Origin: an uncultured Clostridia bacterium
GTDB taxonomy: Bacteria; Bacillota; Clostridia; Oscillospirales; Ruminococcaceae
Direction: 5' to 3'
DNA length: 64,000 nt
Assembly (NCBI GenBank): GCA_947630825.1
Contig: CANRJA010000009.1
Span: forward strand, 686-64,685
Shown: positions 1 to 64,000 of the stretch, piece by piece
Layout: each line of letters opens with the position of its first letter
Numbering within the stretch: the first letter of the stretch is position 1
Notes under the pieces: generated by a model
What the model saw: the letters and a program-made list of their open reading frames with translations, nothing else
Database searches by the model: none
Told to the model about the DNA's origin: nothing
Position numbers and translations under genes: made by a program

Positions 1-1516
1 AGATATTACCTGTTGAACCGTCTATTGAGATGTAATCGCCCTCGTTGAATGTCTTTCCAGCGAGTGTGAACTTCTTGTTTTCCTCGTCCATAACTATTTC
101 GGCACAGCCTGATACACAGCAAGTACCCATACCACGGGCAACAACGGCAGCGTGAGATGTCATACCTCCGCGAACTGTCAAAATACCCTGTGAAGCCTTC
201 ATACCTGTAATATCCTCAGGTGAAGTCTCAAGACGTACAAGAACGACCTTTTCGCCCTTAGCGTTCCAGTTTTCAGCGTCCTCTGCTGTGAATACTATCT
301 TACCGCAGGCAGCTCCGGGAGAAGCGCCAAGACCCTTTCCGATAGGTGTAGCAGCCTTTAGCTCCTTAGCGTCAAACTGCGGGTGAAGAAGTGTGTCAAG
401 GTTTCTTGGGTCGATCATCAAAACAGCCTTTTCCTCTGAAATCATACCCTCGTCAACAAGGTCACAGGCGATCTTCAAAGCAGCAGGCGCTGTTCTCTTA
501 CCATTTCTTGTCTGAAGCATATAAAGCTTTCTGTCTTCAATAGTAAACTCCATATCCTGCATATCTCTGTAGTGGTCCTCAAGAGTGTTGCAGATATTAA
601 CAAACTGTTCGTAAACCTCAGGCATAACCTCTTTAAGCTGTGAGATAGGCTGCGGTGTTCTTACACCTGCAACAACGTCCTCGCCCTGAGCGTTCATCAA
701 GAACTCGCCCATGAGGTGTTTTTCACCTGTAGCAGGGTCACGGGTAAACGCAACACCTGTACCTGATGTTTCACCCATATTACCAAATGCCATCATCTGT
801 ACGTTTACAGCAGTACCCCATGAATATGGGATATCATTATCACGGCGGTATACGTTAGCACGAGGGTTATCCCATGAACGGAATACAGCCTTAACAGCTC
901 CCATAAGCTGTTCAACAGGATCTGTCGGGAAGTCCTCGCCAATCTTTTCCTTATACTCTGCCTTGAACTGTGAAGCAAGCTCCTTCAAGTCGTCAGCAGT
1001 AAGCTCAACGTCCTGAGTAACACCCTTCTTTTCCTTCATTTCATCGATAAGCTCTTCAAAATACTTCTTGCCGACTTCCATAACTACGTCTGAGTACATC
1101 TGAATGAATCTTCTGTAGCAGTCCCAAGCCCAACGAGGGTTGCCTGACTTCTTAGCCATAACCTCTACAACCTTTTCGTTAAGACCGAGATTTAAGATAG
1201 TATCCATCATACCCGGCATTGAAGCACGAGCTCCAGAACGTACTGAAACAAGTAGAGGATTTTCGTCGTCGCCGAATTTCTTTCCGGTGATCTCCTCCAT
1301 CTTTCCGATATACTCCATAATCTGAGCCTGAATCTCATCATTGATCTGCTTGCCGTCCTCATAATACTGAGTACAAGCCTCTGTAGAAATTGTAAAGCCC
1401 TGCGGAACAGGCAGTCCGAGCTTTGTCATCTCAGCAAGGTTTGCGCCCTTACCGCCGAGAAGCTCTCTCATAGTAGCGTCGCCCTCTGAGAACAAATAAA
1501 CCCATTTTTTGCTCAT
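1..1516 (-). CDS. ppdK: Pyruvate, phosphate dikinase, N-terminal ~505 codons (3' end beyond the window edge)
   Basis: Open-ended, so absent from the ORF track. Minus-strand translation from ATG 1516-1514 reads MSKKWVYLFSEGDATMRELLGGKGANLAEMTKLGLPVPQGFTIST... It contains GGMTSHAAVVARGMG, the phospho-His motif of PEP-utilising enzymes. GGAGG RBS complement at 1526-1530. Confidence 0.93.
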   Translation of the reverse strand, partial: MSKKWVYLFSEGDATMRELLGGKGANLAEMTKLGLPVPQGFTISTEACTQYYEDGKQINDEIQAQIMEYIGKMEEITGKKFGDDENPLLVSVRSGARASMPGMMDTILNLGLNEKVVEVMAKKSGNPRWAWDCYRRFIQMYSDVVMEVGKKYFEELIDEMKEKKGVTQDVELTADDLKELASQFKAEYKEKIGEDFPTDPVEQLMGAVKAVFRSWDNPRANVYRRDNDIPYSWGTAVNVQMMAFGNMGETSGTGVAFTRDPATGEKHLMGEFLMNAQGEDVVAGVRTPQPISQLKEVMPEVYEQFVNICNTLEDHYRDMQDMEFTIEDRKLYMLQTRNGKRTAPAALKIACDLVDEGMISEEKAVLMIDPRNLDTLLHPQFDAKELKAATPIGKGLGASPGAACGKIVFTAEDAENWNAKGEKVVLVRLETSPEDITGMKASQGILTVRGGMTSHAAVVARGMGTCCVSGCAEIVMDEENKKFTLAGKTFNEGDYISIDGSTGNI

Positions 1517-1781
1517 TGGTATTTACCTCCATAAAAAAATTTAAAATTCTTCCGGTGGGAACGGCGCTCAGCCTAATCCCGACGGACATATAAAGATTAT
1601 AACAGATTTATTTTTAAAATGCTAGCCCTTTTTGGTAATTTGTTTGCAAAATTGAGGGAAAAATTTATTAACTTTTTTGTTAGTTATATATAAATTTGGC
1701 ACAAATGGTGTTGTAAACGACAAATTTATATTGTATAATTAAAGCATAATACATAAAAACTTTTGAAACGGAGACATTTTT

Positions 1782-3209
1782 ATGAAAAATTCTGTTGTTA
1801 TTCTTGCAGGCGGACAAGGCAAGCGTATGAAAACCGATATGCCGAAAGCACTGTGTGAGGTTTTGGGAAAGCCTATGCTTCAATGGGTTATCGAGGCATG
1901 CGAAGAAGCCGGCTTAAATAACATATGTGTAGTCAAGGGCTTTGCGGGAGAATATATAGAAAGCTTTTTGCAGGGAAAGTATACTACCGCACTTCAGGCT
2001 GACCGTCTGGGAACGGGCCATGCAGTTATGCAAGCGGTAAACTTTCTGCGCGAACATTCAGACGGCAACACTCTTATCCTCTGCGGAGACGCACCATTTA
2101 TCGACAGCAGAACTATAAAAAACTCACTTAAACTACACGAGGAGAAAGACTTGTCTGTTACTGTTGTAACATCTGTTGTTGACGAGCCTTACGGCTACGG
2201 CAGGATTATCAGGACTGAAAACGGCATATCAGGAATTGTCGAGGAACGTGACTGCACAGATGAGCAGAAAAAAATTAAAGAGATAAATTCCGGCTGTTTC
2301 TGGTTTAAGACAAAGGATCTGCTGGACGTGCTGTTCAGCATAAAGCCAGACAATGCTCAAGGCGAATACTATCTCACCGACTGCATATCGCTGCTTATCA
2401 AAAACGGAAAATCAGCAGACGCTTATATTTCTGATAACGAGAATGTTTCGCTCGGCGCAAATGACAGGCGTGGACTTCTCCACTTAAACGATATAGCAAG
2501 ACGACAGATAATAAACAAGCACCTTGATAACGGTATTGAATTCACCTGCACAGACGGCGTAAGTATTTCAAACGGTGTTAAAATCGGTACAGGTACGGTT
2601 ATCCACGCAGGAGTTATCCTCAAGGGCAACACAGAAATAGGCAACGGCTGTGAGATAGGTCCTAACACCTGTCTAAACAACACAAAGGTAGGCAGAGACA
2701 CTAAGCTCAACAATGTTGTTGCAAACGAAAGCGTTATAGGAAACGGAGTAACTATAGGTCCTTGGGTTCAGCTTCGCCCTAATACGCACATTGCAAACGG
2801 AGCTAAGATAGGCGATTTCGTTGAAATTAAGAACTCAAACATTGGCGAAGGTACGGCTGTTGCACATCTTACATATGTCGGCGACAGCGATGTCGGTGAA
2901 AATGTCAACTTCGGATGCGGCGTTGTCACAGTGAACTACAACGGCGACAAGAAATTCAGAACGACCATAGGCGACAACTCGTTTATCGGCTGCAACACAA
3001 ACCTTATCGCACCTGTTAAGGTAGGAAAAAATGCATATACTGCGGCAGGCTCGACAGTTACAAAGGATGTTCCCGACGGAGCGCTGATGATAGAGAGAGG
3101 TCAGGGCGTTATTAAAGACGGCTACGCTGATAGAATGTTAAAGAACAGAAACGAAAAAATCGCAAAGGAAAAAGCCCAGCGTGACGCTGATAACAACAGC
3201 AAGAATTAA
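1782..3209 (+). CDS. glmU: Bifunctional UDP-N-acetylglucosamine pyrophosphorylase / glucosamine-1-phosphate N-acetyltransferase
   Basis: 475-aa ORF. N-terminal LAGGQGKRM nucleotidyltransferase motif and C-terminal hexapeptide (left-handed beta-helix) repeats (IGNGCEIGPN, IGNGVTIGP, IGDFVEIKN). Confidence 0.93.
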   Translation: MKNSVVILAGGQGKRMKTDMPKALCEVLGKPMLQWVIEACEEAGLNNICVVKGFAGEYIESFLQGKYTTALQADRLGTGHAVMQAVNFLREHSDGNTLILCGDAPFIDSRTIKNSLKLHEEKDLSVTVVTSVVDEPYGYGRIIRTENGISGIVEERDCTDEQKKIKEINSGCFWFKTKDLLDVLFSIKPDNAQGEYYLTDCISLLIKNGKSADAYISDNENVSLGANDRRGLLHLNDIARRQIINKHLDNGIEFTCTDGVSISNGVKIGTGTVIHAGVILKGNTEIGNGCEIGPNTCLNNTKVGRDTKLNNVVANESVIGNGVTIGPWVQLRPNTHIANGAKIGDFVEIKNSNIGEGTAVAHLTYVGDSDVGENVNFGCGVVTVNYNGDKKFRTTIGDNSFIGCNTNLIAPVKVGKNAYTAAGSTVTKDVPDGALMIERGQGVIKDGYADRMLKNRNEKIAKEKAQRDADNNSKN

Positions 3210-3223
3210 AAAACAGGTTACTT

Positions 3224-3258
3224 TAATTATCAATTATCCATTGTAAATTATCAATTAA
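3224..3258. repeat. Five tandem heptamers (TAATTAT CAATTAT CCATTGT AAATTAT CAATTAA), CCATTRT family
   Basis: Read directly. Starts 15 nt after the glmU stop. Same family as 25662-25724, 56444-56478, 57397-57431 and 58232-58273. Confidence 0.8.
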
Positions 3259-3325
3259 ATAAAATGCTTTACCCCCTGTCCTAAATGGAATGGGGGTTAA
3301 AGTGATGTATATAAAGGGGAAAATC

Positions 3326-3952
3326 ATGAGCATCTGGGATATATTTAAAAAAATAGAAAACGGGAATAACAATGTAAAGGGAAAAATTGAATACATTATA
3401 GTCGGTCTTGGAAATTTCGGCATAGAATATAATGAAACAAGGCACAACGCAGGTTTTATGGCGGTAGATAGACTTTCTAAGAAAAACGGCTTTGATATAA
3501 GCAGGGTCAAATTTAAATCAAAAACAGGAGAAACGCTTATTAATGGCAAACGTTGTCTTGTACTCAAGCCTACGACATATATGAACAACAGCGGAGAAGC
3601 TGTTGCTGAAGCTATGAACTTTTACAAAATCCCGATTGAAAACGTAATAGTGATTTATGATGATATTTCACTTGAGCCGGGAAAGCTGCGCATACGCAGA
3701 AAAGGCTCGGACGGCGGTCACAACGGCATTAAGAGCATTATTGCCCTTACAGGAAGTATTGAATTTCCCAGAATCAAAATCGGCGTCGGCAAAAAGCCTA
3801 ACCCAAATTACAATCTTGCCGACTGGGTGCTGTCGAAATTCAGCGAAGATGATAAGAAGGCTCTTGAGCCTGTGTTGGAAAAAGCGGTCGATTCACTTGG
3901 CTTTATTGTCGAAGGCAATATTGACAAGGCTATGAATTTGTATAATTCGTAA
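3326..3952 (+). CDS. pth: Peptidyl-tRNA hydrolase
   Basis: ORF 3290-3952. Start moved to ATG 3326, preceded by AAGGGGA. IIVGLGNFGIEYNETRHNAGF is the conserved Pth N-terminal motif. Confidence 0.9.
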   Translation: MSIWDIFKKIENGNNNVKGKIEYIIVGLGNFGIEYNETRHNAGFMAVDRLSKKNGFDISRVKFKSKTGETLINGKRCLVLKPTTYMNNSGEAVAEAMNFYKIPIENVIVIYDDISLEPGKLRIRRKGSDGGHNGIKSIIALTGSIEFPRIKIGVGKKPNPNYNLADWVLSKFSEDDKKALEPVLEKAVDSLGFIVEGNIDKAMNLYNS

Positions 3953-3977
3953 TCAACAATATATAATAGGTAAGCGT

Positions 3978-6900
3978 ATGAAAAACATCTTTAATGAAAT
4001 TTGCTGCAAGCTCGACTTCTATCAAGAAATTGAAAGGTCTATAAAAATCGGTAAAACTCCCCTGTCGCTAACGGGAGTTTCCTCTGTTCATAAAGCACAT
4101 CTGGCTTTGGCTCTCAGCGAGCTGAGGCCTTGCTGTATTATCTGCGATACTGAATCTGCGGCAAGGCGTATTTGCGAGGATATAAATGCTCTTTCACAAA
4201 AAGAGACTGCGTGTTTATTCCCTGCAAAAGATTTCAATTTTGCGTATGTTGACAGCTTTTCAAGAGAATATGAGCACAAAAGAATAGAGGCTCTCTCTAA
4301 AATCAGAAAAGGCTTGTCGAAAATTATAGTCACAACGGTCGAAGCGTGTATGCAAGGTACAATTCCACCTGAAAAGCTTGAGGAATACTCCTTTGACATT
4401 AAAACAGGCGAGGATTTAAACTTGTCAAATCTGACTTCATCACTTGTTTCAGCAGGTTATACTGAGTGCGAACAAGTTGAGGGACAGGCACAGTTTTCAA
4501 TCAGAGGAGGAATAGCGGATATTTTTCCTGTTCATTCCCCTCAGCCTTACAGAGTTGAACTGTGGGGCGATACTGTAGATAGTATTCATATGTTCGAGGT
4601 TGACTCTCAAAGAAGGCTTGAGAAGGTTAATTCTTTTACAGTCTCCCCTGCTCTGGAGGTTATATTCCCGTCTGCGGATGAATTTGCCCAAAGGATACGG
4701 GAGGTTATAAAAAAGCCCAGAGGGAAAAAAGCAGATAAAATCAAGGAAAAACTTTATGCTGATTTAGATTTGCTGGAATCGGGAATTTCTCTTAATAATC
4801 TTGATAAATACTATTCCCTTGCGTATGACAAGTTCTGCTCAGTTGTTGATTATTTCAAAGATAATATAATTATTATATCTGAAAACTCAAACTGCAAGGA
4901 GCAGGCGAAGGTGATTTCAACTCAGCTTTCTGAGGATATAAAAATGCTCTATGAGGACGGCATTCTTTTCAAACCGCTTGAGGGATTTTACTGCGAATAT
5001 GCAGAAGTTATGTTAAAGGCAGAAAACATATCGCTTATATACCTTGATACCTTTATGCGCGGCGGAAGCGATTTAAAACTACAAAGCCTTATCAACGCAA
5101 ACCCGCTGCAAACATCAAGCTGGGGCGGAGATATAAGACATCTTATTGAAGACTTAACAGCATACTGCGATCAAAATTACTGCGTTATTGTTTTCGCAGG
5201 AAGTGAAAAAACTCTGCCTATTTTGGCAAACGACCTGCGAGACAGCAATATACCTGCCGAGATACTCACCGATAAATCAGAAATAAAGTATGGACTTGTA
5301 TATGTTACCTATGGCAGCTTAAGCGGAGGCTTTGAGTACCCCGAAATAAAGTGTGCGATGATAACAGGTCAAAAGATAAACTCGACTAAGAAGAAGCCAA
5401 AGAGAAAATACAAAAAGGGCGAAGAAATCAAAAATCTCTCCGATATTTCAAACGGAGATCTTGTCGTTCACTCACTTTACGGAATAGGGCGGTTTTCGGG
5501 TATTCAAAAGCTTGAAACAAACGGCGTTACCAGAGACTACATTAAAATAAACTACGCAGGCTCGGATATTCTATACGTTCCTGTAACCCAGCTTGATTTG
5601 ATGTCACGTTACATTGGACCCCGTGATGATGCAAATATTAAGCTAAATAAACTTAATTCTTTGGAATGGCAAAAAACACGTAAACGTGTTAAAACCGCAG
5701 TTAAAGATATGGCAAATGAGCTTATTAAGCTGTACGCAAAAAGGCAGACGTCAAAAGGCTTTGCATTTTCTCCGGATAACGACTGGCAGGCAGATTTTGA
5801 AGAACGATTTGAATATCAGGAGACGGACGATCAACTTAGAACAATAAGCGAAATAAAGGAAGATATGCAAAAGCCTATCCCTATGGACAGACTTCTATGC
5901 GGAGATGTGGGCTTTGGAAAAACCGAAGTCGCACTAAGAGCCTGCTTTAAATGTATGCTTGATTCAAAGCAATGCGTTATTCTCGCCCCAACTACTGTAC
6001 TTGCGTGGCAGCACTATCAGACTGCTATAAAACGCTTTGAACACTTCCCTGTTAAAATTGAACTACTTTCCCGCTTCAGAACCCCAAAACAGCAAGCGCA
6101 GATAATAAAGGACCTTAAGCGAGGGGTTATTGATATGGTAATAGGAACTCACAGGCTTGTTCAAAAAGACGTCGAGTTTAAAAACCTAGGTCTGGCAGTT
6201 ATAGACGAGGAACAGAGGTTCGGCGTTGCTCATAAGGAACGCTTTAAGGAAATGTTTTCGGGCATTGATATTCTTACTCTTTCGGCAACGCCTATACCGA
6301 GAACTCTCAATATGGCTATGAGCGGAATACGGGATATGTCGGTGATTGAGGAGCCTCCGCAGGACAGATATCCCGTTCAGACATATGTTATCGAACACAA
6401 TGACGGAGTTATTGCAAACGCAATATCAAAAGAGCTGCGCCGAGGCGGACAGGTTTACTATATACACAATCGGATTGAAACTATCGACCGCTGTGTTTCA
6501 AAACTACAAAGTCTTCTGCCCGATGCTAGAATTGGTGTGGCGCATGGTCAGATTAATGAAAACGAGTTGTCAGAAATCTGGCGGCAGCTTATTGATAAGG
6601 AAATCGACATCTTGGTTTGCACAACTCTTATTGAAACAGGCGTTGATGTTCCGAATGTAAACACACTTATAATAGAGGACGCAGACAGACTTGGACTATC
6701 TCAGCTTTATCAGCTTAGAGGTAGAGTTGGAAGAAGCAGCAGACGCGCGTTTGCATATTTTACCTTCAGAAGAGGAAAGGTACTTACAGAAATAGCTTCT
6801 AAAAGGCTTAACGCAATAAGAGAGTTTACCCAGTTCGGCTCAGGGTTCAGAATAGCTCTGCGCGACCTTGAGATAAGAGGCGCAGGCTCTATTCTCTCAG

Positions 6901-7565
6901 GAAAACAGCACGGGCATATGGAAGCTGTTGGGTACGATATGTATATCAGGCTTTTAAACGAGGCTGTTGCCGAGCAAAAGGGAGAGGCACTCCCCTCCTC
7001 GCCGGAGGATTGCCTTGTTGATATTGCGATAGACGCATATATCCCTGAAAAGTATATAGAAAGTCTTTCACAGAGAATCGACGCTTACAGAAGAATAGCT
7101 TCAATTCAAAACGATGAAGACAGCAGTGATGTTTTAGAAGAATTAACTGACAGATACGGCAAAGCGCCCTCCGCTGTTTTGGGGCTTATTAATATCGCGC
7201 TTATGCGAAACACAGCCTCAAAGCTGGGCATAACAGAAATTACACAGCGCGGCGAATGGCTTTATTTTTACATCAAATCGCCCACTATTGAACAGATCAC
7301 TACTCTTAGGCAGGCTTATAAGCACAGAGTTGACTTTGAAGAAACTAAAAAACCTCACTTTAGAGTAAATCTTATACAAAAGCCTAAAAAGCAAAAATCT
7401 GCCGAGCTTATGAAAGAGGTTCTCGGTATAATGAACGGCAGTTTAAAGCCAAACGATATTATTCAAAGCACAGAACCAGACGCTTTTGGAGCAAAACCAA
7501 ATAAATATTTTAAAGGTATAAAATCAAAACCACTTATGCAGAAAGGAGTTAAAAATGAAGAATAA
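3978..7565 (+). CDS. mfd: Transcription-repair coupling factor
   Basis: 1195 aa. RNAP-interaction/CarD-like segment (LVVHSLYGIGRF). SF2 translocase motifs GDVGFGKTEVA, DEEQRFG, LSATPIPRT. Conserved pth-mfd synteny. Lys-rich C-terminal tail; overlaps the next gene by 11 nt. Confidence 0.95.
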   Translation: MKNIFNEICCKLDFYQEIERSIKIGKTPLSLTGVSSVHKAHLALALSELRPCCIICDTESAARRICEDINALSQKETACLFPAKDFNFAYVDSFSREYEHKRIEALSKIRKGLSKIIVTTVEACMQGTIPPEKLEEYSFDIKTGEDLNLSNLTSSLVSAGYTECEQVEGQAQFSIRGGIADIFPVHSPQPYRVELWGDTVDSIHMFEVDSQRRLEKVNSFTVSPALEVIFPSADEFAQRIREVIKKPRGKKADKIKEKLYADLDLLESGISLNNLDKYYSLAYDKFCSVVDYFKDNIIIISENSNCKEQAKVISTQLSEDIKMLYEDGILFKPLEGFYCEYAEVMLKAENISLIYLDTFMRGGSDLKLQSLINANPLQTSSWGGDIRHLIEDLTAYCDQNYCVIVFAGSEKTLPILANDLRDSNIPAEILTDKSEIKYGLVYVTYGSLSGGFEYPEIKCAMITGQKINSTKKKPKRKYKKGEEIKNLSDISNGDLVVHSLYGIGRFSGIQKLETNGVTRDYIKINYAGSDILYVPVTQLDLMSRYIGPRDDANIKLNKLNSLEWQKTRKRVKTAVKDMANELIKLYAKRQTSKGFAFSPDNDWQADFEERFEYQETDDQLRTISEIKEDMQKPIPMDRLLCGDVGFGKTEVALRACFKCMLDSKQCVILAPTTVLAWQHYQTAIKRFEHFPVKIELLSRFRTPKQQAQIIKDLKRGVIDMVIGTHRLVQKDVEFKNLGLAVIDEEQRFGVAHKERFKEMFSGIDILTLSATPIPRTLNMAMSGIRDMSVIEEPPQDRYPVQTYVIEHNDGVIANAISKELRRGGQVYYIHNRIETIDRCVSKLQSLLPDARIGVAHGQINENELSEIWRQLIDKEIDILVCTTLIETGVDVPNVNTLIIEDADRLGLSQLYQLRGRVGRSSRRAFAYFTFRRGKVLTEIASKRLNAIREFTQFGSGFRIALRDLEIRGAGSILSGKQHGHMEAVGYDMYIRLLNEAVAEQKGEALPSSPEDCLVDIAIDAYIPEKYIESLSQRIDAYRRIASIQNDEDSSDVLEELTDRYGKAPSAVLGLINIALMRNTASKLGITEITQRGEWLYFYIKSPTIEQITTLRQAYKHRVDFEETKKPHFRVNLIQKPKKQKSAELMKEVLGIMNGSLKPNDIIQSTEPDAFGAKPNKYFKGIKSKPLMQKGVKNEE

Positions 7566-8406
7566 ATTATTAAAAAATGCATTGTTAATAATTATCGGTT
7601 CTGCAATGTATGCGTTTTCAGTAAGCCTGTTTCTTACACCGAACAAAATAGCTCCCGGAGGTGTTTCTGGTATTGCAATTATGTTGGGGCACATAACACG
7701 TATTGGAGTAGGAGCGTTTATATTTTTGCTGAATATTCCGCTTCTTATTATAGGGCTTATAAAACTTGGCAAAAGCTTTTTTTGGGGTACAATGATAACT
7801 ATTTTCCTTACATCTGTCCTCACCGACTTATTTGCAAAGCTTCCTCCGCTTACTGATAATGTAATGCTTTCAGCTTTAGGCGGAGGCGTTTCTCTTGCAA
7901 TAGCAATAGGACTTATCTTCAAAGCGGGATACACCTCAGGCGGAACGGATATTATAGTTAGGCTTATAAAGTTAAGGCATAAGCACCTAAAATCAGGTAT
8001 CATATTCATTGCCGTTGACGGGATAATATCAATTGCATCGGGAATAGTTTTCAGAAATCCTGATTATTCGCTTTATGCACTGCTTGCACTTGTTGTTTCG
8101 AGCATTGTTTTAGACATAGTTTTATACGGAAGTGACGAAGCAAGGCTTGTCTATATAATCACTAAAAAAGAAAAAGAGATTGCTGACTACATTTTGAAAA
8201 AACTGGATATAGGCTGTACTTTACTTGACTGTCAGGGTGCATATTCAGGGGAAAAGCGTCACACAGTTATGTGCGCTATAAAAAAGCGTGATCTTCCCCA
8301 GCTTCAGGAATACATTCTGCAAACCGACCGTGATTCGTTTATGATAGTGACCTCCGCAAATGAAATATACGGAGAAGGTTACAAACTGAGAATGAATAAC
8401 TACTAA
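7555..8406 (+). CDS. YitT-family membrane protein (DUF2179 C-terminal domain)
   Basis: 283 aa. Multi-pass N-terminus with GGxSG-type motifs (APGGVSGIA, TSGGTDI) and a soluble C-terminal domain typical of the YitT/YczE family. Confidence 0.75.
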   Translation: MKNKLLKNALLIIIGSAMYAFSVSLFLTPNKIAPGGVSGIAIMLGHITRIGVGAFIFLLNIPLLIIGLIKLGKSFFWGTMITIFLTSVLTDLFAKLPPLTDNVMLSALGGGVSLAIAIGLIFKAGYTSGGTDIIVRLIKLRHKHLKSGIIFIAVDGIISIASGIVFRNPDYSLYALLALVVSSIVLDIVLYGSDEARLVYIITKKEKEIADYILKKLDIGCTLLDCQGAYSGEKRHTVMCAIKKRDLPQLQEYILQTDRDSFMIVTSANEIYGEGYKLRMNNY

Positions 8407-8575
8407 CCGCCGAGCCGGCGGAGGCTCTGCTGCCTTTGGGAAATTTTATTAATGTTTAACTTTGATAAACGGCAGGCTAGCACCTAAATGCAAGAACCAG
8501 AAGCAAGAGGCAAGACCGCCGAGCCGGCGGATGATCTATGCCTTTTACAAGTTTGCAAAGTGTAGCCGTTACGAT
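8407..8575. repeat. Mosaic intergenic repeat: GC hairpin, box A, AAG-heptad tract, GC hairpin, degenerate box A
   Basis: CCGCCGAGCCGGCGG occurs at 8407-8421 (directly after the stop codon) and again at 8516-8530. Box A (CTGCCTTTGGG...AAACGGCAG) at 8429-8475. GCAAGAACCAGAAGCAAGAGGCAAGA tract at 8490-8515. Related copies at 32.5, 38.8, 47.2 and 50.1 kb. Confidence 0.85.
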
Positions 8576-8600
8576 TTACTTTGAGAAAATGATAAACCAC

Positions 8601-8629
8601 TTGATTTTGGAATAAATCTAGTGTATAAT
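8601..8629 (+). promoter_or_regulatory. Sigma-A type promoter for tRNA-Ser
   Basis: TTGATT (8601-8606), 17-nt spacer, TATAAT (8624-8629), about 60 nt upstream of the tRNA. Confidence 0.6.
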
Positions 8630-8691
8630 AACTATGTAATAATTATAAAGCACAATATGTTACTATACTAATTGTGCTGATAAAATAGTAC

Positions 8692-8780
8692 GGAAGCGTA
8701 TCGAAGTGGTCATAACGGGCCTGACTCGAAATCAGGTAGTCCTCTCGGACTCGTGGGTTCGAATCCCACCGCTTCCGCCA
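8692..8780 (+). tRNA. tRNA-Ser (anticodon CGA), CCA encoded
   Basis: Acceptor GGAAGCG/CGCTTCC. Anticodon stem CCTGA/TCAGG with loop CTCGAAA (CGA at 8727-8729). Long variable arm TAGTCCTCTCGGACTC. T-arm GTGGG-TTCGAAT-CCCAC. Discriminator G plus CCA. Confidence 0.93.
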
Positions 8781-8883
8781 CCGGCGAGCCGCCGGAGCCC
8801 GTTCGCGTTTCGCATTTGTGAAACGTGAATTTTTTATATTTCGCGCTAGCAGTTACATCTATTTTGTTAAGTATTTATAGATT

Positions 8884-8918
8884 AAGCACGGTATACGACT
8901 ATTTATCGTGCTTTTTTT
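8884..8918 (+). terminator. Intrinsic terminator downstream of tRNA-Ser
   Basis: Stem AAGCACG/CGTGCTT with a 16-nt loop, followed by TTTTT. Confidence 0.5.
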
Positions 8919-8947
8919 GTTATTACTGCAAAAACCCAAAGGTTTAT

Positions 8948-8981
8948 CTTAAAAATAAATATCCCCAGCAAAGCTGGGGAT
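8948..8981 (-). terminator. Intrinsic terminator of galT
   Basis: ATCCCCAGC-AAA-GCTGGGGAT hairpin. On the minus strand it is followed by ATTTATTTTT. Confidence 0.75.
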
Positions 8982-9036
8982 AAAATTACAATGACAAAAA
9001 TTACTGCTCAGCGTATTAGGTTTTATATAAATAATT

Positions 9037-10008
9037 TTACTTAATGTTTTGGATAAATTTTTTATACGCCTGACGAAGCTCTTTAGAAGTTTCCTCAGGG
9101 CAGGTTGGGTTGCAATGCGCCCACACACCTGTTTCTGACGAAGCGTTAAATTTTATTTTATCAGCCGATCTCATCGGCGGAAAAAACTCGATATGGAAAT
9201 GGAAATCCTTCGAGTGATCTCCGCTGTTGACGGGAGCATTGTGCATACACATCATATAGGGAAATTTTATGTCAAACAAGCTGTCTAACATACCTGCGGT
9301 TTGCTTTATGGTCTGACCGAGTACGTATCTTTCCTCGGCATTGAAATCGGTTATATACTGCTTATGGTCGTTGGCAAAGATATAAACCCCGTAAGGATAC
9401 TCTGTAAAGAAGGGCAAAAATACGGTAAAATACTTATTTTTAAAAATAATTCTTCTTCCGTCATTAAGCTCATGCTCAAGCATATCGCAGTAAATACATT
9501 TACCCTTTTGCTCTATATGCTCCTTAGCAGATTCAATTTCAAGCTGAATTTTCTTAGGAACAAACGGATAACCGTACATCTGACCGTGAGGGTGTGGCAT
9601 AGTTACGCCTACTGCCTCGCCTCTGTTTTCAAAAATAAATACATACTTAATTTTCTCATCATCAGCCATTGCGCAAAATCTCTCACACCACAAATCTACA
9701 AGCTTTGCGACATGGTCGTCGGTCAGTTCAGGAAGGGTAGCCGTATGGCTGGGAGAATACAATATAACCTCACATTTGCCGTAATTTTTCTCTACCTTGA
9801 AAAAATCGTCCGCAACGTCGTCAGGCTCTGGCGGATTTTGAGAAAGCGCCGGAAAATCGTTATCATATTTGAGTACCTCATAATCGGGAACATTCCCGAA
9901 CGACGGACAAAAAGGACAATAATCCTTTGGCATCTGCGGTCTTGCCTGTCTGTTTGAAGCTATCATTATCCAATCCTTAGTAAACGGGTGCCATCTAAGC
10001 TCTGCCAT
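9037..10008 (-). CDS. galT: Galactose-1-phosphate uridylyltransferase (HIT superfamily)
   Basis: ORF 9037-10023 begins at a TTG that overlaps the RBS. The true start is probably ATG 10008, 8 nt after GGAGG. CPFCP zinc motif and HPHGQ active-site motif. Confidence 0.88.
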   Translation of the reverse strand: MAELRWHPFTKDWIMIASNRQARPQMPKDYCPFCPSFGNVPDYEVLKYDNDFPALSQNPPEPDDVADDFFKVEKNYGKCEVILYSPSHTATLPELTDDHVAKLVDLWCERFCAMADDEKIKYVFIFENRGEAVGVTMPHPHGQMYGYPFVPKKIQLEIESAKEHIEQKGKCIYCDMLEHELNDGRRIIFKNKYFTVFLPFFTEYPYGVYIFANDHKQYITDFNAEERYVLGQTIKQTAGMLDSLFDIKFPYMMCMHNAPVNSGDHSKDFHFHIEFFPPMRSADKIKFNASSETGVWAHCNPTCPEETSKELRQAYKKFIQNIK

Positions 10009-10028
10009 ATAAAAATCCTCCAATATTT

Positions 10029-10059
10029 ATCCGCAGAGATTTTATTTATCTCTGCGGAT
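10029..10059. other. Perfect 12-bp stem-loop between the ATPase gene and the galT RBS
   Basis: ATCCGCAGAGAT-TTTATTT-ATCTCTGCGGAT. The T-run lies on the plus-strand side only. Confidence 0.6.
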
Positions 10060-10146
10060 GATTTTTAAATAGTATAGCATATTTTGCACAAATTTGCAAC
10101 TATTGAAGTTTTTATGTTTTTCTTATCCTGAGTTTAGAATATAACG

Positions 10147-12798
10147 CTACTTACTAAACTTATTGATTACAACTGACAAAAGAGGTACCATCACCGCGCA
10201 TGCTATAGACAAAGACAGCATTTTCAGATTAAGAGGAACAGCAGAAAAGATTACCGACAAAGTGGGCATATAGATAACCAATATCAGCACTATCAAAGAA
10301 GCCAGAACTGAAAAAATCAAAAACCAGTTATTAAAAAGCTTTATTTTCAGCAGGCTTTCGTCCTCGCTTTTACATTCAAAAACGTGAATAAGCTGGCTCA
10401 GTACAAGGGTGAACAAAGCGCAGGTCCTAGCGACAGGCTCTCCCTCGCCTAGAGCAAGAGCCATAACAAAACTTGCCAAAGTACAAAGGCCTATAAATAT
10501 TCCTCTAAAAACTATTTTAGAAAGCAGCCCTCCTGAAAAGAAGTTATCCTCCGGTCTTCTAGGCGGCTTATAAAGAACGTCGTCGTATACCGGCTCAAGA
10601 CCCAGAGCAACAGCAGGCAGACCGTCGGTAACGAGATTTACAAGAAGTATCTGCGCAGGTAAAAGCACAATGGGAAGTCCCATTAAAATGCCTATAAACA
10701 TAACGCACACTTCGCCAATATTGCAGGACAATAGATATCTAACAAATTTTCTTATGTTCAAGAATATACCTCTGCCGTTTTTAACAGCCATAACTATCGT
10801 CTTGAAGTTGTCGTCTAAAAGCGTTATATCGCTTACGCTCTTTGTAACGTCGGTTCCGCTTCCCATAGCTATACCTACCGAAGCCTCTTTAATTGCCGGA
10901 GCGTCGTTTACCCCATCGCCCGTCATAGCGACAATTTCGCCTCCGGCTTTTAAAATCCTTACGATTCTCAGCTTATGCGCAGGGCTTACCCTTGAAAGTA
11001 CCCTTACCTTTTTAAGAGCAATACTAAGCTCCTGATCGTCCATTTCGTCTATTTCGCTTCCGTTGAGCGCCTCGTCATCACTCTTAATTATACCTGCCTT
11101 TTTTGCGATCTCGCAGGCGGTGAGTTTATGGTCACCGGTGAGCATAATAACTTTGATTTTTGCCCTTTTGCAAAGAGCTATCGAGCGTTTTATCTCAGGT
11201 CTTAACGGGTCGAGAAGTCCCATTATGCCAAGAAATATTCTCTTTTCGCCAACCACCTCGGAAAAGGCTATTACCCTTAACCCCTTTTTAGACATCTCAT
11301 CACGTTTTTGCTCAATTAGCTTGATTTCAGTTACGCCCAGTTCTTTAAGCTCCTTACCCTGAAAATAATACTCGCAGTTATCTATGATAACGTCAAGCGC
11401 GCCTTTTGTATACTCTATCTCAAGCCCCGATTTATCCTCCACTCTTACGGTCATTTTGCGCTTTTCACTTTCAAAAGGATCTTCAAAAAGCTTTTTGAAC
11501 CCCTCGCCTTCAGAAGTGATTTTAGCCGCCATACCTGCGATCTTCATTGCCGCCTCTAACGGGTCTCCCGAAGTTTCATAAGTCTTTAAAATATTTCTGC
11601 GATTTCTTGTGTTGTTTCCTATTACCTGTTCTTTGACTGAAATTTTAGAATTGTTGCAGGCGACTCCGCACCTTAGCATTTCATATAGAGACGGCAAAGC
11701 GACAGGCTCCGCTTTTATGCTTTCACCTTTTAAATAAAATTCCCCGTGATCTTTTGAGTCCCTGAGTTCAAAATCGTTTTCTAATGTTGAAAGCTCCGAC
11801 ACCTTCATTTTATTTTCAGTAAGCGTACCTGTCTTGTCTGTGCAAATAACCGTTGCCGAGCCTAGCGTCTCTACCGAGTGAAGCCTTCTTACAAGAGCGT
11901 TTTTCTTCAACATTCTGGAAACTGCCAGCGCAAGCGCAATAGTAACAGCGGCAGGGAGTCCCTCGGGGATTGCCGCAATAGCTATCGTAATGCCCGTCAT
12001 AAGCATTGTGAAAACTTCTTCGCCTCTGATTATTCCGGCAGTTGTAACAACAACGCAAACCGCCATACATATCACAGCGAGAACCTTTGAAAGGTGTTTC
12101 AACTTTGACTGAAGAGGAGTTTCCCCCGATTCGATCGAATGTAGCATACTTCCGACCTTACCCATTTGTGTGTCCCTGCCTGTACTTGTCGCCTCTGCTA
12201 GAGCGTTTCCTCTGGTAACTACTCCTCCCATATAAAGCATATACGGCAAATTAAGCTCTCCAAAGAAGTTCTCATTTTCTCTTGCCTTTTTTGAAACAGC
12301 TTTTGATTCTCCTGTTAAAACAGATTCATCACAGCTTAAGAAATTCTGCTCTTTTATGTATGCGTCGCAGGGTATCCTATCCCCTGTTTCCACTTCAAAA
12401 ACGTCTCCGACAACAATATCCTCAGACGGGATTTTTATAAGCTTGCCGTCACGGTAAACCTTTGCCGTCGGAGCCGCCAGCTTTTCTAAAGACATAAGAG
12501 TTCTTTCAGTTCTGAACTCCTGAATAAAACCTATTATCGAGTTAAGCGCAACTATAATAGTAATGGTGAATGCGTCATATATCTCCCCTACCAAAACGGA
12601 CACAACCGTAGCGCATAAAAGAATTATAACAAGAATATCCCTAAACTGATTTCCGAATATCTTTAAGACATTCGGCTTTTTTGGTTTTTCAAGCTGGTTT
12701 TTTCCGTACAGCTTTTGCCTTCTTTTCGCCTCGTCACTGCTAAGCCCTATCATATTTTCTTTTCTTTCAATTTTGTTTTGCTCCAATATATCAAGCAT
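10147..12798 (-). CDS. P-type cation-transporting ATPase, Ca2+ (PMCA/SERCA-like, P2 type)
   Basis: 883 aa. DKTGTLT phosphorylation motif, TGES actuator motif, TGDGVNDAPA hinge, PEGLP in TM4, 10-TM layout. Confidence 0.88.
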   Translation of the reverse strand: MLDILEQNKIERKENMIGLSSDEAKRRQKLYGKNQLEKPKKPNVLKIFGNQFRDILVIILLCATVVSVLVGEIYDAFTITIIVALNSIIGFIQEFRTERTLMSLEKLAAPTAKVYRDGKLIKIPSEDIVVGDVFEVETGDRIPCDAYIKEQNFLSCDESVLTGESKAVSKKARENENFFGELNLPYMLYMGGVVTRGNALAEATSTGRDTQMGKVGSMLHSIESGETPLQSKLKHLSKVLAVICMAVCVVVTTAGIIRGEEVFTMLMTGITIAIAAIPEGLPAAVTIALALAVSRMLKKNALVRRLHSVETLGSATVICTDKTGTLTENKMKVSELSTLENDFELRDSKDHGEFYLKGESIKAEPVALPSLYEMLRCGVACNNSKISVKEQVIGNNTRNRRNILKTYETSGDPLEAAMKIAGMAAKITSEGEGFKKLFEDPFESEKRKMTVRVEDKSGLEIEYTKGALDVIIDNCEYYFQGKELKELGVTEIKLIEQKRDEMSKKGLRVIAFSEVVGEKRIFLGIMGLLDPLRPEIKRSIALCKRAKIKVIMLTGDHKLTACEIAKKAGIIKSDDEALNGSEIDEMDDQELSIALKKVRVLSRVSPAHKLRIVRILKAGGEIVAMTGDGVNDAPAIKEASVGIAMGSGTDVTKSVSDITLLDDNFKTIVMAVKNGRGIFLNIRKFVRYLLSCNIGEVCVMFIGILMGLPIVLLPAQILLVNLVTDGLPAVALGLEPVYDDVLYKPPRRPEDNFFSGGLLSKIVFRGIFIGLCTLASFVMALALGEGEPVARTCALFTLVLSQLIHVFECKSEDESLLKIKLFNNWFLIFSVLASLIVLILVIYMPTLSVIFSAVPLNLKMLSLSIACAVMVPLLSVVINKFSK

Positions 12799-13077
12799 TT
12801 TAAACCTCCATCTATAAGCGTATCCTTAGATTGTGTATGTTTTATACTTATTCGGCTTGTACTTCACTTATGCTTGAAATTTGTTTTTAAAATTCTGCTT
12901 GTTCATCTTGATTGTTTTTTTGATAGGATACTATCTGTCAAAAAATTCATTGATTTGTATTTTAAATAGTTGTATAATGTTATATAAGTAAAATGGTATA
13001 ATATTTCTAAAAATTTTAAGTTTATAAATCTTTATTTGAAAAGAAGGGAATTTGCTCTAATAAGAGCATGGTAGTTT

Positions 13078-13833
13078 ATGCGTTTTAATACATACGGAAT
13101 AACCGATATAGGCAAATTCAGAAAAAAGAACGAGGACGCTATTATGGTCGGAGAAACTATTTGTACCGACGGAATTTTAGAAACTGAAATAGCGCCTCCG
13201 TTTTTTGCGGCGGTCTGCGACGGAGTAGGCGGAGAAAAATCGGGCGAGATAGCGTCCTCGCTGACGCTTGAAAAACTGCTTATGACAACATATACAAAGG
13301 TGACTGAGCTTAAAACAAGAGTATTCGGTATACACGACGAACTTATTGAATACGGCAGAGAACACCCTGAATCGTTCAATATGCAGACAACTCTGTGTCT
13401 TGTGGCATTTGACGCAGACAACAATATCTCCTGCATAAACGTAGGCGACAGCAGAGCTTATTTATTAAAGTCAGGAAACCTGAAGCAAATCTCGACAGAT
13501 CAATCGCTAAAGGAATTTTTAAATGAAACAGGTCGGTCAAAAATATTCGAGCAGGACAGCGATAAAATCAAGCACGTTATTATATCCTCTCTGGGGAATT
13601 CAAAGCAATACCCTATGGTGGATTTGACCAACATATCAGAAAAGCTTGAAAAGGGAGATACGTTAATGCTTTGCTCAGACGGCGTTTCCGACAATTTATC
13701 GGTTAAAAATATAAAAGAGGTTCTTAGATCCTCTCAGACTGTTAAGGTCAAGGCTGAAAGTCTTATAAACAAGGCTGTTAAATGCGGAAGCCGTGACAAC
13801 CTTTCGGTTATACTTATTGAAGTCAAGGAATAG
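13078..13833 (+). CDS. PP2C-family Ser/Thr protein phosphatase
   Basis: 251 aa. GKFRKKNEDA, CDGVGGE and LCSDGVSD metal-binding motifs of PPM/PP2C. Confidence 0.85.
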   Translation: MRFNTYGITDIGKFRKKNEDAIMVGETICTDGILETEIAPPFFAAVCDGVGGEKSGEIASSLTLEKLLMTTYTKVTELKTRVFGIHDELIEYGREHPESFNMQTTLCLVAFDADNNISCINVGDSRAYLLKSGNLKQISTDQSLKEFLNETGRSKIFEQDSDKIKHVIISSLGNSKQYPMVDLTNISEKLEKGDTLMLCSDGVSDNLSVKNIKEVLRSSQTVKVKAESLINKAVKCGSRDNLSVILIEVKE

Positions 13834-13905
13834 GCTGTAATATATTTTTATAAAGCGAAAATAATAACAGTAATCGTGACATCATGAAAAATACACTTAG
13901 AAACG

Positions 13906-14739
13906 GTGACTAAAATGTTTGACAATAAAGAAATAATTGATTTTTGCAAAAGCTATGAGATATGCGACGCGCACGCTCATATCTTTCCGAAAAAAATATC
14001 AGAAAAGGCGGTTTCGTCGATCGGGGACTTCTACAGCATACCTATGAGCTGTAAAAACGGAATATCGGACGAGCTTATCGAATGTGGGGATAAAATCGGG
14101 GTCAGCCACTATCTTGTCTGCTCAACGGCGACAGTTCCGCATCAGGTTGAGAGCATAAACAGCTTTATAATGAACGAGTGCGAGCTTCACCCTGAATTTG
14201 TAGGTTTTGGAACGCTCCACCCTGATTATGACAATATCGAAAAAGAAGTCGACCGTATAATAAGCTCCGGCTTGAGAGGAATTAAGATCCACCCTGATTT
14301 TCAGGAGTTTTATATTGACGATGACAAAGCCGAAAAAATTTACAGAGCCATTGAAGGCAAGCTGCCTATTTTGATTCATATGGGAGATCCGAGATATGAT
14401 TACTCCCGTCCTAAAAGGCTTGAAAACGTAATGAAAGCCTTTCCTAAGTTAGAGGTATTTGCGGCTCACTTAGGCGGCTATGAGCGATGGGACGAAGCTA
14501 TAACCTGTCTTTTCGGCAAAAACATACATTTTGATACAAGCTCGTCTCTTGAGTTTTTGTCGCCCGACTATGCAAGGGATATTATTAGAGGCTTCGGGGT
14601 CGATAAAATATTTTTCGGAACAGACTTCCCTATGTGGGATCACTACGGGGAAATTCAAAGATTTATGAGACTTAGCTTGAATGACGACGAAAACAAAAAA
14701 ATACTGGGTGATAATTTTATAAAGTATTTTAATTTATAA
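13906..14739 (+). CDS. Amidohydrolase-family metal-dependent hydrolase (TIM barrel)
   Basis: 277 aa. N-terminal CDAHAH metal-binding motif, later IHMGD and FGTDFP. The ATG at 13915 is a possible alternative start. Confidence 0.65.
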   Translation: MTKMFDNKEIIDFCKSYEICDAHAHIFPKKISEKAVSSIGDFYSIPMSCKNGISDELIECGDKIGVSHYLVCSTATVPHQVESINSFIMNECELHPEFVGFGTLHPDYDNIEKEVDRIISSGLRGIKIHPDFQEFYIDDDKAEKIYRAIEGKLPILIHMGDPRYDYSRPKRLENVMKAFPKLEVFAAHLGGYERWDEAITCLFGKNIHFDTSSSLEFLSPDYARDIIRGFGVDKIFFGTDFPMWDHYGEIQRFMRLSLNDDENKKILGDNFIKYFNL

Positions 14740-14839
14740 TTTAGTATGTCGAAAAGCTCCCTGCAAGAGAGGGCTGCCCCTAAAACAGAATTTATGTTCT
14801 TTTAAATTATATTCAAAATAAGGAGTAAACTATAAAATT

Positions 14840-15817
14840 ATGAATTTAGTTCTTTGGAGTTTATGTTATATAGTGCTTGCCGCATTGGTAGTAGTTCTTT
14901 CGGTAAAGCTTGCCGACTATGTGGATTTAATAGACAAGAAAACCGATATATCAGGTGCGTTTATCGGCGGAGTTGTTCTTGCCGCCGTTACATCGCTGCC
15001 TGAGCTTTTCACCTCTTTTTCAGCGGTCGTTATTGTTAAAAATCCAAGCCTTGTAATCGGAAACATTTTAGGCAGCAACCTTTTTAATATGACTATATTC
15101 GGTATTTTAATGTTCATATGGGCTAAAAAATTCTCAAAAGCAATGGTCGGGAAAAGCCACTTTAAAATAACAATGTTTTCTCTTTTCCTGTTTACCCTGA
15201 TGTTTCTTGCGGTGGTACTCGGTCTTGATTACAGTATATTCAGCATAAGCATATACTCTCTTATCATCATAATCACCTATGTTTTTTCTATAAGATATAT
15301 GGCGAACGACGACAGCGATAACGATGAAAAAACAAACAACCCTTTGACTATCAAAGAAATCGCAGTAAGGTTTGTAATTCTGGCGGTAATTCTGGTAGGC
15401 GTTTCAATTTCTATAACCTACGTTACCGACATCTTAGCTGAAGGCTTTAATTTGGGCGCAACAATCGCCGGAGCTTTATTCTTGGGTATTGCTACAAGCC
15501 TTCCCGAGCTTACCTCTACCTTTGCGCTGGCTAAAAAATCAAACTTCAACGCCGCAACAGGAAACATTCTCGGCAGCGGAGTGTTTAATTTTACGATTCT
15601 CGCTGTTTCAGATATTCTTTATAGGAACGGCTCGGTATTTAAAAGCAAAGGTTCGGGTTCACTTGTTATCTTCGGGTTTATCGCTACATTTATCACCGGA
15701 CTTTGCTTGTTCTTAAAAAACAGAAAATCAGATAAAGACACAAACTTCAGTATATTTTACAGAATAATGGGAGCTTTAATAGTGCTTTGCTATATTCTGT
15801 TTATAGTATTGTCTTAG
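14840..15817 (+). CDS. CaCA-family cation/Ca2+ exchanger membrane protein
   Basis: 325 aa. Two alpha-repeat signatures: SLPELFTS...GNILGSNLFN and SLPELTST...GNILGSGVFN. Confidence 0.82.
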   Translation: MNLVLWSLCYIVLAALVVVLSVKLADYVDLIDKKTDISGAFIGGVVLAAVTSLPELFTSFSAVVIVKNPSLVIGNILGSNLFNMTIFGILMFIWAKKFSKAMVGKSHFKITMFSLFLFTLMFLAVVLGLDYSIFSISIYSLIIIITYVFSIRYMANDDSDNDEKTNNPLTIKEIAVRFVILAVILVGVSISITYVTDILAEGFNLGATIAGALFLGIATSLPELTSTFALAKKSNFNAATGNILGSGVFNFTILAVSDILYRNGSVFKSKGSGSLVIFGFIATFITGLCLFLKNRKSDKDTNFSIFYRIMGALIVLCYILFIVLS

Positions 15818-15832
15818 CGGGAGGAAATTAAA

Positions 15833-17959
15833 TTGGCTGACAAATTATATGATAACCGAGAGCTTTCTTGGCTTAAATTCAACCAGCGTGTTTTAGAAGA
15901 ATCAAACGACAGCTCAGTACCGCTTTTGGAAAGGCTGTTTTTTTCCTCTATATATTCGAGCAATCTCGACGAATTTTTTATGGTTCGTGTAGGCTCGCTT
16001 CACGACCAGATGCTTATAGACGATGATGACCTGGACGGAAAAACAAAAATGAGACCGTCGGAGCAGCTTAACGCAATTTTCAAGAGGGTTGCACAGCTAA
16101 ATATAAAACACGACGAATATTTTGAAAAGCTGTCGAACGAACTCAAAGAAAACGGAATAAAGCAAGTAAGCGTCAAGGACCTTTCAAAAGAGGACAAGGA
16201 ATTTGTAAACAGATTTTTCAAATACGAGGTAAGCCCATTTCTGTCTCCCCAGATAATCAACAAACGGCATCCTTTTCCTTTTCTTAACGGCAAAGATATC
16301 TATGCCGTTGTACGTCTTTCATCAAAATCCAGCATTTCGCTTGGTATAGTAAACACTTCCGGAGTGTTTTCAAGAGTTCTTTTTCTTCCAGGCAAAAAGA
16401 AGATAAGATACATTTTAGTCGAGGACATAATTTTACACAACGCAGGCAAAATATTTTCAGACTATAAGATAGAAGAAAAAAGCCTTATCCGTGTTACAAG
16501 AAACGCAGATATAGACGTCAAGGAAGCGCTTTTTGATCAGGAAATGGATTTTAGAGGCGCTATGTCGGAGCTTATTAAAAAACGAAAAAGGCTTTGCGCT
16601 GTAAGGATCCAGCTTTCAAGAGAGCTTTCGTCCTCCACAATTTCAGAGCTGTCATCACGCCTTGACATATCAAAAAAGCAGTTTTTTGTCGAAAAAACGC
16701 CTCTTGATATGTCTTACGTTTTCACAGTAAGAGACAAAGCAAAAGACCAGTCAAATCTGTTCTTTAATGAGCAAATTCCTCAGAAATCTCCTATGGTTGA
16801 CGAATCAACCTCTATGATTTCTCAGATAGATAAGAAAGATATATTCCTATCCTATCCATACGAAAGTATCAAACCGTTTATTCGTCTCTTGCAGGAGGCG
16901 GCTTATGATAAAAGCGTAGTATCAATAAAAATAACTCTATACCGTGTAGCTAAGGCAAGCAAAATCGTAGAGGCTTTGATTGACGCCGCTGAAAACGGAA
17001 AGGACGTTATGGCTCTAGTCGAGCTTCGTGCAAGATTCGACGAGGAAAACAATATAGACTGGTCAAAGCGTCTTGAGAAAGCGGGAGTTAAGGTAATATA
17101 CGGTCCGGAGGATTTAAAGGTACACTCAAAGCTGCTGCTTATTACAAGGAAATACGGCAACAAAGCTAAATACACAGTTCAGGTGGGAACGGGAAACTAC
17201 AACGAAAAAACGGCGGAGCTTTATACCGACGTTTGCCTTATGACATCTCATCAGGGAATAGCCCAGGACGCTGTCAATGTTTTTAACGCACTTGCAACAG
17301 ATAATCTTGTTGAAAAGGCAAACCATCTTCTGGTTGCGCCTAAGGCTTTACGCCCTCAGCTAATTGAAATGATGAACGAGGAGATACAAAAAGTCAAGAA
17401 CGGAAAACAGGCATACATAGGCATAAAGGCAAACTCGCTCACCGACAAGGTTCTTATAAAAAAGCTTATTGAATGTTCAAAGGCAGGAGTTGAAATCGAG
17501 CTTGTCATTCGAGGCATATGCTGTCTAATTCCGGGTATCGAGGGAGAAACAGAAAACATCAAGGTCGTATCCATAGTTGGCAGATACTTAGAGCACGCAA
17601 GATTTTATATTTTCGGAAGGGACGAGGAGCAAAGAGTTTATATTTCCTCGGCAGACTTTATGACAAGGAATACCATAAGACGTGTTGAGGTTGCGGTTCC
17701 GATATACGACAATCAAATAAAGGAAAGGGTTTATAAATACTTTAAAACCCAGATAAACGATAATGTCAAGGGCAGAGTTTTGCAGTCAAATGGCAGTTAC
17801 AAAAAGCAAAAGCAGGACGACTTTGACACAATTAACGCTCAGCAGATATTCTTTGACGAGGCATATAAAAACGCTCCAAAGACTGAGGCTGAACCGTCAG
17901 CTGGAAAAAAGAATAAATCTATATTTAAACGTATTTTATCACTCTTTAAAAAGAAATAA
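15833..17959 (+). CDS. ppk: Polyphosphate kinase 1
   Basis: 708 aa, TTG start. N-terminal NRELSWLKFNQRVLEE and two PLD-like HKD-type domains (KVHSKLLLI, RYLEHARFYIF). Confidence 0.93.
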   Translation: MADKLYDNRELSWLKFNQRVLEESNDSSVPLLERLFFSSIYSSNLDEFFMVRVGSLHDQMLIDDDDLDGKTKMRPSEQLNAIFKRVAQLNIKHDEYFEKLSNELKENGIKQVSVKDLSKEDKEFVNRFFKYEVSPFLSPQIINKRHPFPFLNGKDIYAVVRLSSKSSISLGIVNTSGVFSRVLFLPGKKKIRYILVEDIILHNAGKIFSDYKIEEKSLIRVTRNADIDVKEALFDQEMDFRGAMSELIKKRKRLCAVRIQLSRELSSSTISELSSRLDISKKQFFVEKTPLDMSYVFTVRDKAKDQSNLFFNEQIPQKSPMVDESTSMISQIDKKDIFLSYPYESIKPFIRLLQEAAYDKSVVSIKITLYRVAKASKIVEALIDAAENGKDVMALVELRARFDEENNIDWSKRLEKAGVKVIYGPEDLKVHSKLLLITRKYGNKAKYTVQVGTGNYNEKTAELYTDVCLMTSHQGIAQDAVNVFNALATDNLVEKANHLLVAPKALRPQLIEMMNEEIQKVKNGKQAYIGIKANSLTDKVLIKKLIECSKAGVEIELVIRGICCLIPGIEGETENIKVVSIVGRYLEHARFYIFGRDEEQRVYISSADFMTRNTIRRVEVAVPIYDNQIKERVYKYFKTQINDNVKGRVLQSNGSYKKQKQDDFDTINAQQIFFDEAYKNAPKTEAEPSAGKKNKSIFKRILSLFKKK

Positions 17960-17963
17960 AAAT

Positions 17964-18006
17964 AACTCCTTTGGGTTTTTAAAAAATCCAAAGGAGTTTT
18001 TATTTT
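17964..18006. terminator. Bidirectional intrinsic terminator between ppk and the convergent membrane-protein gene
   Basis: AACTCCTTTGG / CCAAAGGAGTT stem, with an A-tract upstream and TTTATTTT downstream. Confidence 0.8.
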
Positions 18007-18017
18007 GATTCATCTTA

Positions 18018-18590
18018 TCAGGCTGCCGCAGCTTTTGATACTCTATTTGCGATATCCTTTCTGAAAATCAGTTTAAAAAGAGTTCTAACCAACGGCTGAA
18101 TGAAAAACAGCTGTGAAAAGAACGCGAACGGAAAGTTAAAGCACATAAGCTTTAACCAATTTGCAAGCAGTGTGAAGATGTTAAATCCACTGTAGTAAGG
18201 ATAGTAAAGCAGAGCCGCAATAAAACTCATTGCAGGACACATAAGAGCTACAGTTGAACAGATTATAGCTGTTTCAAAATACATAGGCTTTGAAGTTTTA
18301 GGATCAAACACCCTGCAAGCCAGCTTGAACGAGCAGGGACTTCCCATAAATATTTCAAGCGAAAAAGCCAAAACAAACTCTGTAATCACAACAGCCCATA
18401 TCGGAAGGTATGTGCCGAACATATAAACTCCTCCCTGATGATTGATAGCTGAAATTACGCTGTTTGTTCCGTTGACCGTCATAAGAGCGTTTCCGTTTAC
18501 CACATACAAACTGAAAAACACATACGCGTGAACTGTTATCAGCACTGTCAGAAAAGCGAAAACCATTCTCTGAAATTGATTTCTTGGCAT
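18018..18590 (-). CDS. Multi-pass membrane protein, possibly DUF2798-like
   Basis: ORF 18018-18656. Start moved to ATG 18590 (MPRNQFQRMVFAF...), which is preceded by GGAG. Two similar hydrophobic halves. Family assignment is from memory only. Confidence 0.5.
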   Translation of the reverse strand: MPRNQFQRMVFAFLTVLITVHAYVFFSLYVVNGNALMTVNGTNSVISAINHQGGVYMFGTYLPIWAVVITEFVLAFSLEIFMGSPCSFKLACRVFDPKTSKPMYFETAIICSTVALMCPAMSFIAALLYYPYYSGFNIFTLLANWLKLMCFNFPFAFFSQLFFIQPLVRTLFKLIFRKDIANRVSKAAAA

Positions 18591-18813
18591 AAATAATCTC
18601 CTTTTTCTTTTTTTAGAACACAAAAAGACACACGAATACTTAAATATGTAAATCACAGAAAGCCCGTTCCGTAATCAGATTTACATACATAAAGTATCAC
18701 ATGTGTCGTTGCGAACTGTATTTATTGCAGATGTTTATCTGCATTGCTTAAAATTATATCACTTTTAACGGTATTTGTCAATATCTTAGGAATAAATTTC
18801 TTGTCATTAAAAA

Positions 18814-19728
18814 TCAATCCTTATCTTTCATACACAAAACCATAACTGCTTTTTGAGCGTGAAGTCTGTTTTCTGCCTCTTCAAATATCTCATCAGCGTG
18901 AGCTTCAAATACCTTTTCAGTGATTTCCTCTTCCCTGTGAGCAGGCAGACAATGCTGAACCATAGCGTCAGGCTTAGCAACCGCCATAACCTCGTCATTT
19001 ATCTGATAGCCCTCAAATGCAATCCTTCTCTTTTCGGTTTCTGCTTCCTCGCCCATTGATGTCCAGACATCGGTAAACAAAACGTCGCAGTCTTTAGCAG
19101 CCTCAATAGGCTTGTCGGTCATAAAGAACTTGTCACCGTACTCTTTTGCAAAATCCAAGACCTGCTTGTCAGGCTGATAATCGGCAGGGCAAGCGATAGA
19201 CACGCTCATTCCGACTTTTAAACAACCTACAATAAGCGAGTTAGCCATATTGTTTCCGTCTCCGATATAACCCATCTTCAGCCCCTCAAGACGTCCCTTG
19301 AACTCTCTTATAGTCATAAGGTCTGCAAGAACCTGACACGGATGACAGAAATCAGTAAGCCCGTTGATTACGGGAATGGAGCCAAACTTCGCCAGATCCT
19401 CGACCTCTTTTTGCTCGAAGGTCCTAATCATAATTCCGTCAATATAGCGTGACAACACCCTTGCCGTGTCCTGAACCGGCTCTCCCCTGCCTATCTGCAA
19501 ATCATTAGACGACAGAAACAGCGGATTTCCTCCTAACTGATACATTCCCGTTTCAAACGAAACTCTTGTTCTGGTCGAGGCTTTCTGAAATATCATACCT
19601 AAAGTCTTACCCTTGAGCAAGTGATGCTCTATGCCGTTTTTGTTTTCATACTTCAACTGGTCAGCAAGATTTAAAATTTCAATAATCTCCTCTTTTGATA
19701 AATCAAGCATTTTAAGTAAATGTTTCAT
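18814..19728 (-). CDS. argF: Ornithine carbamoyltransferase
   Basis: 304 aa. STRTRVSFE carbamoyl-phosphate motif; HCLPAHR. Confidence 0.93.
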   Translation of the reverse strand: MKHLLKMLDLSKEEIIEILNLADQLKYENKNGIEHHLLKGKTLGMIFQKASTRTRVSFETGMYQLGGNPLFLSSNDLQIGRGEPVQDTARVLSRYIDGIMIRTFEQKEVEDLAKFGSIPVINGLTDFCHPCQVLADLMTIREFKGRLEGLKMGYIGDGNNMANSLIVGCLKVGMSVSIACPADYQPDKQVLDFAKEYGDKFFMTDKPIEAAKDCDVLFTDVWTSMGEEAETEKRRIAFEGYQINDEVMAVAKPDAMVQHCLPAHREEEITEKVFEAHADEIFEEAENRLHAQKAVMVLCMKDKD

Positions 19729-19744
19729 ATTTATTTCTCCTTTA

Positions 19745-20920
19745 TTAACTGTCTAATATATTTTTAAGGATGCTCAGACCCTTATCGATCTCATCTTTTG
19801 TTATATTAAGAGGCGGCAAAAGCCTCAGCTTTTCCTTTGCTGTCAAAACAAGCAATCCGTTGTCAAGACATTCCTTGCAGACATCTGCCGCCTTTTTTGT
19901 TTTAAGTCTTATACCCAGCATTAATCCCAGACCGTCCACTCTGTCAACCTCATTAATCTTACAAAGCTCGGTTTTAATATACTCGCCCTTTTGTGCAACT
20001 TCATCTAAAAAGCCGTCGGCAAGCACCCTTTTTAATACAACGTTGCCTCCTGCACAGCTTATCGGATTTCCTCCGAATGTCGAGCCGTGCATTCCCTTTG
20101 AAAGAACGTCACAGCACTTCTCATTTGCCATACAAACGCCTATGGGAACTCCGCCTGCCAAGCCTTTAGCAAGAGTTACAATATCGGGTTTAACTCCATA
20201 ATGCTCACACGCCAAGAACTTGCCCGTTCTTCCCACACCTGTCTGAACCTCGTCACAGATAGTAAGTATATCTCTCTTTGAACACTCGTCAGCGATTGCC
20301 TTTGCAAAATCCTTATCAAGCGGAATTACTCCGCCCTCGCCCTGAACGCACTCAAACATAACGGCACAGACTGTATCCTTGTTTTCATCTAATGTTTTTA
20401 CAAGTGCGTCAATATCATTTGCAGGAGTGTTTATAAACCCCTCAACAAACGGAAAAAAATAATTGTGAAAGCTGTCCTGACCTGTTGCGGAAAGGGTACA
20501 AAGCGTTCTTCCGTGAAAGCTGTTTAAAAGGGTAATTATATTGTGCCTGCCCTTGCCGTATTTATCAAAGCTGTATTTTCTCGCCAGCTTTATTGCACAC
20601 TCGTTTGCTTCAGCGCCCGAATTGCCGAAAAATATCTTTGAATACCCCGTTGATTCGGTAAGCGTTTGTGCAAAATCAGCCGAAACCTTTGTGTAATAGT
20701 AATTCGACGTATGCTGAATTGAATGTGCCTGCTTTGAAACAGCCTTCGCCCACTCGTTATCGCAAAAGCCCAGACTGTTTGTTCCTATTCCTGAGCCGAA
20801 ATCAATGTACTTTTTGCCGTTTTCATCACAAGCCAAACGCTCTTTTCCGCTGTCAAGAACAACATCGAAACGTCCGTATGTAGGCATAATATGCTCGTTG
20901 AATTTCTCTATAGTTGACAT
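19745..20920 (-). CDS. argD: Acetylornithine aminotransferase (class III PLP)
   Basis: 391 aa. GSGIGTNSLG, DEVQTGVGRTG and TLAKGLAGG (PLP-Lys). Confidence 0.9.
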   Translation of the reverse strand: MSTIEKFNEHIMPTYGRFDVVLDSGKERLACDENGKKYIDFGSGIGTNSLGFCDNEWAKAVSKQAHSIQHTSNYYYTKVSADFAQTLTESTGYSKIFFGNSGAEANECAIKLARKYSFDKYGKGRHNIITLLNSFHGRTLCTLSATGQDSFHNYFFPFVEGFINTPANDIDALVKTLDENKDTVCAVMFECVQGEGGVIPLDKDFAKAIADECSKRDILTICDEVQTGVGRTGKFLACEHYGVKPDIVTLAKGLAGGVPIGVCMANEKCCDVLSKGMHGSTFGGNPISCAGGNVVLKRVLADGFLDEVAQKGEYIKTELCKINEVDRVDGLGLMLGIRLKTKKAADVCKECLDNGLLVLTAKEKLRLLPPLNITKDEIDKGLSILKNILDS

Positions 20921-20945
20921 TTTCTGCTCCTTTATAATCTGTTAA

Positions 20946-21806
20946 TTAAATAAACTGCGTTCCTACGCCCTCGCTTGAAAGTAACTCTATCAAAATCGAG
21001 TGCGGAACTCTGCCGTCTATTATTGAAGTCTTTTTAACTCCGCGCCTTACCGCCTCAACACAGCAGTCGATTTTCGGTATCATACCTCCGCTGATTATTC
21101 CCTTTTTCTTAAGATAAGCCACTTCGGAGACATTCACCTGCTTTATTAGCGTACTCTCATCATTCTTATCCTCCAAAAGACCTGCTATGTCCGTCATAAG
21201 AATAAGATTTTCAGCCCTCAGACAGCTTGCTATCCTAGCGGCAGCCGTATCGGCGTTTATGTTATATGTATCTCCCTGCTCGCTTGTTGCAACAGTAGAA
21301 ATAACAGGTACAAAACCGCTGTTTAATGCGTCTATAATAGGACGTGTAGAAACCCTTTTTATCTCGCCGACATAGCCTAAATCGCTTTCTCCATCAAGCT
21401 TTTCGGCAACTATCATTTCTCCGTCAATTCCGCAAAGACCAAGAGCCTTTCCGCCGTGCGTTTGAATGTTTTGAACAAGCTGTTTGTTTACCTTTCCTGC
21501 CAAAACCATCTGAACAACTTCCATTGTATCAGCGTCGGTATAGCGAAGTCCGTTTACAAACTTAGATTCAATCCCCACTCGGTCGAGCATTGTATTTATC
21601 TCAGGTCCTCCGCCGTGAACAAGAACTACCTTTATTCCCACTGCTCCGAGCAGTACAATATCGCTCATAACCGCCTCTTTAAGTGCCTCGTTGGTCATTG
21701 CGTTTCCGCCGTATTTAACAACAACGATTTTGTCATTGTACTTCTGTAAATAAGGAAGCGCATCCATAAGCACCTTTGTTCGGGTGTAATTTGAAATCAC
21801 TTCCAT
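20946..21806 (-). CDS. argB: Acetylglutamate kinase
   Basis: 286 aa. VVKYGGNAM and VHGGGPEI motifs of the amino-acid kinase family. Confidence 0.93.
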   Translation of the reverse strand: MEVISNYTRTKVLMDALPYLQKYNDKIVVVKYGGNAMTNEALKEAVMSDIVLLGAVGIKVVLVHGGGPEINTMLDRVGIESKFVNGLRYTDADTMEVVQMVLAGKVNKQLVQNIQTHGGKALGLCGIDGEMIVAEKLDGESDLGYVGEIKRVSTRPIIDALNSGFVPVISTVATSEQGDTYNINADTAAARIASCLRAENLILMTDIAGLLEDKNDESTLIKQVNVSEVAYLKKKGIISGGMIPKIDCCVEAVRRGVKKTSIIDGRVPHSILIELLSSEGVGTQFI

Positions 21807-21893
21807 TGTTTAAATCTCCTCTCTAAAAAGAATTTACGTAATCGACTACCTGTTTTCTGTTTATAAATACTAAAACCTTATCATTATACACAT

Positions 21894-23132
21894 CTAAGAC
21901 CTGTAATCTCCGTTAATTTTAACATAGTCGTATGTGAGGTCACAGCCCCATGCGGTGGCTTTGCCCTCTCCGTTACCGATATTTATATCTATGATTATTT
22001 CATCTTCAAGCAGAATTTCCTTTGCCTTTTCTTCCGAAAATGTGATCCCTGCTCCATTTTCGCAAACTTGAATTTTACCCTTTGAGCTTCCAAGCGTTAC
22101 CGACACATTATTTATATCAAACTCAGCGTCTGCATAACCTATAGCGCAAAGTATTCTTCCCCAGTTTGCGTCTGCTCCGAACATAGCGCACTTAAACAGA
22201 GGTGAACATATAACGCTCTTTGCTATAGTTTTTGCCGTCTTAAAATCTTTAGCTCCGGTTACATTGCACTCAAGCAGCTTTGTTGCGCCCTCGCCGTCGG
22301 CAGCTAACATTCGTGTCATATTCATCATTACAGCGTACAATGCTTGTTTAAATGTTTCAAAGTCTGCATTATCGCTTATTATATCATCGTTTTCTGCAAG
22401 ACCATTTGCCATAATCGATACCATATCGTTTGTCGAAGTATCTCCGTCAACAGAAAGGCAGTTGTAGGTAGTTTCAACGACCTCGCTCAATGCCTTTTGA
22501 AGCATATCAACAGATATGTTAACGTCTGTAGTTATAAAGTTCAAGGTAGTCGCCATATTCGGGTGAATCATTCCGCTGCCCTTTGCCATACCGCCCATAC
22601 GGCAGGTCTTTCCGCTTATATAAAACTCAACTGCTACCTGCTTGTCTACTGTATCTGTAGTCATAATTGCATTTGCCGCCTTGTCGTTTCCCGTGTACGA
22701 AAGTCCCTCGACAAGCGGTTTTATTCCGCTTTCAATTGGATCTATCGGCAAAACCTGTCCGATAACTCCTGTTGATGCAACTATAACTTCGTCGCTCAGT
22801 ATTCCGAGAGTAACGCCCGCAAGAGAACACATTCTCTCTGCCTTTTGCTCACCGTCAGCGTTGCAAGTATTTGCGTTCTTTGAATTTGCAATGACCGCTC
22901 TTGACTTTCCGCCTGTTTTTTCAAGATGCGCTTTAGTAACATAAATCGGTGCACCCTTTACCTTGTTCTGAGTATAAACGCAGGCGGTATTGCAAAGCGT
23001 GTCGGAAACTATAAGCGCTAAGTCGTTTTTATTATTATCAGAATTAAGCCCGCAATTTACACCGTTTGACTTAAATCCCTTTGCGGCGCACACTCCGCCC
23101 TCAATAAATTTATCATTACCTTTTAGTATCAT
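21894..23132 (-). CDS. argJ: Bifunctional glutamate N-acetyltransferase / amino-acid acetyltransferase
   Basis: 412 aa. Autoprocessing region HPNMATTLNFITTD; C-terminal DLTYDYVKINGDYRS. Confidence 0.92.
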   Translation of the reverse strand: MILKGNDKFIEGGVCAAKGFKSNGVNCGLNSDNNKNDLALIVSDTLCNTACVYTQNKVKGAPIYVTKAHLEKTGGKSRAVIANSKNANTCNADGEQKAERMCSLAGVTLGILSDEVIVASTGVIGQVLPIDPIESGIKPLVEGLSYTGNDKAANAIMTTDTVDKQVAVEFYISGKTCRMGGMAKGSGMIHPNMATTLNFITTDVNISVDMLQKALSEVVETTYNCLSVDGDTSTNDMVSIMANGLAENDDIISDNADFETFKQALYAVMMNMTRMLAADGEGATKLLECNVTGAKDFKTAKTIAKSVICSPLFKCAMFGADANWGRILCAIGYADAEFDINNVSVTLGSSKGKIQVCENGAGITFSEEKAKEILLEDEIIIDINIGNGEGKATAWGCDLTYDYVKINGDYRS

Positions 23133-23199
23133 ATTATTGTCTACTGTCCTTTCGGTTTATTATCAATTAATATTCTCCTGCAATTTTATTGTATTAAAT

Positions 23200-24153
23200 C
23201 TATTCAAGCCCTGTTCTCTCATCAATTCCAAGAACTATATTCATACACTGCACCGCCGCACCGCTTGCTCCTTTTCCCAGATTGTCAAGTCGTGAGCATA
23301 GCAAAACGCGCTCGTTGTTTCCACAGACAAAAATCTGCATATTGTTTGTTCCCTCAAGAGTATTTGCAGCAAGGAAACCATCGGGCAGAGTTTCTGTTCC
23401 GCCCAGTTCCATTACCTTAACAAAATGCTCATTTTTGTAATGATCGCTTAATGCTTTGTGTATATCAGACGCTGTGTTATTGCCGTTCAAAAGCCTTGTT
23501 ATTATTGGCACTGTAACCACCATTCCTGCATAGTAATCGTCAACTATCGGATTAAACACAGGCGGATAGTCAAGACCGCAGATCTTCTGCATTTCCGGTA
23601 AATGCTTGTGATTCTGCGTCAACGCATACTGTCTGGGAGAGTTATACTCATACGGCATTTCATCGCCCTCGTAAACTGCTATCATTTTCTTGCCTGCACC
23701 TGAATATCCCGACACTGCGTGGCAGGTGACTGGATAATCACGCGGCAGAATTCCTGCGGTTACAAGTGGGTAAACCAGACTTATAAATCCGCTTGCATAA
23801 CAGCCGGGAACAGCAATTCTGCTAGAGTTTTTTATCTTCTCTCTGTGTTCTGAAGACAACTCAGGAAAGCCGTATGCCCAGTCAGGGTTCGTCCTGTGAG
23901 CAGTAGACGCGTCTATTATCTTTGTGTGGTTGTTATTTTCGTCAATCAGCGATACAGATTCTATCGCCGCTTTATCAGGCAGACACAGAAAAGTAATATC
24001 CGACTCGTTTATAAATTTAGCCCGCTCATTTTTATCCTTACGTTTATCCTCATCTATGAGCATAATTTCAAGGTCGTTTCGGTTTTTAAACCTATCAAAG
24101 ATTTTAAGACCTGTCGTTCCTTCTTTTCCGTCAATAAAGATTTTTGTTTTCAT
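23200..24153 (-). CDS. argC: N-acetyl-gamma-glutamyl-phosphate reductase (short type)
   Basis: ORF 23200-24183. Start moved to ATG 24153 (MKTKIFIDGKEGTTG). Active-site PGCYASG. Confidence 0.9.
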   Translation of the reverse strand: MKTKIFIDGKEGTTGLKIFDRFKNRNDLEIMLIDEDKRKDKNERAKFINESDITFLCLPDKAAIESVSLIDENNNHTKIIDASTAHRTNPDWAYGFPELSSEHREKIKNSSRIAVPGCYASGFISLVYPLVTAGILPRDYPVTCHAVSGYSGAGKKMIAVYEGDEMPYEYNSPRQYALTQNHKHLPEMQKICGLDYPPVFNPIVDDYYAGMVVTVPIITRLLNGNNTASDIHKALSDHYKNEHFVKVMELGGTETLPDGFLAANTLEGTNNMQIFVCGNNERVLLCSRLDNLGKGASGAAVQCMNIVLGIDERTGLE

Positions 24154-24172
24154 ATATATTGCCTTTCGATTT

Positions 24173-25546
24173 TTACTTATCAAGCTCTCTTAAAACATAC
24201 TCTATCTGCACTTTTACGCTCTCGGGTGCAGGTCCTCCTGCCGACTTTCTCTGCATCACACAGGTATCCAAAGAAATAGCCTTATAGACATCTTCATCAA
24301 AGCTGTCGCTCAGCTTTTTATACTCGTTTATCGGAAGTGTTTCAAGGGTAACTCCCAACTCTATACATCTTGCAACTAAAGTTCCCGTTATTTTATAAGC
24401 GTCTCTGAAAGGCATACCCTTTTTAACAAGATAGTCTGCACAGTCGGTCGCATTTATGAAACCCTTAGCTGCCGCATTTCTCATATTCTCTTTTATAACC
24501 GTCATTGTAGACAGCATAGGTATAAACGTATTTATACACAGCTTGACCGTATCTACAGCGTCGAATATTGCCTCCTTATCTTCCTGCATATCCTTGTCAT
24601 AAGCAAGCGACAGGTTTTTCATCATAGAAAGCAAGGTGTTCAAATCTCCGTAAACACGGGCGGTTTTGCCCCTGATCAGTTCAGTAACGTCGGGGTTTTT
24701 CTTCTGAGGCATTATTGAAGAGCCTGTTGCGTAAGCGTCGTCAAGCTCTACAAATTTAAACTCCCACGAGCACCATAAAATGATTTCCTCAGAAAAGCGT
24801 GACAGATGCATCATAAGTATTGAAATAGCACTCGCAAGCTCAATGCAGAAATCCCTGTCCGAAACTCCGTCTAGCGAATTTTGAGTAATTTCGTCAAAGC
24901 CTAAAAGCTCACAAACTCTCTGCCTGTCTATATTGTAGGTAGTACCTGCTAAAGCGCCGCTTCCCAAAGGCATCTGATTCATTCTTTTGTAGGTATCGTC
25001 AAGCCTGCCGACGTCTCGCAGGAGCATATTTGCATATGCCATAAGATGATGTGCAAAGGTTATCGGCTGCGCTCTCTGAAGATGAGTATAACCCGGCATA
25101 ACAGTTTCAAGATGCTCTTTTGCCATATCGGTTATGGCTCTTATCAGCCTGACGGTTATTTCCTTTATTTCCTTTATCTCATCTAAAAGGTACATTCTTA
25201 TATCAAGTGCGACCTGATCGTTTCTTGAACGTGCAGTGTGAAGCCTTTTCCCTGCGTCGCCGACACGCTTAGTCAGTTCCGCCTCAATAAACATATGAAT
25301 ATCCTCAGCGTTCGGGTCGAACTCCAAAACTCCGTTATCAATATCGGTTAAAATGCCTTTAAGCCCGTCTATGATAACCTCGCTCTCGCTTTTGTCGATT
25401 ATTCCGCACTCGCCCAGCATTGTTGCGTGGGCAATAGAACCCTTTATATCGTGACGGTACATTCTTGCGTCAAATTTTATAGACGAATTGAAATCGTTTA
25501 CACGCTCGTCAATATCTTTAGAAAAACGTCCTGCCCACATAGGCAT
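24173..25546 (-). CDS. argH: Argininosuccinate lyase
   Basis: ORF 24173-25693. The first 49 codons translate the heptamer repeat and promoter region. Start moved to ATG 25546 (MPMWAGRFSK), 7 nt after AGGAGAG. GSSIMPQKKNPD signature. Confidence 0.93.
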   Translation of the reverse strand: MPMWAGRFSKDIDERVNDFNSSIKFDARMYRHDIKGSIAHATMLGECGIIDKSESEVIIDGLKGILTDIDNGVLEFDPNAEDIHMFIEAELTKRVGDAGKRLHTARSRNDQVALDIRMYLLDEIKEIKEITVRLIRAITDMAKEHLETVMPGYTHLQRAQPITFAHHLMAYANMLLRDVGRLDDTYKRMNQMPLGSGALAGTTYNIDRQRVCELLGFDEITQNSLDGVSDRDFCIELASAISILMMHLSRFSEEIILWCSWEFKFVELDDAYATGSSIMPQKKNPDVTELIRGKTARVYGDLNTLLSMMKNLSLAYDKDMQEDKEAIFDAVDTVKLCINTFIPMLSTMTVIKENMRNAAAKGFINATDCADYLVKKGMPFRDAYKITGTLVARCIELGVTLETLPINEYKKLSDSFDEDVYKAISLDTCVMQRKSAGGPAPESVKVQIEYVLRELDK

Positions 25547-25661
25547 AGTAAATCTCTCCTTTAAAAATTGCTTGAATTTAAACTCCCTATAAAAACCTAT
25601 AAGGGCAGCAAAAATGCCACCCCTTTTAGTTATATAATTGTATAGTTGACAGTTGATATTT

Positions 25662-25724
25662 GCATTGTCCATTATCCATTGTCCATTGTCCACTATCCAT
25701 TATCAATTTCCCATTGTCCATTAC
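25662..25724. repeat. Nine tandem heptamers, consensus CCATTRT
   Basis: GCATTGT CCATTAT CCATTGT CCATTGT CCACTAT CCATTAT CAATTTC CCATTGT CCATTAC. The last unit contains the argG stop codon (25721-25723). Confidence 0.9.
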
Positions 25725-26944
25725 TTTCTCTTTTGGTCCAGCTTAGCCTTAACCTTGATAGGAAGTCCGAACAGATTGATAAACCCAGCGCTGTCAGCCT
25801 GATTGTAAACATTGTCCTCGTCGAAGGTCGCAACCTCTTCGTCATACAATGTATAAGGCGATGTAACTCCTGCGTTGATAATGTTACCCTTATAAAGCTT
25901 TAGCTTAACATCTCCTGTTACAGTTTTCTGCGTCTCGGTAACAAATGCTGAAAGCGCCTCTCTAAGCGGCGTGTACCACTGACCGTTATATACAATGTCA
26001 GCAAATTTAATACCTATATACTGCTTCATTCTTGCAGTTTCTTTGTCTATAGTAATAGTCTCCAAAACATCGTGAGCGTGGTAGAGAATCGTTCCGCCCG
26101 GAGTTTCATATACCCCCCTCGACTTCATTCCGACCAAACGGTTTTCAACCAAGTCGGCAAGACCGATACCGTTTTCTCCGCCCAGCTTGTTTAAAGTCTT
26201 TACAATGTCAACACCCTTCATTTCTTTGCCGTCAATAGCGGTAGGTATACCCTTTTCAAAGTGAATCGTCACATAAGTAGGCTTGTTTGGTGCCTGAAGC
26301 GGGGAAACTCCCATCTCTAGGAAGCCTTCCTTTTCATACTGAGGCTCGTTTGCAGGATCCTCAAGGTCAAGACCTTCGTGTGAAAGATGCCATAGGTTTT
26401 TATCCTTAGAATAGTTTGTCTCTCTGTTTATTTTAAGAGGAATATTATGCGCCTCTGCATATTCTATCTCCTGCTCACGGGATTTCAGATCCCAAATCCT
26501 CCAAGGAGCGATAATCTCCATATCAGGTGCAAAAGCCTTGATAGCAAGCTCAAATCTAACCTGGTCGTTGCCCTTTCCTGTGCAGCCGTGACAGATAGCG
26601 TCAGCGCCCTCTTTTATTGCTATCTCCGCAATTCTCTTTGCAATAATAGGTCTTGCAAAAGAAGTTCCGAGCAGGTACCTGTTTTCATAAACGGCTCCTG
26701 CCTGAACAGTCGGGAATACATAGTCCTCTACAAATTCATCGTTCAGATCCTCAATATAGAGCTTAGACGCACCTGTCTTAATTGCCTTTTCCTCAAGACC
26801 GTCAAGCTCAGTTCCCTGTCCGACATCTCCGGATACGGCGATAACCTCACAGTTGTTGTAATTCTCCTTGAGCCACGCAATAATTATTGACGTGTCAAGA
26901 CCGCCTGAGTATGCTAAAACTACCTTTTTGATTTCTTTTGCCAT
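25721..26944 (-). CDS. argG: Argininosuccinate synthase
   Basis: ORF 25721-26959. Start moved to ATG 26944 ([19 protein letters not shown]) after GGAGG. Confidence 0.94.
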
Positions 26945-26979
26945 AATATTGTCCTCCAATAATTTTTATGTTTGTGATA

Positions 26980-27076
26980 ATTATACACTAAAGTCTTGTA
27001 TTGTCAAGGGCTTTATGCAGATTTTTTAATATTTTTTGCATATTTATCAGCTTTATGCATAAATCATGCATATATT
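26980..27076 (-). promoter_or_regulatory. arg operon promoter with upstream ARG-box-like palindromes
   Basis: Minus strand TTGACA (27002-27007), 16-nt spacer, TATAAT (26980-26985). TATGCAT-AAATC-ATGCATA at 27054-27072. TATGCA...TGCATA at 27014-27042. Confidence 0.55.
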
Positions 27077-27094
27077 CACGAATATAATGTATAA

Positions 27095-27292
27095 TTATTC
27101 GCTGTCGCCTTTAAATTTCTCTTTTTGCTTTCTTTTTGCCTTAACATTCAGTATTACTGCAATAACGCCTAAAGCAACGGCAGCCCACGTTACAAAATCG
27201 TATTTGAATGAAAATATAATTGCCGCAATAGTCAGAACATCAAAAGCGATCGCAAAAAGCGTAAGTTTGTTCTGAGAAATAAAATCTTTCAT
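27095..27292 (-). CDS. Small membrane protein (65 aa), unknown function
   Basis: Two hydrophobic helices and a Lys-rich C-terminus. No recognisable family. Confidence 0.4.
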   Translation of the reverse strand: MKDFISQNKLTLFAIAFDVLTIAAIIFSFKYDFVTWAAVALGVIAVILNVKAKRKQKEKFKGDSE

Positions 27293-27445
27293 AAAATCGC
27301 TCCGTTCGTCTTGAAATAAATTTTAAATAATGGTTATTTTATCATAAATTTATCACTTTGTCCATATATAATAATTTTATCATTAGAGGTGTAAAAGTGA
27401 TATTTAATTCTTGAAAAACATATTCTAATGATATATAATGTTAAA

Positions 27446-27513
27446 GGTTAGAAATTAGAGGTTAGAAGTTAGATTAACGCAAAAAATTCTGGCTTCTTGC
27501 ATCTAGCATCTAG
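27446..27513 (+). promoter_or_regulatory. 5' UTR element: four UAG triplets at exact 7-nt spacing plus a complementary CUAG-containing arm abutting the RBS
   Basis: TAG at 27449, 27456, 27463 and 27470, then TAG at 27504, 27511 and 27514. 27462-27474 can pair with 27501-27513 (13 positions: 1 mismatch, 2 G-U). Upstream TTGAAA...TATATAAT promoter-like sequence around 27412-27438. RBS AGGGGG at 27515-27520. Confidence 0.55.
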
Positions 27514-27527
27514 TAGGGGGTAATATT

Positions 27528-28037
27528 ATGGCATTAAAAGAAATTGAAATCAAATCATTGGAAAATCTCAATCCGTTTTCAAAAATTGCAGACGACTGGT
27601 TTTTAGTTACCGCCGGAGACGAAAACGGATTTAACACAATGACCGCTTCGTGGGGAAGTTTAGGAACTATGTGGGGAAAAAGCGTTGCAGTCACGGTTAT
27701 CCGCCCGCAGAGATATACTAAGGAATTTATTGATAAAAACGACTATTTTTCTATATCCTTCTTAAAAGACGGCAATAAAGACAAGCTGAACTTTTGCGGT
27801 ACAAAAAGCGGCAGGGATTTCGACAAAGCAAAAGAAACAGGACTTGTTCCCGTGTTTGTTGATAGCACCACGACCTTCGAGCAGGCAGAGCTTATACTTA
27901 TTTGCAGAAAGGTATTTGCGCAGGATATTGACCCTGAATGTTTCCTTGATAAAACGCTTATCGAAAGGTGGTACTCTGAAAGAGATTTCCACACAGCATA
28001 TGTAGGAGAAGTTGTTAAAGCATATTTGAACGCCTGA
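27528..28037 (+). CDS. Flavin reductase-like (FMN-binding split-barrel) protein
   Basis: 169 aa. The ...FNTMTASWGSLG... segment is typical of flavin-reductase-domain proteins. Confidence 0.7.
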   Translation: MALKEIEIKSLENLNPFSKIADDWFLVTAGDENGFNTMTASWGSLGTMWGKSVAVTVIRPQRYTKEFIDKNDYFSISFLKDGNKDKLNFCGTKSGRDFDKAKETGLVPVFVDSTTTFEQAELILICRKVFAQDIDPECFLDKTLIERWYSERDFHTAYVGEVVKAYLNA

Positions 28038-28212
28038 CATAATTAAAATCAGCAAAAGAAATATCCAATCTAATAACAGATTAAAAAACAGGAATCATTT
28101 TTGCTTTTGAAGTATTGTATTCAGAGTAAAGTTGTTGTATAATATATTTAAACAATTATGTAGAACAACAGACATAAAAGCAGATATAAATTATTAAGAA
28201 AGGAAAATTCAT

Positions 28213-29997
28213 ATGAGCAAAGATTTTGATAAGGACGGCGACATAAAAATCTCCTCGGATTATGACGTCGAGAAAATCATAGCAGAAGTCAACAAAACAG
28301 CCGTACAGGAAAAGGAAGCCTTCACAAAGGCTTTCAGCACTGAAAATACACAACAAAAAACAAACCAGAACAATCAAAGTCTTAACAGCGGAAATTATCA
28401 AAATAAATCCGCCTTAGATGAATACTACTCAAAACAGTACGATAAAAAAAGAACCAATTATTCACAAGATGAAGCGATTGGACTGCAAAAGGAAATTGAA
28501 CGAGGTACGAGATATAATGAACTAAAAAGTATGAAGGTAAACAGCCATAGAGGCAGAAACGCTGTATTATTTGTATTCGGGCTTGTTATAATTCTTCTTA
28601 TCGGCGCTTATATCGTTGGCTTTATGATGACAAAGGACAGCTTTCTTCCAAACACCTTTGTAAACGTAACCTCAATAGGAGGAATGAATGTAAATGAAGC
28701 CGCTGAAGCTATTCATTCAGGTACAGCCGTTGACAAACTTGTTTTGAAAAAGCTCAACGGCGAAACAGTTACTATTGATTACTCGAAAATTGATTATACA
28801 TATTCCACAGCAGACGAGCTTAACAAAATAATGAACCAGGAAAGCAAAGCTCTTTGGTTTGTAAATCTTTTCAAAAAATCCAATTTTACGATTTCTATGG
28901 ACGGAACATATTCAGAGAATAAGCTGAAAGAGATAATTGACAATGCGAGCTTTGGCGTCACACCGTCGAAAAACGCTAAAATCGTAATGCAGGATGACGG
29001 CTTTGTCATAGAGCCTGAGGTTCAGGGAGATATTGCGGACACTGAAAAGGTTTTTGAAGCCGCAAAGAAAGCCATAAACAACGGCGATGAAGAAATAAAC
29101 CTTTTAGATGAAGACTGTTATAAAAAACCAAGCGTAGTTTCAAGCGATCTGCAGGGCAAGCTGGAGGAACTGAACAAGGTTTTTAATTTAGAGGTCAAGT
29201 TGGATTTTGACTACACCACAGAAAACTTGACCTATGACGTATTCAAAGACTGGGTGACAATTAAAAAAGACGGCAGCTATACAATAGATCAGGAGTCGGT
29301 ATGGGAATGGGTAAACTCAATTAGAGAAAAGTACGACACTCTTAATAAGACCAGAAAATTCAAATCAACGTTGCAGGGTACTGTAAAAATAAAGGCCCAA
29401 AGGGGTGCGGACGGAAAATTCGACGGTATATTCGGATACTTTCTTGATGCTGACAAAACCGCTGAGGCGATATGCAAGGCTCTTAAAAAGGGTGAGAATA
29501 CGACCATAGAGCCTGTTTACTGGACAAATGGCGGATATACATACGATACTCAGGGCAAGGTAAAGCGTTCTGCAGATGATGAGAAAAATGTTATAAGCGA
29601 CATTTCACAACTCGACACATATATAGAGGTAGACCTTACTAATCAAATGCTCTGGTATTACAAAAACGGCAAGGTAAAGCATAAATGCGGAGTGGTTTCC
29701 GGTATGCCTACCAAAGAAAGAATGACCTACCCTGGAATTTACCAGCTATGGATGAAAGAAAGAAACAAGACTATGAAGGGCAGAACATCAGAAGGTTCAT
29801 ACGAATCTAAATGCTCTTATTGGAATTACATAAGCCAGAACAGCATAGGTATTCACGACGCCACATGGCAATCTTCTTTTGGCGGGGATAGATATAAATA
29901 CTACGGTTCCCACGGCTGTGTAGGCATTTCTCTCAGCGATGCGCAGTATATTTACGAAAACATACCTCTAGGCACAGTTGTAATAATGTTCTATTAA
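28213..29997 (+). CDS. L,D-transpeptidase-family protein (YkuD catalytic domain) with N-terminal membrane anchor
   Basis: 594 aa. Q/N-rich cytoplasmic head, one TM (AVLFVFGLVIILLIGAYIVGFMM), and a C-terminal catalytic motif IHDA...YGSHGCVG. Confidence 0.82.
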   Translation: MSKDFDKDGDIKISSDYDVEKIIAEVNKTAVQEKEAFTKAFSTENTQQKTNQNNQSLNSGNYQNKSALDEYYSKQYDKKRTNYSQDEAIGLQKEIERGTRYNELKSMKVNSHRGRNAVLFVFGLVIILLIGAYIVGFMMTKDSFLPNTFVNVTSIGGMNVNEAAEAIHSGTAVDKLVLKKLNGETVTIDYSKIDYTYSTADELNKIMNQESKALWFVNLFKKSNFTISMDGTYSENKLKEIIDNASFGVTPSKNAKIVMQDDGFVIEPEVQGDIADTEKVFEAAKKAINNGDEEINLLDEDCYKKPSVVSSDLQGKLEELNKVFNLEVKLDFDYTTENLTYDVFKDWVTIKKDGSYTIDQESVWEWVNSIREKYDTLNKTRKFKSTLQGTVKIKAQRGADGKFDGIFGYFLDADKTAEAICKALKKGENTTIEPVYWTNGGYTYDTQGKVKRSADDEKNVISDISQLDTYIEVDLTNQMLWYYKNGKVKHKCGVVSGMPTKERMTYPGIYQLWMKERNKTMKGRTSEGSYESKCSYWNYISQNSIGIHDATWQSSFGGDRYKYYGSHGCVGISLSDAQYIYENIPLGTVVIMFY

Positions 29998-30005
29998 AAA
30001 ATATG

Positions 30006-30038
30006 GCTCTTGCAAATTTTTGCAGGAGCTTTTTATTT
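30006..30038 (+). terminator. Intrinsic terminator of the L,D-transpeptidase gene
   Basis: GCTCTTGCA-AATTTT-TGCAGGAGC followed by TTTTTATTTT. Confidence 0.8.
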
Positions 30039-30049
30039 TCCAATTACAT

Positions 30050-30092
30050 CTTATAAATAAAAAATCACACACCAATGAAACAGTGTGTGATT
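30050..30092 (-). terminator. Intrinsic terminator of the ferredoxin gene
   Basis: AATCACACAC / GTGTGTGATT stem. On the minus strand it is followed by TTTTTATTTAT. Confidence 0.78.
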
Positions 30093-30123
30093 TATGTAAC
30101 TTGTAACTATCTTATTACTTTTA

Positions 30124-30294
30124 TTACTCAGCCGATGGAGCGTCAACAGGGCAAGTACCTGCACAAGCGCCGCAATCAATACAAGTGTCAGCGTCGATAA
30201 CGTACTTTCCGTCGCCCTCTGTAATTGCCCCTACAGGGCATTCAGCAGCACAAGCTCCGCAGCTGATGCAATCATCAGAAATTTTATATGCCAT
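30124..30294 (-). CDS. fdx: Clostridial-type 2x[4Fe-4S] ferredoxin (56 aa)
   Basis: Below the ORF-track size cutoff. Minus-strand translation: MAYKISDDCISCGACAAECPVGAITEGDGKYVIDADTCIDCGACAGTCPVDAPSAE, with two CxxCxxCxxxCP motifs. AAGGAGGT RBS complement at 30301-30308. Confidence 0.92.
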   Translation of the reverse strand: MAYKISDDCISCGACAAECPVGAITEGDGKYVIDADTCIDCGACAGTCPVDAPSAE

Positions 30295-30318
30295 CTTAGC
30301 ATACCTCCTTCAATATTT

Positions 30319-30339
30319 ATAAATGTTTAAAACATTTAT
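30319..30339. promoter_or_regulatory. Perfect 21-bp palindrome just downstream of the predicted fdx promoter
   Basis: ATAAATGTTT-A-AAACATTTAT. Minus-strand TTGCAA/TATCAT promoter-like hexamers lie just upstream, at about 30345-30373. Confidence 0.45.
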
Positions 30340-30447
30340 CATCTATATGATAACACATAATTTAAAAATTGCAAGTCTTTTTATAAAAAATAAATATTAA
30401 ATAATTTCCTTATTACCATTAACGGTAAAACACAACGTAAAACCCGC

Positions 30448-30476
30448 TTGCTAATTTTAGTTGATTAGTGTATAAT
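30448..30476 (+). promoter_or_regulatory. Sigma-A type promoter of galK
   Basis: TTGCTA, 17-nt spacer, TATAAT. Confidence 0.55.
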
Positions 30477-30519
30477 AATTTTAACAATTCTCACCTTGAG
30501 ATATATTCGGAGGATACAT

Positions 30520-31773
30520 ATGTCAGGAAAGAATATTTATACAATAAAAGAACTCTATGGTAAAGAAAGCGAAACTTTACAAATTGAAAGATATAAAAAA
30601 GCTATAGAAAAGTTTAAAGAGCTTTACGGCGATTGCGAATACCGTATTTTCTCAGCATCGGGAAGAACAGAGGTCGGAGGAAACCATACAGACCACAATT
30701 TCGGAAAGGTGCTTGCCGCCGGAGTTTCTCTTGACGTTATCGCAATAGTCAAGAAAACCGACGATAGCATTATCGAAGTCAAGTCGGAGGGTTTTCCTAA
30801 AGATGTTGTCGATTTAAGCGACCTGTCTGTTCACGAAAATGAAAAAGAGAATTCCTCTGCGCTTATTAGGGGTGTTGCCGCAGGATTTAAAAACAAAAAC
30901 TACAGCATCGGCGGATTTAAAGCGTACACTACTTCTAATGTTCTAAAGGGTTCGGGACTTTCTTCCTCCGCCGCTTTTGAGGTTCTGATAGGAACGATTT
31001 TAAACTATCTTTATAACGAACTTAAAGCTTCCAATGTAGAAATAGCACAAATAGCTCAATACGCAGAAAACGTATACTTCGGCAAGCCGTCGGGGCTTAT
31101 GGATCAAATGGCTTCGAGCGTTGGAAGTTTTATAACCATAGATTTCAAAGACCCCCAAAAACCTGTCATTGAGAAGATTGACTTTGATTTTTCAAAGTGC
31201 GGACACAGTCTTTGCATAGTCGATACAAAGGGCAGTCACGAAGATTTAACTGATGAATACGCATCTATTCCAAAAGAGATGAAGGCTGTAGCAGGTTATT
31301 TTGGCAAAGATATACTTCGTGAAATTACCCTTTCCGACGTTCTTGAAAACATAACTGATTTAAGAAAGAAATTCGGCGACAGGGCGGTTCTTCGCTCGCT
31401 TCATTTTCTTAACGAAAACGAAACTGTAGAAAGAGAGGCAAAAGCGCTCCAAAGCGGAGATTTCAAAGCCTTTTTGAAAGAGATAACAAAGTCGGGCAAC
31501 AGCTCATATAAGTATTTGCAGAACATTTATGCAAACAAAACCCCTCAAGAGCAAGGTCTGGCAGTAGGCTTAAATCTTGCTGAAATGGTGCTTGACGGAG
31601 AGGGCGCATGCCGGGTTCACGGCGGCGGATTTGCAGGAACCATACAAGCGTTTGTCCCAAATAATAAGCTTGAAAAATTCATAGAAACCCTCAATAACTG
31701 CTTCGGCAAGGGAAGTTGTCATATTATTTCAATACGCCCTGTGGGGGGAATTGAAGTGGCTAATGATATTTAG
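30520..31773 (+). CDS. galK: Galactokinase (GHMP kinase)
   Basis: ORF 30496-31773. Start moved to ATG 30520 after GGAGGA. GRTEVGGNHTDHN galactokinase signature and GSGLSSSAA GHMP ATP motif. Confidence 0.9.
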   Translation: MSGKNIYTIKELYGKESETLQIERYKKAIEKFKELYGDCEYRIFSASGRTEVGGNHTDHNFGKVLAAGVSLDVIAIVKKTDDSIIEVKSEGFPKDVVDLSDLSVHENEKENSSALIRGVAAGFKNKNYSIGGFKAYTTSNVLKGSGLSSSAAFEVLIGTILNYLYNELKASNVEIAQIAQYAENVYFGKPSGLMDQMASSVGSFITIDFKDPQKPVIEKIDFDFSKCGHSLCIVDTKGSHEDLTDEYASIPKEMKAVAGYFGKDILREITLSDVLENITDLRKKFGDRAVLRSLHFLNENETVEREAKALQSGDFKAFLKEITKSGNSSYKYLQNIYANKTPQEQGLAVGLNLAEMVLDGEGACRVHGGGFAGTIQAFVPNNKLEKFIETLNNCFGKGSCHIISIRPVGGIEVANDI

Positions 31774-31811
31774 TTATCTGGCGAAAAATACTATGCAACG
31801 GAGAAAAACCT

Positions 31812-32486
31812 ATGCGAATGAGAAGAAAAAAGCATCTTGAAGAGCGTCTTGAAGAATGTAACGATTACATTTACTTTATGGAGCTTGAGGACAAGCATTT
31901 TCAGACTTCTGTTTTAAATAAAGAGTATATTGACGTTCAAAAGATTTTCGGTAACAGCAATCCCGTACATTTGGAAATCGGCTGCGGAAAGGGAGGCTTT
32001 GCCTGTGAGAGCGCAAGGCAAAACCCTGATATAAACTTTCTTGCCGTTGAAAAAGCAAGCAACGTCATTGTAAAGGCGGCTGAAGACGCAAAAGCGGCGG
32101 GACTTAAAAACCTATACTTTATGCGTGGAAGCGCCGAATATCTTTCCTGCTATATTCCAGATAAATCAATAGACAGAATATACTTAAATTTCAGTTGTCC
32201 ATTCCCAAAGAAAAAATACGCAAGCCATAGGCTTACGCATCATAATTTTCTTAAAATATATAAGTCTCTGCTCAAAGACGGCGGAGAAATCTGGCAAAAA
32301 ACCGACAACGCACACTTCTTTGAGTTTTCAATAGAACAGTTTTCCCAAAACGGATTCGCTTTGAAAAACGTGACGTTTGATTTACACAACTCCGATTTTG
32401 AGGGAAACATAATGACCGAATATGAAAAGCGTTTCACAGACGAGGGATTCCCTATTTACAGACTTGAAGCATATAAAATCAAATGA
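31812..32486 (+). CDS. trmB: tRNA (guanine46-N7)-methyltransferase
   Basis: 224 aa. LEIGCGKGGF SAM motif and C-terminal TEYEKRF motif. Confidence 0.88.
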   Translation: MRMRRKKHLEERLEECNDYIYFMELEDKHFQTSVLNKEYIDVQKIFGNSNPVHLEIGCGKGGFACESARQNPDINFLAVEKASNVIVKAAEDAKAAGLKNLYFMRGSAEYLSCYIPDKSIDRIYLNFSCPFPKKKYASHRLTHHNFLKIYKSLLKDGGEIWQKTDNAHFFEFSIEQFSQNGFALKNVTFDLHNSDFEGNIMTEYEKRFTDEGFPIYRLEAYKIK

Positions 32487-32500
32487 TAAAAGAAACAAGA

Positions 32501-32727
32501 GCAACGTCACCGCTGCTCTTTTCTTTTTCATCTGTTATTATATCTAGTTGCCAGCCTGCCGTTGATTAAACTTCTACGTTTATCAAACTTTTAAAAGGCG
32601 GCACTGGATGCAACGTCACCGCTGCTCTATTAACAGTTCTCATACCTAGGTACTAGCCCGCCGTTGATCAAACTTCTACGTTAATCGAACTTTTTAAAAG
32701 GCGGCACTGGATGCAACGTCACCGTTG
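32501..32727. repeat. Two tandem ~110-nt units of the mosaic repeat family (inverted orientation relative to 47.2 kb)
   Basis: GCAACGTCACCGCTGCTCT at 32501 and 32610, and GCAACGTCACCGTTGCTA at 32713. Each unit contains a box A copy (C[CT]GCCGTTGAT...AAAAGGCGG). GGATGCAACGTCACC is the reverse complement of GGTGACGTTGCATCC at 47157, 47386 and 47564. Confidence 0.88.
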
Positions 32728-33771
<1,044 letters not shown>

Positions 33772-33780
33772 CTAGAATTA

Positions 33781-33890
33781 TGCATATTTTATGCAAATTA
33801 GAAAATCAAAAGCAAGAAACAAAAGGCAAGAAATTGTCGTGCCGACTGTTTTACTCCTAGATTTTATAGCAAAATTTGCATAAATATGCA
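33781..33890. repeat. Inverted TGCAT-type palindromes flanking an AAG-rich tract, in the ilvN-ilvC spacer
   Basis: TGCATATTTTATGCAAATT (33781-33799) versus AATTTGCATAAATATGCA (33873-33890). GAAAATCAAAAGCAAGAAACAAAAGGCAAGAAAT at 33801-33834. CTCCTAGA duplicated at 33770 and 33854. Confidence 0.6.
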
Positions 33891-34006
33891 GTTTAATATT
33901 ATTTTTATAATAAGGAAATAAATCCCCTTATTTTTATGTTTAAGAATTTTTGTTCGTACATTCTATTATGAATGTAAAATGTTACATAAGTGTTTTATTT
34001 ATTCGA

Positions 34007-34504
34007 TTATTTTTTGAAAGTCATAATATCTTGACCCTTTTGGATAGCAATAGTTCCCGTTCTCACGACCTCCAGGACATCATAAGGCTTTGTTATCTCC
34101 TCCAGCCGGCAGATATGAGCGTATGTATCCGCAAGCAGAATTGTCATAGTCGTCAGTGATATATCAATTACCTTTGCTCCTGTGATGTCAGCTATCGTCA
34201 TAATCTCGCTTCGTTTTTCCGCAGGAACCCTCAGCTTTATCAGTATAAGCTCACGCTCCAGCTTTTCGTCCTTAGTCAGAGTTTTAACCTTGATAACGTC
34301 AATTAGCTTATTGAGCTGCTTTTCAACCTGCTCTACAATATACTCGTCGCCGTCTACGATGATAGTAACTCTCGAAACAGCAGGGTCGTCTGTTATACCC
34401 ACCGCAAGGCTCTCAATGTTAAATCCCCTTCTTGAAAACAGTCCGGAAATTCTTGACAAAGCTCCTGCGTGGTTTTCAACTAAAACTGAAATCGTATACT
34501 TCAT
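34007..34504 (-). CDS. ilvN: Acetolactate synthase small (regulatory, ACT-domain) subunit
   Basis: 165 aa. The N-terminus ISVLVENHAGALSRISGLFSRRGFNIESL is the classic AHAS small-subunit motif. Confidence 0.92.
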   Translation of the reverse strand: MKYTISVLVENHAGALSRISGLFSRRGFNIESLAVGITDDPAVSRVTIIVDGDEYIVEQVEKQLNKLIDVIKVKTLTKDEKLERELILIKLRVPAEKRSEIMTIADITGAKVIDISLTTMTILLADTYAHICRLEEITKPYDVLEVVRTGTIAIQKGQDIMTFKK

Positions 34505-34522
34505 TGTATCATTCCTTTCAAA

Positions 34523-36139
34523 CTATACTTGTAAGGTGCTTTCAAAATCATCTACAACACACTCAACAAGGTAACATCCCTTGTGCGATGCAAGCTTATC
34601 TATCGCCTTTTGTGCTGTTTCCTCGCTGTCAACCCTCATTGCAGGTATCCCGTAAGCCTTTGCAAGACTGATAAAATCAGGCGAGCCGTCAAGCGAAACC
34701 GCCGTAAGATGGTTTTTATAAACATTGGTCTGAACTTCTCTAACCATTCCCAAAAAGTTATTTTTCATAACCACTATCTTAATGTCAACATTGTGCTGAA
34801 CAGCGGTTGCAAGCTCCATAAAAGACATCTGAAAAGCACCGTCGCCGCAAATCGCGATAACAGGGTGGTTTTCGTCTGCAAGTTTAGCGCCTATCGCCGC
34901 AGGTATAGAATACCCCATCGTTCCCATTCCGCCCGACGTTAAGAATCGTCCGTCACGAATCTTATAGCTTGTAGCGCTCCATATCTGGTTCTGTCCAACG
35001 TCGGCAACTACCGTTGTGTTCTTCGGCATCTTGTCAGACAAATCGCTTATAAACTTTCTCGGGTTTACCGTTCCCTGCTTGACAGGCTTTACAGTCTCCT
35101 CGAATTTTTGGCTGTTAAGCTCTCTTAACCAATCACTGTGTTCCATAGGCGATACAAGCGCAAGCATCTGCTTTAAAACTAGCTTTGCGTCTCCTACAAG
35201 CGGAATATCCACACCAAGATTTTTACCTATTTCAGCAGGGTCAATATCTATGTGAATAACCTTAGTCGTCTTTTTTACAGAGTCGGGATTTCCTATTGCC
35301 CTGTCTCCTACCCTTGCGCCGACCAAGAATATAACGTCGCAAAGCTCAACAGCCTTGTTTGCAATTCTTTTACCGTGCATTCCTATCATACCGTAAAACA
35401 ACTCGTTATCGGCAGAAAACGCAGATATGCCCATCATTGTCGTCACAACCGGTATCTGCATTACCTTTGACAGTTCTGTTATCTCGCTTACTGCGTTTGA
35501 TGAAAAAACTCCTCCGCCTATACATATAAGAGGCTTCTTTGCCTCATTCAAAGCCTTAACAACTCGCTTTATCTGAAGCATATTACCCTTTGTTGTAGGC
35601 TTGTAGCTCCTTATATCAACAGTTTTCGGGTAATTAAATTCAATCTCCTGCATTTGAACGTCCATAGGAACGTCAATTAGCACAGGTCCGGGACGTCCCG
35701 TTCCTGCAATATAAAATGCTTCCTTAAACGCTCTTGGAAGCTCGTCCTTATCCTTGATCAAATAGCTGTGCTTTACAAACGGCTCGGCAGAACCTGTTAT
35801 GTCCGCCTCCTGAAAAGCGTCAGAGCCTATCTGGTCGTTGTTGACCTGACCTGTTATCACAACAAGCGGTATCGAGTCAGCATAAGCCGTTGCAATAGCC
35901 GTGATAAGATTTGTCGCGCCAGGACCCGATGTTGCAATGCACACACCCGGTCTGCCGGTTATTCTTGCGTAGCCGTTTGCCGCATGACCTGCGTTTGCTT
36001 CATGCCGAACAAGAATGTGTCTTATATCGCTTTCATATAAAGCGTCGTAAAACGGACAAATCGCCGCTCCCGGATAACCAAAGACGACTTTGACCTGCTC
36101 TGCTTCCAAGCATTTTACCATAGCTTCGCTTACTTTCAT
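34523..36139 (-). CDS. ilvB: Acetolactate synthase large subunit (ThDP-dependent)
   Basis: ORF 34523-36172. Start moved to ATG 36139 (MKVSEAMVKCLE). ThDP motif GDGAFQMSFMELAT...N. Confidence 0.94.
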   Translation of the reverse strand: MKVSEAMVKCLEAEQVKVVFGYPGAAICPFYDALYESDIRHILVRHEANAGHAANGYARITGRPGVCIATSGPGATNLITAIATAYADSIPLVVITGQVNNDQIGSDAFQEADITGSAEPFVKHSYLIKDKDELPRAFKEAFYIAGTGRPGPVLIDVPMDVQMQEIEFNYPKTVDIRSYKPTTKGNMLQIKRVVKALNEAKKPLICIGGGVFSSNAVSEITELSKVMQIPVVTTMMGISAFSADNELFYGMIGMHGKRIANKAVELCDVIFLVGARVGDRAIGNPDSVKKTTKVIHIDIDPAEIGKNLGVDIPLVGDAKLVLKQMLALVSPMEHSDWLRELNSQKFEETVKPVKQGTVNPRKFISDLSDKMPKNTTVVADVGQNQIWSATSYKIRDGRFLTSGGMGTMGYSIPAAIGAKLADENHPVIAICGDGAFQMSFMELATAVQHNVDIKIVVMKNNFLGMVREVQTNVYKNHLTAVSLDGSPDFISLAKAYGIPAMRVDSEETAQKAIDKLASHKGCYLVECVVDDFESTLQV

Positions 36140-36177
36140 TTCAAGCCGCCTCCATCCTGCCATAAAATACATAAAAA

Positions 36178-36206
36178 ATTATACAACATATGAAAGGTTA
36201 AGTCAA
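36178..36206 (-). promoter_or_regulatory. Sigma-A type promoter of ilvBN(C)
   Basis: Minus strand TTGACT (36201-36206), 17 nt, TATAAT (36178-36183). The short (~35 nt) leader leaves no room for a T-box or attenuator. Confidence 0.6.
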
Positions 36207-36302
36207 GCACATTAAATATTAAAAAACTAACATAAAGAAAGATACTTAATTATGATATTGTCAGCAGTAACCTTTTATAATTACTAATATTCCGTACAAC
36301 CA

Positions 36303-37439
36303 GTGCATATATTGCTATATAATAACAAAAAGGTTGATGAGAGCTTGAATATTAAAGAAACAAAGGTCAGACAATCGGGTATAGAATTACTGCGTATACT
36401 GATGATGCTTCAGGTCATCTTTCTTCATATATGCATTTACGGAGGCTATAGTTCTATCGCTAAACAGGATTTGTCAGGGCTTCACAAGGCTGTATTCTAT
36501 CTGATTTACCTCTCATCTAGGTGTCCTGTTTATGTTTATATTTTGATTTTCGGATATTTCTCGGTTACATCGAATAAAACTTTAAACAGTATTAAAAGCA
36601 AAGCCTTAAAAACCTATCTGCCAATGCTTTTTTATTCTTTGTCTATCCCCTTCTTTGGTCAGCTTCTCGGCTTTTGGCAGCTTAGCGGTTTGGAAAAAGC
36701 AAGAGCGTTTTTTCCGTTCACTTCAAGAATATGGTACTTTATGACGCTGTATCTGCTTGTGCTGATTTTAAGCCCGTTTCTCAATAAGGCGTTGACGGCT
36801 CTTTCAAAAAAAGAGTATACTCAGCTTGTCGTCATTCTGTTTGTGATGTTCTCAGTTTGGACGGTGTTTTCGCAAATTGAGCAAACAAGCGGAGTTATCA
36901 GGCTTAACAAGATATTTGATCCAAGCGGAAAAAGCCTGTACGGATTTGTTTATATGTACATTCTAGGTGGATATTTGAGACTTCATATACCCAGCTATAA
37001 AAAGCACAATTACATATATTTAATTGCATTTGCCTTTCTTACCTTTATTAACGCCTTACTTTGCATTTTCTCAGACAGCTATTCTAAAATCTCAACTGAA
37101 AACAATAACCCGTTTGTTGTCTTGCAGTGCGTTTGTCTGGTACTGTTTTTCAGAAGCCTAAAATTTAAGTCAAGAGCAGTAAACTATATCGCAACTGTAA
37201 ATCTAGGAGTTTATATGATCCACGAGCAGTTTTTGGTAAGAAACAAACTATGGCACGACTGGTTCGGCTTTTTAAGTGATAAATCGTTCTACAGCTCATG
37301 GACTTACCCTTTTAAAATCCTTATGATTTGCATTTCCGTATTCACCGTTTGCGGTATTATTGAAAAAATAAGAGTTTGGCTTTTTTATGGAGTTAAAATT
37401 TTGTTTGGAAGAATACATATATGCAAACAAAAAAATTAA
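36303..37439 (+). CDS. Acyltransferase-3 family integral membrane O-acyltransferase
   Basis: 378 aa, about 10 TM. N-terminal GIELLRILMMLQVIFLH motif typical of the family. Exact start uncertain (GTG at 36303). Confidence 0.72.
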   Translation: MHILLYNNKKVDESLNIKETKVRQSGIELLRILMMLQVIFLHICIYGGYSSIAKQDLSGLHKAVFYLIYLSSRCPVYVYILIFGYFSVTSNKTLNSIKSKALKTYLPMLFYSLSIPFFGQLLGFWQLSGLEKARAFFPFTSRIWYFMTLYLLVLILSPFLNKALTALSKKEYTQLVVILFVMFSVWTVFSQIEQTSGVIRLNKIFDPSGKSLYGFVYMYILGGYLRLHIPSYKKHNYIYLIAFAFLTFINALLCIFSDSYSKISTENNNPFVVLQCVCLVLFFRSLKFKSRAVNYIATVNLGVYMIHEQFLVRNKLWHDWFGFLSDKSFYSSWTYPFKILMICISVFTVCGIIEKIRVWLFYGVKILFGRIHICKQKN

Positions 37440-37501
37440 CCGTATTAAAGTAATATAAACCGAATAAATTGCAAAAACAGCCGGAATATCATATCCGGCT
37501 G

Positions 37502-37942
37502 TTAATTTATATTCTCAATATCTGTTATCATATCAATACGTCTCTTGTGGCGTCCGCCGAGAAACTTTGTTTTCAAAAAGACGTCAACAAGCTCTATTGC
37601 AAGACCTTTGCCTACAACTCTTCCGCCCATACAAAGAACATTAGCGTCGTTGTGCTGTCTTGTCAGCTTTGCCGAATAGTAGTCTGAACAGCAAGCCGCC
37701 CTTATTCCTTTGACCTTATTTGCGGCAATCGAAATTCCTATACCCGTTCCGCAAATGAGTATAGCCTTTTCAATAGCTCCGCTTGCAACATCTGTGCAAA
37801 CCTCTTTTGCCTTTTGCGGATAGTCGCACTTCTCTCCGTTCATACAGCCGTAGTCCTTGTACTCAATTCCGTTTTCCTTGAAGTATTCAACTATAGCTTC
37901 TTTAATTTCAATTCCTGCGTGGTCGTTGCCTATTCCTATCAT
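37502..37942 (-). CDS. rpiB: Ribose-5-phosphate isomerase B
   Basis: 146 aa. GNDHAG and CGTGIGISIAANK motifs. Confidence 0.9.
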   Translation of the reverse strand: MIGIGNDHAGIEIKEAIVEYFKENGIEYKDYGCMNGEKCDYPQKAKEVCTDVASGAIEKAILICGTGIGISIAANKVKGIRAACCSDYYSAKLTRQHNDANVLCMGGRVVGKGLAIELVDVFLKTKFLGGRHKRRIDMITDIENIN

Positions 37943-38010
37943 AATTTTTCTCCTTAAAATATTATGTCGGTTTCTTGCCTCATATATCTGTAAGTTATTA
38001 CATTCAATAA

Positions 38011-38217
38011 TTATTCATTACCCTTTTCCTTATCTCTCTCCATAGTTTCACTAATTGCCCGATTAACAAATTTGTTTAATGAGCCGTCATACTTATTTGC
38101 GTGAACCGATATGTTATCTCGTTTCCCTTTAGGAACTCTTATATTAATATTATCATAATGATTTTTATTATATTTATTAATTGCTCTTTTTTGAGCTTTA
38201 CTAACTGGCATATTCAT
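38011..38217 (-). CDS. Small ribbon-helix-helix (Arc/CopG-like) DNA-binding protein, module A gene 2
   Basis: MNMPVSKAQKRAINKYNKNHYDNINIRVPKGKRDNISVHANKYDGSLNKFVNRAISETMERD. Predicted beta-strand (INIRVP) plus two helices. Paralogue of 38217-38411, 56468-56662 and 57421-57615. Start is ATG 38217 (overlapping the upstream stop as ATGA) or ATG 38211. Confidence 0.55.
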   Translation of the reverse strand: MNMPVSKAQKRAINKYNKNHYDNINIRVPKGKRDNISVHANKYDGSLNKFVNRAISETMERDKEKGNE

Positions 38218-38411
38218 CAGTCCTTTTCATTATCTCTCTCCATAGCTTCATTGATTGCTCTGTTAAGAAATTTGTTCAACGATCCATCATGTTTAATTGC
38301 ATGAGACTTAACTACTTCCTTTTCACCCTTAGGAAGCCTAAGATCAATCCTGTCATAATGATTTTTATTATACTTTGCATTCGCTCTAATTTTCGCTTTA
38401 CTTGCTGGCAT
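38217..38411 (-). CDS. Small ribbon-helix-helix-like DNA-binding protein, module A gene 1
   Basis: ORF 38217-38420 starts at a GTG inside the RBS GGGTGA. ATG 38411 gives MPASKAKIRANAKYNKNHYDRIDLRLPKGEKEVVKSHAIKHDGSLNKFLNRAINEAMERD. Confidence 0.55.
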   Translation of the reverse strand: MPASKAKIRANAKYNKNHYDRIDLRLPKGEKEVVKSHAIKHDGSLNKFLNRAINEAMERDNEKD

Positions 38412-38507
38412 TTTTTTCACCCTAAATCATTTATTAAAATATATTACTTTTGTAACTAATGATCAATATACACAAATATTATAAATAATATTTATATACT
38501 TTGTCTA

Positions 38508-38560
38508 TTGAAATTTACCATACTAGTATGGTATTATATGAACATAACAGTATGGTAATA
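38508..38560 (+). promoter_or_regulatory. Promoter of small ORF A with a 16-bp perfect palindrome in the spacer, plus a downstream half-site
   Basis: TTGAAA (38508-38513), 18 nt, TATTAT (38532-38537). ACCATACTAGTATGGT at 38517-38532. ACAGTATGGTAAT at 38548-38560. Confidence 0.55.
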
Positions 38561-38579
38561 TAAAAAGGATGTGACATCA

Positions 38580-38801
38580 ATGGAAAAAATAAATACAGAC
38601 GTAATAGTATCTGATATAGAAGAAATCAAGTGCAATTCTGATTTGCTGGCAGGACTATCATATGTCCTTACTGTATTTTTTGAGAACGCATATGGATCTG
38701 AAGATATAATAAGAGTTTTTTCATATTTAATGGAAGAAGCCTACAATCTTCAAGATAAATGCAATTCGCTGTATAAAAGCGTTATAGATGCAAGAGACTA
38801 G
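38580..38801 (+). CDS. 73-aa helical protein of unknown function (module A cargo), paralogue of 58006-58218
   Basis: ATG 38580 follows AAGGATGTGACATCA, the same leader as at 57301 and 57991. Alignable with the 58006 product (LLAGLSYVLTVFFEN vs MLSGLAHVCLLCFIN; C-terminal KCNSLYKSV vs HCYKLMQEA). Confidence 0.5.
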   Translation: MEKINTDVIVSDIEEIKCNSDLLAGLSYVLTVFFENAYGSEDIIRVFSYLMEEAYNLQDKCNSLYKSVIDARD

Positions 38802-38890
38802 AACTTACCTTTTTCACTTTGTATTAGCCCGCCGTTGTACAAACTATAACACTTATCAAACTACCCAAAGGCGGCAGAGCCCCTGCTGGT
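38779..38890. repeat. Mosaic repeat copy (TAGATGCAAGAGA heptad start, box A, box C-like GC segment)
   Basis: TAGATGCAAGAGACTAG matches the TAGATGCAAGAGATTTAG motif at 47285 and 47462. Box A at 38828-38878 (CCGCCGTTGTACAAAC...CCCAAAGGCGG). Followed by CAGAGCC. Confidence 0.75.
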
Positions 38891-39619
38891 TCAGCGGCGA
38901 CGGTCTTTTTCTGCTTTTGTTATCTGCAAATAGCTTGCGTTCAGTTTTGAAGCGTCATCAAAAAGGCTTTCGTCATTAAGCGCTATCATACACAAAGAAT
39001 TTGCATTCTGAAGTCTTTTGCCGATAGGAGCTAATACGACGCTTTCATCGTCTTTAAACAAGCCGTCTTTGATTTCTTTCGCATTATCGCCGACAAGGAT
39101 TATACTCTCAAAAGCATTATCCTGCCTGTATTTCAGTATTTCATCGTTACCGCAAACAGTATCATCGCATATACTTTCAATCTTTTCACCGTAAATTTTG
39201 TACGCTCCGAAATAAGACACATTCGGTCTTGCCCTCATAACTGAAAAAACAATTTTCCCGTCACGCTCTCCGCTGCATAAATTCATAGCAAGCGATTTCA
39301 AGGTCGAGATACCTGCGCACTTTTTGTTATCCTTAAAGCATAACCCCTTTACCGCCGAAATACCTATTCTAAGACCCGTATAGCTTCCCGGCCCGTTTGC
39401 AACAGCAACAGCGTCAATGTCTGCGAGAGTTAAATTGGCGTCAATTAATAGCCTTCTCAAAATCGGGAGCAAAACCTGCGAGTGGGTAAGCTCGGTCATA
39501 ACGGTGGTGTTTGCTAAAATCCTGTCCTTGTCCGCAACGGCTAAAGACGCTGTTTTTCCCGAAGTGTCAACGCCAAGAACTATTTTTGATTTTTCATCTT
39601 TTTTATTCAAAGCGTTCAT
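38891..39619 (-). CDS. tsaB: tRNA t6A37 biosynthesis protein TsaB (YeaZ)
   Basis: ORF 38891-39727. Start moved to ATG 39619 (MNALNKK...ILGVDTSGKTASLAV...GPGSYTGLRIG). Overlaps the tsaE 3' end by 17 nt. Confidence 0.85.
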   Translation of the reverse strand: MNALNKKDEKSKIVLGVDTSGKTASLAVADKDRILANTTVMTELTHSQVLLPILRRLLIDANLTLADIDAVAVANGPGSYTGLRIGISAVKGLCFKDNKKCAGISTLKSLAMNLCSGERDGKIVFSVMRARPNVSYFGAYKIYGEKIESICDDTVCGNDEILKYRQDNAFESIILVGDNAKEIKDGLFKDDESVVLAPIGKRLQNANSLCMIALNDESLFDDASKLNASYLQITKAEKDRRR

Positions 39620-40037
39620 CTCCGATGATTTCAATTTCCCTTTCGTTTTCACTAAGCCTTGTGATTTTAATGTATATAGTGTTCTTTGGCAGTGCGTCTG
39701 AAATGTTTTCGCTCCACTCCACCGCAAGAATATTTATGTCGTTCATATAATCGTAAAAGCCGGTCGTTTCAAGGTCGAGCGAATTTGTTATCCTGTACAT
39801 ATCAAAATGACACAGCATAATATTGCTGCTGTCAGACCTGTATTCGTTTACAAGCGCAAAGGTAGGAGATGTAACCATATCCCCTATCCCAAGACCGATA
39901 GAAAGCCCTCTTGTAAAGGTAGTTTTGCCAACGCCTAAGCCGCCTACATAGGCAATAACGTCTCCGCCTTTGAGCTTTTTCCCGACGCTTTCTGCAAATT
40001 TAATTGTCTCCTCAGGCGAGTTGGTTACTACCTTCAT
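39603..40037 (-). CDS. tsaE: tRNA t6A37 biosynthesis ATPase TsaE (YjeE)
   Basis: 144 aa. Walker A GGLGVGKTTF, then SPTFALVNEY. Confidence 0.88.
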   Translation of the reverse strand: MKVVTNSPEETIKFAESVGKKLKGGDVIAYVGGLGVGKTTFTRGLSIGLGIGDMVTSPTFALVNEYRSDSSNIMLCHFDMYRITNSLDLETTGFYDYMNDINILAVEWSENISDALPKNTIYIKITRLSENEREIEIIGDERFE

Positions 40038-40056
40038 TTTAATTCTCCTGTTATAA

Positions 40057-40773
40057 TTATTTCAAAAGCGCTTCTTCCGAATGGTCGTCGTATAACGGTT
40101 CGTTGGATAAAACCTCGTCTATTTTACTGTTTTGGTCGTTTGCGGTTGCCGTTTCGGCTGGTTCAGATTCGCTTTTATCGACGCTGCCGTCATTCTTATG
40201 CCTTACCTTTGTGTCAAATCTCTCGATAAACGTAAAATACTTCTGTGCCGCTTCGATTTGATCTATCTCAAACGGACACTCGTCTGCTATCTGCTTTGTA
40301 TTCAAAGCCGCAACGGTAAACTCTATTATTTCATTGCCGTCGTTGTCATAGAATATGGCGTTGGTTTTCATATATCTTATTACAATTCTAGAAACATTGT
40401 CAAGAGCAAGACGGATAGGTTCTTCGGCAATAGCCCTGTCGCCTCTGAATTTGATAGGGATAGCATAGCTTTCCCACTCTTTAAAAGCGTAGATAAAATA
40501 CTCATATGTGTATGATTTCTTACCTCTGGCATTTGCAGTCGAGCCTGTTTTATTTGCAAATACTATTGTCAAATCCTTAACATCAACATCAGGCAGTGCG
40601 TCTTCCACAAGAGTGTTTACACGCTGAATGTCACGCTTGAGCTTTTTCTTACGACTTTTTTTGCTGAACGCTTTAAAGATTATTGCAAACAATATAATTG
40701 TAACAACTGCTGCGCATACTGCAAAGAAAATCATAGTTCCCTTTTCACCGAAAATATCTTTCAAAAAGTCCAT
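40057..40773 (-). CDS. Membrane-anchored hypothetical protein
   Basis: 238 aa. One N-terminal TM, a Lys-rich linker, a globular domain and an acidic tail. No recognisable motif. Confidence 0.5.
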   Translation of the reverse strand: MDFLKDIFGEKGTMIFFAVCAAVVTIILFAIIFKAFSKKSRKKKLKRDIQRVNTLVEDALPDVDVKDLTIVFANKTGSTANARGKKSYTYEYFIYAFKEWESYAIPIKFRGDRAIAEEPIRLALDNVSRIVIRYMKTNAIFYDNDGNEIIEFTVAALNTKQIADECPFEIDQIEAAQKYFTFIERFDTKVRHKNDGSVDKSESEPAETATANDQNSKIDEVLSNEPLYDDHSEEALLK

Positions 40774-40810
40774 TTTACATTCTCCGTTCGTATGATTTTT
40801 TTATAAAGCC

Positions 40811-42490
40811 TTAGAAAAGACCGCTTATATTTCCGTCATTGTCGCAGTCAATATTATTCGCAGCAGGAGATTTAGGAAGTCCCGGCATTGTCATAATATC
40901 ACCTGTATACGCAACTATAAAGCCTGCTCCGTTTGAAAGCTTCAAATCACGAACTGTTATCTCAAAGCCCTCAGGCTTACCCAGCTTTGTCGGGTCGTCA
41001 GAAAGCGAATACTGCGTCTTTGCAACGCAAACAGGTATATCAGCATGACCTAACGCCTCGATTTCCTTTATAGCCTTTTCAGCCTGCTTGGTGTAAATAA
41101 CACCGTCAACACGGTATATCTCCTTTGCGATTATATCGAGCTTCTCTTTGATAGGAAGTTTCTCGTCATAAAGTGTGTGGAAATTTGTTTCACTACCCTC
41201 GCACTTGTCTATAGTATCGCAGACCTTTTGCGCTAAATCTGTTCCGCCGTCTCCGCCCTTGGCAAAAATCTCAGCGAGAGACACCTCAACACCCATTTCT
41301 TTGCAAAAGTCTTTTATGTACTCTATCTCAGCCTCGGTATCAGTGTGGAATCTGTTTATAGCAACCACAACAGGAACACCGAATTTGTGCATATTTTCAA
41401 TGTGGGTCTTCAAGTTCACTATACCCTTTTTAAGAGCGTCAACATTCTCCTTGTTAAGCTTATCTCTTGCAACTCCGCCGTTGTACTTGAGCGCGCGGAT
41501 AGTCGCAACCAAAACTACGCAGTCAGGACTTAGATTTCCGAACCTGCACTTTATGTCAAGAAACTTTTCAGCACCTAAGTCTGCGCCAAAGCCTGCTTCA
41601 GTAATACAGTAATCGCCCAGCTTTAAAGCCAGCTTTGTCGCACGAACAGAGTTACAGCCGTGCGCAATATTTGCAAAAGGACCTCCGTGCATAATTGCAG
41701 GATTGTTCTCAAGCGTCTGAACAAGGTTCGGCTTAAGAGCGTCCTTCAAGAGCGCAGTCATTGCGCCGCAGCCCTTTAACTGCTTTGCGTAAACGGGATT
41801 GCCGTCCAAATCATATGCCACAAGAATACGCTCAAGCCGTTTCTTTAAGTCGTCCAAATCCGACGCTAAACAAAGCACAGCCATTATCTCAGTAGCGACG
41901 GTTATCTGAAAACCGTCCTCACGGGGAATGCCGTTTACCTTTCCGCCAAGACCTATATTTATATATCTAAGCGCTCTGTCGTTCATATCAAGGCATCGCT
42001 TTATGAGAATTCTTCTCTGGTCTATTCTAAGCTCGTTGCCCTGCTGAAGGTGGTTGTCAATAAGAGCGCAAAGCAGATTATTTGCAGAGGTTATAGCGTG
42101 CATATCTCCGGTAAAATGGAGGTTAATGTCCTCCATAGGCACTACCTGAGCGTATCCTCCGCCTGCGGCGCCTCCCTTTATTCCGAACACAGGACCGAGT
42201 GACGGTTCTCTCAAAGCCAGAACGGCATTTTTGTTTATCTTAGCCATAGCCTGAGCAAGACCAACCGAAATAGTTGTTTTTCCCTCGCCGGCAGGAGTGG
42301 GATTTATTGCCGTAACCAAAATCAGCTTGCCGTCTTTTTTGCTTTCGAGCTTTTTAAATAGAGACTCCGAAAGCTTTGCCTTGTAATGTCCGTAAGGCTC
42401 GATATCTTCTTCATCTACCCCTAGCTTTTTGGCGATCTCATTAATTTTCATCATTTTTGCTCTCAACGCAATCTCGATATCAGATAACAT
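40811..42490 (-). CDS. fhs: Formate--tetrahydrofolate ligase
   Basis: ORF 40811-42574. Start moved to ATG 42488-42490 (MLSDIEIA...) after [17 protein letters not shown]-loop and the FTHFS signature region. Confidence 0.95.
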
Positions 42491-42642
42491 AAAAAACCTC
42501 CTAATATATGAAAGTATATTCGCAAATATCTTATCCATACAATACTTATAAATAGTATAACATACATTATCCAATTTTGCAAAAATTTTTTGTATATGAT
42601 ATAATTTAAGAAAGTAGCAAAAATTATTGAAAGGATATCAAT

Positions 42643-43377
42643 ATGCCCAGATTTTTTGTAAATAAAAATAACATAAATGACGATCATATAACTATAAATG
42701 GCGGAGACGCCAAGCATATCGGAAGGTCGCTCAGAATGAAAATCGGAGACGAGCTTATTCTTTGCTGTGAAAAAGTTGACTATAAAACTAAAATTTTAAG
42801 TATAAGCGACAATAAGGTGCTTTGTGAGATTCTGTCGCAGTCTGAAATATGTTCAGAAGCAAATATAGAACTCACATTATATCAGGCAATGCCGAAAGGC
42901 GATAAGCTCGAATTTATCATTCAAAAGGCTGTCGAGCTGGGAGTAATCAAAATCGTTCCTGTTATAACCTCACGCTGTATTTCACGTCCTGACAAAAAAG
43001 GTTTCGCAAAGAAAAAGGAGCGTCTTAGCAGGATTTCCCTTGAAGCCGCAAAGCAGTCGGGCAGAGGAATAATTCCTGAAATTTCGGATATAATAGACTT
43101 TAAAACCGCAGTTTCTCAGCTTTCAGGAAACGATTTTTCGTTTGTTTGCTACGAAAATGGCGGAGTACCTTTTTCAAGCGTTGTCAACGCATCAGATTTC
43201 AAAAACAAAAGTGTCGGTCTTTTTATCGGCAGCGAGGGCGGGTTTGACAAAAGCGAAATAGGAGCATGCGAGAAAATGGGCATAAAAACAATAAGTATGG
43301 GAAAACGCATTTTAAGGTGTGAGACTGCTCCGATAAGCGCGGTGAGCATTATAATGGCACTTAGCGGTAATATGTAA
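42643..43377 (+). CDS. rsmE: 16S rRNA (uracil1498-N3)-methyltransferase
   Basis: 244 aa. MPRFFV...GDAKHIGRSLRM N-terminal PUA-like motif and a SPOUT C-terminus (IGSEGGF...LRCETA). Confidence 0.88.
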   Translation: MPRFFVNKNNINDDHITINGGDAKHIGRSLRMKIGDELILCCEKVDYKTKILSISDNKVLCEILSQSEICSEANIELTLYQAMPKGDKLEFIIQKAVELGVIKIVPVITSRCISRPDKKGFAKKKERLSRISLEAAKQSGRGIIPEISDIIDFKTAVSQLSGNDFSFVCYENGGVPFSSVVNASDFKNKSVGLFIGSEGGFDKSEIGACEKMGIKTISMGKRILRCETAPISAVSIIMALSGNM

Positions 43378-43580
43378 GCGGTTCAAAGTAATAAAAGTAT
43401 AAATATTTTATTAAATGCAATAATATATATTAATAAATAAAATTTACTAAAGGGCTTGAAATTGTCAAATTAAAGTGATATAATTTTTTATAGCTTTAAT
43501 ATTAGCATAAGGAAAAAATGTGGAAATTACATTTCACATTGGAAAGGAAGCCTTTGCAAAGTGAAGGCACGGTGATTAAT

Positions 43581-43868
43581 ATGAATAAATTAAAGACTAT
43601 TCTCGGTATTTCTGCAATTGCAGGCGCAATAGCCGCAGTGATTGCCTATAAGAGAAAAAAGGATTTGGAAGAGTACGAATACGAAGAATTTGACGAGTGC
43701 TTCTGCGACGACTGCTGCTATCCCGATGAGGAAAGCGCTGAGCAAGCGATAAACGAAGCGGCTGATGAAAAGTCTGGCGATAAGAGTGAGGATACAACTG
43801 ACAGTGCAGCTGAGGAAACTGACGAAAGCACTGCACCTGAAGCTGAGATAGATCAGGCAGAAGAGTAA
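43581..43868 (+). CDS. Small membrane-anchored acidic protein with a Cys cluster
   Basis: ORF 43518-43868. Start moved to ATG 43581 (MNKLKTILGISAIAGAIAAVIAY...). CFCDDCCYPDE followed by a D/E-rich tail. Confidence 0.45.
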   Translation: MNKLKTILGISAIAGAIAAVIAYKRKKDLEEYEYEEFDECFCDDCCYPDEESAEQAINEAADEKSGDKSEDTTDSAAEETDESTAPEAEIDQAEE

Positions 43869-43895
43869 TTGATAATTCAATAATTTAATAAAAAT

Positions 43896-43947
43896 AACCG
43901 ATGGCGTTTAAACTTATTTAACAAACCCATCGGTTTTTTATTTTTTA
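43896..43947. terminator. Terminator hairpin between convergent genes (acidic protein / uvrC)
   Basis: AACCGATGG ... CCATCGGTT followed by TTTTTATTTTTT. Long (22-nt) loop. Confidence 0.6.
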
Positions 43948-45798
43948 TGACTTCATATTGTCGATTATTTGTTTAAGCTCTAAGAGCTGTTCTTCACTGC
44001 CGCCTATTACAGATTTGATTTCATCTATCGTTGCCGACTTTAACGCCTCTTTAGTCTTAAAGTGCATAATCAGCTTCTTTGCCTTTGCGTCGCCTATGCC
44101 CTTAACCTTAGTAAGCTCAAGCTGATAGGTATTCTTTTTATGTTTGGCAGTCTGAAAGGTTATCGCGTAGCGGTGAACCTCGTCTTGAATACGGGTAATA
44201 AGGTTGAATGCCGACTTCATCTGAGAAACGCTTATTTCTCCTCCGCCTGTGGCGATCGCCCTTGTGCGGTGCTTTGAATCCTTTACCAAGCCGTACAGCG
44301 GAATATTAAGATGATACTTTTCCAAAACGGCACTGACGGCATTAACGTGACCTTTTCCGCCGTCTAAGAATATAAGGTCGGGGAGAGTTTTAAAGCCCTC
44401 GTCTGTTTCATCAGCGTCAAGATATCGCTTGATACGCCGTTCGATGACCTCCTGCATACAGGCGTAGTCATTTTGCTCAAAAACGGTTTTTATAGTAAAT
44501 TTCTTATAGTTTTTCTTAAATGGTCTTGCGTTTTTAAACACGACCATTCCTGCAACCATATTGGCAGACGCAAGATTTGAAATGTCGTAACACTCGATAT
44601 ATTTAGGCGGATTGGAAAGTCCTAAAAGCTTTGAAAGCTCGTCTAAGGCGATAATTTCTTTGCCCGTTCTGCCCACCTTTATAGATATCTGCTCACCTGC
44701 ATTGGCACGAGCCATTTCAACAAGTCTTAACATATCTCCTCTCTGGGGTATTTTTATACGAACCGCCCTGCCTGACTTTTCACGCAGAAACCTCTCGGCA
44801 AGCTCTATATCCTCCGGTTCGCCGTCTAAGAAGATATTTTTAGGTATATCAGACTTATCAGAATAGAACTGATACAGAAAATCGCCGCGCATTTTCTTTG
44901 TGTCCTCTATCTCCCCCAGCATAAAGCTGACCTTATCAAACAGACGTCCTCCACGATACATCAAAACGCTTGCACAGGCTATCTCGACATTCTCCGCAAG
45001 CGCAATTATGTCGGCGTCTTTCATATTCTCGTCGATTATCTTTTGGTTTTCGGAAATTTTCTCTATAGCGCGGATCCTGTCACGAAGGCTTGCCGCCTGC
45101 TCGAAATCAAGCTCCTCTGCGGCTTTTACCATAAGCGATGTAAGCCTTTCAACCGACTTCGCAGAGCCGTTTTTCATATAGTCTACAGCCTGATTTATAA
45201 TCTCTCTGTAATCCTCCTTAGAGATTCTCCCTCTGCAAAGACCCATACACTTGTTTATGTGGTGGTTAAGACAAGGTCTGCCCTTTTTAAAATCTCTCGG
45301 GAAAACCTTATGGCAGGTGGGGAGTTTAAATACCCTGTTCGCTTCCTCGACAGCCTGCTTAACGGCGTAACTGCTGGTGTAAGGCCCTATATAGACTGCG
45401 TTGTCGTCGTCTTTTTGCAAAGCCGCCGAAATTCTGGGGTAATCCTCATTGGTGACTTTTATATAGCTGTAGCCCTTGTCGTCCTTTAACAGAATATTAT
45501 ATCTCGGCATATTTTGTTTAATGAGCGAACACTCTAATACCAGAGCCTCAAACTCACTGTCGGTGACGATGAAATCGTAGTCATAAACCTGCGACACCAT
45601 TTTCGCAACCTTGGGAAGGTGGTCGGCTGACGCGCGAAAATAGCTGGTAACACGCTTTCTCAGAGACTTAGCCTTACCGATATAAATAATTTTCCCTTTA
45701 TCATTTTTCATCAGGTAGCAACCGGGTGAAAGAGTTAGCTTTGATGTTTTATCTCTTAAAAAGGGAAGTCTTTTATTATCATTTTCAGTTACTTTCAT
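43945..45798 (-). CDS. uvrC: Excinuclease ABC subunit C
   Basis: ORF 43945-45807 (GTG); ATG 45798 is more likely. GIY-YIG motif (GCYLMKNDKGKIIYIGKA), UvrBC-binding region, and C-terminal (HhH)2 (LTKVKGIGDAKAKKL). Confidence 0.94.
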   Translation of the reverse strand: MKVTENDNKRLPFLRDKTSKLTLSPGCYLMKNDKGKIIYIGKAKSLRKRVTSYFRASADHLPKVAKMVSQVYDYDFIVTDSEFEALVLECSLIKQNMPRYNILLKDDKGYSYIKVTNEDYPRISAALQKDDDNAVYIGPYTSSYAVKQAVEEANRVFKLPTCHKVFPRDFKKGRPCLNHHINKCMGLCRGRISKEDYREIINQAVDYMKNGSAKSVERLTSLMVKAAEELDFEQAASLRDRIRAIEKISENQKIIDENMKDADIIALAENVEIACASVLMYRGGRLFDKVSFMLGEIEDTKKMRGDFLYQFYSDKSDIPKNIFLDGEPEDIELAERFLREKSGRAVRIKIPQRGDMLRLVEMARANAGEQISIKVGRTGKEIIALDELSKLLGLSNPPKYIECYDISNLASANMVAGMVVFKNARPFKKNYKKFTIKTVFEQNDYACMQEVIERRIKRYLDADETDEGFKTLPDLIFLDGGKGHVNAVSAVLEKYHLNIPLYGLVKDSKHRTRAIATGGGEISVSQMKSAFNLITRIQDEVHRYAITFQTAKHKKNTYQLELTKVKGIGDAKAKKLIMHFKTKEALKSATIDEIKSVIGGSEEQLLELKQIIDNMKS

Positions 45799-45974
45799 AA
45801 TAATCACCGTTTTGTATGAAATGTACTACATATATTATAGTAGCATAGATAGCGAAAAAATAATATTAAAATTTATTAATTATTAAATTAATAATTATTT
45901 GTTGTTCTTGAATTTATATATTTTAAGATATATAATGTATAAAGTTTTATTTTAATATGAAAGGAAGTAATTTT

Positions 45975-47192
45975 ATGCATTCTTTTATAAACAGCATAAT
46001 AAACTCTGATTTTAGTTACCTACTGTTTATTGCAATAATTTTACTGTCTACAAAGTTTTTAGGACTTGTTACAATGAAGTTCCGTATGCCGCAGGTAGTC
46101 GGAGCTTTAATCGCAGGCTTCATACTTGGTCCTGCGGTTCTGAATTTAGTGCGAGACACTGATTTAATATCATCTCTTGCGGAGATAGGAGTAATAGTTT
46201 TAATGTTCTGTGCAGGTCTTGAAACTGACCTGAACGAGATGAAAAAGACGGGTGTCGCCTCGTTTGTAATAGCGTTTATCGGTGTTTTACTGCCGTTAGC
46301 AGGAGGCTTCGGGGTTGCATACTTTGCAAACAGCGATCCTGATTTAATACTTCACGACGTATTCATAGGAATTATCTTAACGGCGACATCTGTAAGCATT
46401 ACCGTTGAAACTTTAAAGGAGCTTGGAAAACTAAACTCACGGGCAGGCAACGCGATACTCGGAGCGGCAATTATAGACGATGTTCTGGGAATTATCGGCT
46501 TAACTATTGTTATGAGCTTAGCAGACTCATCTGTAAGCATAATGATAGTGCTTTTAAAAATAATTGCTTTCTTTGTATTTGCCATTATTGCTTGTTATCT
46601 GTTCCGTAAATTATACGAAAAATGGACCTCAAGAACAGAAAAGGATTTACGTAGATATTCAATTACCGCATTTGCATTTTGTCTGCTTTTATCCTTCTGT
46701 GCCGAGTTTTTCTTCGAAGTTGCAGACATCACAGGAGCGTACATTGCAGGTCTTGCGATAGCAAAGACTCCGAAAACCGAGTATGTTACCAAAAAGTTTG
46801 ACACGCTTTCATATCTGCTCTTATCGCCTATTTTCTTTGCAAGCATAGGCTTAAAGGTCAACTTCTCTGGAATGACCTCGACTATCTGGATATTTGCAAT
46901 AGTTCTTACTCTTGTTGCAATTATAACAAAAATACTCGGCTGTGGTCTGGGCGCAAAGCTGTTCAAATTTACTACAAAAGAAAGCTTACAAATCGGTATA
47001 GGAATGATATCAAGAGGCGAGGTTGCGCTTATTGTCGCAAGCAAGGGCGAAAAAATGGGGCTTATGCCGCCTCAATATTTCGGACCTGTAGTTCTTATGG
47101 TCATAGTCACTACTATTATAACCCCTGTACTTTTAAAAATAGTCTTCAAAAGCAACGGTGACGTTGCATCCAATCCGCCTTTGGATAGTTAG
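45975..47192 (+). CDS. CPA2-family cation:proton antiporter
   Basis: ORF 45957-47192. ATG 45975 has the better RBS (AAGGAAG). Multi-TM protein with a GLETD motif. The last ~12 codons and the stop lie inside the mosaic repeat. Confidence 0.8.
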   Translation: MHSFINSIINSDFSYLLFIAIILLSTKFLGLVTMKFRMPQVVGALIAGFILGPAVLNLVRDTDLISSLAEIGVIVLMFCAGLETDLNEMKKTGVASFVIAFIGVLLPLAGGFGVAYFANSDPDLILHDVFIGIILTATSVSITVETLKELGKLNSRAGNAILGAAIIDDVLGIIGLTIVMSLADSSVSIMIVLLKIIAFFVFAIIACYLFRKLYEKWTSRTEKDLRRYSITAFAFCLLLSFCAEFFFEVADITGAYIAGLAIAKTPKTEYVTKKFDTLSYLLLSPIFFASIGLKVNFSGMTSTIWIFAIVLTLVAIITKILGCGLGAKLFKFTTKESLQIGIGMISRGEVALIVASKGEKMGLMPPQYFGPVVLMVIVTTIITPVLLKIVFKSNGDVASNPPLDS

Positions 47193-47640
47193 CATAATGT
47201 ATTTTGTTTGCATAACGGCGGTTAGTATTTTGTGTAAAAGGTAGGTGGCAACAGTGACCGCCGAGCTGGCGGTGGCTCTGCCGCTAGATGCAAGAGATTT
47301 AGAAGCAAGAAGCAAGAAATAAAGTTTAATGCTTTGTTCAAAAGATAATTTCTTGCATCTTGTCTCTAATCTCTAGCTTCTAATCGGTGACGTTGCATCT
47401 AATCCGCCTTTGGAAAGTTAGCATAATGTATTTTCTTTGCATAACGGCGGTGGCTCTGCTGCTAGATGCAAGAGATTTAGAAGCAAGAAGCAAGAAATAA
47501 AGTTTATTGCTTTGTTCAAAAGATAATTTCTTGCATCTTGTCTCTAATCTCTAGCTTCTAATCGGTGACGTTGCATCCAATCTGCCTTTAGATAGTATGT
47601 AAAATGTTATAGCTTGTACAACGGCAGGCTAATACTCTGC
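47157..47640. repeat. Mosaic repeat array: partial unit plus two exact-length 178-nt tandem units (47273-47450, 47451-47628)
   Basis: Each unit is TGGCTCTGC, then a 38-nt AAG/TAG heptad arm, a ~30-nt loop, the complementary arm, GGTGACGTTGCATC and box A. GGTGACGTTGCATC starts at 47157, 47386 and 47564. GC hairpin CCGCCGAGCTGGCGG at 47258-47272. Confidence 0.92.
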
Positions 47641-47663
47641 GGAAAAAATTAATTCTAGCATCT

Positions 47664-47700
47664 TAAAAGCCGAACGGAAAACCCGTTCGGCTCTTGTTTT
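47664..47700. terminator. Bidirectional intrinsic terminator (antiporter / nfnB-like convergent pair)
   Basis: AGCCGAACGG-AAAAC-CCGTTCGGCT, flanked by AAAA and by CTTGTTTT. Confidence 0.78.
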
Positions 47701-47709
47701 ATCACTATA

Positions 47710-49098
47710 CTATTTCGACTTTATATACTCGTCTATCGACTTAGCTGCGTCCTTTCCTGCACCCATTGCAAGAATAACAGTAGCTGCGCCTGTAACTGCG
47801 TCTCCGCCGGCGTAAATTCCCTCACGAGATGTCTTTCCCGTTTCCTCCTCAACTACAAAACAGCCATGCTTGTTGGTTTCAAGACCCTCTGTTGTGTTCC
47901 GAATAAGCGGATTGGGAGATGTTCCAATCGCCATAACAACGCAGTCGACGTCGAGAACAAACTCGCTTCCCTCTTTCGGAACAGGTCTGCGCCGTCCGCT
48001 TTCATCAGGCTCGCCGAGCTCCATCTCAATACACTTCATACCCTTTACAAACTTATGCTCGTCGCCCAGAATTTCAACGGGGTTGTTGAGCGTTTTGAAG
48101 ATAATACCCTCTTCCTTAGCATGTTCAACCTCCTCAGCACGGGCAGGAAGCTCGTTCATAGAACGGCGGTAAACTATATACACATTCTCTGCGCCCAGCC
48201 TTTTTGCGCTCCTTGCAGCGTCCATCGCAACGTTTCCTCCGCCGACTACGGCAACGCTTTTTGAGTTATGTATCGGAGTATCGCTGCCACTTTTGTAAGC
48301 CTTCATAAGGTTTACCCTTGTCAAATACTCGTTTGCGGAATACACGCCTTTAAGGTTTTCACCTGGTATTCGCATAAATCTCGGAAGTCCCGCGCCTGAG
48401 CCAATGAATACAGCCTCATAGCCGTCATCAAACAGCTCGTCAACAGAAATCGTCTTGCCAACGACTGTATTCGTCATTATTTTAACGCCCATTGCTTCGA
48501 GGTTTTCAATTTCTTTCTTAACGATAGCCTTAGGAAGTCTGAACTCAGGTATTCCGTAAACTAAGACTCCTCCTGCCAAGTGGAGTGCCTCGTAAATGGT
48601 GACTTCATAGCCCAGCCTTGCAAGATCGCCAGCGCAGGTCAAACCCGAAGGTCCTGCTCCTATTATTGCTACCCTGTGACCGTTTTGGTTGGGCTTTTTA
48701 GGTTCTTCCTTGCAGTTGTTCATATGATAATCGGCGACAAAACGCTCAAGTCTTCCGATAGCTACAGGCTCGCCCTTTATTCCCCTTACACACTTGCTTT
48801 CGCACTGCGTTTCCTGAGGGCAGACCCTACCGCATACGGCAGGGAGCGAGCTTGATTTCGATATTATCTGATATGCGCCCTCGAAGTCCTCTTCTCTAAT
48901 TTTAGATATAAACTCAGGTATATCTATAGCAACAGGACATCCCCCTACGCAAGGCTTGTTCTTGCAGTTTAAGCACCTGTTAGCCTCGTCTATTGCCCGC
49001 TCACGGGTGTAGCCGAGCGCTACCTCTTTAAAGTTTTTATTTCTCACGTCAGGAGCCTGAGACGGCATTTCATTTTTCTTTAGTGACATATTAGGCAT
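47710..49098 (-). CDS. nfnB: GltD-like NADPH oxidoreductase, NfnB/SudA type
   Basis: 462 aa. N-terminal Fe-S Cys motifs (CLNCKNKPC, CGRVCPQETQCESKC). Two Rossmann motifs (IIGAGPSGL, VVGGGNVAMD). Paired with the upstream NfnA-like gene. Confidence 0.8.
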   Translation of the reverse strand: MPNMSLKKNEMPSQAPDVRNKNFKEVALGYTRERAIDEANRCLNCKNKPCVGGCPVAIDIPEFISKIREEDFEGAYQIISKSSSLPAVCGRVCPQETQCESKCVRGIKGEPVAIGRLERFVADYHMNNCKEEPKKPNQNGHRVAIIGAGPSGLTCAGDLARLGYEVTIYEALHLAGGVLVYGIPEFRLPKAIVKKEIENLEAMGVKIMTNTVVGKTISVDELFDDGYEAVFIGSGAGLPRFMRIPGENLKGVYSANEYLTRVNLMKAYKSGSDTPIHNSKSVAVVGGGNVAMDAARSAKRLGAENVYIVYRRSMNELPARAEEVEHAKEEGIIFKTLNNPVEILGDEHKFVKGMKCIEMELGEPDESGRRRPVPKEGSEFVLDVDCVVMAIGTSPNPLIRNTTEGLETNKHGCFVVEEETGKTSREGIYAGGDAVTGAATVILAMGAGKDAAKSIDEYIKSK

Positions 49099-49103
49099 AA
49101 AAT

Positions 49104-49967
49104 CTACACGCTCCTTTCCAATTTCCTGAACAGATTGCAGGTTTCCTCATATCTTTGTCTTTCAAAATCCTTATACATATTTGAACGCTCGATAGCCTCG
49201 TCAAAATCCACAAGATGACCGTCAAAATCAGGTCCGTCAACACAGGCAAACTTCGTCTCTCCACCGACAGAAAGACGACAGCCTCCGCACATACCTGTAC
49301 CGTCTATCATAATGGGGTTCATAGAAACCATAGTCTTGATGTCATATTCTTTAGTGAGCTTACAAACGAACTTCATCATAACAAGCGGTCCTATCGCAAT
49401 GACTTCGTCGTACTTCTCTCCGCTTTCGATTAGCTTTTTCAAAGCGTCGGTCACAAGACCCTTTTCGCCATAGCTTCCGTCGTCTGTCATAACTACATAT
49501 TTGTCGCTGACAGCCTTAAACTCGTCCTCGAGAATGAGCAGATCCTTATTTCTAAAACCCACTACCGAGTGTACCTCACAGCCTGAGTTATGCAGCTTTT
49601 TAGCTACAGGATATGCAATCGCACAGCCTACTCCGCCACCTACAACAGCTACCTTTTTAAGCCCCTCTGTGTGAGTCGGAACTCCCAGCGGACCTACAAA
49701 ATCCTTTATCTCGTCGCCCTCGTTTAAGTGATTAAGCTTTTCAGTCGTACTGCCAACTATTTGGAAAATAATCGTAACAGTACCTGCCTGCCTGTCAAAA
49801 TCTGCAACGGTAAGCGGAATACGCTCTCCCTCGTCATCAACACGAAGTATTATAAACTGACCCGGTTCAGCCTTTTTTGCAACTAAAGGAGCGTCTATTT
49901 CCATAAGAGTAACCGTTGGGTTGAGCTCTTTTTTCTTGATTATTCTATACATTTCCTTCTTCACCAC
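49104..49967 (-). CDS. nfnA: Ferredoxin-NADP reductase-like FAD/[2Fe-2S] subunit, NfnA/SudB type
   Basis: 287 aa. The start is probably the internal ATG at 49952 (MYRIIKKKEL). C-terminal Cys cluster CGGCRLSVGGETKFACVDGP. Confidence 0.8.
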   Translation of the reverse strand: MVKKEMYRIIKKKELNPTVTLMEIDAPLVAKKAEPGQFIILRVDDEGERIPLTVADFDRQAGTVTIIFQIVGSTTEKLNHLNEGDEIKDFVGPLGVPTHTEGLKKVAVVGGGVGCAIAYPVAKKLHNSGCEVHSVVGFRNKDLLILEDEFKAVSDKYVVMTDDGSYGEKGLVTDALKKLIESGEKYDEVIAIGPLVMMKFVCKLTKEYDIKTMVSMNPIMIDGTGMCGGCRLSVGGETKFACVDGPDFDGHLVDFDEAIERSNMYKDFERQRYEETCNLFRKLERSV

Positions 49968-50020
49968 TTATATATTAAATATAGTATTAGGGTCAAAACC
50001 CTGTGATCGCACTGATATTA

Positions 50021-50049
50021 ATTATACTTTACATACCCCGTTTTGTCAA
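50021..50049 (-). promoter_or_regulatory. Consensus sigma-A promoter of nfnAB
   Basis: Minus strand TTGACA (50044-50049), 17 nt, TATAAT (50021-50026). The -35 box directly abuts a GC hairpin of the repeat family. Confidence 0.65.
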
Positions 50050-50554
50050 CCGCCAGCGAGCCGCTGGTTGCACTGCCGCCTTTGAAAAGATTGTAAGATG
50101 TTTCGATTTGTACAACGGCGGAATTTACTTTGTTTAGAAGACTGGCAAGCAACGGTGACTGGCGAGACGCTATCAGAGACAAGAAACTAGAAGCAAGAAG
50201 CAAGACGTTACTATTAGAACTTTGTGAAAAAGATAATTTCTTGCCTCTGACTTCTGGTCTCTTGCCTCTAACACTTTTGCCTCTAGGTACTAGCCTGCCG
50301 TTGTACAAAATAAACACTTTACACAAATTCTCCAAAGGCAGAGAGCCTGCGGCGGTTCGCCGCTGGCAGAGACAAGAAGCAAGAAGCAAGACGTTATTAT
50401 TAGAACTTTGTTAAAAAGATATTTTCTTGCCTCTGGCTTCTGGTCTCTTGCCTCTAGGTACTAGCCTGCCGTTGCACAGAATAAACACTTTATACAAATT
50501 CTCCAAAGGCAGAGAGCCTGCGGCGGTTCGCCGCTGGCTTCTTGTCTCTTGCTT
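50050..50554. repeat. Mosaic repeat array: GC hairpin, box A, then two tandem units (50174-50366, 193 nt; 50367-50537, 171 nt)
   Basis: Each unit is a CAG/AAG/TAG heptad arm, a loop (CGTTAYTATTAGAACTTTGT.AAAAAGATA), a CTTGCCTCT arm, inverted box A, and the GC hairpin GCGGCGGTTCGCCGC. The copies differ by a 7-nt and a 15-nt indel. Confidence 0.92.
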
Positions 50555-51586
50555 CTAAGAGGGTAATATTATCTGCTCTCCGCCAGACAGACCGCTTACT
50601 ATCTCAGTTTCGGTATCGTCCTGAATACCTATCTCAACATCAGTCTGAATTTTCATACCGTCAACAAGAACATCCACATAGTTTGTTTCATTAACGGTTT
50701 TAATTGCCTCAGTGGGAACTATAACCACATTCGGCTTTGAATAAACGTCAATGGACGCATTTATCGTATCTCCGTAGCTTACAAGCTCGGAGTTTTGCTT
50801 ATCAGGCGTAATTACATAATAATATGCGTCGTAATCTCCTCCGCCCTCTTGAAATACTATATCGGTTATCTTTCCGTTTTCGGTCGTTTTGCCCTGAGTA
50901 AGTGTGCAATTCATACCAAAGCTCACATCTTCAAACTGCTCGTTAGCGTATACCATTATACACAGTCTCTCGCCGTTTGCCGCCTGCATAGTACAAAGCG
51001 TCTGCCCTGCCGATACAAAAGAGCCTTTTTTTATCTCCTTGCCCTCCTCGTACTGAACGCTTACCTCTCCCTTATATGGAGCTTTAACAGTGTACTTCTC
51101 ACGCTCATTTATGAGACTGTCATATGCGTTCTGTTCAATCAAAACGTCGTATTCAGCAGATTTTATCTCGTTTTTATCAGACCTCTTTTTTCTATTCAGC
51201 TTAGATAAAGTCTTTTTAGCAGAACTTAGCCTCAGCTTTTGTTCATCAATCCTCTTGTCTATCTCGTCGGTGTTAAGTCGCGCCAGAACTTCTCCTTTTT
51301 TTACATTTTCTCCGTCCTCAGCATTGAACGACGATACTATGCCGTCTATCTCAAAGGAAATCGCTTCTTTGTAAGGATTGACATAGTCAGCCTCGTGGTA
51401 ATACTTTTGATTTATCGTTCCTATCTTTGCCTCGACGATATTATTTTCCTTGCTTTCAGAGCTGACCTGCGGAGTGTATATCTCTTTAGCAACATCTGCC
51501 GGTTTGCTTTGCTGTGAACAGCCTGTAAATAAGACAACACACAATATAGTCAGCAAAACGCAAAAAAACCTCAACGTTTTTTTCAT
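50555..51586 (-). CDS. Lipoprotein, efflux-pump periplasmic adaptor (HlyD/MFP-like)
   Basis: ORF 50555-51613. Start moved to ATG 51586 (MKKTLRFFCVLLTILCVVLFTGC lipobox). Central coiled coil and a C-terminal beta-barrel-like region. Confidence 0.6.
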   Translation of the reverse strand: MKKTLRFFCVLLTILCVVLFTGCSQQSKPADVAKEIYTPQVSSESKENNIVEAKIGTINQKYYHEADYVNPYKEAISFEIDGIVSSFNAEDGENVKKGEVLARLNTDEIDKRIDEQKLRLSSAKKTLSKLNRKKRSDKNEIKSAEYDVLIEQNAYDSLINEREKYTVKAPYKGEVSVQYEEGKEIKKGSFVSAGQTLCTMQAANGERLCIMVYANEQFEDVSFGMNCTLTQGKTTENGKITDIVFQEGGGDYDAYYYVITPDKQNSELVSYGDTINASIDVYSKPNVVIVPTEAIKTVNETNYVDVLVDGMKIQTDVEIGIQDDTETEIVSGLSGGEQIILPS

Positions 51587-51616
51587 AAAATTACACCCCT
51601 CAATCAATATCAACCG

Positions 51617-52753
51617 CTAATTCAACAGTCTCGAAATCACTGCGTTTGAAACCAAAAAACCCCTTTTGGTAAGTGATAAATTCTTTCCGTCCCGTGAAAT
51701 GTTTACCAGTCTTTCACCCGACAGCCTGTTTATCTCCTCTGCATTTGAAATTATATTTTTATATCTGCCTTCCTTGTCTAATCTTGTAAGCCTGTCGGCG
51801 TCCAGCCCCTCCGCCAGCCTTAAAGAAAGCATAATATATTCCTCTGCTTTATCAACGTCAGTATCGGTATAAGTTATCTCCTGCTCGCCGTTATTCTTGA
51901 TAAATTCCAATACGCCGCAGTCCTCAAAGTATCTCTTGTTGTCAAAGTATGAGTGTGCGTGCGGTCCAAAGCCTAAATACTCCTCGCATCTCCAGTACTT
52001 AAGATTGTGTCTGTTTTCAAAGCCCGTCTTTGCAAAGTTTGATATCTCGTACTGCAAAAAGCCCTTTTCCTCAAGAAGTCTTGTCATAAGCAGATATCTC
52101 TCTGCTAGCTCGTCTTCATCTGCAATGCTATTTAAAAGACTGCCGTCTCTTTTTATCATCTCATCAAGCGGAGTGTTCTCCTCAACCTTGAGCATATATG
52201 CTGATATGTGACTTACAGGGAGCGAGGTTATCTTATCTATCGAATCAATAAGGCTTTCCCTTGTCTGATCAATAATACCTATCATAATGTCTGCTGATAT
52301 GTTTGTAAATCCTGCCCTTTCGGCATTAAAGACCGCCTCTTTTGCCTGTTTGTAATTGTGCAGTCTCGACAACGCCGACAACTCATTGTCAACAGCCGAT
52401 TGAATACCGAATGATATTCGGTTAAATCCGCCGTTAAAAAGCTCGCTCAAGCTTTCCTCTGTTACAGTACACGGATTTGCCTCAACAGTAATCTCGGCGT
52501 TGGGAGAAACATCAAAGTTGTGCTTAACAGTGTTCATAATTGAAACCAGCTGACTGCTTTTTAAAACTGTAGGCGTTCCTCCGCCGAAATATACAGTATC
52601 GACCTTTATCGACTTGTTTGAACGTCTTTTTATTGAATTGCTAACAGCTGAAACGAAACCGCTGTACAGCTTATCGTCACCGCACACCGAATAGAAATCG
52701 CAATATATACATTTTCTTTTGCAAAAGGGAATATGAATATAAACTCCGCACAT
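51617..52753 (-). CDS. hemW: Radical SAM heme chaperone HemW (coproporphyrinogen III oxidase-like)
   Basis: 378 aa. CxxxCxxC (CKRKCIYCDF), GGGTP, and a HemN_C-like tail. Conserved lepA-hemW synteny. Confidence 0.88.
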   Translation of the reverse strand: MCGVYIHIPFCKRKCIYCDFYSVCGDDKLYSGFVSAVSNSIKRRSNKSIKVDTVYFGGGTPTVLKSSQLVSIMNTVKHNFDVSPNAEITVEANPCTVTEESLSELFNGGFNRISFGIQSAVDNELSALSRLHNYKQAKEAVFNAERAGFTNISADIMIGIIDQTRESLIDSIDKITSLPVSHISAYMLKVEENTPLDEMIKRDGSLLNSIADEDELAERYLLMTRLLEEKGFLQYEISNFAKTGFENRHNLKYWRCEEYLGFGPHAHSYFDNKRYFEDCGVLEFIKNNGEQEITYTDTDVDKAEEYIMLSLRLAEGLDADRLTRLDKEGRYKNIISNAEEINRLSGERLVNISRDGKNLSLTKRGFLVSNAVISRLLN

Positions 52754-53235
52754 TATAAATTATCCTCATTAGAATTAACGTCATCGAACGCATTGTCGAT
52801 ATAATCTTTGACTGCCGTTTTATTGTCTCTGAATTTTCTAAAAAGACCTTTAAACCCAAATATTATCAGGCAAATCAAATAGCCTGACAGCAAAATCAAC
52901 ACCACAGAAACATAATATCTGAAGTGTTCCGCCATTTCCAGAGCAAAATATTTAGAATTTCTCTCTAAGAAATCAACGACCCTTTCGTGAATAAACAGAT
53001 AAAGGCAAGCTCCCAAAACAGATGATACAGCAAGCGTTACCGTAATTCCGAGCAGAGCCTCCTTAAAGCTGAACTGTGACAGTCTGACAGTCATAGCCAA
53101 TACAAGTGCCGACAGCACCAAAAGTGAAAAGGTTTTCCCAATATTGGCGTAGCTTTCGTGTATAAACGGAAGTAACACCGCACCGATAAATCCGTAGATA
53201 AGCGAATATTTCATTGCCTTTTGAATATTAGTCAT
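52753..53235 (-). CDS. Membrane protein, unknown function
   Basis: 160 aa, four predicted TM. Its stop overlaps the hemW start (shared nt 52753). Confidence 0.5.
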   Translation of the reverse strand: MTNIQKAMKYSLIYGFIGAVLLPFIHESYANIGKTFSLLVLSALVLAMTVRLSQFSFKEALLGITVTLAVSSVLGACLYLFIHERVVDFLERNSKYFALEMAEHFRYYVSVVLILLSGYLICLIIFGFKGLFRKFRDNKTAVKDYIDNAFDDVNSNEDNL

Positions 53236-53276
53236 TTAGTTGCGGATATCCTTTCAATAATGTTGTTCTATGTTAC

Positions 53277-55088
53277 CTACTCATCAAGTTTCAGAACGCT
53301 CATAAACGCCTCCTGCGGAACTTCTACCGAGCCCAGCTGACGCATTTTCTTTTTACCTTCCTTTTGCTTTTCAAGAAGTTTTTTCTTTCTGGTTATATCA
53401 CCGCCGTAACACTTTGCCAAGACGTCTTTTCTCATAGCCTTAACGGTTTCTCTGGCGATTATCTTTCCGCCTATCGCCGCCTGAATCGGTACTTCAAAAA
53501 GCTGACGGGGAATAGTTTCCTTTAGCTTTTCGCAGATACGTCTTCCTCTTGCATAAGCCTTATCGGTATGAACGATAAACGAAAGTGCGTCTACGACCTC
53601 GCCGTTTAACAAAATATCCAGCTTGACCAGCTTGCTCTCCTGATAGCCCTTCATCTCGTAGTCGAACGACGCATATCCCCTAGTACGTGACTTCAAAGCG
53701 TCGAAGAAGTCATAAACTATCTCATTAAGCGGAAGCTCATAGTGAAGCTCCACTCTTGTCTCGTCTAAATACTTCATATCCTTGAACGTACCTCGTCTGT
53801 CCTGACAAAGCTCCATAATATTACCAACAAACTCGCTCGGAGTAAGAATATCCGCGCTGACAACAGGCTCTTCGGCAGACGCAATTAGCCCAAGATTAGG
53901 GTAATTTGTAGGGTTGTCGATATAAAGAACATCTCCGTTTGTCATCGTGACCCTATAAATAACCGACGGCGCAGTTGTAATCAAATCGAGATTATACTCT
54001 CGCTCAAGACGTTCTGCAATTATCTCCATATGCAAAAGACCCAAAAATCCGCATCTGAAGCCAAAGCCCAGAGCAATAGACGTTTCAGGCTCAAACGACA
54101 AAGAAGCGTCGTTAAGTCTCAGCTTTTCGAGAGCGTCACGCAGGTCTGGATATTTAGCGCCGTCTGTGGGGTAAATACCCGAATAAACCATTGGATTTAC
54201 CTTTTTATATCCCTCCAGCGGTTCTGAGCAGGGATGCTCAACAGACGTTACTGTATCGCCCACACGGGTATCGCCAATGTCCTTTATAGAAGCCGCAATA
54301 TAGCCTACCTCACCCGATTTAAGTTCGCCCGACGGCACTAAGTTGGTCGCACCCATATAGCCTATCTCAACGGTCTGGAACTCTGCTCCTGTTGCAAACA
54401 TTTTTATAGTCTCGCCGACCTTGAGCGTACCCTCTTTAACTCTGACAAATATAATTACACCCTTATACTGGTCGTAATAGCTGTCGAATATAAGAGCCTT
54501 TAATAGGGCGTTGTCATCGCCCTTCGGCGCAGGTATATCGGTAATTACTCTCTCTAAAACTTCCTCAATGTTTATTCCCATTTTGGCTGATATTCTCGGT
54601 GCGTCAAGAGCGGGAATTCCTATTACGTTTTCTATCTCCTCGCAGGCATTCTGAGGATCGGCACTGGGCAGGTCTATCTTGTTCACCACAGGCAGAACTT
54701 CAAGGTCGTGTTCAATGGCAAGGTAAGTGTTGGCGAGCGTCTGAGCCTCTATTCCCTGAGAGGCGTCGACGACCAAAATCGCTCCCTCGCACGCCGCCAA
54801 AGAACGTGAGACCTCGTAATTAAAGTCAACGTGACCCGGTGTATCTATCAAATTGAACACGTAAGTCTCACCATTTTTAGCCTTGTAGTTAAGCCTTACA
54901 GCCCTTGCTTTTATGGTTATGCCTCTCTCACGCTCAATATCCATATTGTCGAGAAGCTGTTCCTCCATATCCCTCAGCTCAACCGAAGAGGTAAGCTCCA
55001 AAATCCTGTCGGCAAGCGTGGACTTGCCGTGATCTATATGTGCAATTATACAAAAATTTCTAATCTGTTCTTTGTTCATAAAATTCAT
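53277..55088 (-). CDS. lepA: Translation elongation factor 4
   Basis: 603 aa. [10 protein letters not shown]1 motif, DTPGH, NKID, and the LepA-specific C-terminal domain. ATG 55079 is an alternative start. Confidence 0.96.
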
Positions 55089-55316
55089 CCATTCATAATA
55101 TATATACTAAATATTTTACCATAAACGCAATAAAAATTCAACCCAGCATGGGGGAATGTTGAATTAACACCCTTCAAAACATTGGTTATTTTTTAATAAT
55201 TCTTTATTGAAGCGATAGCGTTCCTCACCGTTCAATAGACTAAGTTTGCATAACCTTTAATTATCAAACAAACCCCGAAAAACTGATGTTTTCCGAGGTT
55301 TGTAAATTGTGTATTC

Positions 55317-55718
55317 TTATCTCTTCGAGAACTGTGGAGCTCTTCTTGCTGCCTTTAAGCCGTACTTCTTTCTTTCCTTCATTCTCGGGTCTCTTGTCAG
55401 GAAGCCTGCTGCTTTAAGCTGTGGACGAAGCTCTGCATTAGCTTCAACTAATGCCCTAGAAATTCCGTGCCTGATTGCTCCTGCCTGACCTGTAACTCCT
55501 CCGCCTTTAACTGTGCATACAACGTCGTAGTTCTGTACATTTCCTGTAAGCTCAAGCGGCTGCCTTACAATAAGTTTCAATGTCTCAAGACCAAAATAAT
55601 CGTCAATGTCTCTTTCATTGATGGTTACCTTGCCACTGCCTTGATATAGTCTTACTCTTGCTACAGAGTTCTTTCTTCTTCCTGTTCCATAAAAATATGG
55701 CTGTTTTGATTCGTACAT
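55317..55718 (-). CDS. rpsI: 30S ribosomal protein S9
   Basis: 133 aa; ends ...RRAPQFSKR. Confidence 0.97.
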
Positions 55719-55734
55719 CTAAATGCTCCTTTCT

Positions 55735-56160
55735 TTATAGCTCGTAAGCTTCCGGCCTCTGTGCAGCGTGATTGTGTGTGTCGCCTTTGTATACCCTTAA
55801 ACGTGTTGCTGCTGTTCTGCCAAGTGTGTTGTTAGGAAGCATTCCGTTTACTGCTAGTGTCATTGCTTTGTCTGACCTTTCAGCCATCATCTTGTCATAC
55901 TTGATCTCTTTAAGTCCGCCTATCCAGCCTGTGTGCCATCTGTGGAATTTCTGGTCTAGCTTTTTGCCAGTCAATACAGCCTTGTCAGTGTTTATGATGA
56001 TTACAAAATCACCACAGTCTGCGTGAGGTGCATATGTCGGCTTGTGCTTTCCGCGAAGAATGTGTGCAGCCTTTGCGGCAGTTCTTCCAAGAGATTCGCC
56101 TGCTGCATCAATAACATACCATTTGCGCTCAATGTCGCTTGCCTTTGGCATATAAGTCAT
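55735..56160 (-). CDS. rplM: 50S ribosomal protein L13
   Basis: 141 aa; KWYVIDAAG...LGRTAA motif. Confidence 0.97.
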   Translation of the reverse strand: MTYMPKASDIERKWYVIDAAGESLGRTAAKAAHILRGKHKPTYAPHADCGDFVIIINTDKAVLTGKKLDQKFHRWHTGWIGGLKEIKYDKMMAERSDKAMTLAVNGMLPNNTLGRTAATRLRVYKGDTHNHAAQRPEAYEL

Positions 56161-56269
56161 AGTTGTTTTCCTCCAATTAAGTTTTTTCTTTCCTGCTTTA
56201 TTGGTTCAGCATACCCATTAAAGCCGAAGCAACATTTAACATTATAATGTTTAGCAAATTGGTTGTCAA
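56161..56269 (-). promoter_or_regulatory. Consensus sigma-A promoter and ~75-nt leader of rplM-rpsI (possible L13 leader)
   Basis: Minus strand TTGACA (56264-56269), 17 nt, TATAAT (56241-56246). No structure was verified in the leader. Confidence 0.6.
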
Positions 56270-56392
56270 GAGGTAAATTGCTAAAATTTTAAAATATATC
56301 CTCTATTCTCTTGAAATCTCTCTGTTTTTCTTTAATTCTCTATGTTTCTTTAGTTTCATTTCATTGTTTACAATTTGTTCATAAAGCAAACA

Positions 56393-56430
56393 AACATTGT
56401 AATAATCTTATGCAAGAGGCGGAAGAATGA
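56393..56430 (+). pseudogene. 3'-terminal remnant of another copy of the ~70-aa small ORF
   Basis: AACATTGTAATAATCTTATGCAAGAGGCGGAAGAATGA matches the last 38 nt of 58006-58218 apart from 3 substitutions (two interrupt the frame as TAA TAA). There is no upstream coding part. It is followed by the same TTTATTATAACATTAATTATCCATT junction. Confidence 0.7.
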
Positions 56431-56443
56431 TTTATTATAACAT

Positions 56444-56478
56444 TAATTATCCATTTTCCATTGTCAATTATCCATTAT
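56444..56478. repeat. Five CCATTRT-family heptamers spanning the stop codon of the RHH gene
   Basis: TAATTAT CCATTTT CCATTGT CAATTAT CCATTAT. Confidence 0.85.
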
Positions 56479-56662
56479 TTTTATCTCTCTCCATAGCTTC
56501 ATCAACCGCCCGATTAAGAAACTTGTTTAAAGATACATCATACTCATTTGCATGAGCTACTATCTTTTCCTTTTTACCTTTTGGAACTCTTATAAGCATA
56601 CTATCATAGTGCTTTTTATTATATTTTGCATTCGCTCTTTTTTGGGCTTTACTAACCGGCAT
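56468..56662 (-). CDS. Small ribbon-helix-helix-like DNA-binding protein, module B
   Basis: ORF 56468-56674 starts at a TTG upstream of the GGTGA RBS; ATG 56662 gives MPVSKAQKRANAKYNKKHYDSMLIRVPKGKKEKIVAHANEYDVSLNKFLNRAVDEAMERDKNNG. Nearly identical in nucleotide sequence to 57421-57615. Confidence 0.55.
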   Translation of the reverse strand: MPVSKAQKRANAKYNKKHYDSMLIRVPKGKKEKIVAHANEYDVSLNKFLNRAVDEAMERDKNNG

Positions 56663-56685
56663 ATTTTTCACCAACTTATATCAAT

Positions 56686-56892
56686 TTAATCTTCCCTATA
56701 CTCTAAAATATCACCTATATCACATTCAAGCAAACTGCAAAGCTTTGATAGGACAGCATAAGATACACTTTTGTTGTGCCTTAATCGTTGCAATGTAGCT
56801 TCTCCTAATATTTTTTCTTTTCTTAAACGTGATGTATTATAGCCTTTTGCTTTTAATTCTGCTAAAACATTAATTTTATATCTTATAGGCAT
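56686..56892 (-). CDS. XRE/Cro-C1-type HTH protein (68 aa, YozG-like), module B
   Basis: MPIRYKINVLAELKAKGYNTSRLRKEKILGEATLQRLRHNKSVSYAVLSKLCSLLECDIGDILEY. The C-terminal C(D/Q)xGDI(L/M)EY is typical of short HTH_26-type regulators. Confidence 0.72.
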   Translation of the reverse strand: MPIRYKINVLAELKAKGYNTSRLRKEKILGEATLQRLRHNKSVSYAVLSKLCSLLECDIGDILEYRED

Positions 56893-56952
56893 TATGTAAA
56901 CTTTCCTTTCACAAATATCTAAAATTGTTCTTAAGACCTAGCACATTAATAA

Positions 56953-57171
56953 TTAAATGTTAGTATCATCTTCATCTACATATTCCATAATATCTCCGGG
57001 TTGGCAATTTAAAATTTTACAAAGTTTATTTATTGTATCAGTAGTTACACTTTTATTATTTTTTAAGGATGTTAATGTACCTTGAGGTATAATATTTTCC
57101 TGTCTTATCCTGTATGTACTTAATTCTCTTTTTTTCATTAAACTAAATAGCTTATCGAATTTTATAGCCAT
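56953..57171 (-). CDS. Second XRE/Cro-C1-type HTH protein, module B only
   Basis: ORF 56953-57192 (TTG); ATG 57171 gives MAIKFDKLFSLMKKRELSTYRIRQENIIPQGTLTSLKNNKSVTTDTINKLCKILNCQPGDIMEY. Confidence 0.7.
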   Translation of the reverse strand: MAIKFDKLFSLMKKRELSTYRIRQENIIPQGTLTSLKNNKSVTTDTINKLCKILNCQPGDIMEYVDEDDTNI

Positions 57172-57253
57172 ATATACAATACTACCTTTCAAATTTTATA
57201 ATATGCACTTAATAGACATAATAATTTATAAAAAATTTGTGCAATATTACATA

Positions 57254-57282
57254 TTGAATGTGCACAGATTTTTGTGTATAAT
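57254..57282 (+). promoter_or_regulatory. Consensus promoter with imperfect palindrome in the spacer (module B)
   Basis: TTGAAT, 17 nt (GTGCACAGATTTTTGTG), TATAAT. Confidence 0.6.
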
Positions 57283-57314
57283 ATAATTATACCAATTAAT
57301 AAGGAGTGACATCA

Positions 57315-57383
57315 ATGAAAAAAAAGTTTAGAGCTATTCATTTAGTGGATTTTGAAGAAGTAATGAAAGAGGCTGAAGAATGA
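57315..57383 (+). pseudogene. Internally deleted copy of the small ORF (22 codons), marking the duplication junction
   Basis: MKKKFRAIHLVDFEEVMKEAEE*. The first 20 codons match 58006-58065. It then joins to the last codons through GAGGCTGAA / GAGGCGGAA microhomology. Confidence 0.75.
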
Positions 57384-57396
57384 TTTATTATAACAT

Positions 57397-57431
57397 TAAT
57401 TATCCATTATCCATTGTCAATTATTCATTAT
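57397..57431. repeat. Five CCATTRT-family heptamers spanning the stop codon of the RHH gene
   Basis: TAATTAT CCATTAT CCATTGT CAATTAT TCATTAT. Confidence 0.85.
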
Positions 57432-57615
57432 TTTTATCTCTCTCCATAGCTTCATCAACCGCCCGATTAAGAAACTTGTTTAAAGATACATCATACTCAT
57501 TTGCATGAGCTACTATCTTTTCCTTTTTACCTTTTGGAACTCTTATAAGCATACTATCATAGTGTTTTTTATTATATTTTGCATTCGCTCTTTTTTGGGC
57601 TTTACTAACCGGCAT
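57421..57615 (-). CDS. Small ribbon-helix-helix-like DNA-binding protein, module C
   Basis: Same protein as 56468-56662 except the last residue (NNE vs NNG). ATG 57615 follows GGTGA. Confidence 0.55.
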   Translation of the reverse strand: MPVSKAQKRANAKYNKKHYDSMLIRVPKGKKEKIVAHANEYDVSLNKFLNRAVDEAMERDKNNE

Positions 57616-57638
57616 ATTTTTCACCACCTTATATCCGT

Positions 57639-57845
57639 TTAATCTTCCCTATACTCTAAAATATCACCTATATCACATTCAAGTAATTTACAGAGTCTTG
57701 AAATATTCTTGTAAGACACAATTTGGTTATGTCTCAATAGATGTATTGTTGCTTCTGCCAATAATTTTTCTTTTCTTAAACGTGATGTATTATAGCCTTT
57801 TGCTTTTAATTCTGCTAAAACATTAATCTTATACTGAATAGACAT
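57639..57845 (-). CDS. XRE/Cro-C1-type HTH protein (68 aa), module C
   Basis: MSIQYKINVLAELKAKGYNTSRLRKEKLLAEATIHLLRHNQIVSYKNISRLCKLLECDIGDILEY. It differs from the module B copy mainly in the central HTH segment. Confidence 0.72.
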   Translation of the reverse strand: MSIQYKINVLAELKAKGYNTSRLRKEKLLAEATIHLLRHNQIVSYKNISRLCKLLECDIGDILEYRED

Positions 57846-57944
57846 ACTGACTGATACCCCTTTTTATTTCTTGCATATATTGCACAGAATTACTGTGTAC
57901 AATATAAACAATAATAGACTTATAATTTTGTATAATATTACATA

Positions 57945-57973
57945 TTGATTTACACAGAAATTACGTGTATAAT
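57945..57973 (+). promoter_or_regulatory. Consensus promoter with imperfect palindrome in the spacer (module C)
   Basis: TTGATT, 17 nt (TACACAGAAATTACGTG), TATAAT. A related palindrome CACAGAATTACTGTG lies at 57889-57903, in the oppositely oriented promoter region. Confidence 0.6.
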
Positions 57974-58005
57974 ATAGATAATTTAAATTAAAGGAAGTGA
58001 CATCA

Positions 58006-58218
58006 ATGAAAAAAAAGTTTAGAGCTATTCATTTAGTGGATTTTGAAGAAGTAATGAAAGAGGCTGAAATGTTATCAGGACTTGCTCATGTATGCTTATT
58101 ATGCTTTATCAATTCCTTTGAAAGCGACATTTTCACAGGAGCATTTGAATGTTTAGCCAACGAAGCCTCAAAATTGAGTGAACATTGTTATAAACTTATG
58201 CAAGAGGCGGAAGAATGA
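58006..58218 (+). CDS. 70-aa helical protein of unknown function (module C cargo)
   Basis: ATG 58006 follows AAGGAAGTGACATCA. MKKKFRAIHLVDFEEVMKEAEMLSGLAHVCLLCFINSFESDIFTGAFECLANEASKLSEHCYKLMQEAEE. Paralogue of 38580-38801. Confidence 0.5.
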   Translation: MKKKFRAIHLVDFEEVMKEAEMLSGLAHVCLLCFINSFESDIFTGAFECLANEASKLSEHCYKLMQEAEE

Positions 58219-58231
58219 TTTATTATAGCAT

Positions 58232-58273
58232 TAATTATCCATTATCCATTGTCAATTATCAATTATCAATTAC
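58232..58273. repeat. Six CCATTRT-family heptamers spanning the stop codon of the DtxR-like gene
   Basis: TAATTAT CCATTAT CCATTGT CAATTAT CAATTAT CAATTAC. Confidence 0.85.
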
Positions 58274-58634
58274 AGTTTTCCTTTATCCTCGCAAAAGTCT
58301 CCTCCGAGATTATATGCTCTATCTTGCAGGCGTCAAGCTCGGCATTTTCCCTTGATACGCCTAAACCCTCCAGAAAATCGGTTATTACTAAATGCCTGTG
58401 ATATACCGACTCCGCTTTCTTTCTGCCCTCGTCTGTAAGAACTATCTGCCCCGACGGCTCGACGGATATATATCCGTTTGCTTTCAGAATACCCATAGCA
58501 CGGCTCACGCTCGGCTTTGAATACCCCAACTCTGTCGCAATATCAATAGAGCGCACATATCCTGTTTTATTGTGAAGTATTAAAATGGTTTCTAAATAAT
58601 CCTCTCCCGATTCGTGAAGACAGCATTGTTTCAT
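58266..58634 (-). CDS. DtxR/MntR-family metal-dependent transcriptional regulator (short form)
   Basis: ORF 58266-58658. Start moved to ATG 58634 after GGAGGA. ESGEDYLETILIL...VRSIDIATELGYSKPSVSRA wHTH and an HRHL...FL dimerisation helix. Confidence 0.8.
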   Translation of the reverse strand: MKQCCLHESGEDYLETILILHNKTGYVRSIDIATELGYSKPSVSRAMGILKANGYISVEPSGQIVLTDEGRKKAESVYHRHLVITDFLEGLGVSRENAELDACKIEHIISEETFARIKENCN

Positions 58635-58688
58635 TTTAAATCCTCCATTCTTACGCAAATTTTTTCATACCCTGATTTATTAAAACAT

Positions 58689-59414
58689 CTACAAAATTTT
58701 TGGATTCTTTAACGCCTCAATAACGGCTTCTGCTGAATTTTCCTCAGCGTGCAGGAAATTAACAGGCTCGTTTATATCCCGAAGATAGTGTGCGTCAGAG
58801 CTTGTTATCACCTTACAGCTGTTTAAGTAATCGTGCTGAGCTTTAAGCTCGGGCAGATTATTGAGGTTTTTAAGCTCTACAGTTTTAAATGTAGAATCCG
58901 GCGAAATAAATCCTAAGTTTGCCAAAAGCGAGTTAGCCTGCTTGTCTATATGAGCAGGTATAGCAACTCCGCCCATACTTTCAACCAACGGAAACACCTT
59001 TGAAAATGAAATAGTCGTCGCATTGATAAGCAGCTTGTTCTCGTGTCCGATTATCTCGTCATCGCTGTTCATTATTAGTTGTTCGCCGAATATATCGGGA
59101 TTATTCTCTACAGGCATTATTCTCTGATTTACATACTCGTCGAGCTCAAGCGCTCTCTCCAAACTTGGCATAAGGCATACAACGTGAACCTCCTCCTCAG
59201 TGGTAAGCTCCATACCGCAAATTAAGGTCTTGCCATAAGCCTTTGCGACTTCACTTGCGGCAACGCAGTTTTTCGAGGCGTTGTGGTCGCACAGAGCGAT
59301 AATATCAAGCTCTTTAACATAAGCCATTCCGACGATGTTCGCAGGGGTAGACTCATTATCACCGCAAGGCGAAAGACAGGAATGTATATGTAAATCGTAA
59401 GACAGGCTAAGCAT
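58689..59414 (-). CDS. PHP-domain phosphoesterase
   Basis: 241 aa. N-terminal DLHIHSCLSPCGD, with later HN and H..D motifs of the PHP family. Confidence 0.75.
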   Translation of the reverse strand: MLSLSYDLHIHSCLSPCGDNESTPANIVGMAYVKELDIIALCDHNASKNCVAASEVAKAYGKTLICGMELTTEEEVHVVCLMPSLERALELDEYVNQRIMPVENNPDIFGEQLIMNSDDEIIGHENKLLINATTISFSKVFPLVESMGGVAIPAHIDKQANSLLANLGFISPDSTFKTVELKNLNNLPELKAQHDYLNSCKVITSSDAHYLRDINEPVNFLHAEENSAEAVIEALKNPKIL

Positions 59415-59751
59415 TTTCTTTAAGCAGGTCGTGAATCATAACTGCAGTTTCATAAATAGGCTTGTCTGACTGCACAACCGTTATCCCCTGCATCTCAGCC
59501 TTTGGGAGCATATTTTCATCTATTGCCGTTCCCTCGGCAAGAACTATAACGCTCATCTCGGTAAGAGCCGCAACTGCGACCGCATTTATATTACCCATAA
59601 TGGTTATCCAAACGCAGTCCTCAAAGCCTTTTGACATCACAACGCTTAATAAGTCACAGCAGTATACACCGCTGATATTTCTCTCTTTATTTTCATCGGG
59701 AAAATTTAAAACCTTAAATCCTGCTTTTTCAATAAGCTGAGAAGCCGTCAT
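59407..59751 (-). CDS. DRTGG-domain protein
   Basis: 114 aa. Same fold family as 61540-61890; typical member of hydrogenase-associated sensory clusters. Confidence 0.65.
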   Translation of the reverse strand: MTASQLIEKAGFKVLNFPDENKERNISGVYCCDLLSVVMSKGFEDCVWITIMGNINAVAVAALTEMSVIVLAEGTAIDENMLPKAEMQGITVVQSDKPIYETAVMIHDLLKENA

Positions 59752-59782
59752 ATTATCACCATACCTTTCGTTTTAGGTGTAA

Positions 59783-61057
59783 TTAAATCTTTTTCAAATC
59801 ACTTGATATTTTATGTATATACTCACGAAGAAGATGAATACAATCCTTCTCATTTGCAATTCCCCTGACAATATCTTCGGCTAACGCCTTACAGGTCGGG
59901 GCTCCGCACGAACCGCAGTCAAGACCGGGCAGTTTTTCGCAAAGCTGTTCGACCTGCTCCATTTTAGCCAACCCGTCAGCAAAGTCACGACCCAAATTAA
60001 ACACAGGCTGATACTCTAAATCCTTATCCCAATAAGCCTTGTTCACGTCGCTTGATTCTTCAATATGGTTTTTTGCAACAGGCATATATTTTCTTAGATG
60101 CTTTAGCTTAGATTTTGCCACATACGGGTTTTCCACCTGCAAAACTCCGCCAACACAGCCTCCGGAGCAAGCGTTAAGCTCTATAAAGTCAAGGTTTGAG
60201 ATTTTCTGGTCCTCCAGCTCCTCTAACACCTTGATAACATTTTCAATGCCGTCGGCGGCAAGGTAGCTGTCTGTCAATAGACCTCCTGCTTCTCCGCCTG
60301 ACGCTCCCCAGCTTATGCCTATTTTTCCTGCCTGCAAAAGGTCGTCGCTCTCGTTTTGAGCCTCGACCATATACGGCAGGATTTCTTTATAAACGTGCTT
60401 AATAGCGACAACTGCGTCGATTTCTGATTTTTCATTAACTATAGGGTGCTTCGCGGCCGAGACTTTGGCAGGACACGGAGATAAAAATATTATCCCTATT
60501 TTCTCTCTAGGAAGCCCAGTATCTTTGAGCGCTTTCTTAGCAGCCTCCTCGGCGGCTATTTCAACAGGCGCATTAATCGGCAGAATATGCTCAATAAGAT
60601 TGGGGAATCTCACCCTTATAAGCCTTACCACCGACGGACAAGCCGAGCTTATAAACGGAGCCTTATCTTTGTGCTTTTCTATGTATTCCCTTGATAGCTG
60701 CGAAACAAGCTCCGCCGCCGCAGAAACCTCGAACACATCGTCAAAGCCCATATGCTTTAGAGCGCGCAATACTATATTAATATCCTCTAAATTGTTGAAT
60801 TGAGCGTAAAAAGACGGCGCGGGAAGCGCTACCTTATATTCAAACTTATCTAAAATATCCAGCGGATCGTAATGAGTTTTCTTTGCGTGGTGAGGGCAAA
60901 CCCGTATACATTCTCCGCAGTCTATACAAAATTCAGGAATAATATGAGCCTTTCCGTTTCTAACTCTTATAGCCTGAGTAGGACAGCGCTTTATACAATG
61001 TATACAGCCCTTGCACAGATCCTTATCAAGCCTTACCGAATTTATAAAATTCTCCAT
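59783..61057 (-). CDS. [FeFe]-hydrogenase-like Fe-S protein (probable sensory, non-catalytic type)
   Basis: ORF 59783-61066; ATG 61057 is the likely start. Two N-terminal CxxCxxCxxxCP motifs. Hydrogenase-core-like Cys positions (ISSACPSVV, LSPCPAK, ELNACSGGCVGG) deviate from the catalytic TSCCP/MPCxxK signatures. C-terminal LDCGSCGAPTCKALAEDI Fe-S domain. Confidence 0.72.
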   Translation of the reverse strand: MENFINSVRLDKDLCKGCIHCIKRCPTQAIRVRNGKAHIIPEFCIDCGECIRVCPHHAKKTHYDPLDILDKFEYKVALPAPSFYAQFNNLEDINIVLRALKHMGFDDVFEVSAAAELVSQLSREYIEKHKDKAPFISSACPSVVRLIRVRFPNLIEHILPINAPVEIAAEEAAKKALKDTGLPREKIGIIFLSPCPAKVSAAKHPIVNEKSEIDAVVAIKHVYKEILPYMVEAQNESDDLLQAGKIGISWGASGGEAGGLLTDSYLAADGIENVIKVLEELEDQKISNLDFIELNACSGGCVGGVLQVENPYVAKSKLKHLRKYMPVAKNHIEESSDVNKAYWDKDLEYQPVFNLGRDFADGLAKMEQVEQLCEKLPGLDCGSCGAPTCKALAEDIVRGIANEKDCIHLLREYIHKISSDLKKI

Positions 61058-61117
61058 TCCCCACACCTCACTTCTGTTTAAATTCTCTTTAATCTTCTTA
61101 TGTATTTGTAGTTAAAT

Positions 61118-61543
61118 CTAATTTATTTTTACCTTCATTACAACTGTTGTTCCCACACCGAGCTTTGTATCTATTGTAAGTTCATCAGAATACTTTTTCA
61201 TATTGGGCAGTCCCATACCTGCGCCAAAGCCAAGCGACCTTATATTTTCATTCGCTGTAGAATACCCTGCCTGCATAGCCTTTTCAACATCGGGAATTCC
61301 CGGACCAACGTCCTTCAGCGTCATAATTATTTCTGATGGTGTTACCTCAACGGTGATATCGCCGCCCTTTGCGTGAACGACCATATTTATCTCACCCTCA
61401 TACATTGCAATAGCGACCTTTCTAACAACATCAGGACTTACTCCCATTTGCTTGAGCTTGCCCTTAACGTCGCTGGACGCCTCTCCTGCACGAGTGAAAT
61501 CCTCTCCGTCAACAGTGTATTTGAATTTCACAGACGTACTCAA
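61118..61543 (-). CDS. GHKL-type ATPase (anti-sigma-factor/histidine-kinase-like ATP-binding protein)
   Basis: 141 aa. N-box-like EGEINMVVHA and G-box DVGPGI...GFGAGMGL. Confidence 0.7.
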   Translation of the reverse strand: MSTSVKFKYTVDGEDFTRAGEASSDVKGKLKQMGVSPDVVRKVAIAMYEGEINMVVHAKGGDITVEVTPSEIIMTLKDVGPGIPDVEKAMQAGYSTANENIRSLGFGAGMGLPNMKKYSDELTIDTKLGVGTTVVMKVKIN

Positions 61544-61890
61544 TGTTTAGCACCTCCGCGAAGTCCCTTTTCGTATAGTATTCCGCAGGCCTCAAACATT
61601 CTCATATCCGTAGCCATAAGAACAAGTCCCCTGTCTGACGCCATTTCAATGATAGCTTCATCAGGTATCTTTCCCCTTACAAAGCATATGCAGATAATAT
61701 CCATCATCTCGGCAGTTCTTATGACTTGTGGGTTGTTAAGTCCCGTAATAAGAACAGACTGATCCTTGACAAACGCTAGAACGTCGCTCATCATATCAGA
61801 ACCGCAGGCAGTATGAACGTCTTTTCCGATATACTCTTCACCGCAAAGTATTTTTGCATCGAGAAATTCCTTTACCTCTAAAATTGTCAT
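61540..61890 (-). CDS. DRTGG-domain protein
   Basis: 116 aa. VLITGLNNPQVIRTAEM segment. 4-nt overlap with the downstream ATPase gene. Confidence 0.65.
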   Translation of the reverse strand: MTILEVKEFLDAKILCGEEYIGKDVHTACGSDMMSDVLAFVKDQSVLITGLNNPQVIRTAEMMDIICICFVRGKIPDEAIIEMASDRGLVLMATDMRMFEACGILYEKGLRGGAKH

Positions 61891-61954
61891 AATGATCCTC
61901 CTATAATAATTTCAAATGATACAAATAGCTATTAAAAAACCTAATATTATTTTA

Positions 61955-63034
61955 CTATATGGTACCATTAATATTCTTTCGTATATCCGGTATTAGTTGT
62001 GATAAAGGACGCACATAATCCTTCATACCAGTATGCATATTGCATCTTTTATATGTATCACTCGTATCCATTAAATAAAATATTTGACCTTGCTCACCTA
62101 AACGAACAATTTTATCATCTGTTAAATCCTTATCATAAGTAATAAGATGCCATAATTCTTTAACTTTAAAATGTGATAATGTTCCTCTATCTGCTTGACT
62201 AAGCTGTTTCCAGCGTTCCCTTAAAGTACGTTTGCAACTTATACCAATTATCCAACCATCTTTACATTTAAACCATTTATCCACTTCAAGATCTTGATCA
62301 AAGTGACTAGGTGCACTCGTAGAATTAAATTTATAATAATCAAATAAAAATGAAGTCACTGATTCAAGAGAGTTGCCACCTCGAGCCTTTCTTTTTTGAC
62401 CTAATCGCCTTTCAAATTCTTGTACAAATGCAGTTAGTAATAAATTATCGTCAATCGAATCGTGTTGTATGTTTAAAGATGTTAAATTATCAATAAGTTT
62501 TGTAAATTCTTCAACTACTATTGTTCTCTCAACATCAAGGCAACCTTTCACACCTAATGTATCCCACGTAGAAATAACAAGACCTGCCTTTTCCTCTCCA
62601 AGTGTATCTAGAATACTTGTTGCAGATTTATAACAAAATTCAATATCATCCGATGGTATTCCAGATAAAGCATGATTAATTGGAGCCACTACATATTTCA
62701 TAGTAATACAAAAAACAACAATATCATCTATAGAATTGATATCTTGATTTAATGTTGTAACAAGATTTTTTGTCAATTGACACATTTTAGAACCTGTTTT
62801 TACCATTTTAATCAATTCATTTGATAAAGCATTTTTCAAAACTTTTAATTTTTCATCATTATCCATTACGTCTTGAACCAGTAAGTTTTCTAATAAAGAA
62901 ACCGTATTTAACAACTGAGTTTCTTTGCATTTTCCCAATGCACCATATTGATCAGTATTCATTAAATGTCTTGCAAACCAATATATATTTTTAAACGGAG
63001 ATTTTTGTATCTTCTGATGTAAGTTTTCTTGCAT
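61955..63034 (-). CDS. Putative type II restriction endonuclease
   Basis: ORF 61955-63100. Start moved to ATG 63034, 9 nt after AAGGAGG. Lies immediately downstream of the methyltransferase and overlaps it by 44 nt. AT-rich. The acidic/Lys cluster FDQDLEVDKWFKCK...GISCKRTLRERW is compatible with a PD-(D/E)XK site but was not verified. Confidence 0.5.
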   Translation of the reverse strand: MQENLHQKIQKSPFKNIYWFARHLMNTDQYGALGKCKETQLLNTVSLLENLLVQDVMDNDEKLKVLKNALSNELIKMVKTGSKMCQLTKNLVTTLNQDINSIDDIVVFCITMKYVVAPINHALSGIPSDDIEFCYKSATSILDTLGEEKAGLVISTWDTLGVKGCLDVERTIVVEEFTKLIDNLTSLNIQHDSIDDNLLLTAFVQEFERRLGQKRKARGGNSLESVTSFLFDYYKFNSTSAPSHFDQDLEVDKWFKCKDGWIIGISCKRTLRERWKQLSQADRGTLSHFKVKELWHLITYDKDLTDDKIVRLGEQGQIFYLMDTSDTYKRCNMHTGMKDYVRPLSQLIPDIRKNINGTI

Positions 63035-63815
63035 TTCTCCAATCCTCCTTTCCTTCAATACGATTTTTAGCCATTTTACAATACATACTGGATTTTTCAA
63101 TCAAAATATAATTTCTATTATATTTTTGACTTGAAACCGCAGTTGTACCAGAACCACCAAAGGGATCTAAAATTATTTGTCCATTTGTACTTGATACTAT
63201 TCTATCTATTAATTCTTCAGGAAAAGGGGCTGGATGTGGATTATTCATTTCCTGTTTAATTTCCCATACATCAGTCCATTTATTTGCCCCCTTTGTTAGT
63301 TTAAATGATTTATTACAAACTAAATATATTTGTTCTGTTGTAGGTAAAAAGTAACCAGCATTAAAATTAATAGCTCCACTCCTTTTCCACGTTATAATCT
63401 GCCTTACTGGAAAATCTTTTAGTATTTCACGTCTGTCTTGTAGCAAGCCGCCTTGCACCCTATTTTTGTTATTATAAAAAATAGCTCCATCTTCTTTTAT
63501 AAGGCGATACATTTCAGCAACGCACTTTCGTTGCCATTCTAAATACTCAGGATAAGGTAGATTATCATCATAATCTTTATAGCCATTTTTAATTGCAGCA
63601 TTTTTCCATTTTCCGCAATGTGTGTTTTTCTTTAATCCATTACCAGTAGAATTGAGTAAATTATATGGAGGCGAAGTGATAATAATATCAATGCTTTTAT
63701 CCGGCATTTTACGCATTACTTCTAAACAATCACCATGAATAATACTATTTAAATTATTATCAATTTCTATGTTCTCAGCTTCAAGTGCATTAAACTCAAT
63801 AATTTTAACAGACAT
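62991..63815 (-). CDS. DNA methyltransferase, beta-class (N4-cytosine or N6-adenine)
   Basis: 274 aa. Catalytic motif IV IITSPPYN is near the N-terminus and SAM motif I LDPFGGSGTT near the C-terminus (beta permutation). SPPY favours N4-cytosine specificity but does not prove it. Confidence 0.85.
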   Translation of the reverse strand: MSVKIIEFNALEAENIEIDNNLNSIIHGDCLEVMRKMPDKSIDIIITSPPYNLLNSTGNGLKKNTHCGKWKNAAIKNGYKDYDDNLPYPEYLEWQRKCVAEMYRLIKEDGAIFYNNKNRVQGGLLQDRREILKDFPVRQIITWKRSGAINFNAGYFLPTTEQIYLVCNKSFKLTKGANKWTDVWEIKQEMNNPHPAPFPEELIDRIVSSTNGQIILDPFGGSGTTAVSSQKYNRNYILIEKSSMYCKMAKNRIEGKEDWRNARKLTSEDTKISV

Positions 63816-64000
63816 TTAGAACTCCCTTTTTATCATAACTTATAAATCATAATATCAAATAATATTTCTTAAATCGAATTATTTAACATATATATTTATA
63901 TACCTTTTTATAATAACATTTTTTCAATTTGTTTTCAAGACCATTTTGCTTTAAAAAATTGCCAACCGATATAAATTTATTTATTACTGAACAAATTGTA

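Follow-up and report, generated by a model that had tools for sequence, protein, structure and literature searches.

The locus at positions 56393-58272 of the window (the whole stretch of 64,000 nucleotides that was analysed) raises the question of what a tandem array of very small genes is doing next to rplM, and how its one conserved product is controlled. The array consists of two tandem units with one full ORF of 70 aa (S70), a 22-codon stub of it and a 38-nt 3' remnant, together with two RHH and three HTH_26 repressor genes. We read it, with a probability of about one half, as a polymorphic locus of lineage-specific, multi-copy, repressor-gated cassettes, in which an effector that is harmful if untimely would be locked by transcription alone. 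The features are the following:

56393..56430, plus strand: 3' remnant of S70, 38 nt (…CTTATGCAAGAGGCGGAAGAATGA), common to the one-repressor allele L031
56446..56473: period-7 array (ATTATCC/ATTGTCA) after the S70 stop, overlapping the 3' end of the RHH gene
56468..56662, minus strand: RHH repressor of unit 1, 64 aa, Arc/AmrZ type, beta-strand DSMLIRV, distal in the stack
56686..56892, minus strand: HTH_26 repressor of unit 1, 68 aa, recognition region of the L017/L025 type
56953..57171, minus strand: extra HTH_26 repressor gene, 72 aa (HTH72 type), promoter-proximal to the stub
57254..57282, plus strand: S70-type promoter of the stub, TTGAAT-17-TATAAT, spacer GTGCACAGATTTTTGTG (putative HTH72-type operator), common to L016
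57315..57383, plus strand: S70 stub, 22 codons, reading MKKKFRAIHLVDFEEVMKEAEE and a stop
57399..57431: period-7 array 3' of the stub
57421..57615, minus strand: RHH repressor of unit 2, 64 aa, distal
57639..57845, minus strand: HTH_26 repressor of unit 2, 68 aa (HTH68 type), promoter-proximal to the intact S70
57883..57897: perfect palindrome CACAGAATTACTGTG adjoining the start of the repressor operon
57945..57973, plus strand: S70 promoter, TTGATT-17-TATAAT, spacer TACACAGAAATTACGTG (putative HTH68-type operator)
58006..58218, plus strand: intact S70 gene, 70 aa, predicted acidic alpha-hairpin protein of an orphan family
58233..58272: period-7 array 3' of the S70 stop, abutting the convergent DtxR-like gene
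58266-58634, minus strand: DtxR-like gene, convergent with S70

The sequence-only reading of this DNA had described the two-unit layout, the intact ORF, the stub, the remnant and the extra HTH gene of unit 1, and all of these were recovered in position. The array is indeed more AT-rich than its surroundings (GC 0.23-0.33 vs about 0.36-0.50 in the flanks), and its placement between the rplM promoter and a hydrogenase-sensor operon was borne out: rplM forms the left flank, its perfect TTGACA-17-TATAAT promoter lying at 56269-56241 (minus strand), and on the right the DtxR-type repressor gene comes first, with PHP, DRTGG and [FeFe]-hydrogenase-like sensor genes beyond it. No terminator-like site was found in 56100-58700 and no Rfam match in the region. 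A 300-nt repeat of 97% identity (56410-56709 vs 57363-57662) recurs with a spacing of 953, and an 86-nt junction element is present three times, starting at 56393, 57346 and 58181. The two RHH proteins (64 aa from the ATG) differ only in the last residue (G vs E), and the HTH_26 genes at 56686-56892 and 57639-57845 show 79% identity. The units are not simple copies of each other: the HTH68 gene of unit 1 bears the recognition region of a different allele (L017/L025 type), a specificity swap having occurred there; in sample L032 both HTH68 copies are 94-97% identical to that of unit 2 in the window. The stub joins S70 codons 1-21 to the last codon and stop across GAGGCTGAA/GAGGCGGAA. Its earlier interpretation as a scar of unequal crossing-over is compatible with this junction, and a microhomology deletion within a once-complete copy fits equally well.

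The same two-unit structure was assembled in two samples (L032 and L033), so the arrangement is not an assembly artefact. Two other samples with an identical DtxR-like protein carry a single-unit allele (L035) and an RHH-only allele (L031); thus the rplM|DtxR-type site of one species has three alleles, and the flagged tandem duplication represents a single allele at a single polymorphic S70 locus. Because the one-repressor allele also has the 38-nt remnant, the remnant is older than the duplication. Copy number varies among strains, in support of the earlier reading, with one-repressor, single-unit and two-unit alleles at the same site. Since the module is multi-copy and variable, the strict single-copy conservation that the sequence-only reading had named as evidence against itself does not apply.

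The window itself holds a second module:

38011..38801: second module, between rpiB and tsaB
38011-38217 and 38217-38411, minus strand: its RHH genes
38517-38532: putative operator in its promoter, ACCATACTAGTATGGT
38580-38801, plus strand: its S70 paralogue, 73 aa

The lineage carries about a dozen chromosomal S70 copies, and the modules lie at about 12 distinct syntenic core-genome sites, largely shared between species. Besides rplM, rpsI, lepA, the DtxR-like gene and the hydrogenase-sensor operon, they are flanked elsewhere by rpiB, tsaB, rplI, gdpP, POR, trp and other genes. As the modules occupy syntenic sites between core genes, the locus is not the accessory or defence-island setting that had been suggested. 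What is conserved is S70 facing a divergent stack of one to five small repressor genes, which may be RHH, HTH_26 or both and follow no fixed order. At loci with a complete upstream region, S70 always faces at least one divergent HTH_26 or RHH gene (stacks of 1-5), and in all loci it lies on the strand opposite every repressor gene. The HTH plus RHH pair that had been described as the shared layout is not obligate; among ~50 modules the ORF faces one RHH, one HTH, or up to five RHH genes. At one site (MLEILQ|MEKIRIQ) the repressor order is maintained across subsets. The gene downstream of S70 is convergent in 35/35 cases at about 12 distinct sites, and the repressor stack is co-directional with its own downstream host gene, including a module inside a trp operon. 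Both host neighbours are therefore opposite to the S70 strand, and no sense read-through into S70 results. The way in which the modules insert, or a requirement that the genes downstream be driven, could also account for this orientation rule.

The three HTH genes of the window score 44.3, 50.5 and 60.9 bits against Pfam HTH_26 (PF13443; cut-off 22), with E values of 2e-11 to 1e-16, which by profile places them in this family of Cro/C1-type HTH proteins. The RHH profile (12 members) matches AmrZ (3qoq, E 7.6e-5) and Arc (1b28, 0.017) in alignments spanning the strand and the helices, and the RHH proteins also match Arc-like repressor families of PHROG (2e-5 to 4e-4) and phrog_13890 (2e-15); a match to Pfam HicB is weak (19 bits, below the cut-off of 21; E 0.0013). 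These matches assign the proteins to the Arc/MetJ ribbon-helix-helix superfamily. They vary mainly in the N-arm and in the beta-strand that reads the DNA, and helix B is almost invariant. All the repressors (64-72 aa) consist of the DNA-binding domain only, with no sensor domain.

Every S70 promoter is near-consensus. The hexamers are conserved (1.35 bits for -35 and 1.54 bits for -10), whereas the spacer is hypervariable (0.41 bits) and palindromic, and the palindrome co-varies with the type of the adjacent repressor: median spacer identity is 0.94 for modules with the same type of proximal repressor vs 0.35 for different types (95th percentile 0.59). Only the promoter-proximal repressor matches the putative operator in the S70 promoter. 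The same pairings recur across sites and S70 paralogues: the RHH beta-strand GIHMRV is found with ACAAYGGTACCRTTGT in L023, L026 and L045, the RHH beta-strand ERVVLTV with ATACTGTGCACAGTAT in five loci, and HTH68 with ACACAGAAATTNNGTG at both the rplM|DtxR-type site and the MSEDEL|MNIDEK site. The spacer TACACAGAAATTACGTG accompanies an HTH68-type repressor at six loci (the window, L032, L027, L009, L010 and L012) on two chromosomal sites. The palindrome CACAGAATTACTGTG at 57883..57897 is the sole perfect copy in the 64 kb and may serve as an autoregulatory operator. Within the 64 kb the HTH68 and RHH palindromes are essentially unique to the modules, with one other match at one mismatch, consistent with chance. 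The pairing supports the earlier suggestion that the small ORF would be under the tight control of small DNA-binding proteins. The distal repressors have no evident operator nearby, yet their genes are intact. The idea that they form a network backing up other modules of the same genome was not supported (5/31 have a proximal copy of the same type in the sampled loci of each MAG, a sampling that is incomplete).

S70 comprises 33 clusters among 5.8 billion proteins. A phmmer search of 1.84 billion cluster representatives gave 6 matches, one of them (P0019) spurious, a 1513-aa eukaryote-like repeat protein. No match to S70 was found in Pfam, NCBIfam, PHROG or PADLOC, 18 members compared with Pfam at E<=10 gave no family assignment, and the profile found nothing below E 0.7 in the PDB. 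Foldseek with the S70 model against the PDB and BFVD, a check proposed in the sequence-only reading, found no characterised family and nothing with E<0.1; the top matches are generic hairpins, including a histidine-kinase DHp domain and the Rop variant 1f4m. Searches of 50,697 phage records and 72,556 plasmids (tblastn) and of IMG/VR did not find the protein, and a literature search for a described equivalent of the modules found nothing specific. By these searches S70 is an orphan family, and its range is limited to one uncultured clade of rabbit-gut Clostridia. The stated absence of an integrase, phage genes and a known toxin fold also holds, with no integrase or phage structural gene in the module flanks and no transposase in the flanks examined.

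S70 is a real protein, as judged from a dN/dS of 0.18 over 275 gene pairs (purifying selection, which acts on all three gene types), a conserved RBS upstream, and an AF2 model forming an alpha-hairpin (pLDDT 83.7). It is predicted to be a soluble acidic two-helix hairpin, which probably dimerises into a four-helix bundle. The pI is 4.2-5.2 in 7/9 paralogues (7.72 and 5.73 in the other two). The maximum 19-residue Kyte-Doolittle mean is 0.84-1.46 in 8/9, and the peak hydropathy stays below the transmembrane threshold except in one distant paralogue. Of the earlier description as a partly hydrophobic helical protein, the predicted helices stand, and the product is not membrane-like. A membrane-active type I-like small toxin, usually a basic protein, was rejected for the same reason, S70 being acidic and devoid of a transmembrane-length hydrophobic helix in eight of the nine. 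A metal or Fe-S site was rejected, as C61 is the sole cysteine that all paralogues keep, some having lost C30 and C49, and so was a double-glycine bacteriocin leader: G25-L26 does not vary, but what would be the mature peptide is acidic, the neighbourhood lacks a transporter or peptidase, and the model shows a continuous helix across G25-L26.

In the reading that we prefer, the near-consensus sigma-A promoter would drive S70, its 17-18 nt spacer filled by the palindromic operator. The promoter-proximal repressor would be the cognate one, binding the spacer palindrome and keeping S70 off, and it probably autoregulates as well through the second palindrome. S70 remains 61-100% identical while its partners alternate between two unrelated folds and more than 15 specificities; since its sequence is kept while the partner switches DNA-binding fold, S70 would act on a conserved cellular target and not on the repressor. 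Transcription arriving from upstream would cross S70 antisense and then feed the repressor operon. S70 is probably growth-inhibitory, and the lock would resemble a toxin/immunity pair acting at transcription only, released when the repressor supply fails, e.g. upon transcription shut-off, stress or infection; the toxic or defensive role is an inference. The arrays would evolve by recombination between dispersed copies, for which the period-7 arrays on the flanks and the conserved ends of S70 and of the repressor genes (the 3' ends of the latter) would provide homology. Repressor and operator cassettes would thereby be stacked beside S70, units duplicated in tandem and copies altered by gene conversion, S70 copies in surplus would decay, and the stub and remnant in the window may be scars of such events. 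Several points count against a harmful effector under lock: a repressor-only lock does not by itself yield post-segregational killing, the syntenic core-genome placement across species is unlike that of typical mobile TA or defence genes, and S70 has no toxin fold, motif or PADLOC match.

S70 may instead be a benign regulatory small protein, a hairpin modulator in the style of Sda, SinI or Spo0E, an anti-factor or a DNA mimic tuning a conserved process, its many copies being independently switchable inputs; we find this rather doubtful. The helical hairpin fold, the acidic protein and the Firmicute host are consistent with it, as are the Foldseek matches, the long retention of syntenic sites across species and the purifying selection. 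Sda, SinI, the Spo0E family and Rop (46-85 aa) share with the predicted S70 structure an antiparallel two-helix fold and a likely dimeric four-helix bundle. However, 0/18 S70 members match the Spo0E, SinI or Sda Pfam families at E<=10, the SQELD motif of Spo0E is absent from the alignment, and to our knowledge none of these proteins is multi-copy with private hypervariable repressors. The repressors carry no sensor domain, and the hypervariable operator/repressor pairs, the strict insulation against read-through and the frequent decay of S70 are easier to understand if its expression is costly.

In a classical type II TA system, possibly three-component, the HTH and/or RHH protein would be an antitoxin that neutralises S70, the toxin, by binding it directly. 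This is improbable, given the divergent arrangement of the genes and the pairing of one conserved ORF with repressors of two unrelated folds. In its favour, the proteins are small, antitoxins most commonly bind DNA through RHH and XRE folds, the RHH proteins show the sub-threshold HicB-like match, and orphan repressors adjoin decayed S70 copies inside stacks of intact repressors (the stub and remnant in the window, L004 9563-9627, L025 4545-4667). Against this, S70 and the repressors are not co-transcribed, the repressors have only a DNA-binding domain, S70 varies little across its many partners, and it matches no toxin family or fold.

Similarly improbable are mobile cassettes of a non-autonomous kind, MITE- or integron-like, for which the period-7 arrays would be the sites of insertion or recombination and whose proteins would serve only the maintenance of the element. 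These arrays bracket the modules (direct in the window, L002 and L026; inverted in L016, L044 and L045) and also occur at intergenic sites without modules; the family is multi-copy, and short-read assemblies break at its loci. However, the flanks examined hold no transposase or integrase, the sites are mostly common to several species and not scattered, there is no consistent target duplication, and a left-hand S70-derived direct repeat is found only at the rplM|DtxR site of the window and in the second array of L004. A search for empty sites through rplM returned only the same allele and short contigs breaking at the module. An integron cassette array was rejected, with no integrase in any flank and short spacers lacking attC-like inverted repeats between the stacked genes. 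The least probable reading, that the modules are chromosome-fixed relics of prophage or mobile-element immunity regions (a CI/Cro- or Mnt/Arc-type switch with a moron) with no present function of their own, draws on the 47-50% identity of the RHH proteins to genes labelled 'Arc-like repressor' that two Flavonifractor phages carry at their ends, the phrog_13890 match, the low GC and the divergent promoter with operators, but it is opposed by the absence of S70 from the phage, plasmid and viral collections, the lack of integrase or structural genes nearby, the purifying selection on all three gene types and the occupation of about 12 conserved core-genome sites.

The repressor-gated cassettes that we favour resemble several known systems in part. 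In immI of phage P22 (mnt facing arc-ant), small RHH repressors act at divergent promoters overlapped by operators and silence a downstream payload; the Arc/AmrZ-like RHH proteins and the divergent promoter-operator layout are similar here, but the S70 modules are chromosomal and not prophage-borne, number about 12 per genome, use HTH or RHH repressors in variable stacked arrays, and carry an orphan 70-aa hairpin where P22 has an antirepressor of known type. The controller (C) proteins that belong to restriction-modification systems are XRE-type HTH proteins of 70-80 aa that bind palindromic promoter boxes and form diversified specificity groups governing establishment and incompatibility. The small XRE-type HTH, the promoter palindromes and the diversified specificities are shared, but no restriction or modification genes are present in the module, and its regulators appear to repress a divergent gene, whereas C proteins activate or repress their own operon. 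The omega repressor of omega-epsilon-zeta, which reads heptad repeats, and CreTA are cases of a harmful gene held off purely by a repressor, and orphan antitoxins are immunity-type genes retained after decay of the toxin. The RHH proteins here would likewise act on DNA only, and repressors are kept beside decayed S70 copies, but the modules contain neither a known toxin, be it zeta, CreT or another, nor an antitoxin that neutralises one. In acr-aca operons, a strong promoter drives a small, often acidic payload under a minimal HTH repressor acting on promoter inverted repeats, and there are many Aca families with distinct operators (PMC9410906, PMC6765145, PMC13551039). The small acidic S70, its strong promoter, the minimal repressor and the putative palindromic operator within the promoter fit this pattern, but acr and aca share an operon that mobile elements carry, and no S70 was found in the collections of phages, plasmids and viruses. 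An anti-CRISPR operon was rejected, since the S70 module genes are divergent and lie in the core chromosome.

A more speculative extension, tentative but possible, is an undescribed class of chromosomal 'transcription-locked' effectors, in which a conserved hairpin would arrest or kill the cell or block an invader, with repressor-operator specificity as the sole restraint. That specificity would diversify like an immunity repertoire through cassette stacking, and the effector would fire when the repressor supply from housekeeping operons collapses, making the module a sensor of host transcription shut-off. The significance is bounded by the confinement of S70 to one uncultured rabbit-gut Clostridia clade. 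If the preferred reading is true, the locus would display remodelling at strain resolution, by duplication, cassette stacking, gene-conversion specificity swaps and payload decay. It would also provide at least 15 natural compact repressor/operator pairs (proteins of 64-72 aa; 14-20 bp sites inside a consensus promoter), candidate orthogonal parts for Gram-positive synthetic biology. An orphan effector family would then join the catalogue of small bacterial switches with an unusual design, in which one conserved payload is served by interchangeable minimal repressors of two folds and orientation insulates it against read-through.

The array consists of two tandem units between rplM and a DtxR-type gene, and all of the elements that the sequence-only reading had named there are present by sequence reading and ORF listing. 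In the following, S70 denotes the intact 70-aa ORF and its family, RHH an Arc/AmrZ-type repressor, and HTH68 and HTH72 the 68-aa and 72-aa subtypes of HTH_26 repressor.

Elements of the array at the rplM/DtxR site
55735-56160, minus strand: rplM, the left flank gene
56269-56241: rplM promoter, perfect TTGACA-17-TATAAT
56393-56430: 38-nt 3' remnant of S70
56468-56662, minus strand: RHH gene of unit 1
56686-56892, minus strand: HTH_26 gene of unit 1
56953-57171, minus strand: second HTH_26 gene, of the other subtype
57315-57383, plus strand: stub of S70 (22 codons) with a promoter region ahead
57421-57615, minus strand: RHH gene of unit 2
57639-57845, minus strand: HTH_26 gene of unit 2
58006-58218, plus strand: intact S70 (70 aa) with a promoter region ahead
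58266-58634, minus strand: DtxR-type gene, convergent to S70

Repeat analysis detects a 300-nt repeat with a spacing of 953 nt (97% identity) and three copies of an 86-nt junction element. The array is AT-richer than its flanks, as had been noted (GC 0.23-0.33 versus about 0.36-0.50 outside). The stub peptide reads MKKKFRAIHLVDFEEVMKEAEE and then stop, with codons 1-21 fused to the final codon over the junction GAGGCTGAA/GAGGCGGAA. A 20-nt unit, TCTTGAAATCTCTATGTTTT, occurs twice at 56309-56347, between the rplM promoter and the remnant, and likewise in contig L031.

S70 is rare. Only 15 close clusters are found in 5.8 billion proteins (33 using the family profile), and an exhaustive phmmer search over 1.84 billion cluster representatives returns 6 matches, one of them spurious. 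Scanning one genome per species yields 27 loci, all from rabbit-gut MAGs labelled 'uncultured Clostridia bacterium', each of which has 3-7 copies. The module layout is invariant in the tblastn survey, with S70 on one strand and 1-5 small HTH_26/RHH genes divergent upstream, and more distant members from further look-ups show the same layout. The unit of HTH, RHH and ORF proposed from the sequence is thus found in the window, but elsewhere the stacks have any number and order of repressors (e.g. one RHH; one HTH; RHH+RHH; three HTH and one RHH; five RHH). The window has a second module at 38011-38801, between rpiB and tsaB, with two tandem RHH genes (minus strand) and a 73-aa S70 paralogue (plus strand) of 27% identity, whose promoter contains the palindrome ACCATACTAGTATGGT at 38517-38532.

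About a dozen syntenic sites, all between core genes, carry modules, each site being filled in several species with differing stacks: POR operon/CbiA-like gene, AI-2E transporter/nadB, rplI/gdpP, rplM/DtxR-like gene, rpiB/tsaB, CorC/aldolase, glgA/350-aa gene and, inside a trp operon, trpF/trpB. At the last site (contig L045, 2762-3345), the repressor, an RHH with the strand GIHMRV, is co-directional with the operon and the S70 paralogue is antisense to it. Two different S70 paralogues in tandem, about 40% and 70% identical to the S70 of the window, share one operator-bearing promoter in L021 (4756-5213, five RHH genes upstream) and L023 (4684-5213). Short-read contigs often end in or beside modules (L034, L036-L039, L047, L048), and two begin 190 nt upstream of rplM. 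Assemblers break on these multi-copy sequences, so that module counts from MAGs are probably too low.

The upstream DNA of S70 was aligned across all distinct modules. Every aligned promoter is near-consensus (TTGAnn-17/18-TATAAT), with conserved hexamers (1.35 and 1.54 bits) and a hypervariable spacer (0.41 bits) occupied by a palindrome. Spacers of modules that share a type of proximal repressor have a median identity of 0.94, against 0.35 where the types differ, and the pairings recur across chromosomal sites, species and S70 paralogues.

Proximal repressor (RHH types named by the beta-strand), spacer palindrome and loci
RHH, strand GIHMRV: ACAAYGGTACCRTTGT; L023, L026, L045
RHH, strand ERVVLTV: ATACTGTGCACAGTAT; five loci
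RHH, strand SMLIRV: ACCATG-N4-CATGGT; L031, L003, L011
HTH68: ACACAGAAATTNNGTG; window, L032, L027, L009, L010, L012
HTH72-like (about 50% identity): ATCAC-N8-GTGAT; L004, L012

Among the aligned RHH proteins, variation lies in the N-arm and DNA-reading strand, with helix B nearly invariant. We infer that the promoter-proximal repressor binds the spacer palindrome and so would shut the S70 promoter, while a second palindrome near the start of the repressor operon (57883-57897 in the window) would serve autoregulation. As S70 is kept while its partner changes fold, it would act on something conserved, independently of contact with the partner. Most modules have a motif, ATTTGTnnAnTnTTnCnnA, directly ahead of the -35 hexamer (57923-57944 in the window) that is conserved across repressor types; it may be the site of a common factor, an UP-like element or a piece of the divergent repressor promoter.

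The orientation is constant. At all loci, S70 alone runs opposite to the two flanking host genes, which share the strand of the repressors, and the gene downstream of S70 is convergent in 35 of 35 cases, so that host transcription cannot enter S70 in sense. The window's array contains no terminator-like site; read-through from the upstream gene would cross S70 in antisense and then transcribe the repressor stack. At least one repressor adjoins every S70, and decayed S70 copies are found inside stacks with intact repressors (the window stub and remnant, L004 9563-9627, L025 4545-4667). Taken together, the orientation, the operator-plugged consensus promoter, the adjoining repressor, the decayed copies and the fast-diversifying specificities suggest that untimely S70 expression is costly. 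The preferred reading is a transcription-only lock on a putatively harmful or strongly acting effector. The anatomy, the co-variation of operator and repressor, the orientation rule and the polymorphism among strains are direct observations, and from them we infer repression, harmfulness, a trigger and a target.

Independent assemblies of the rplM/DtxR site were retrieved through contigs encoding exactly the same DtxR-like protein. The two-unit structure is also present in L032 and L033, from two samples, with L032 matching the window at 100% identity across 5.4 kb. The L035 allele is a single unit (remnant-RHH-HTH68-promoter-S70), and that of L031 comprises only remnant-RHH-promoter-S70, with a different promoter operator. 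The tandem structure is thus real and polymorphic, with copy number and content varying within one species; strict single-copy conservation, which the sequence-only reading had set against its own proposal, is not what the relatives show. The remnant is older than the duplication, as L031 already has it. Both HTH68 copies of L032 share 94-97% identity with the unit-2 HTH68 of the window, and the unit-1 copy of the window (79% identity to unit 2) carries the recognition region of the L017/L025-type allele, so that a gene conversion has come after the duplication. The stub had been read as a scar of unequal crossing-over, and it agrees with such an exchange between the microhomology in the S70 5' part and the remnant, but the data do not separate this from a microhomology deletion in a once-complete copy, which fits equally well. 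Relative to strain L031, the window (identically to L032) has an insertion of ~1.95 kb at 61904-63856, beside the hydrogenase-sensor operon, which encodes an N6_N4 DNA methyltransferase and an ORF of 359-381 aa and is probably a restriction-modification insertion polymorphism.

Homology among the dispersed copies is provided by the conserved S70 5' end with its RBS and the S70 3' end, by the repressor genes' conserved 3' portions, and by period-7 arrays (ATTATCC/ATTGTCA) that lie behind the S70 stop codon and behind the final repressor. The alleles at the rplM/DtxR site form the series RHH, RHH-HTH68 and RHH-HTH68-HTH72-stub-RHH-HTH68 (promoter-proximal are the RHH, the HTH68, and the HTH72 and last HTH68, respectively). 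At the site between genes MLEILQ and MEKIRIQ, the order t4<t5<t7<t3<t11<S70 (repressor type labels from clustering) is kept over different subsets. Both fit a scheme in which a new repressor-operator cassette would insert beside S70, shifting older repressors outward, together with deletions. Intact distal repressors have no operators of their own found nearby, and a proximal copy of the same type exists within the sampled loci for only 5 of 31.

Period-7 arrays also occur at module-free intergenic sites (window 3226-3253 and 25664-25723; L003 9037; L011 7587-8010; L045 4897), one example being between argG and argH, and those bracketing modules are direct or inverted; protein-binding heptads, recombination pads or boundary elements are possible roles. 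A further dispersed repeat of intergenic regions, distinct from these arrays, is GC-rich (…GGCGGTGGCTCTGCC… / …AGAGCCACCGGCGG…) and bordered by GCAAGAA/AGAAGCA heptamers. It has no match in Rfam and is found at 47268-47596 (178 nt x1.8), 27441-27513, 50180-50455 and 38830-38900 of the window, L001 6300-6420 and L045 3390-3460, sometimes directly downstream of S70.

The window HTH genes match Pfam HTH_26 well over threshold, and a PDB search with the RHH profile finds AmrZ (E 7.6e-5) and Arc (0.017); Arc-like PHROGs match as well. S70 has no match in Pfam, NCBIfam, PHROGs, PADLOC or, by profile search, the PDB. AlphaFold models it, at pLDDT 83.7, as a plain hairpin of two antiparallel helices (H10-37 and H41-69), for which Foldseek against PDB and BFVD returns generic hairpins only (every E >= about 0.4), in line with the earlier statement that no known toxin fold is present. 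Most paralogues are acidic (pI 4.2-5.2 in seven of nine) and the peak hydropathy is under the transmembrane threshold in all but one, which predicts a soluble protein and not a membrane peptide. The dN/dS values (S70 0.18, RHH 0.17, HTH68 0.14) indicate purifying selection on all three gene kinds. S70 was not found in phage, plasmid or IMG/VR collections; RHH relatives at about 50%, annotated as Arc-like repressors, lie near the ends of two Flavonifractor phages.

Among known systems, a classical type II toxin-antitoxin fails on both operon structure (the genes are divergent) and toxin family. With Sda, SinI and Spo0E only the hairpin fold class is common. The module works like a C-protein-controlled R-M system, but has no R-M gene; like toxin-antitoxins with a DNA-only regulator (omega, CreTA), but has no known toxin; like acr-aca operons, but its genes are divergent, with no known Acr and no mobile element; and like the P22 mnt/arc-ant immunity switch, but is not in a prophage. 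The likeness to toxin-antitoxin and phage-immunity switches seen from the sequence therefore holds for the way of working and not for membership, as the module lies outside prophages and other mobile elements and contains no toxin, antirepressor, Acr or R-M gene of a known kind. We would class it as a putative small effector gated by repressors, whose payload belongs to an orphan family. The finding exceeds a local duplication and opens a view onto a small, lineage-restricted and strikingly organised gene family.
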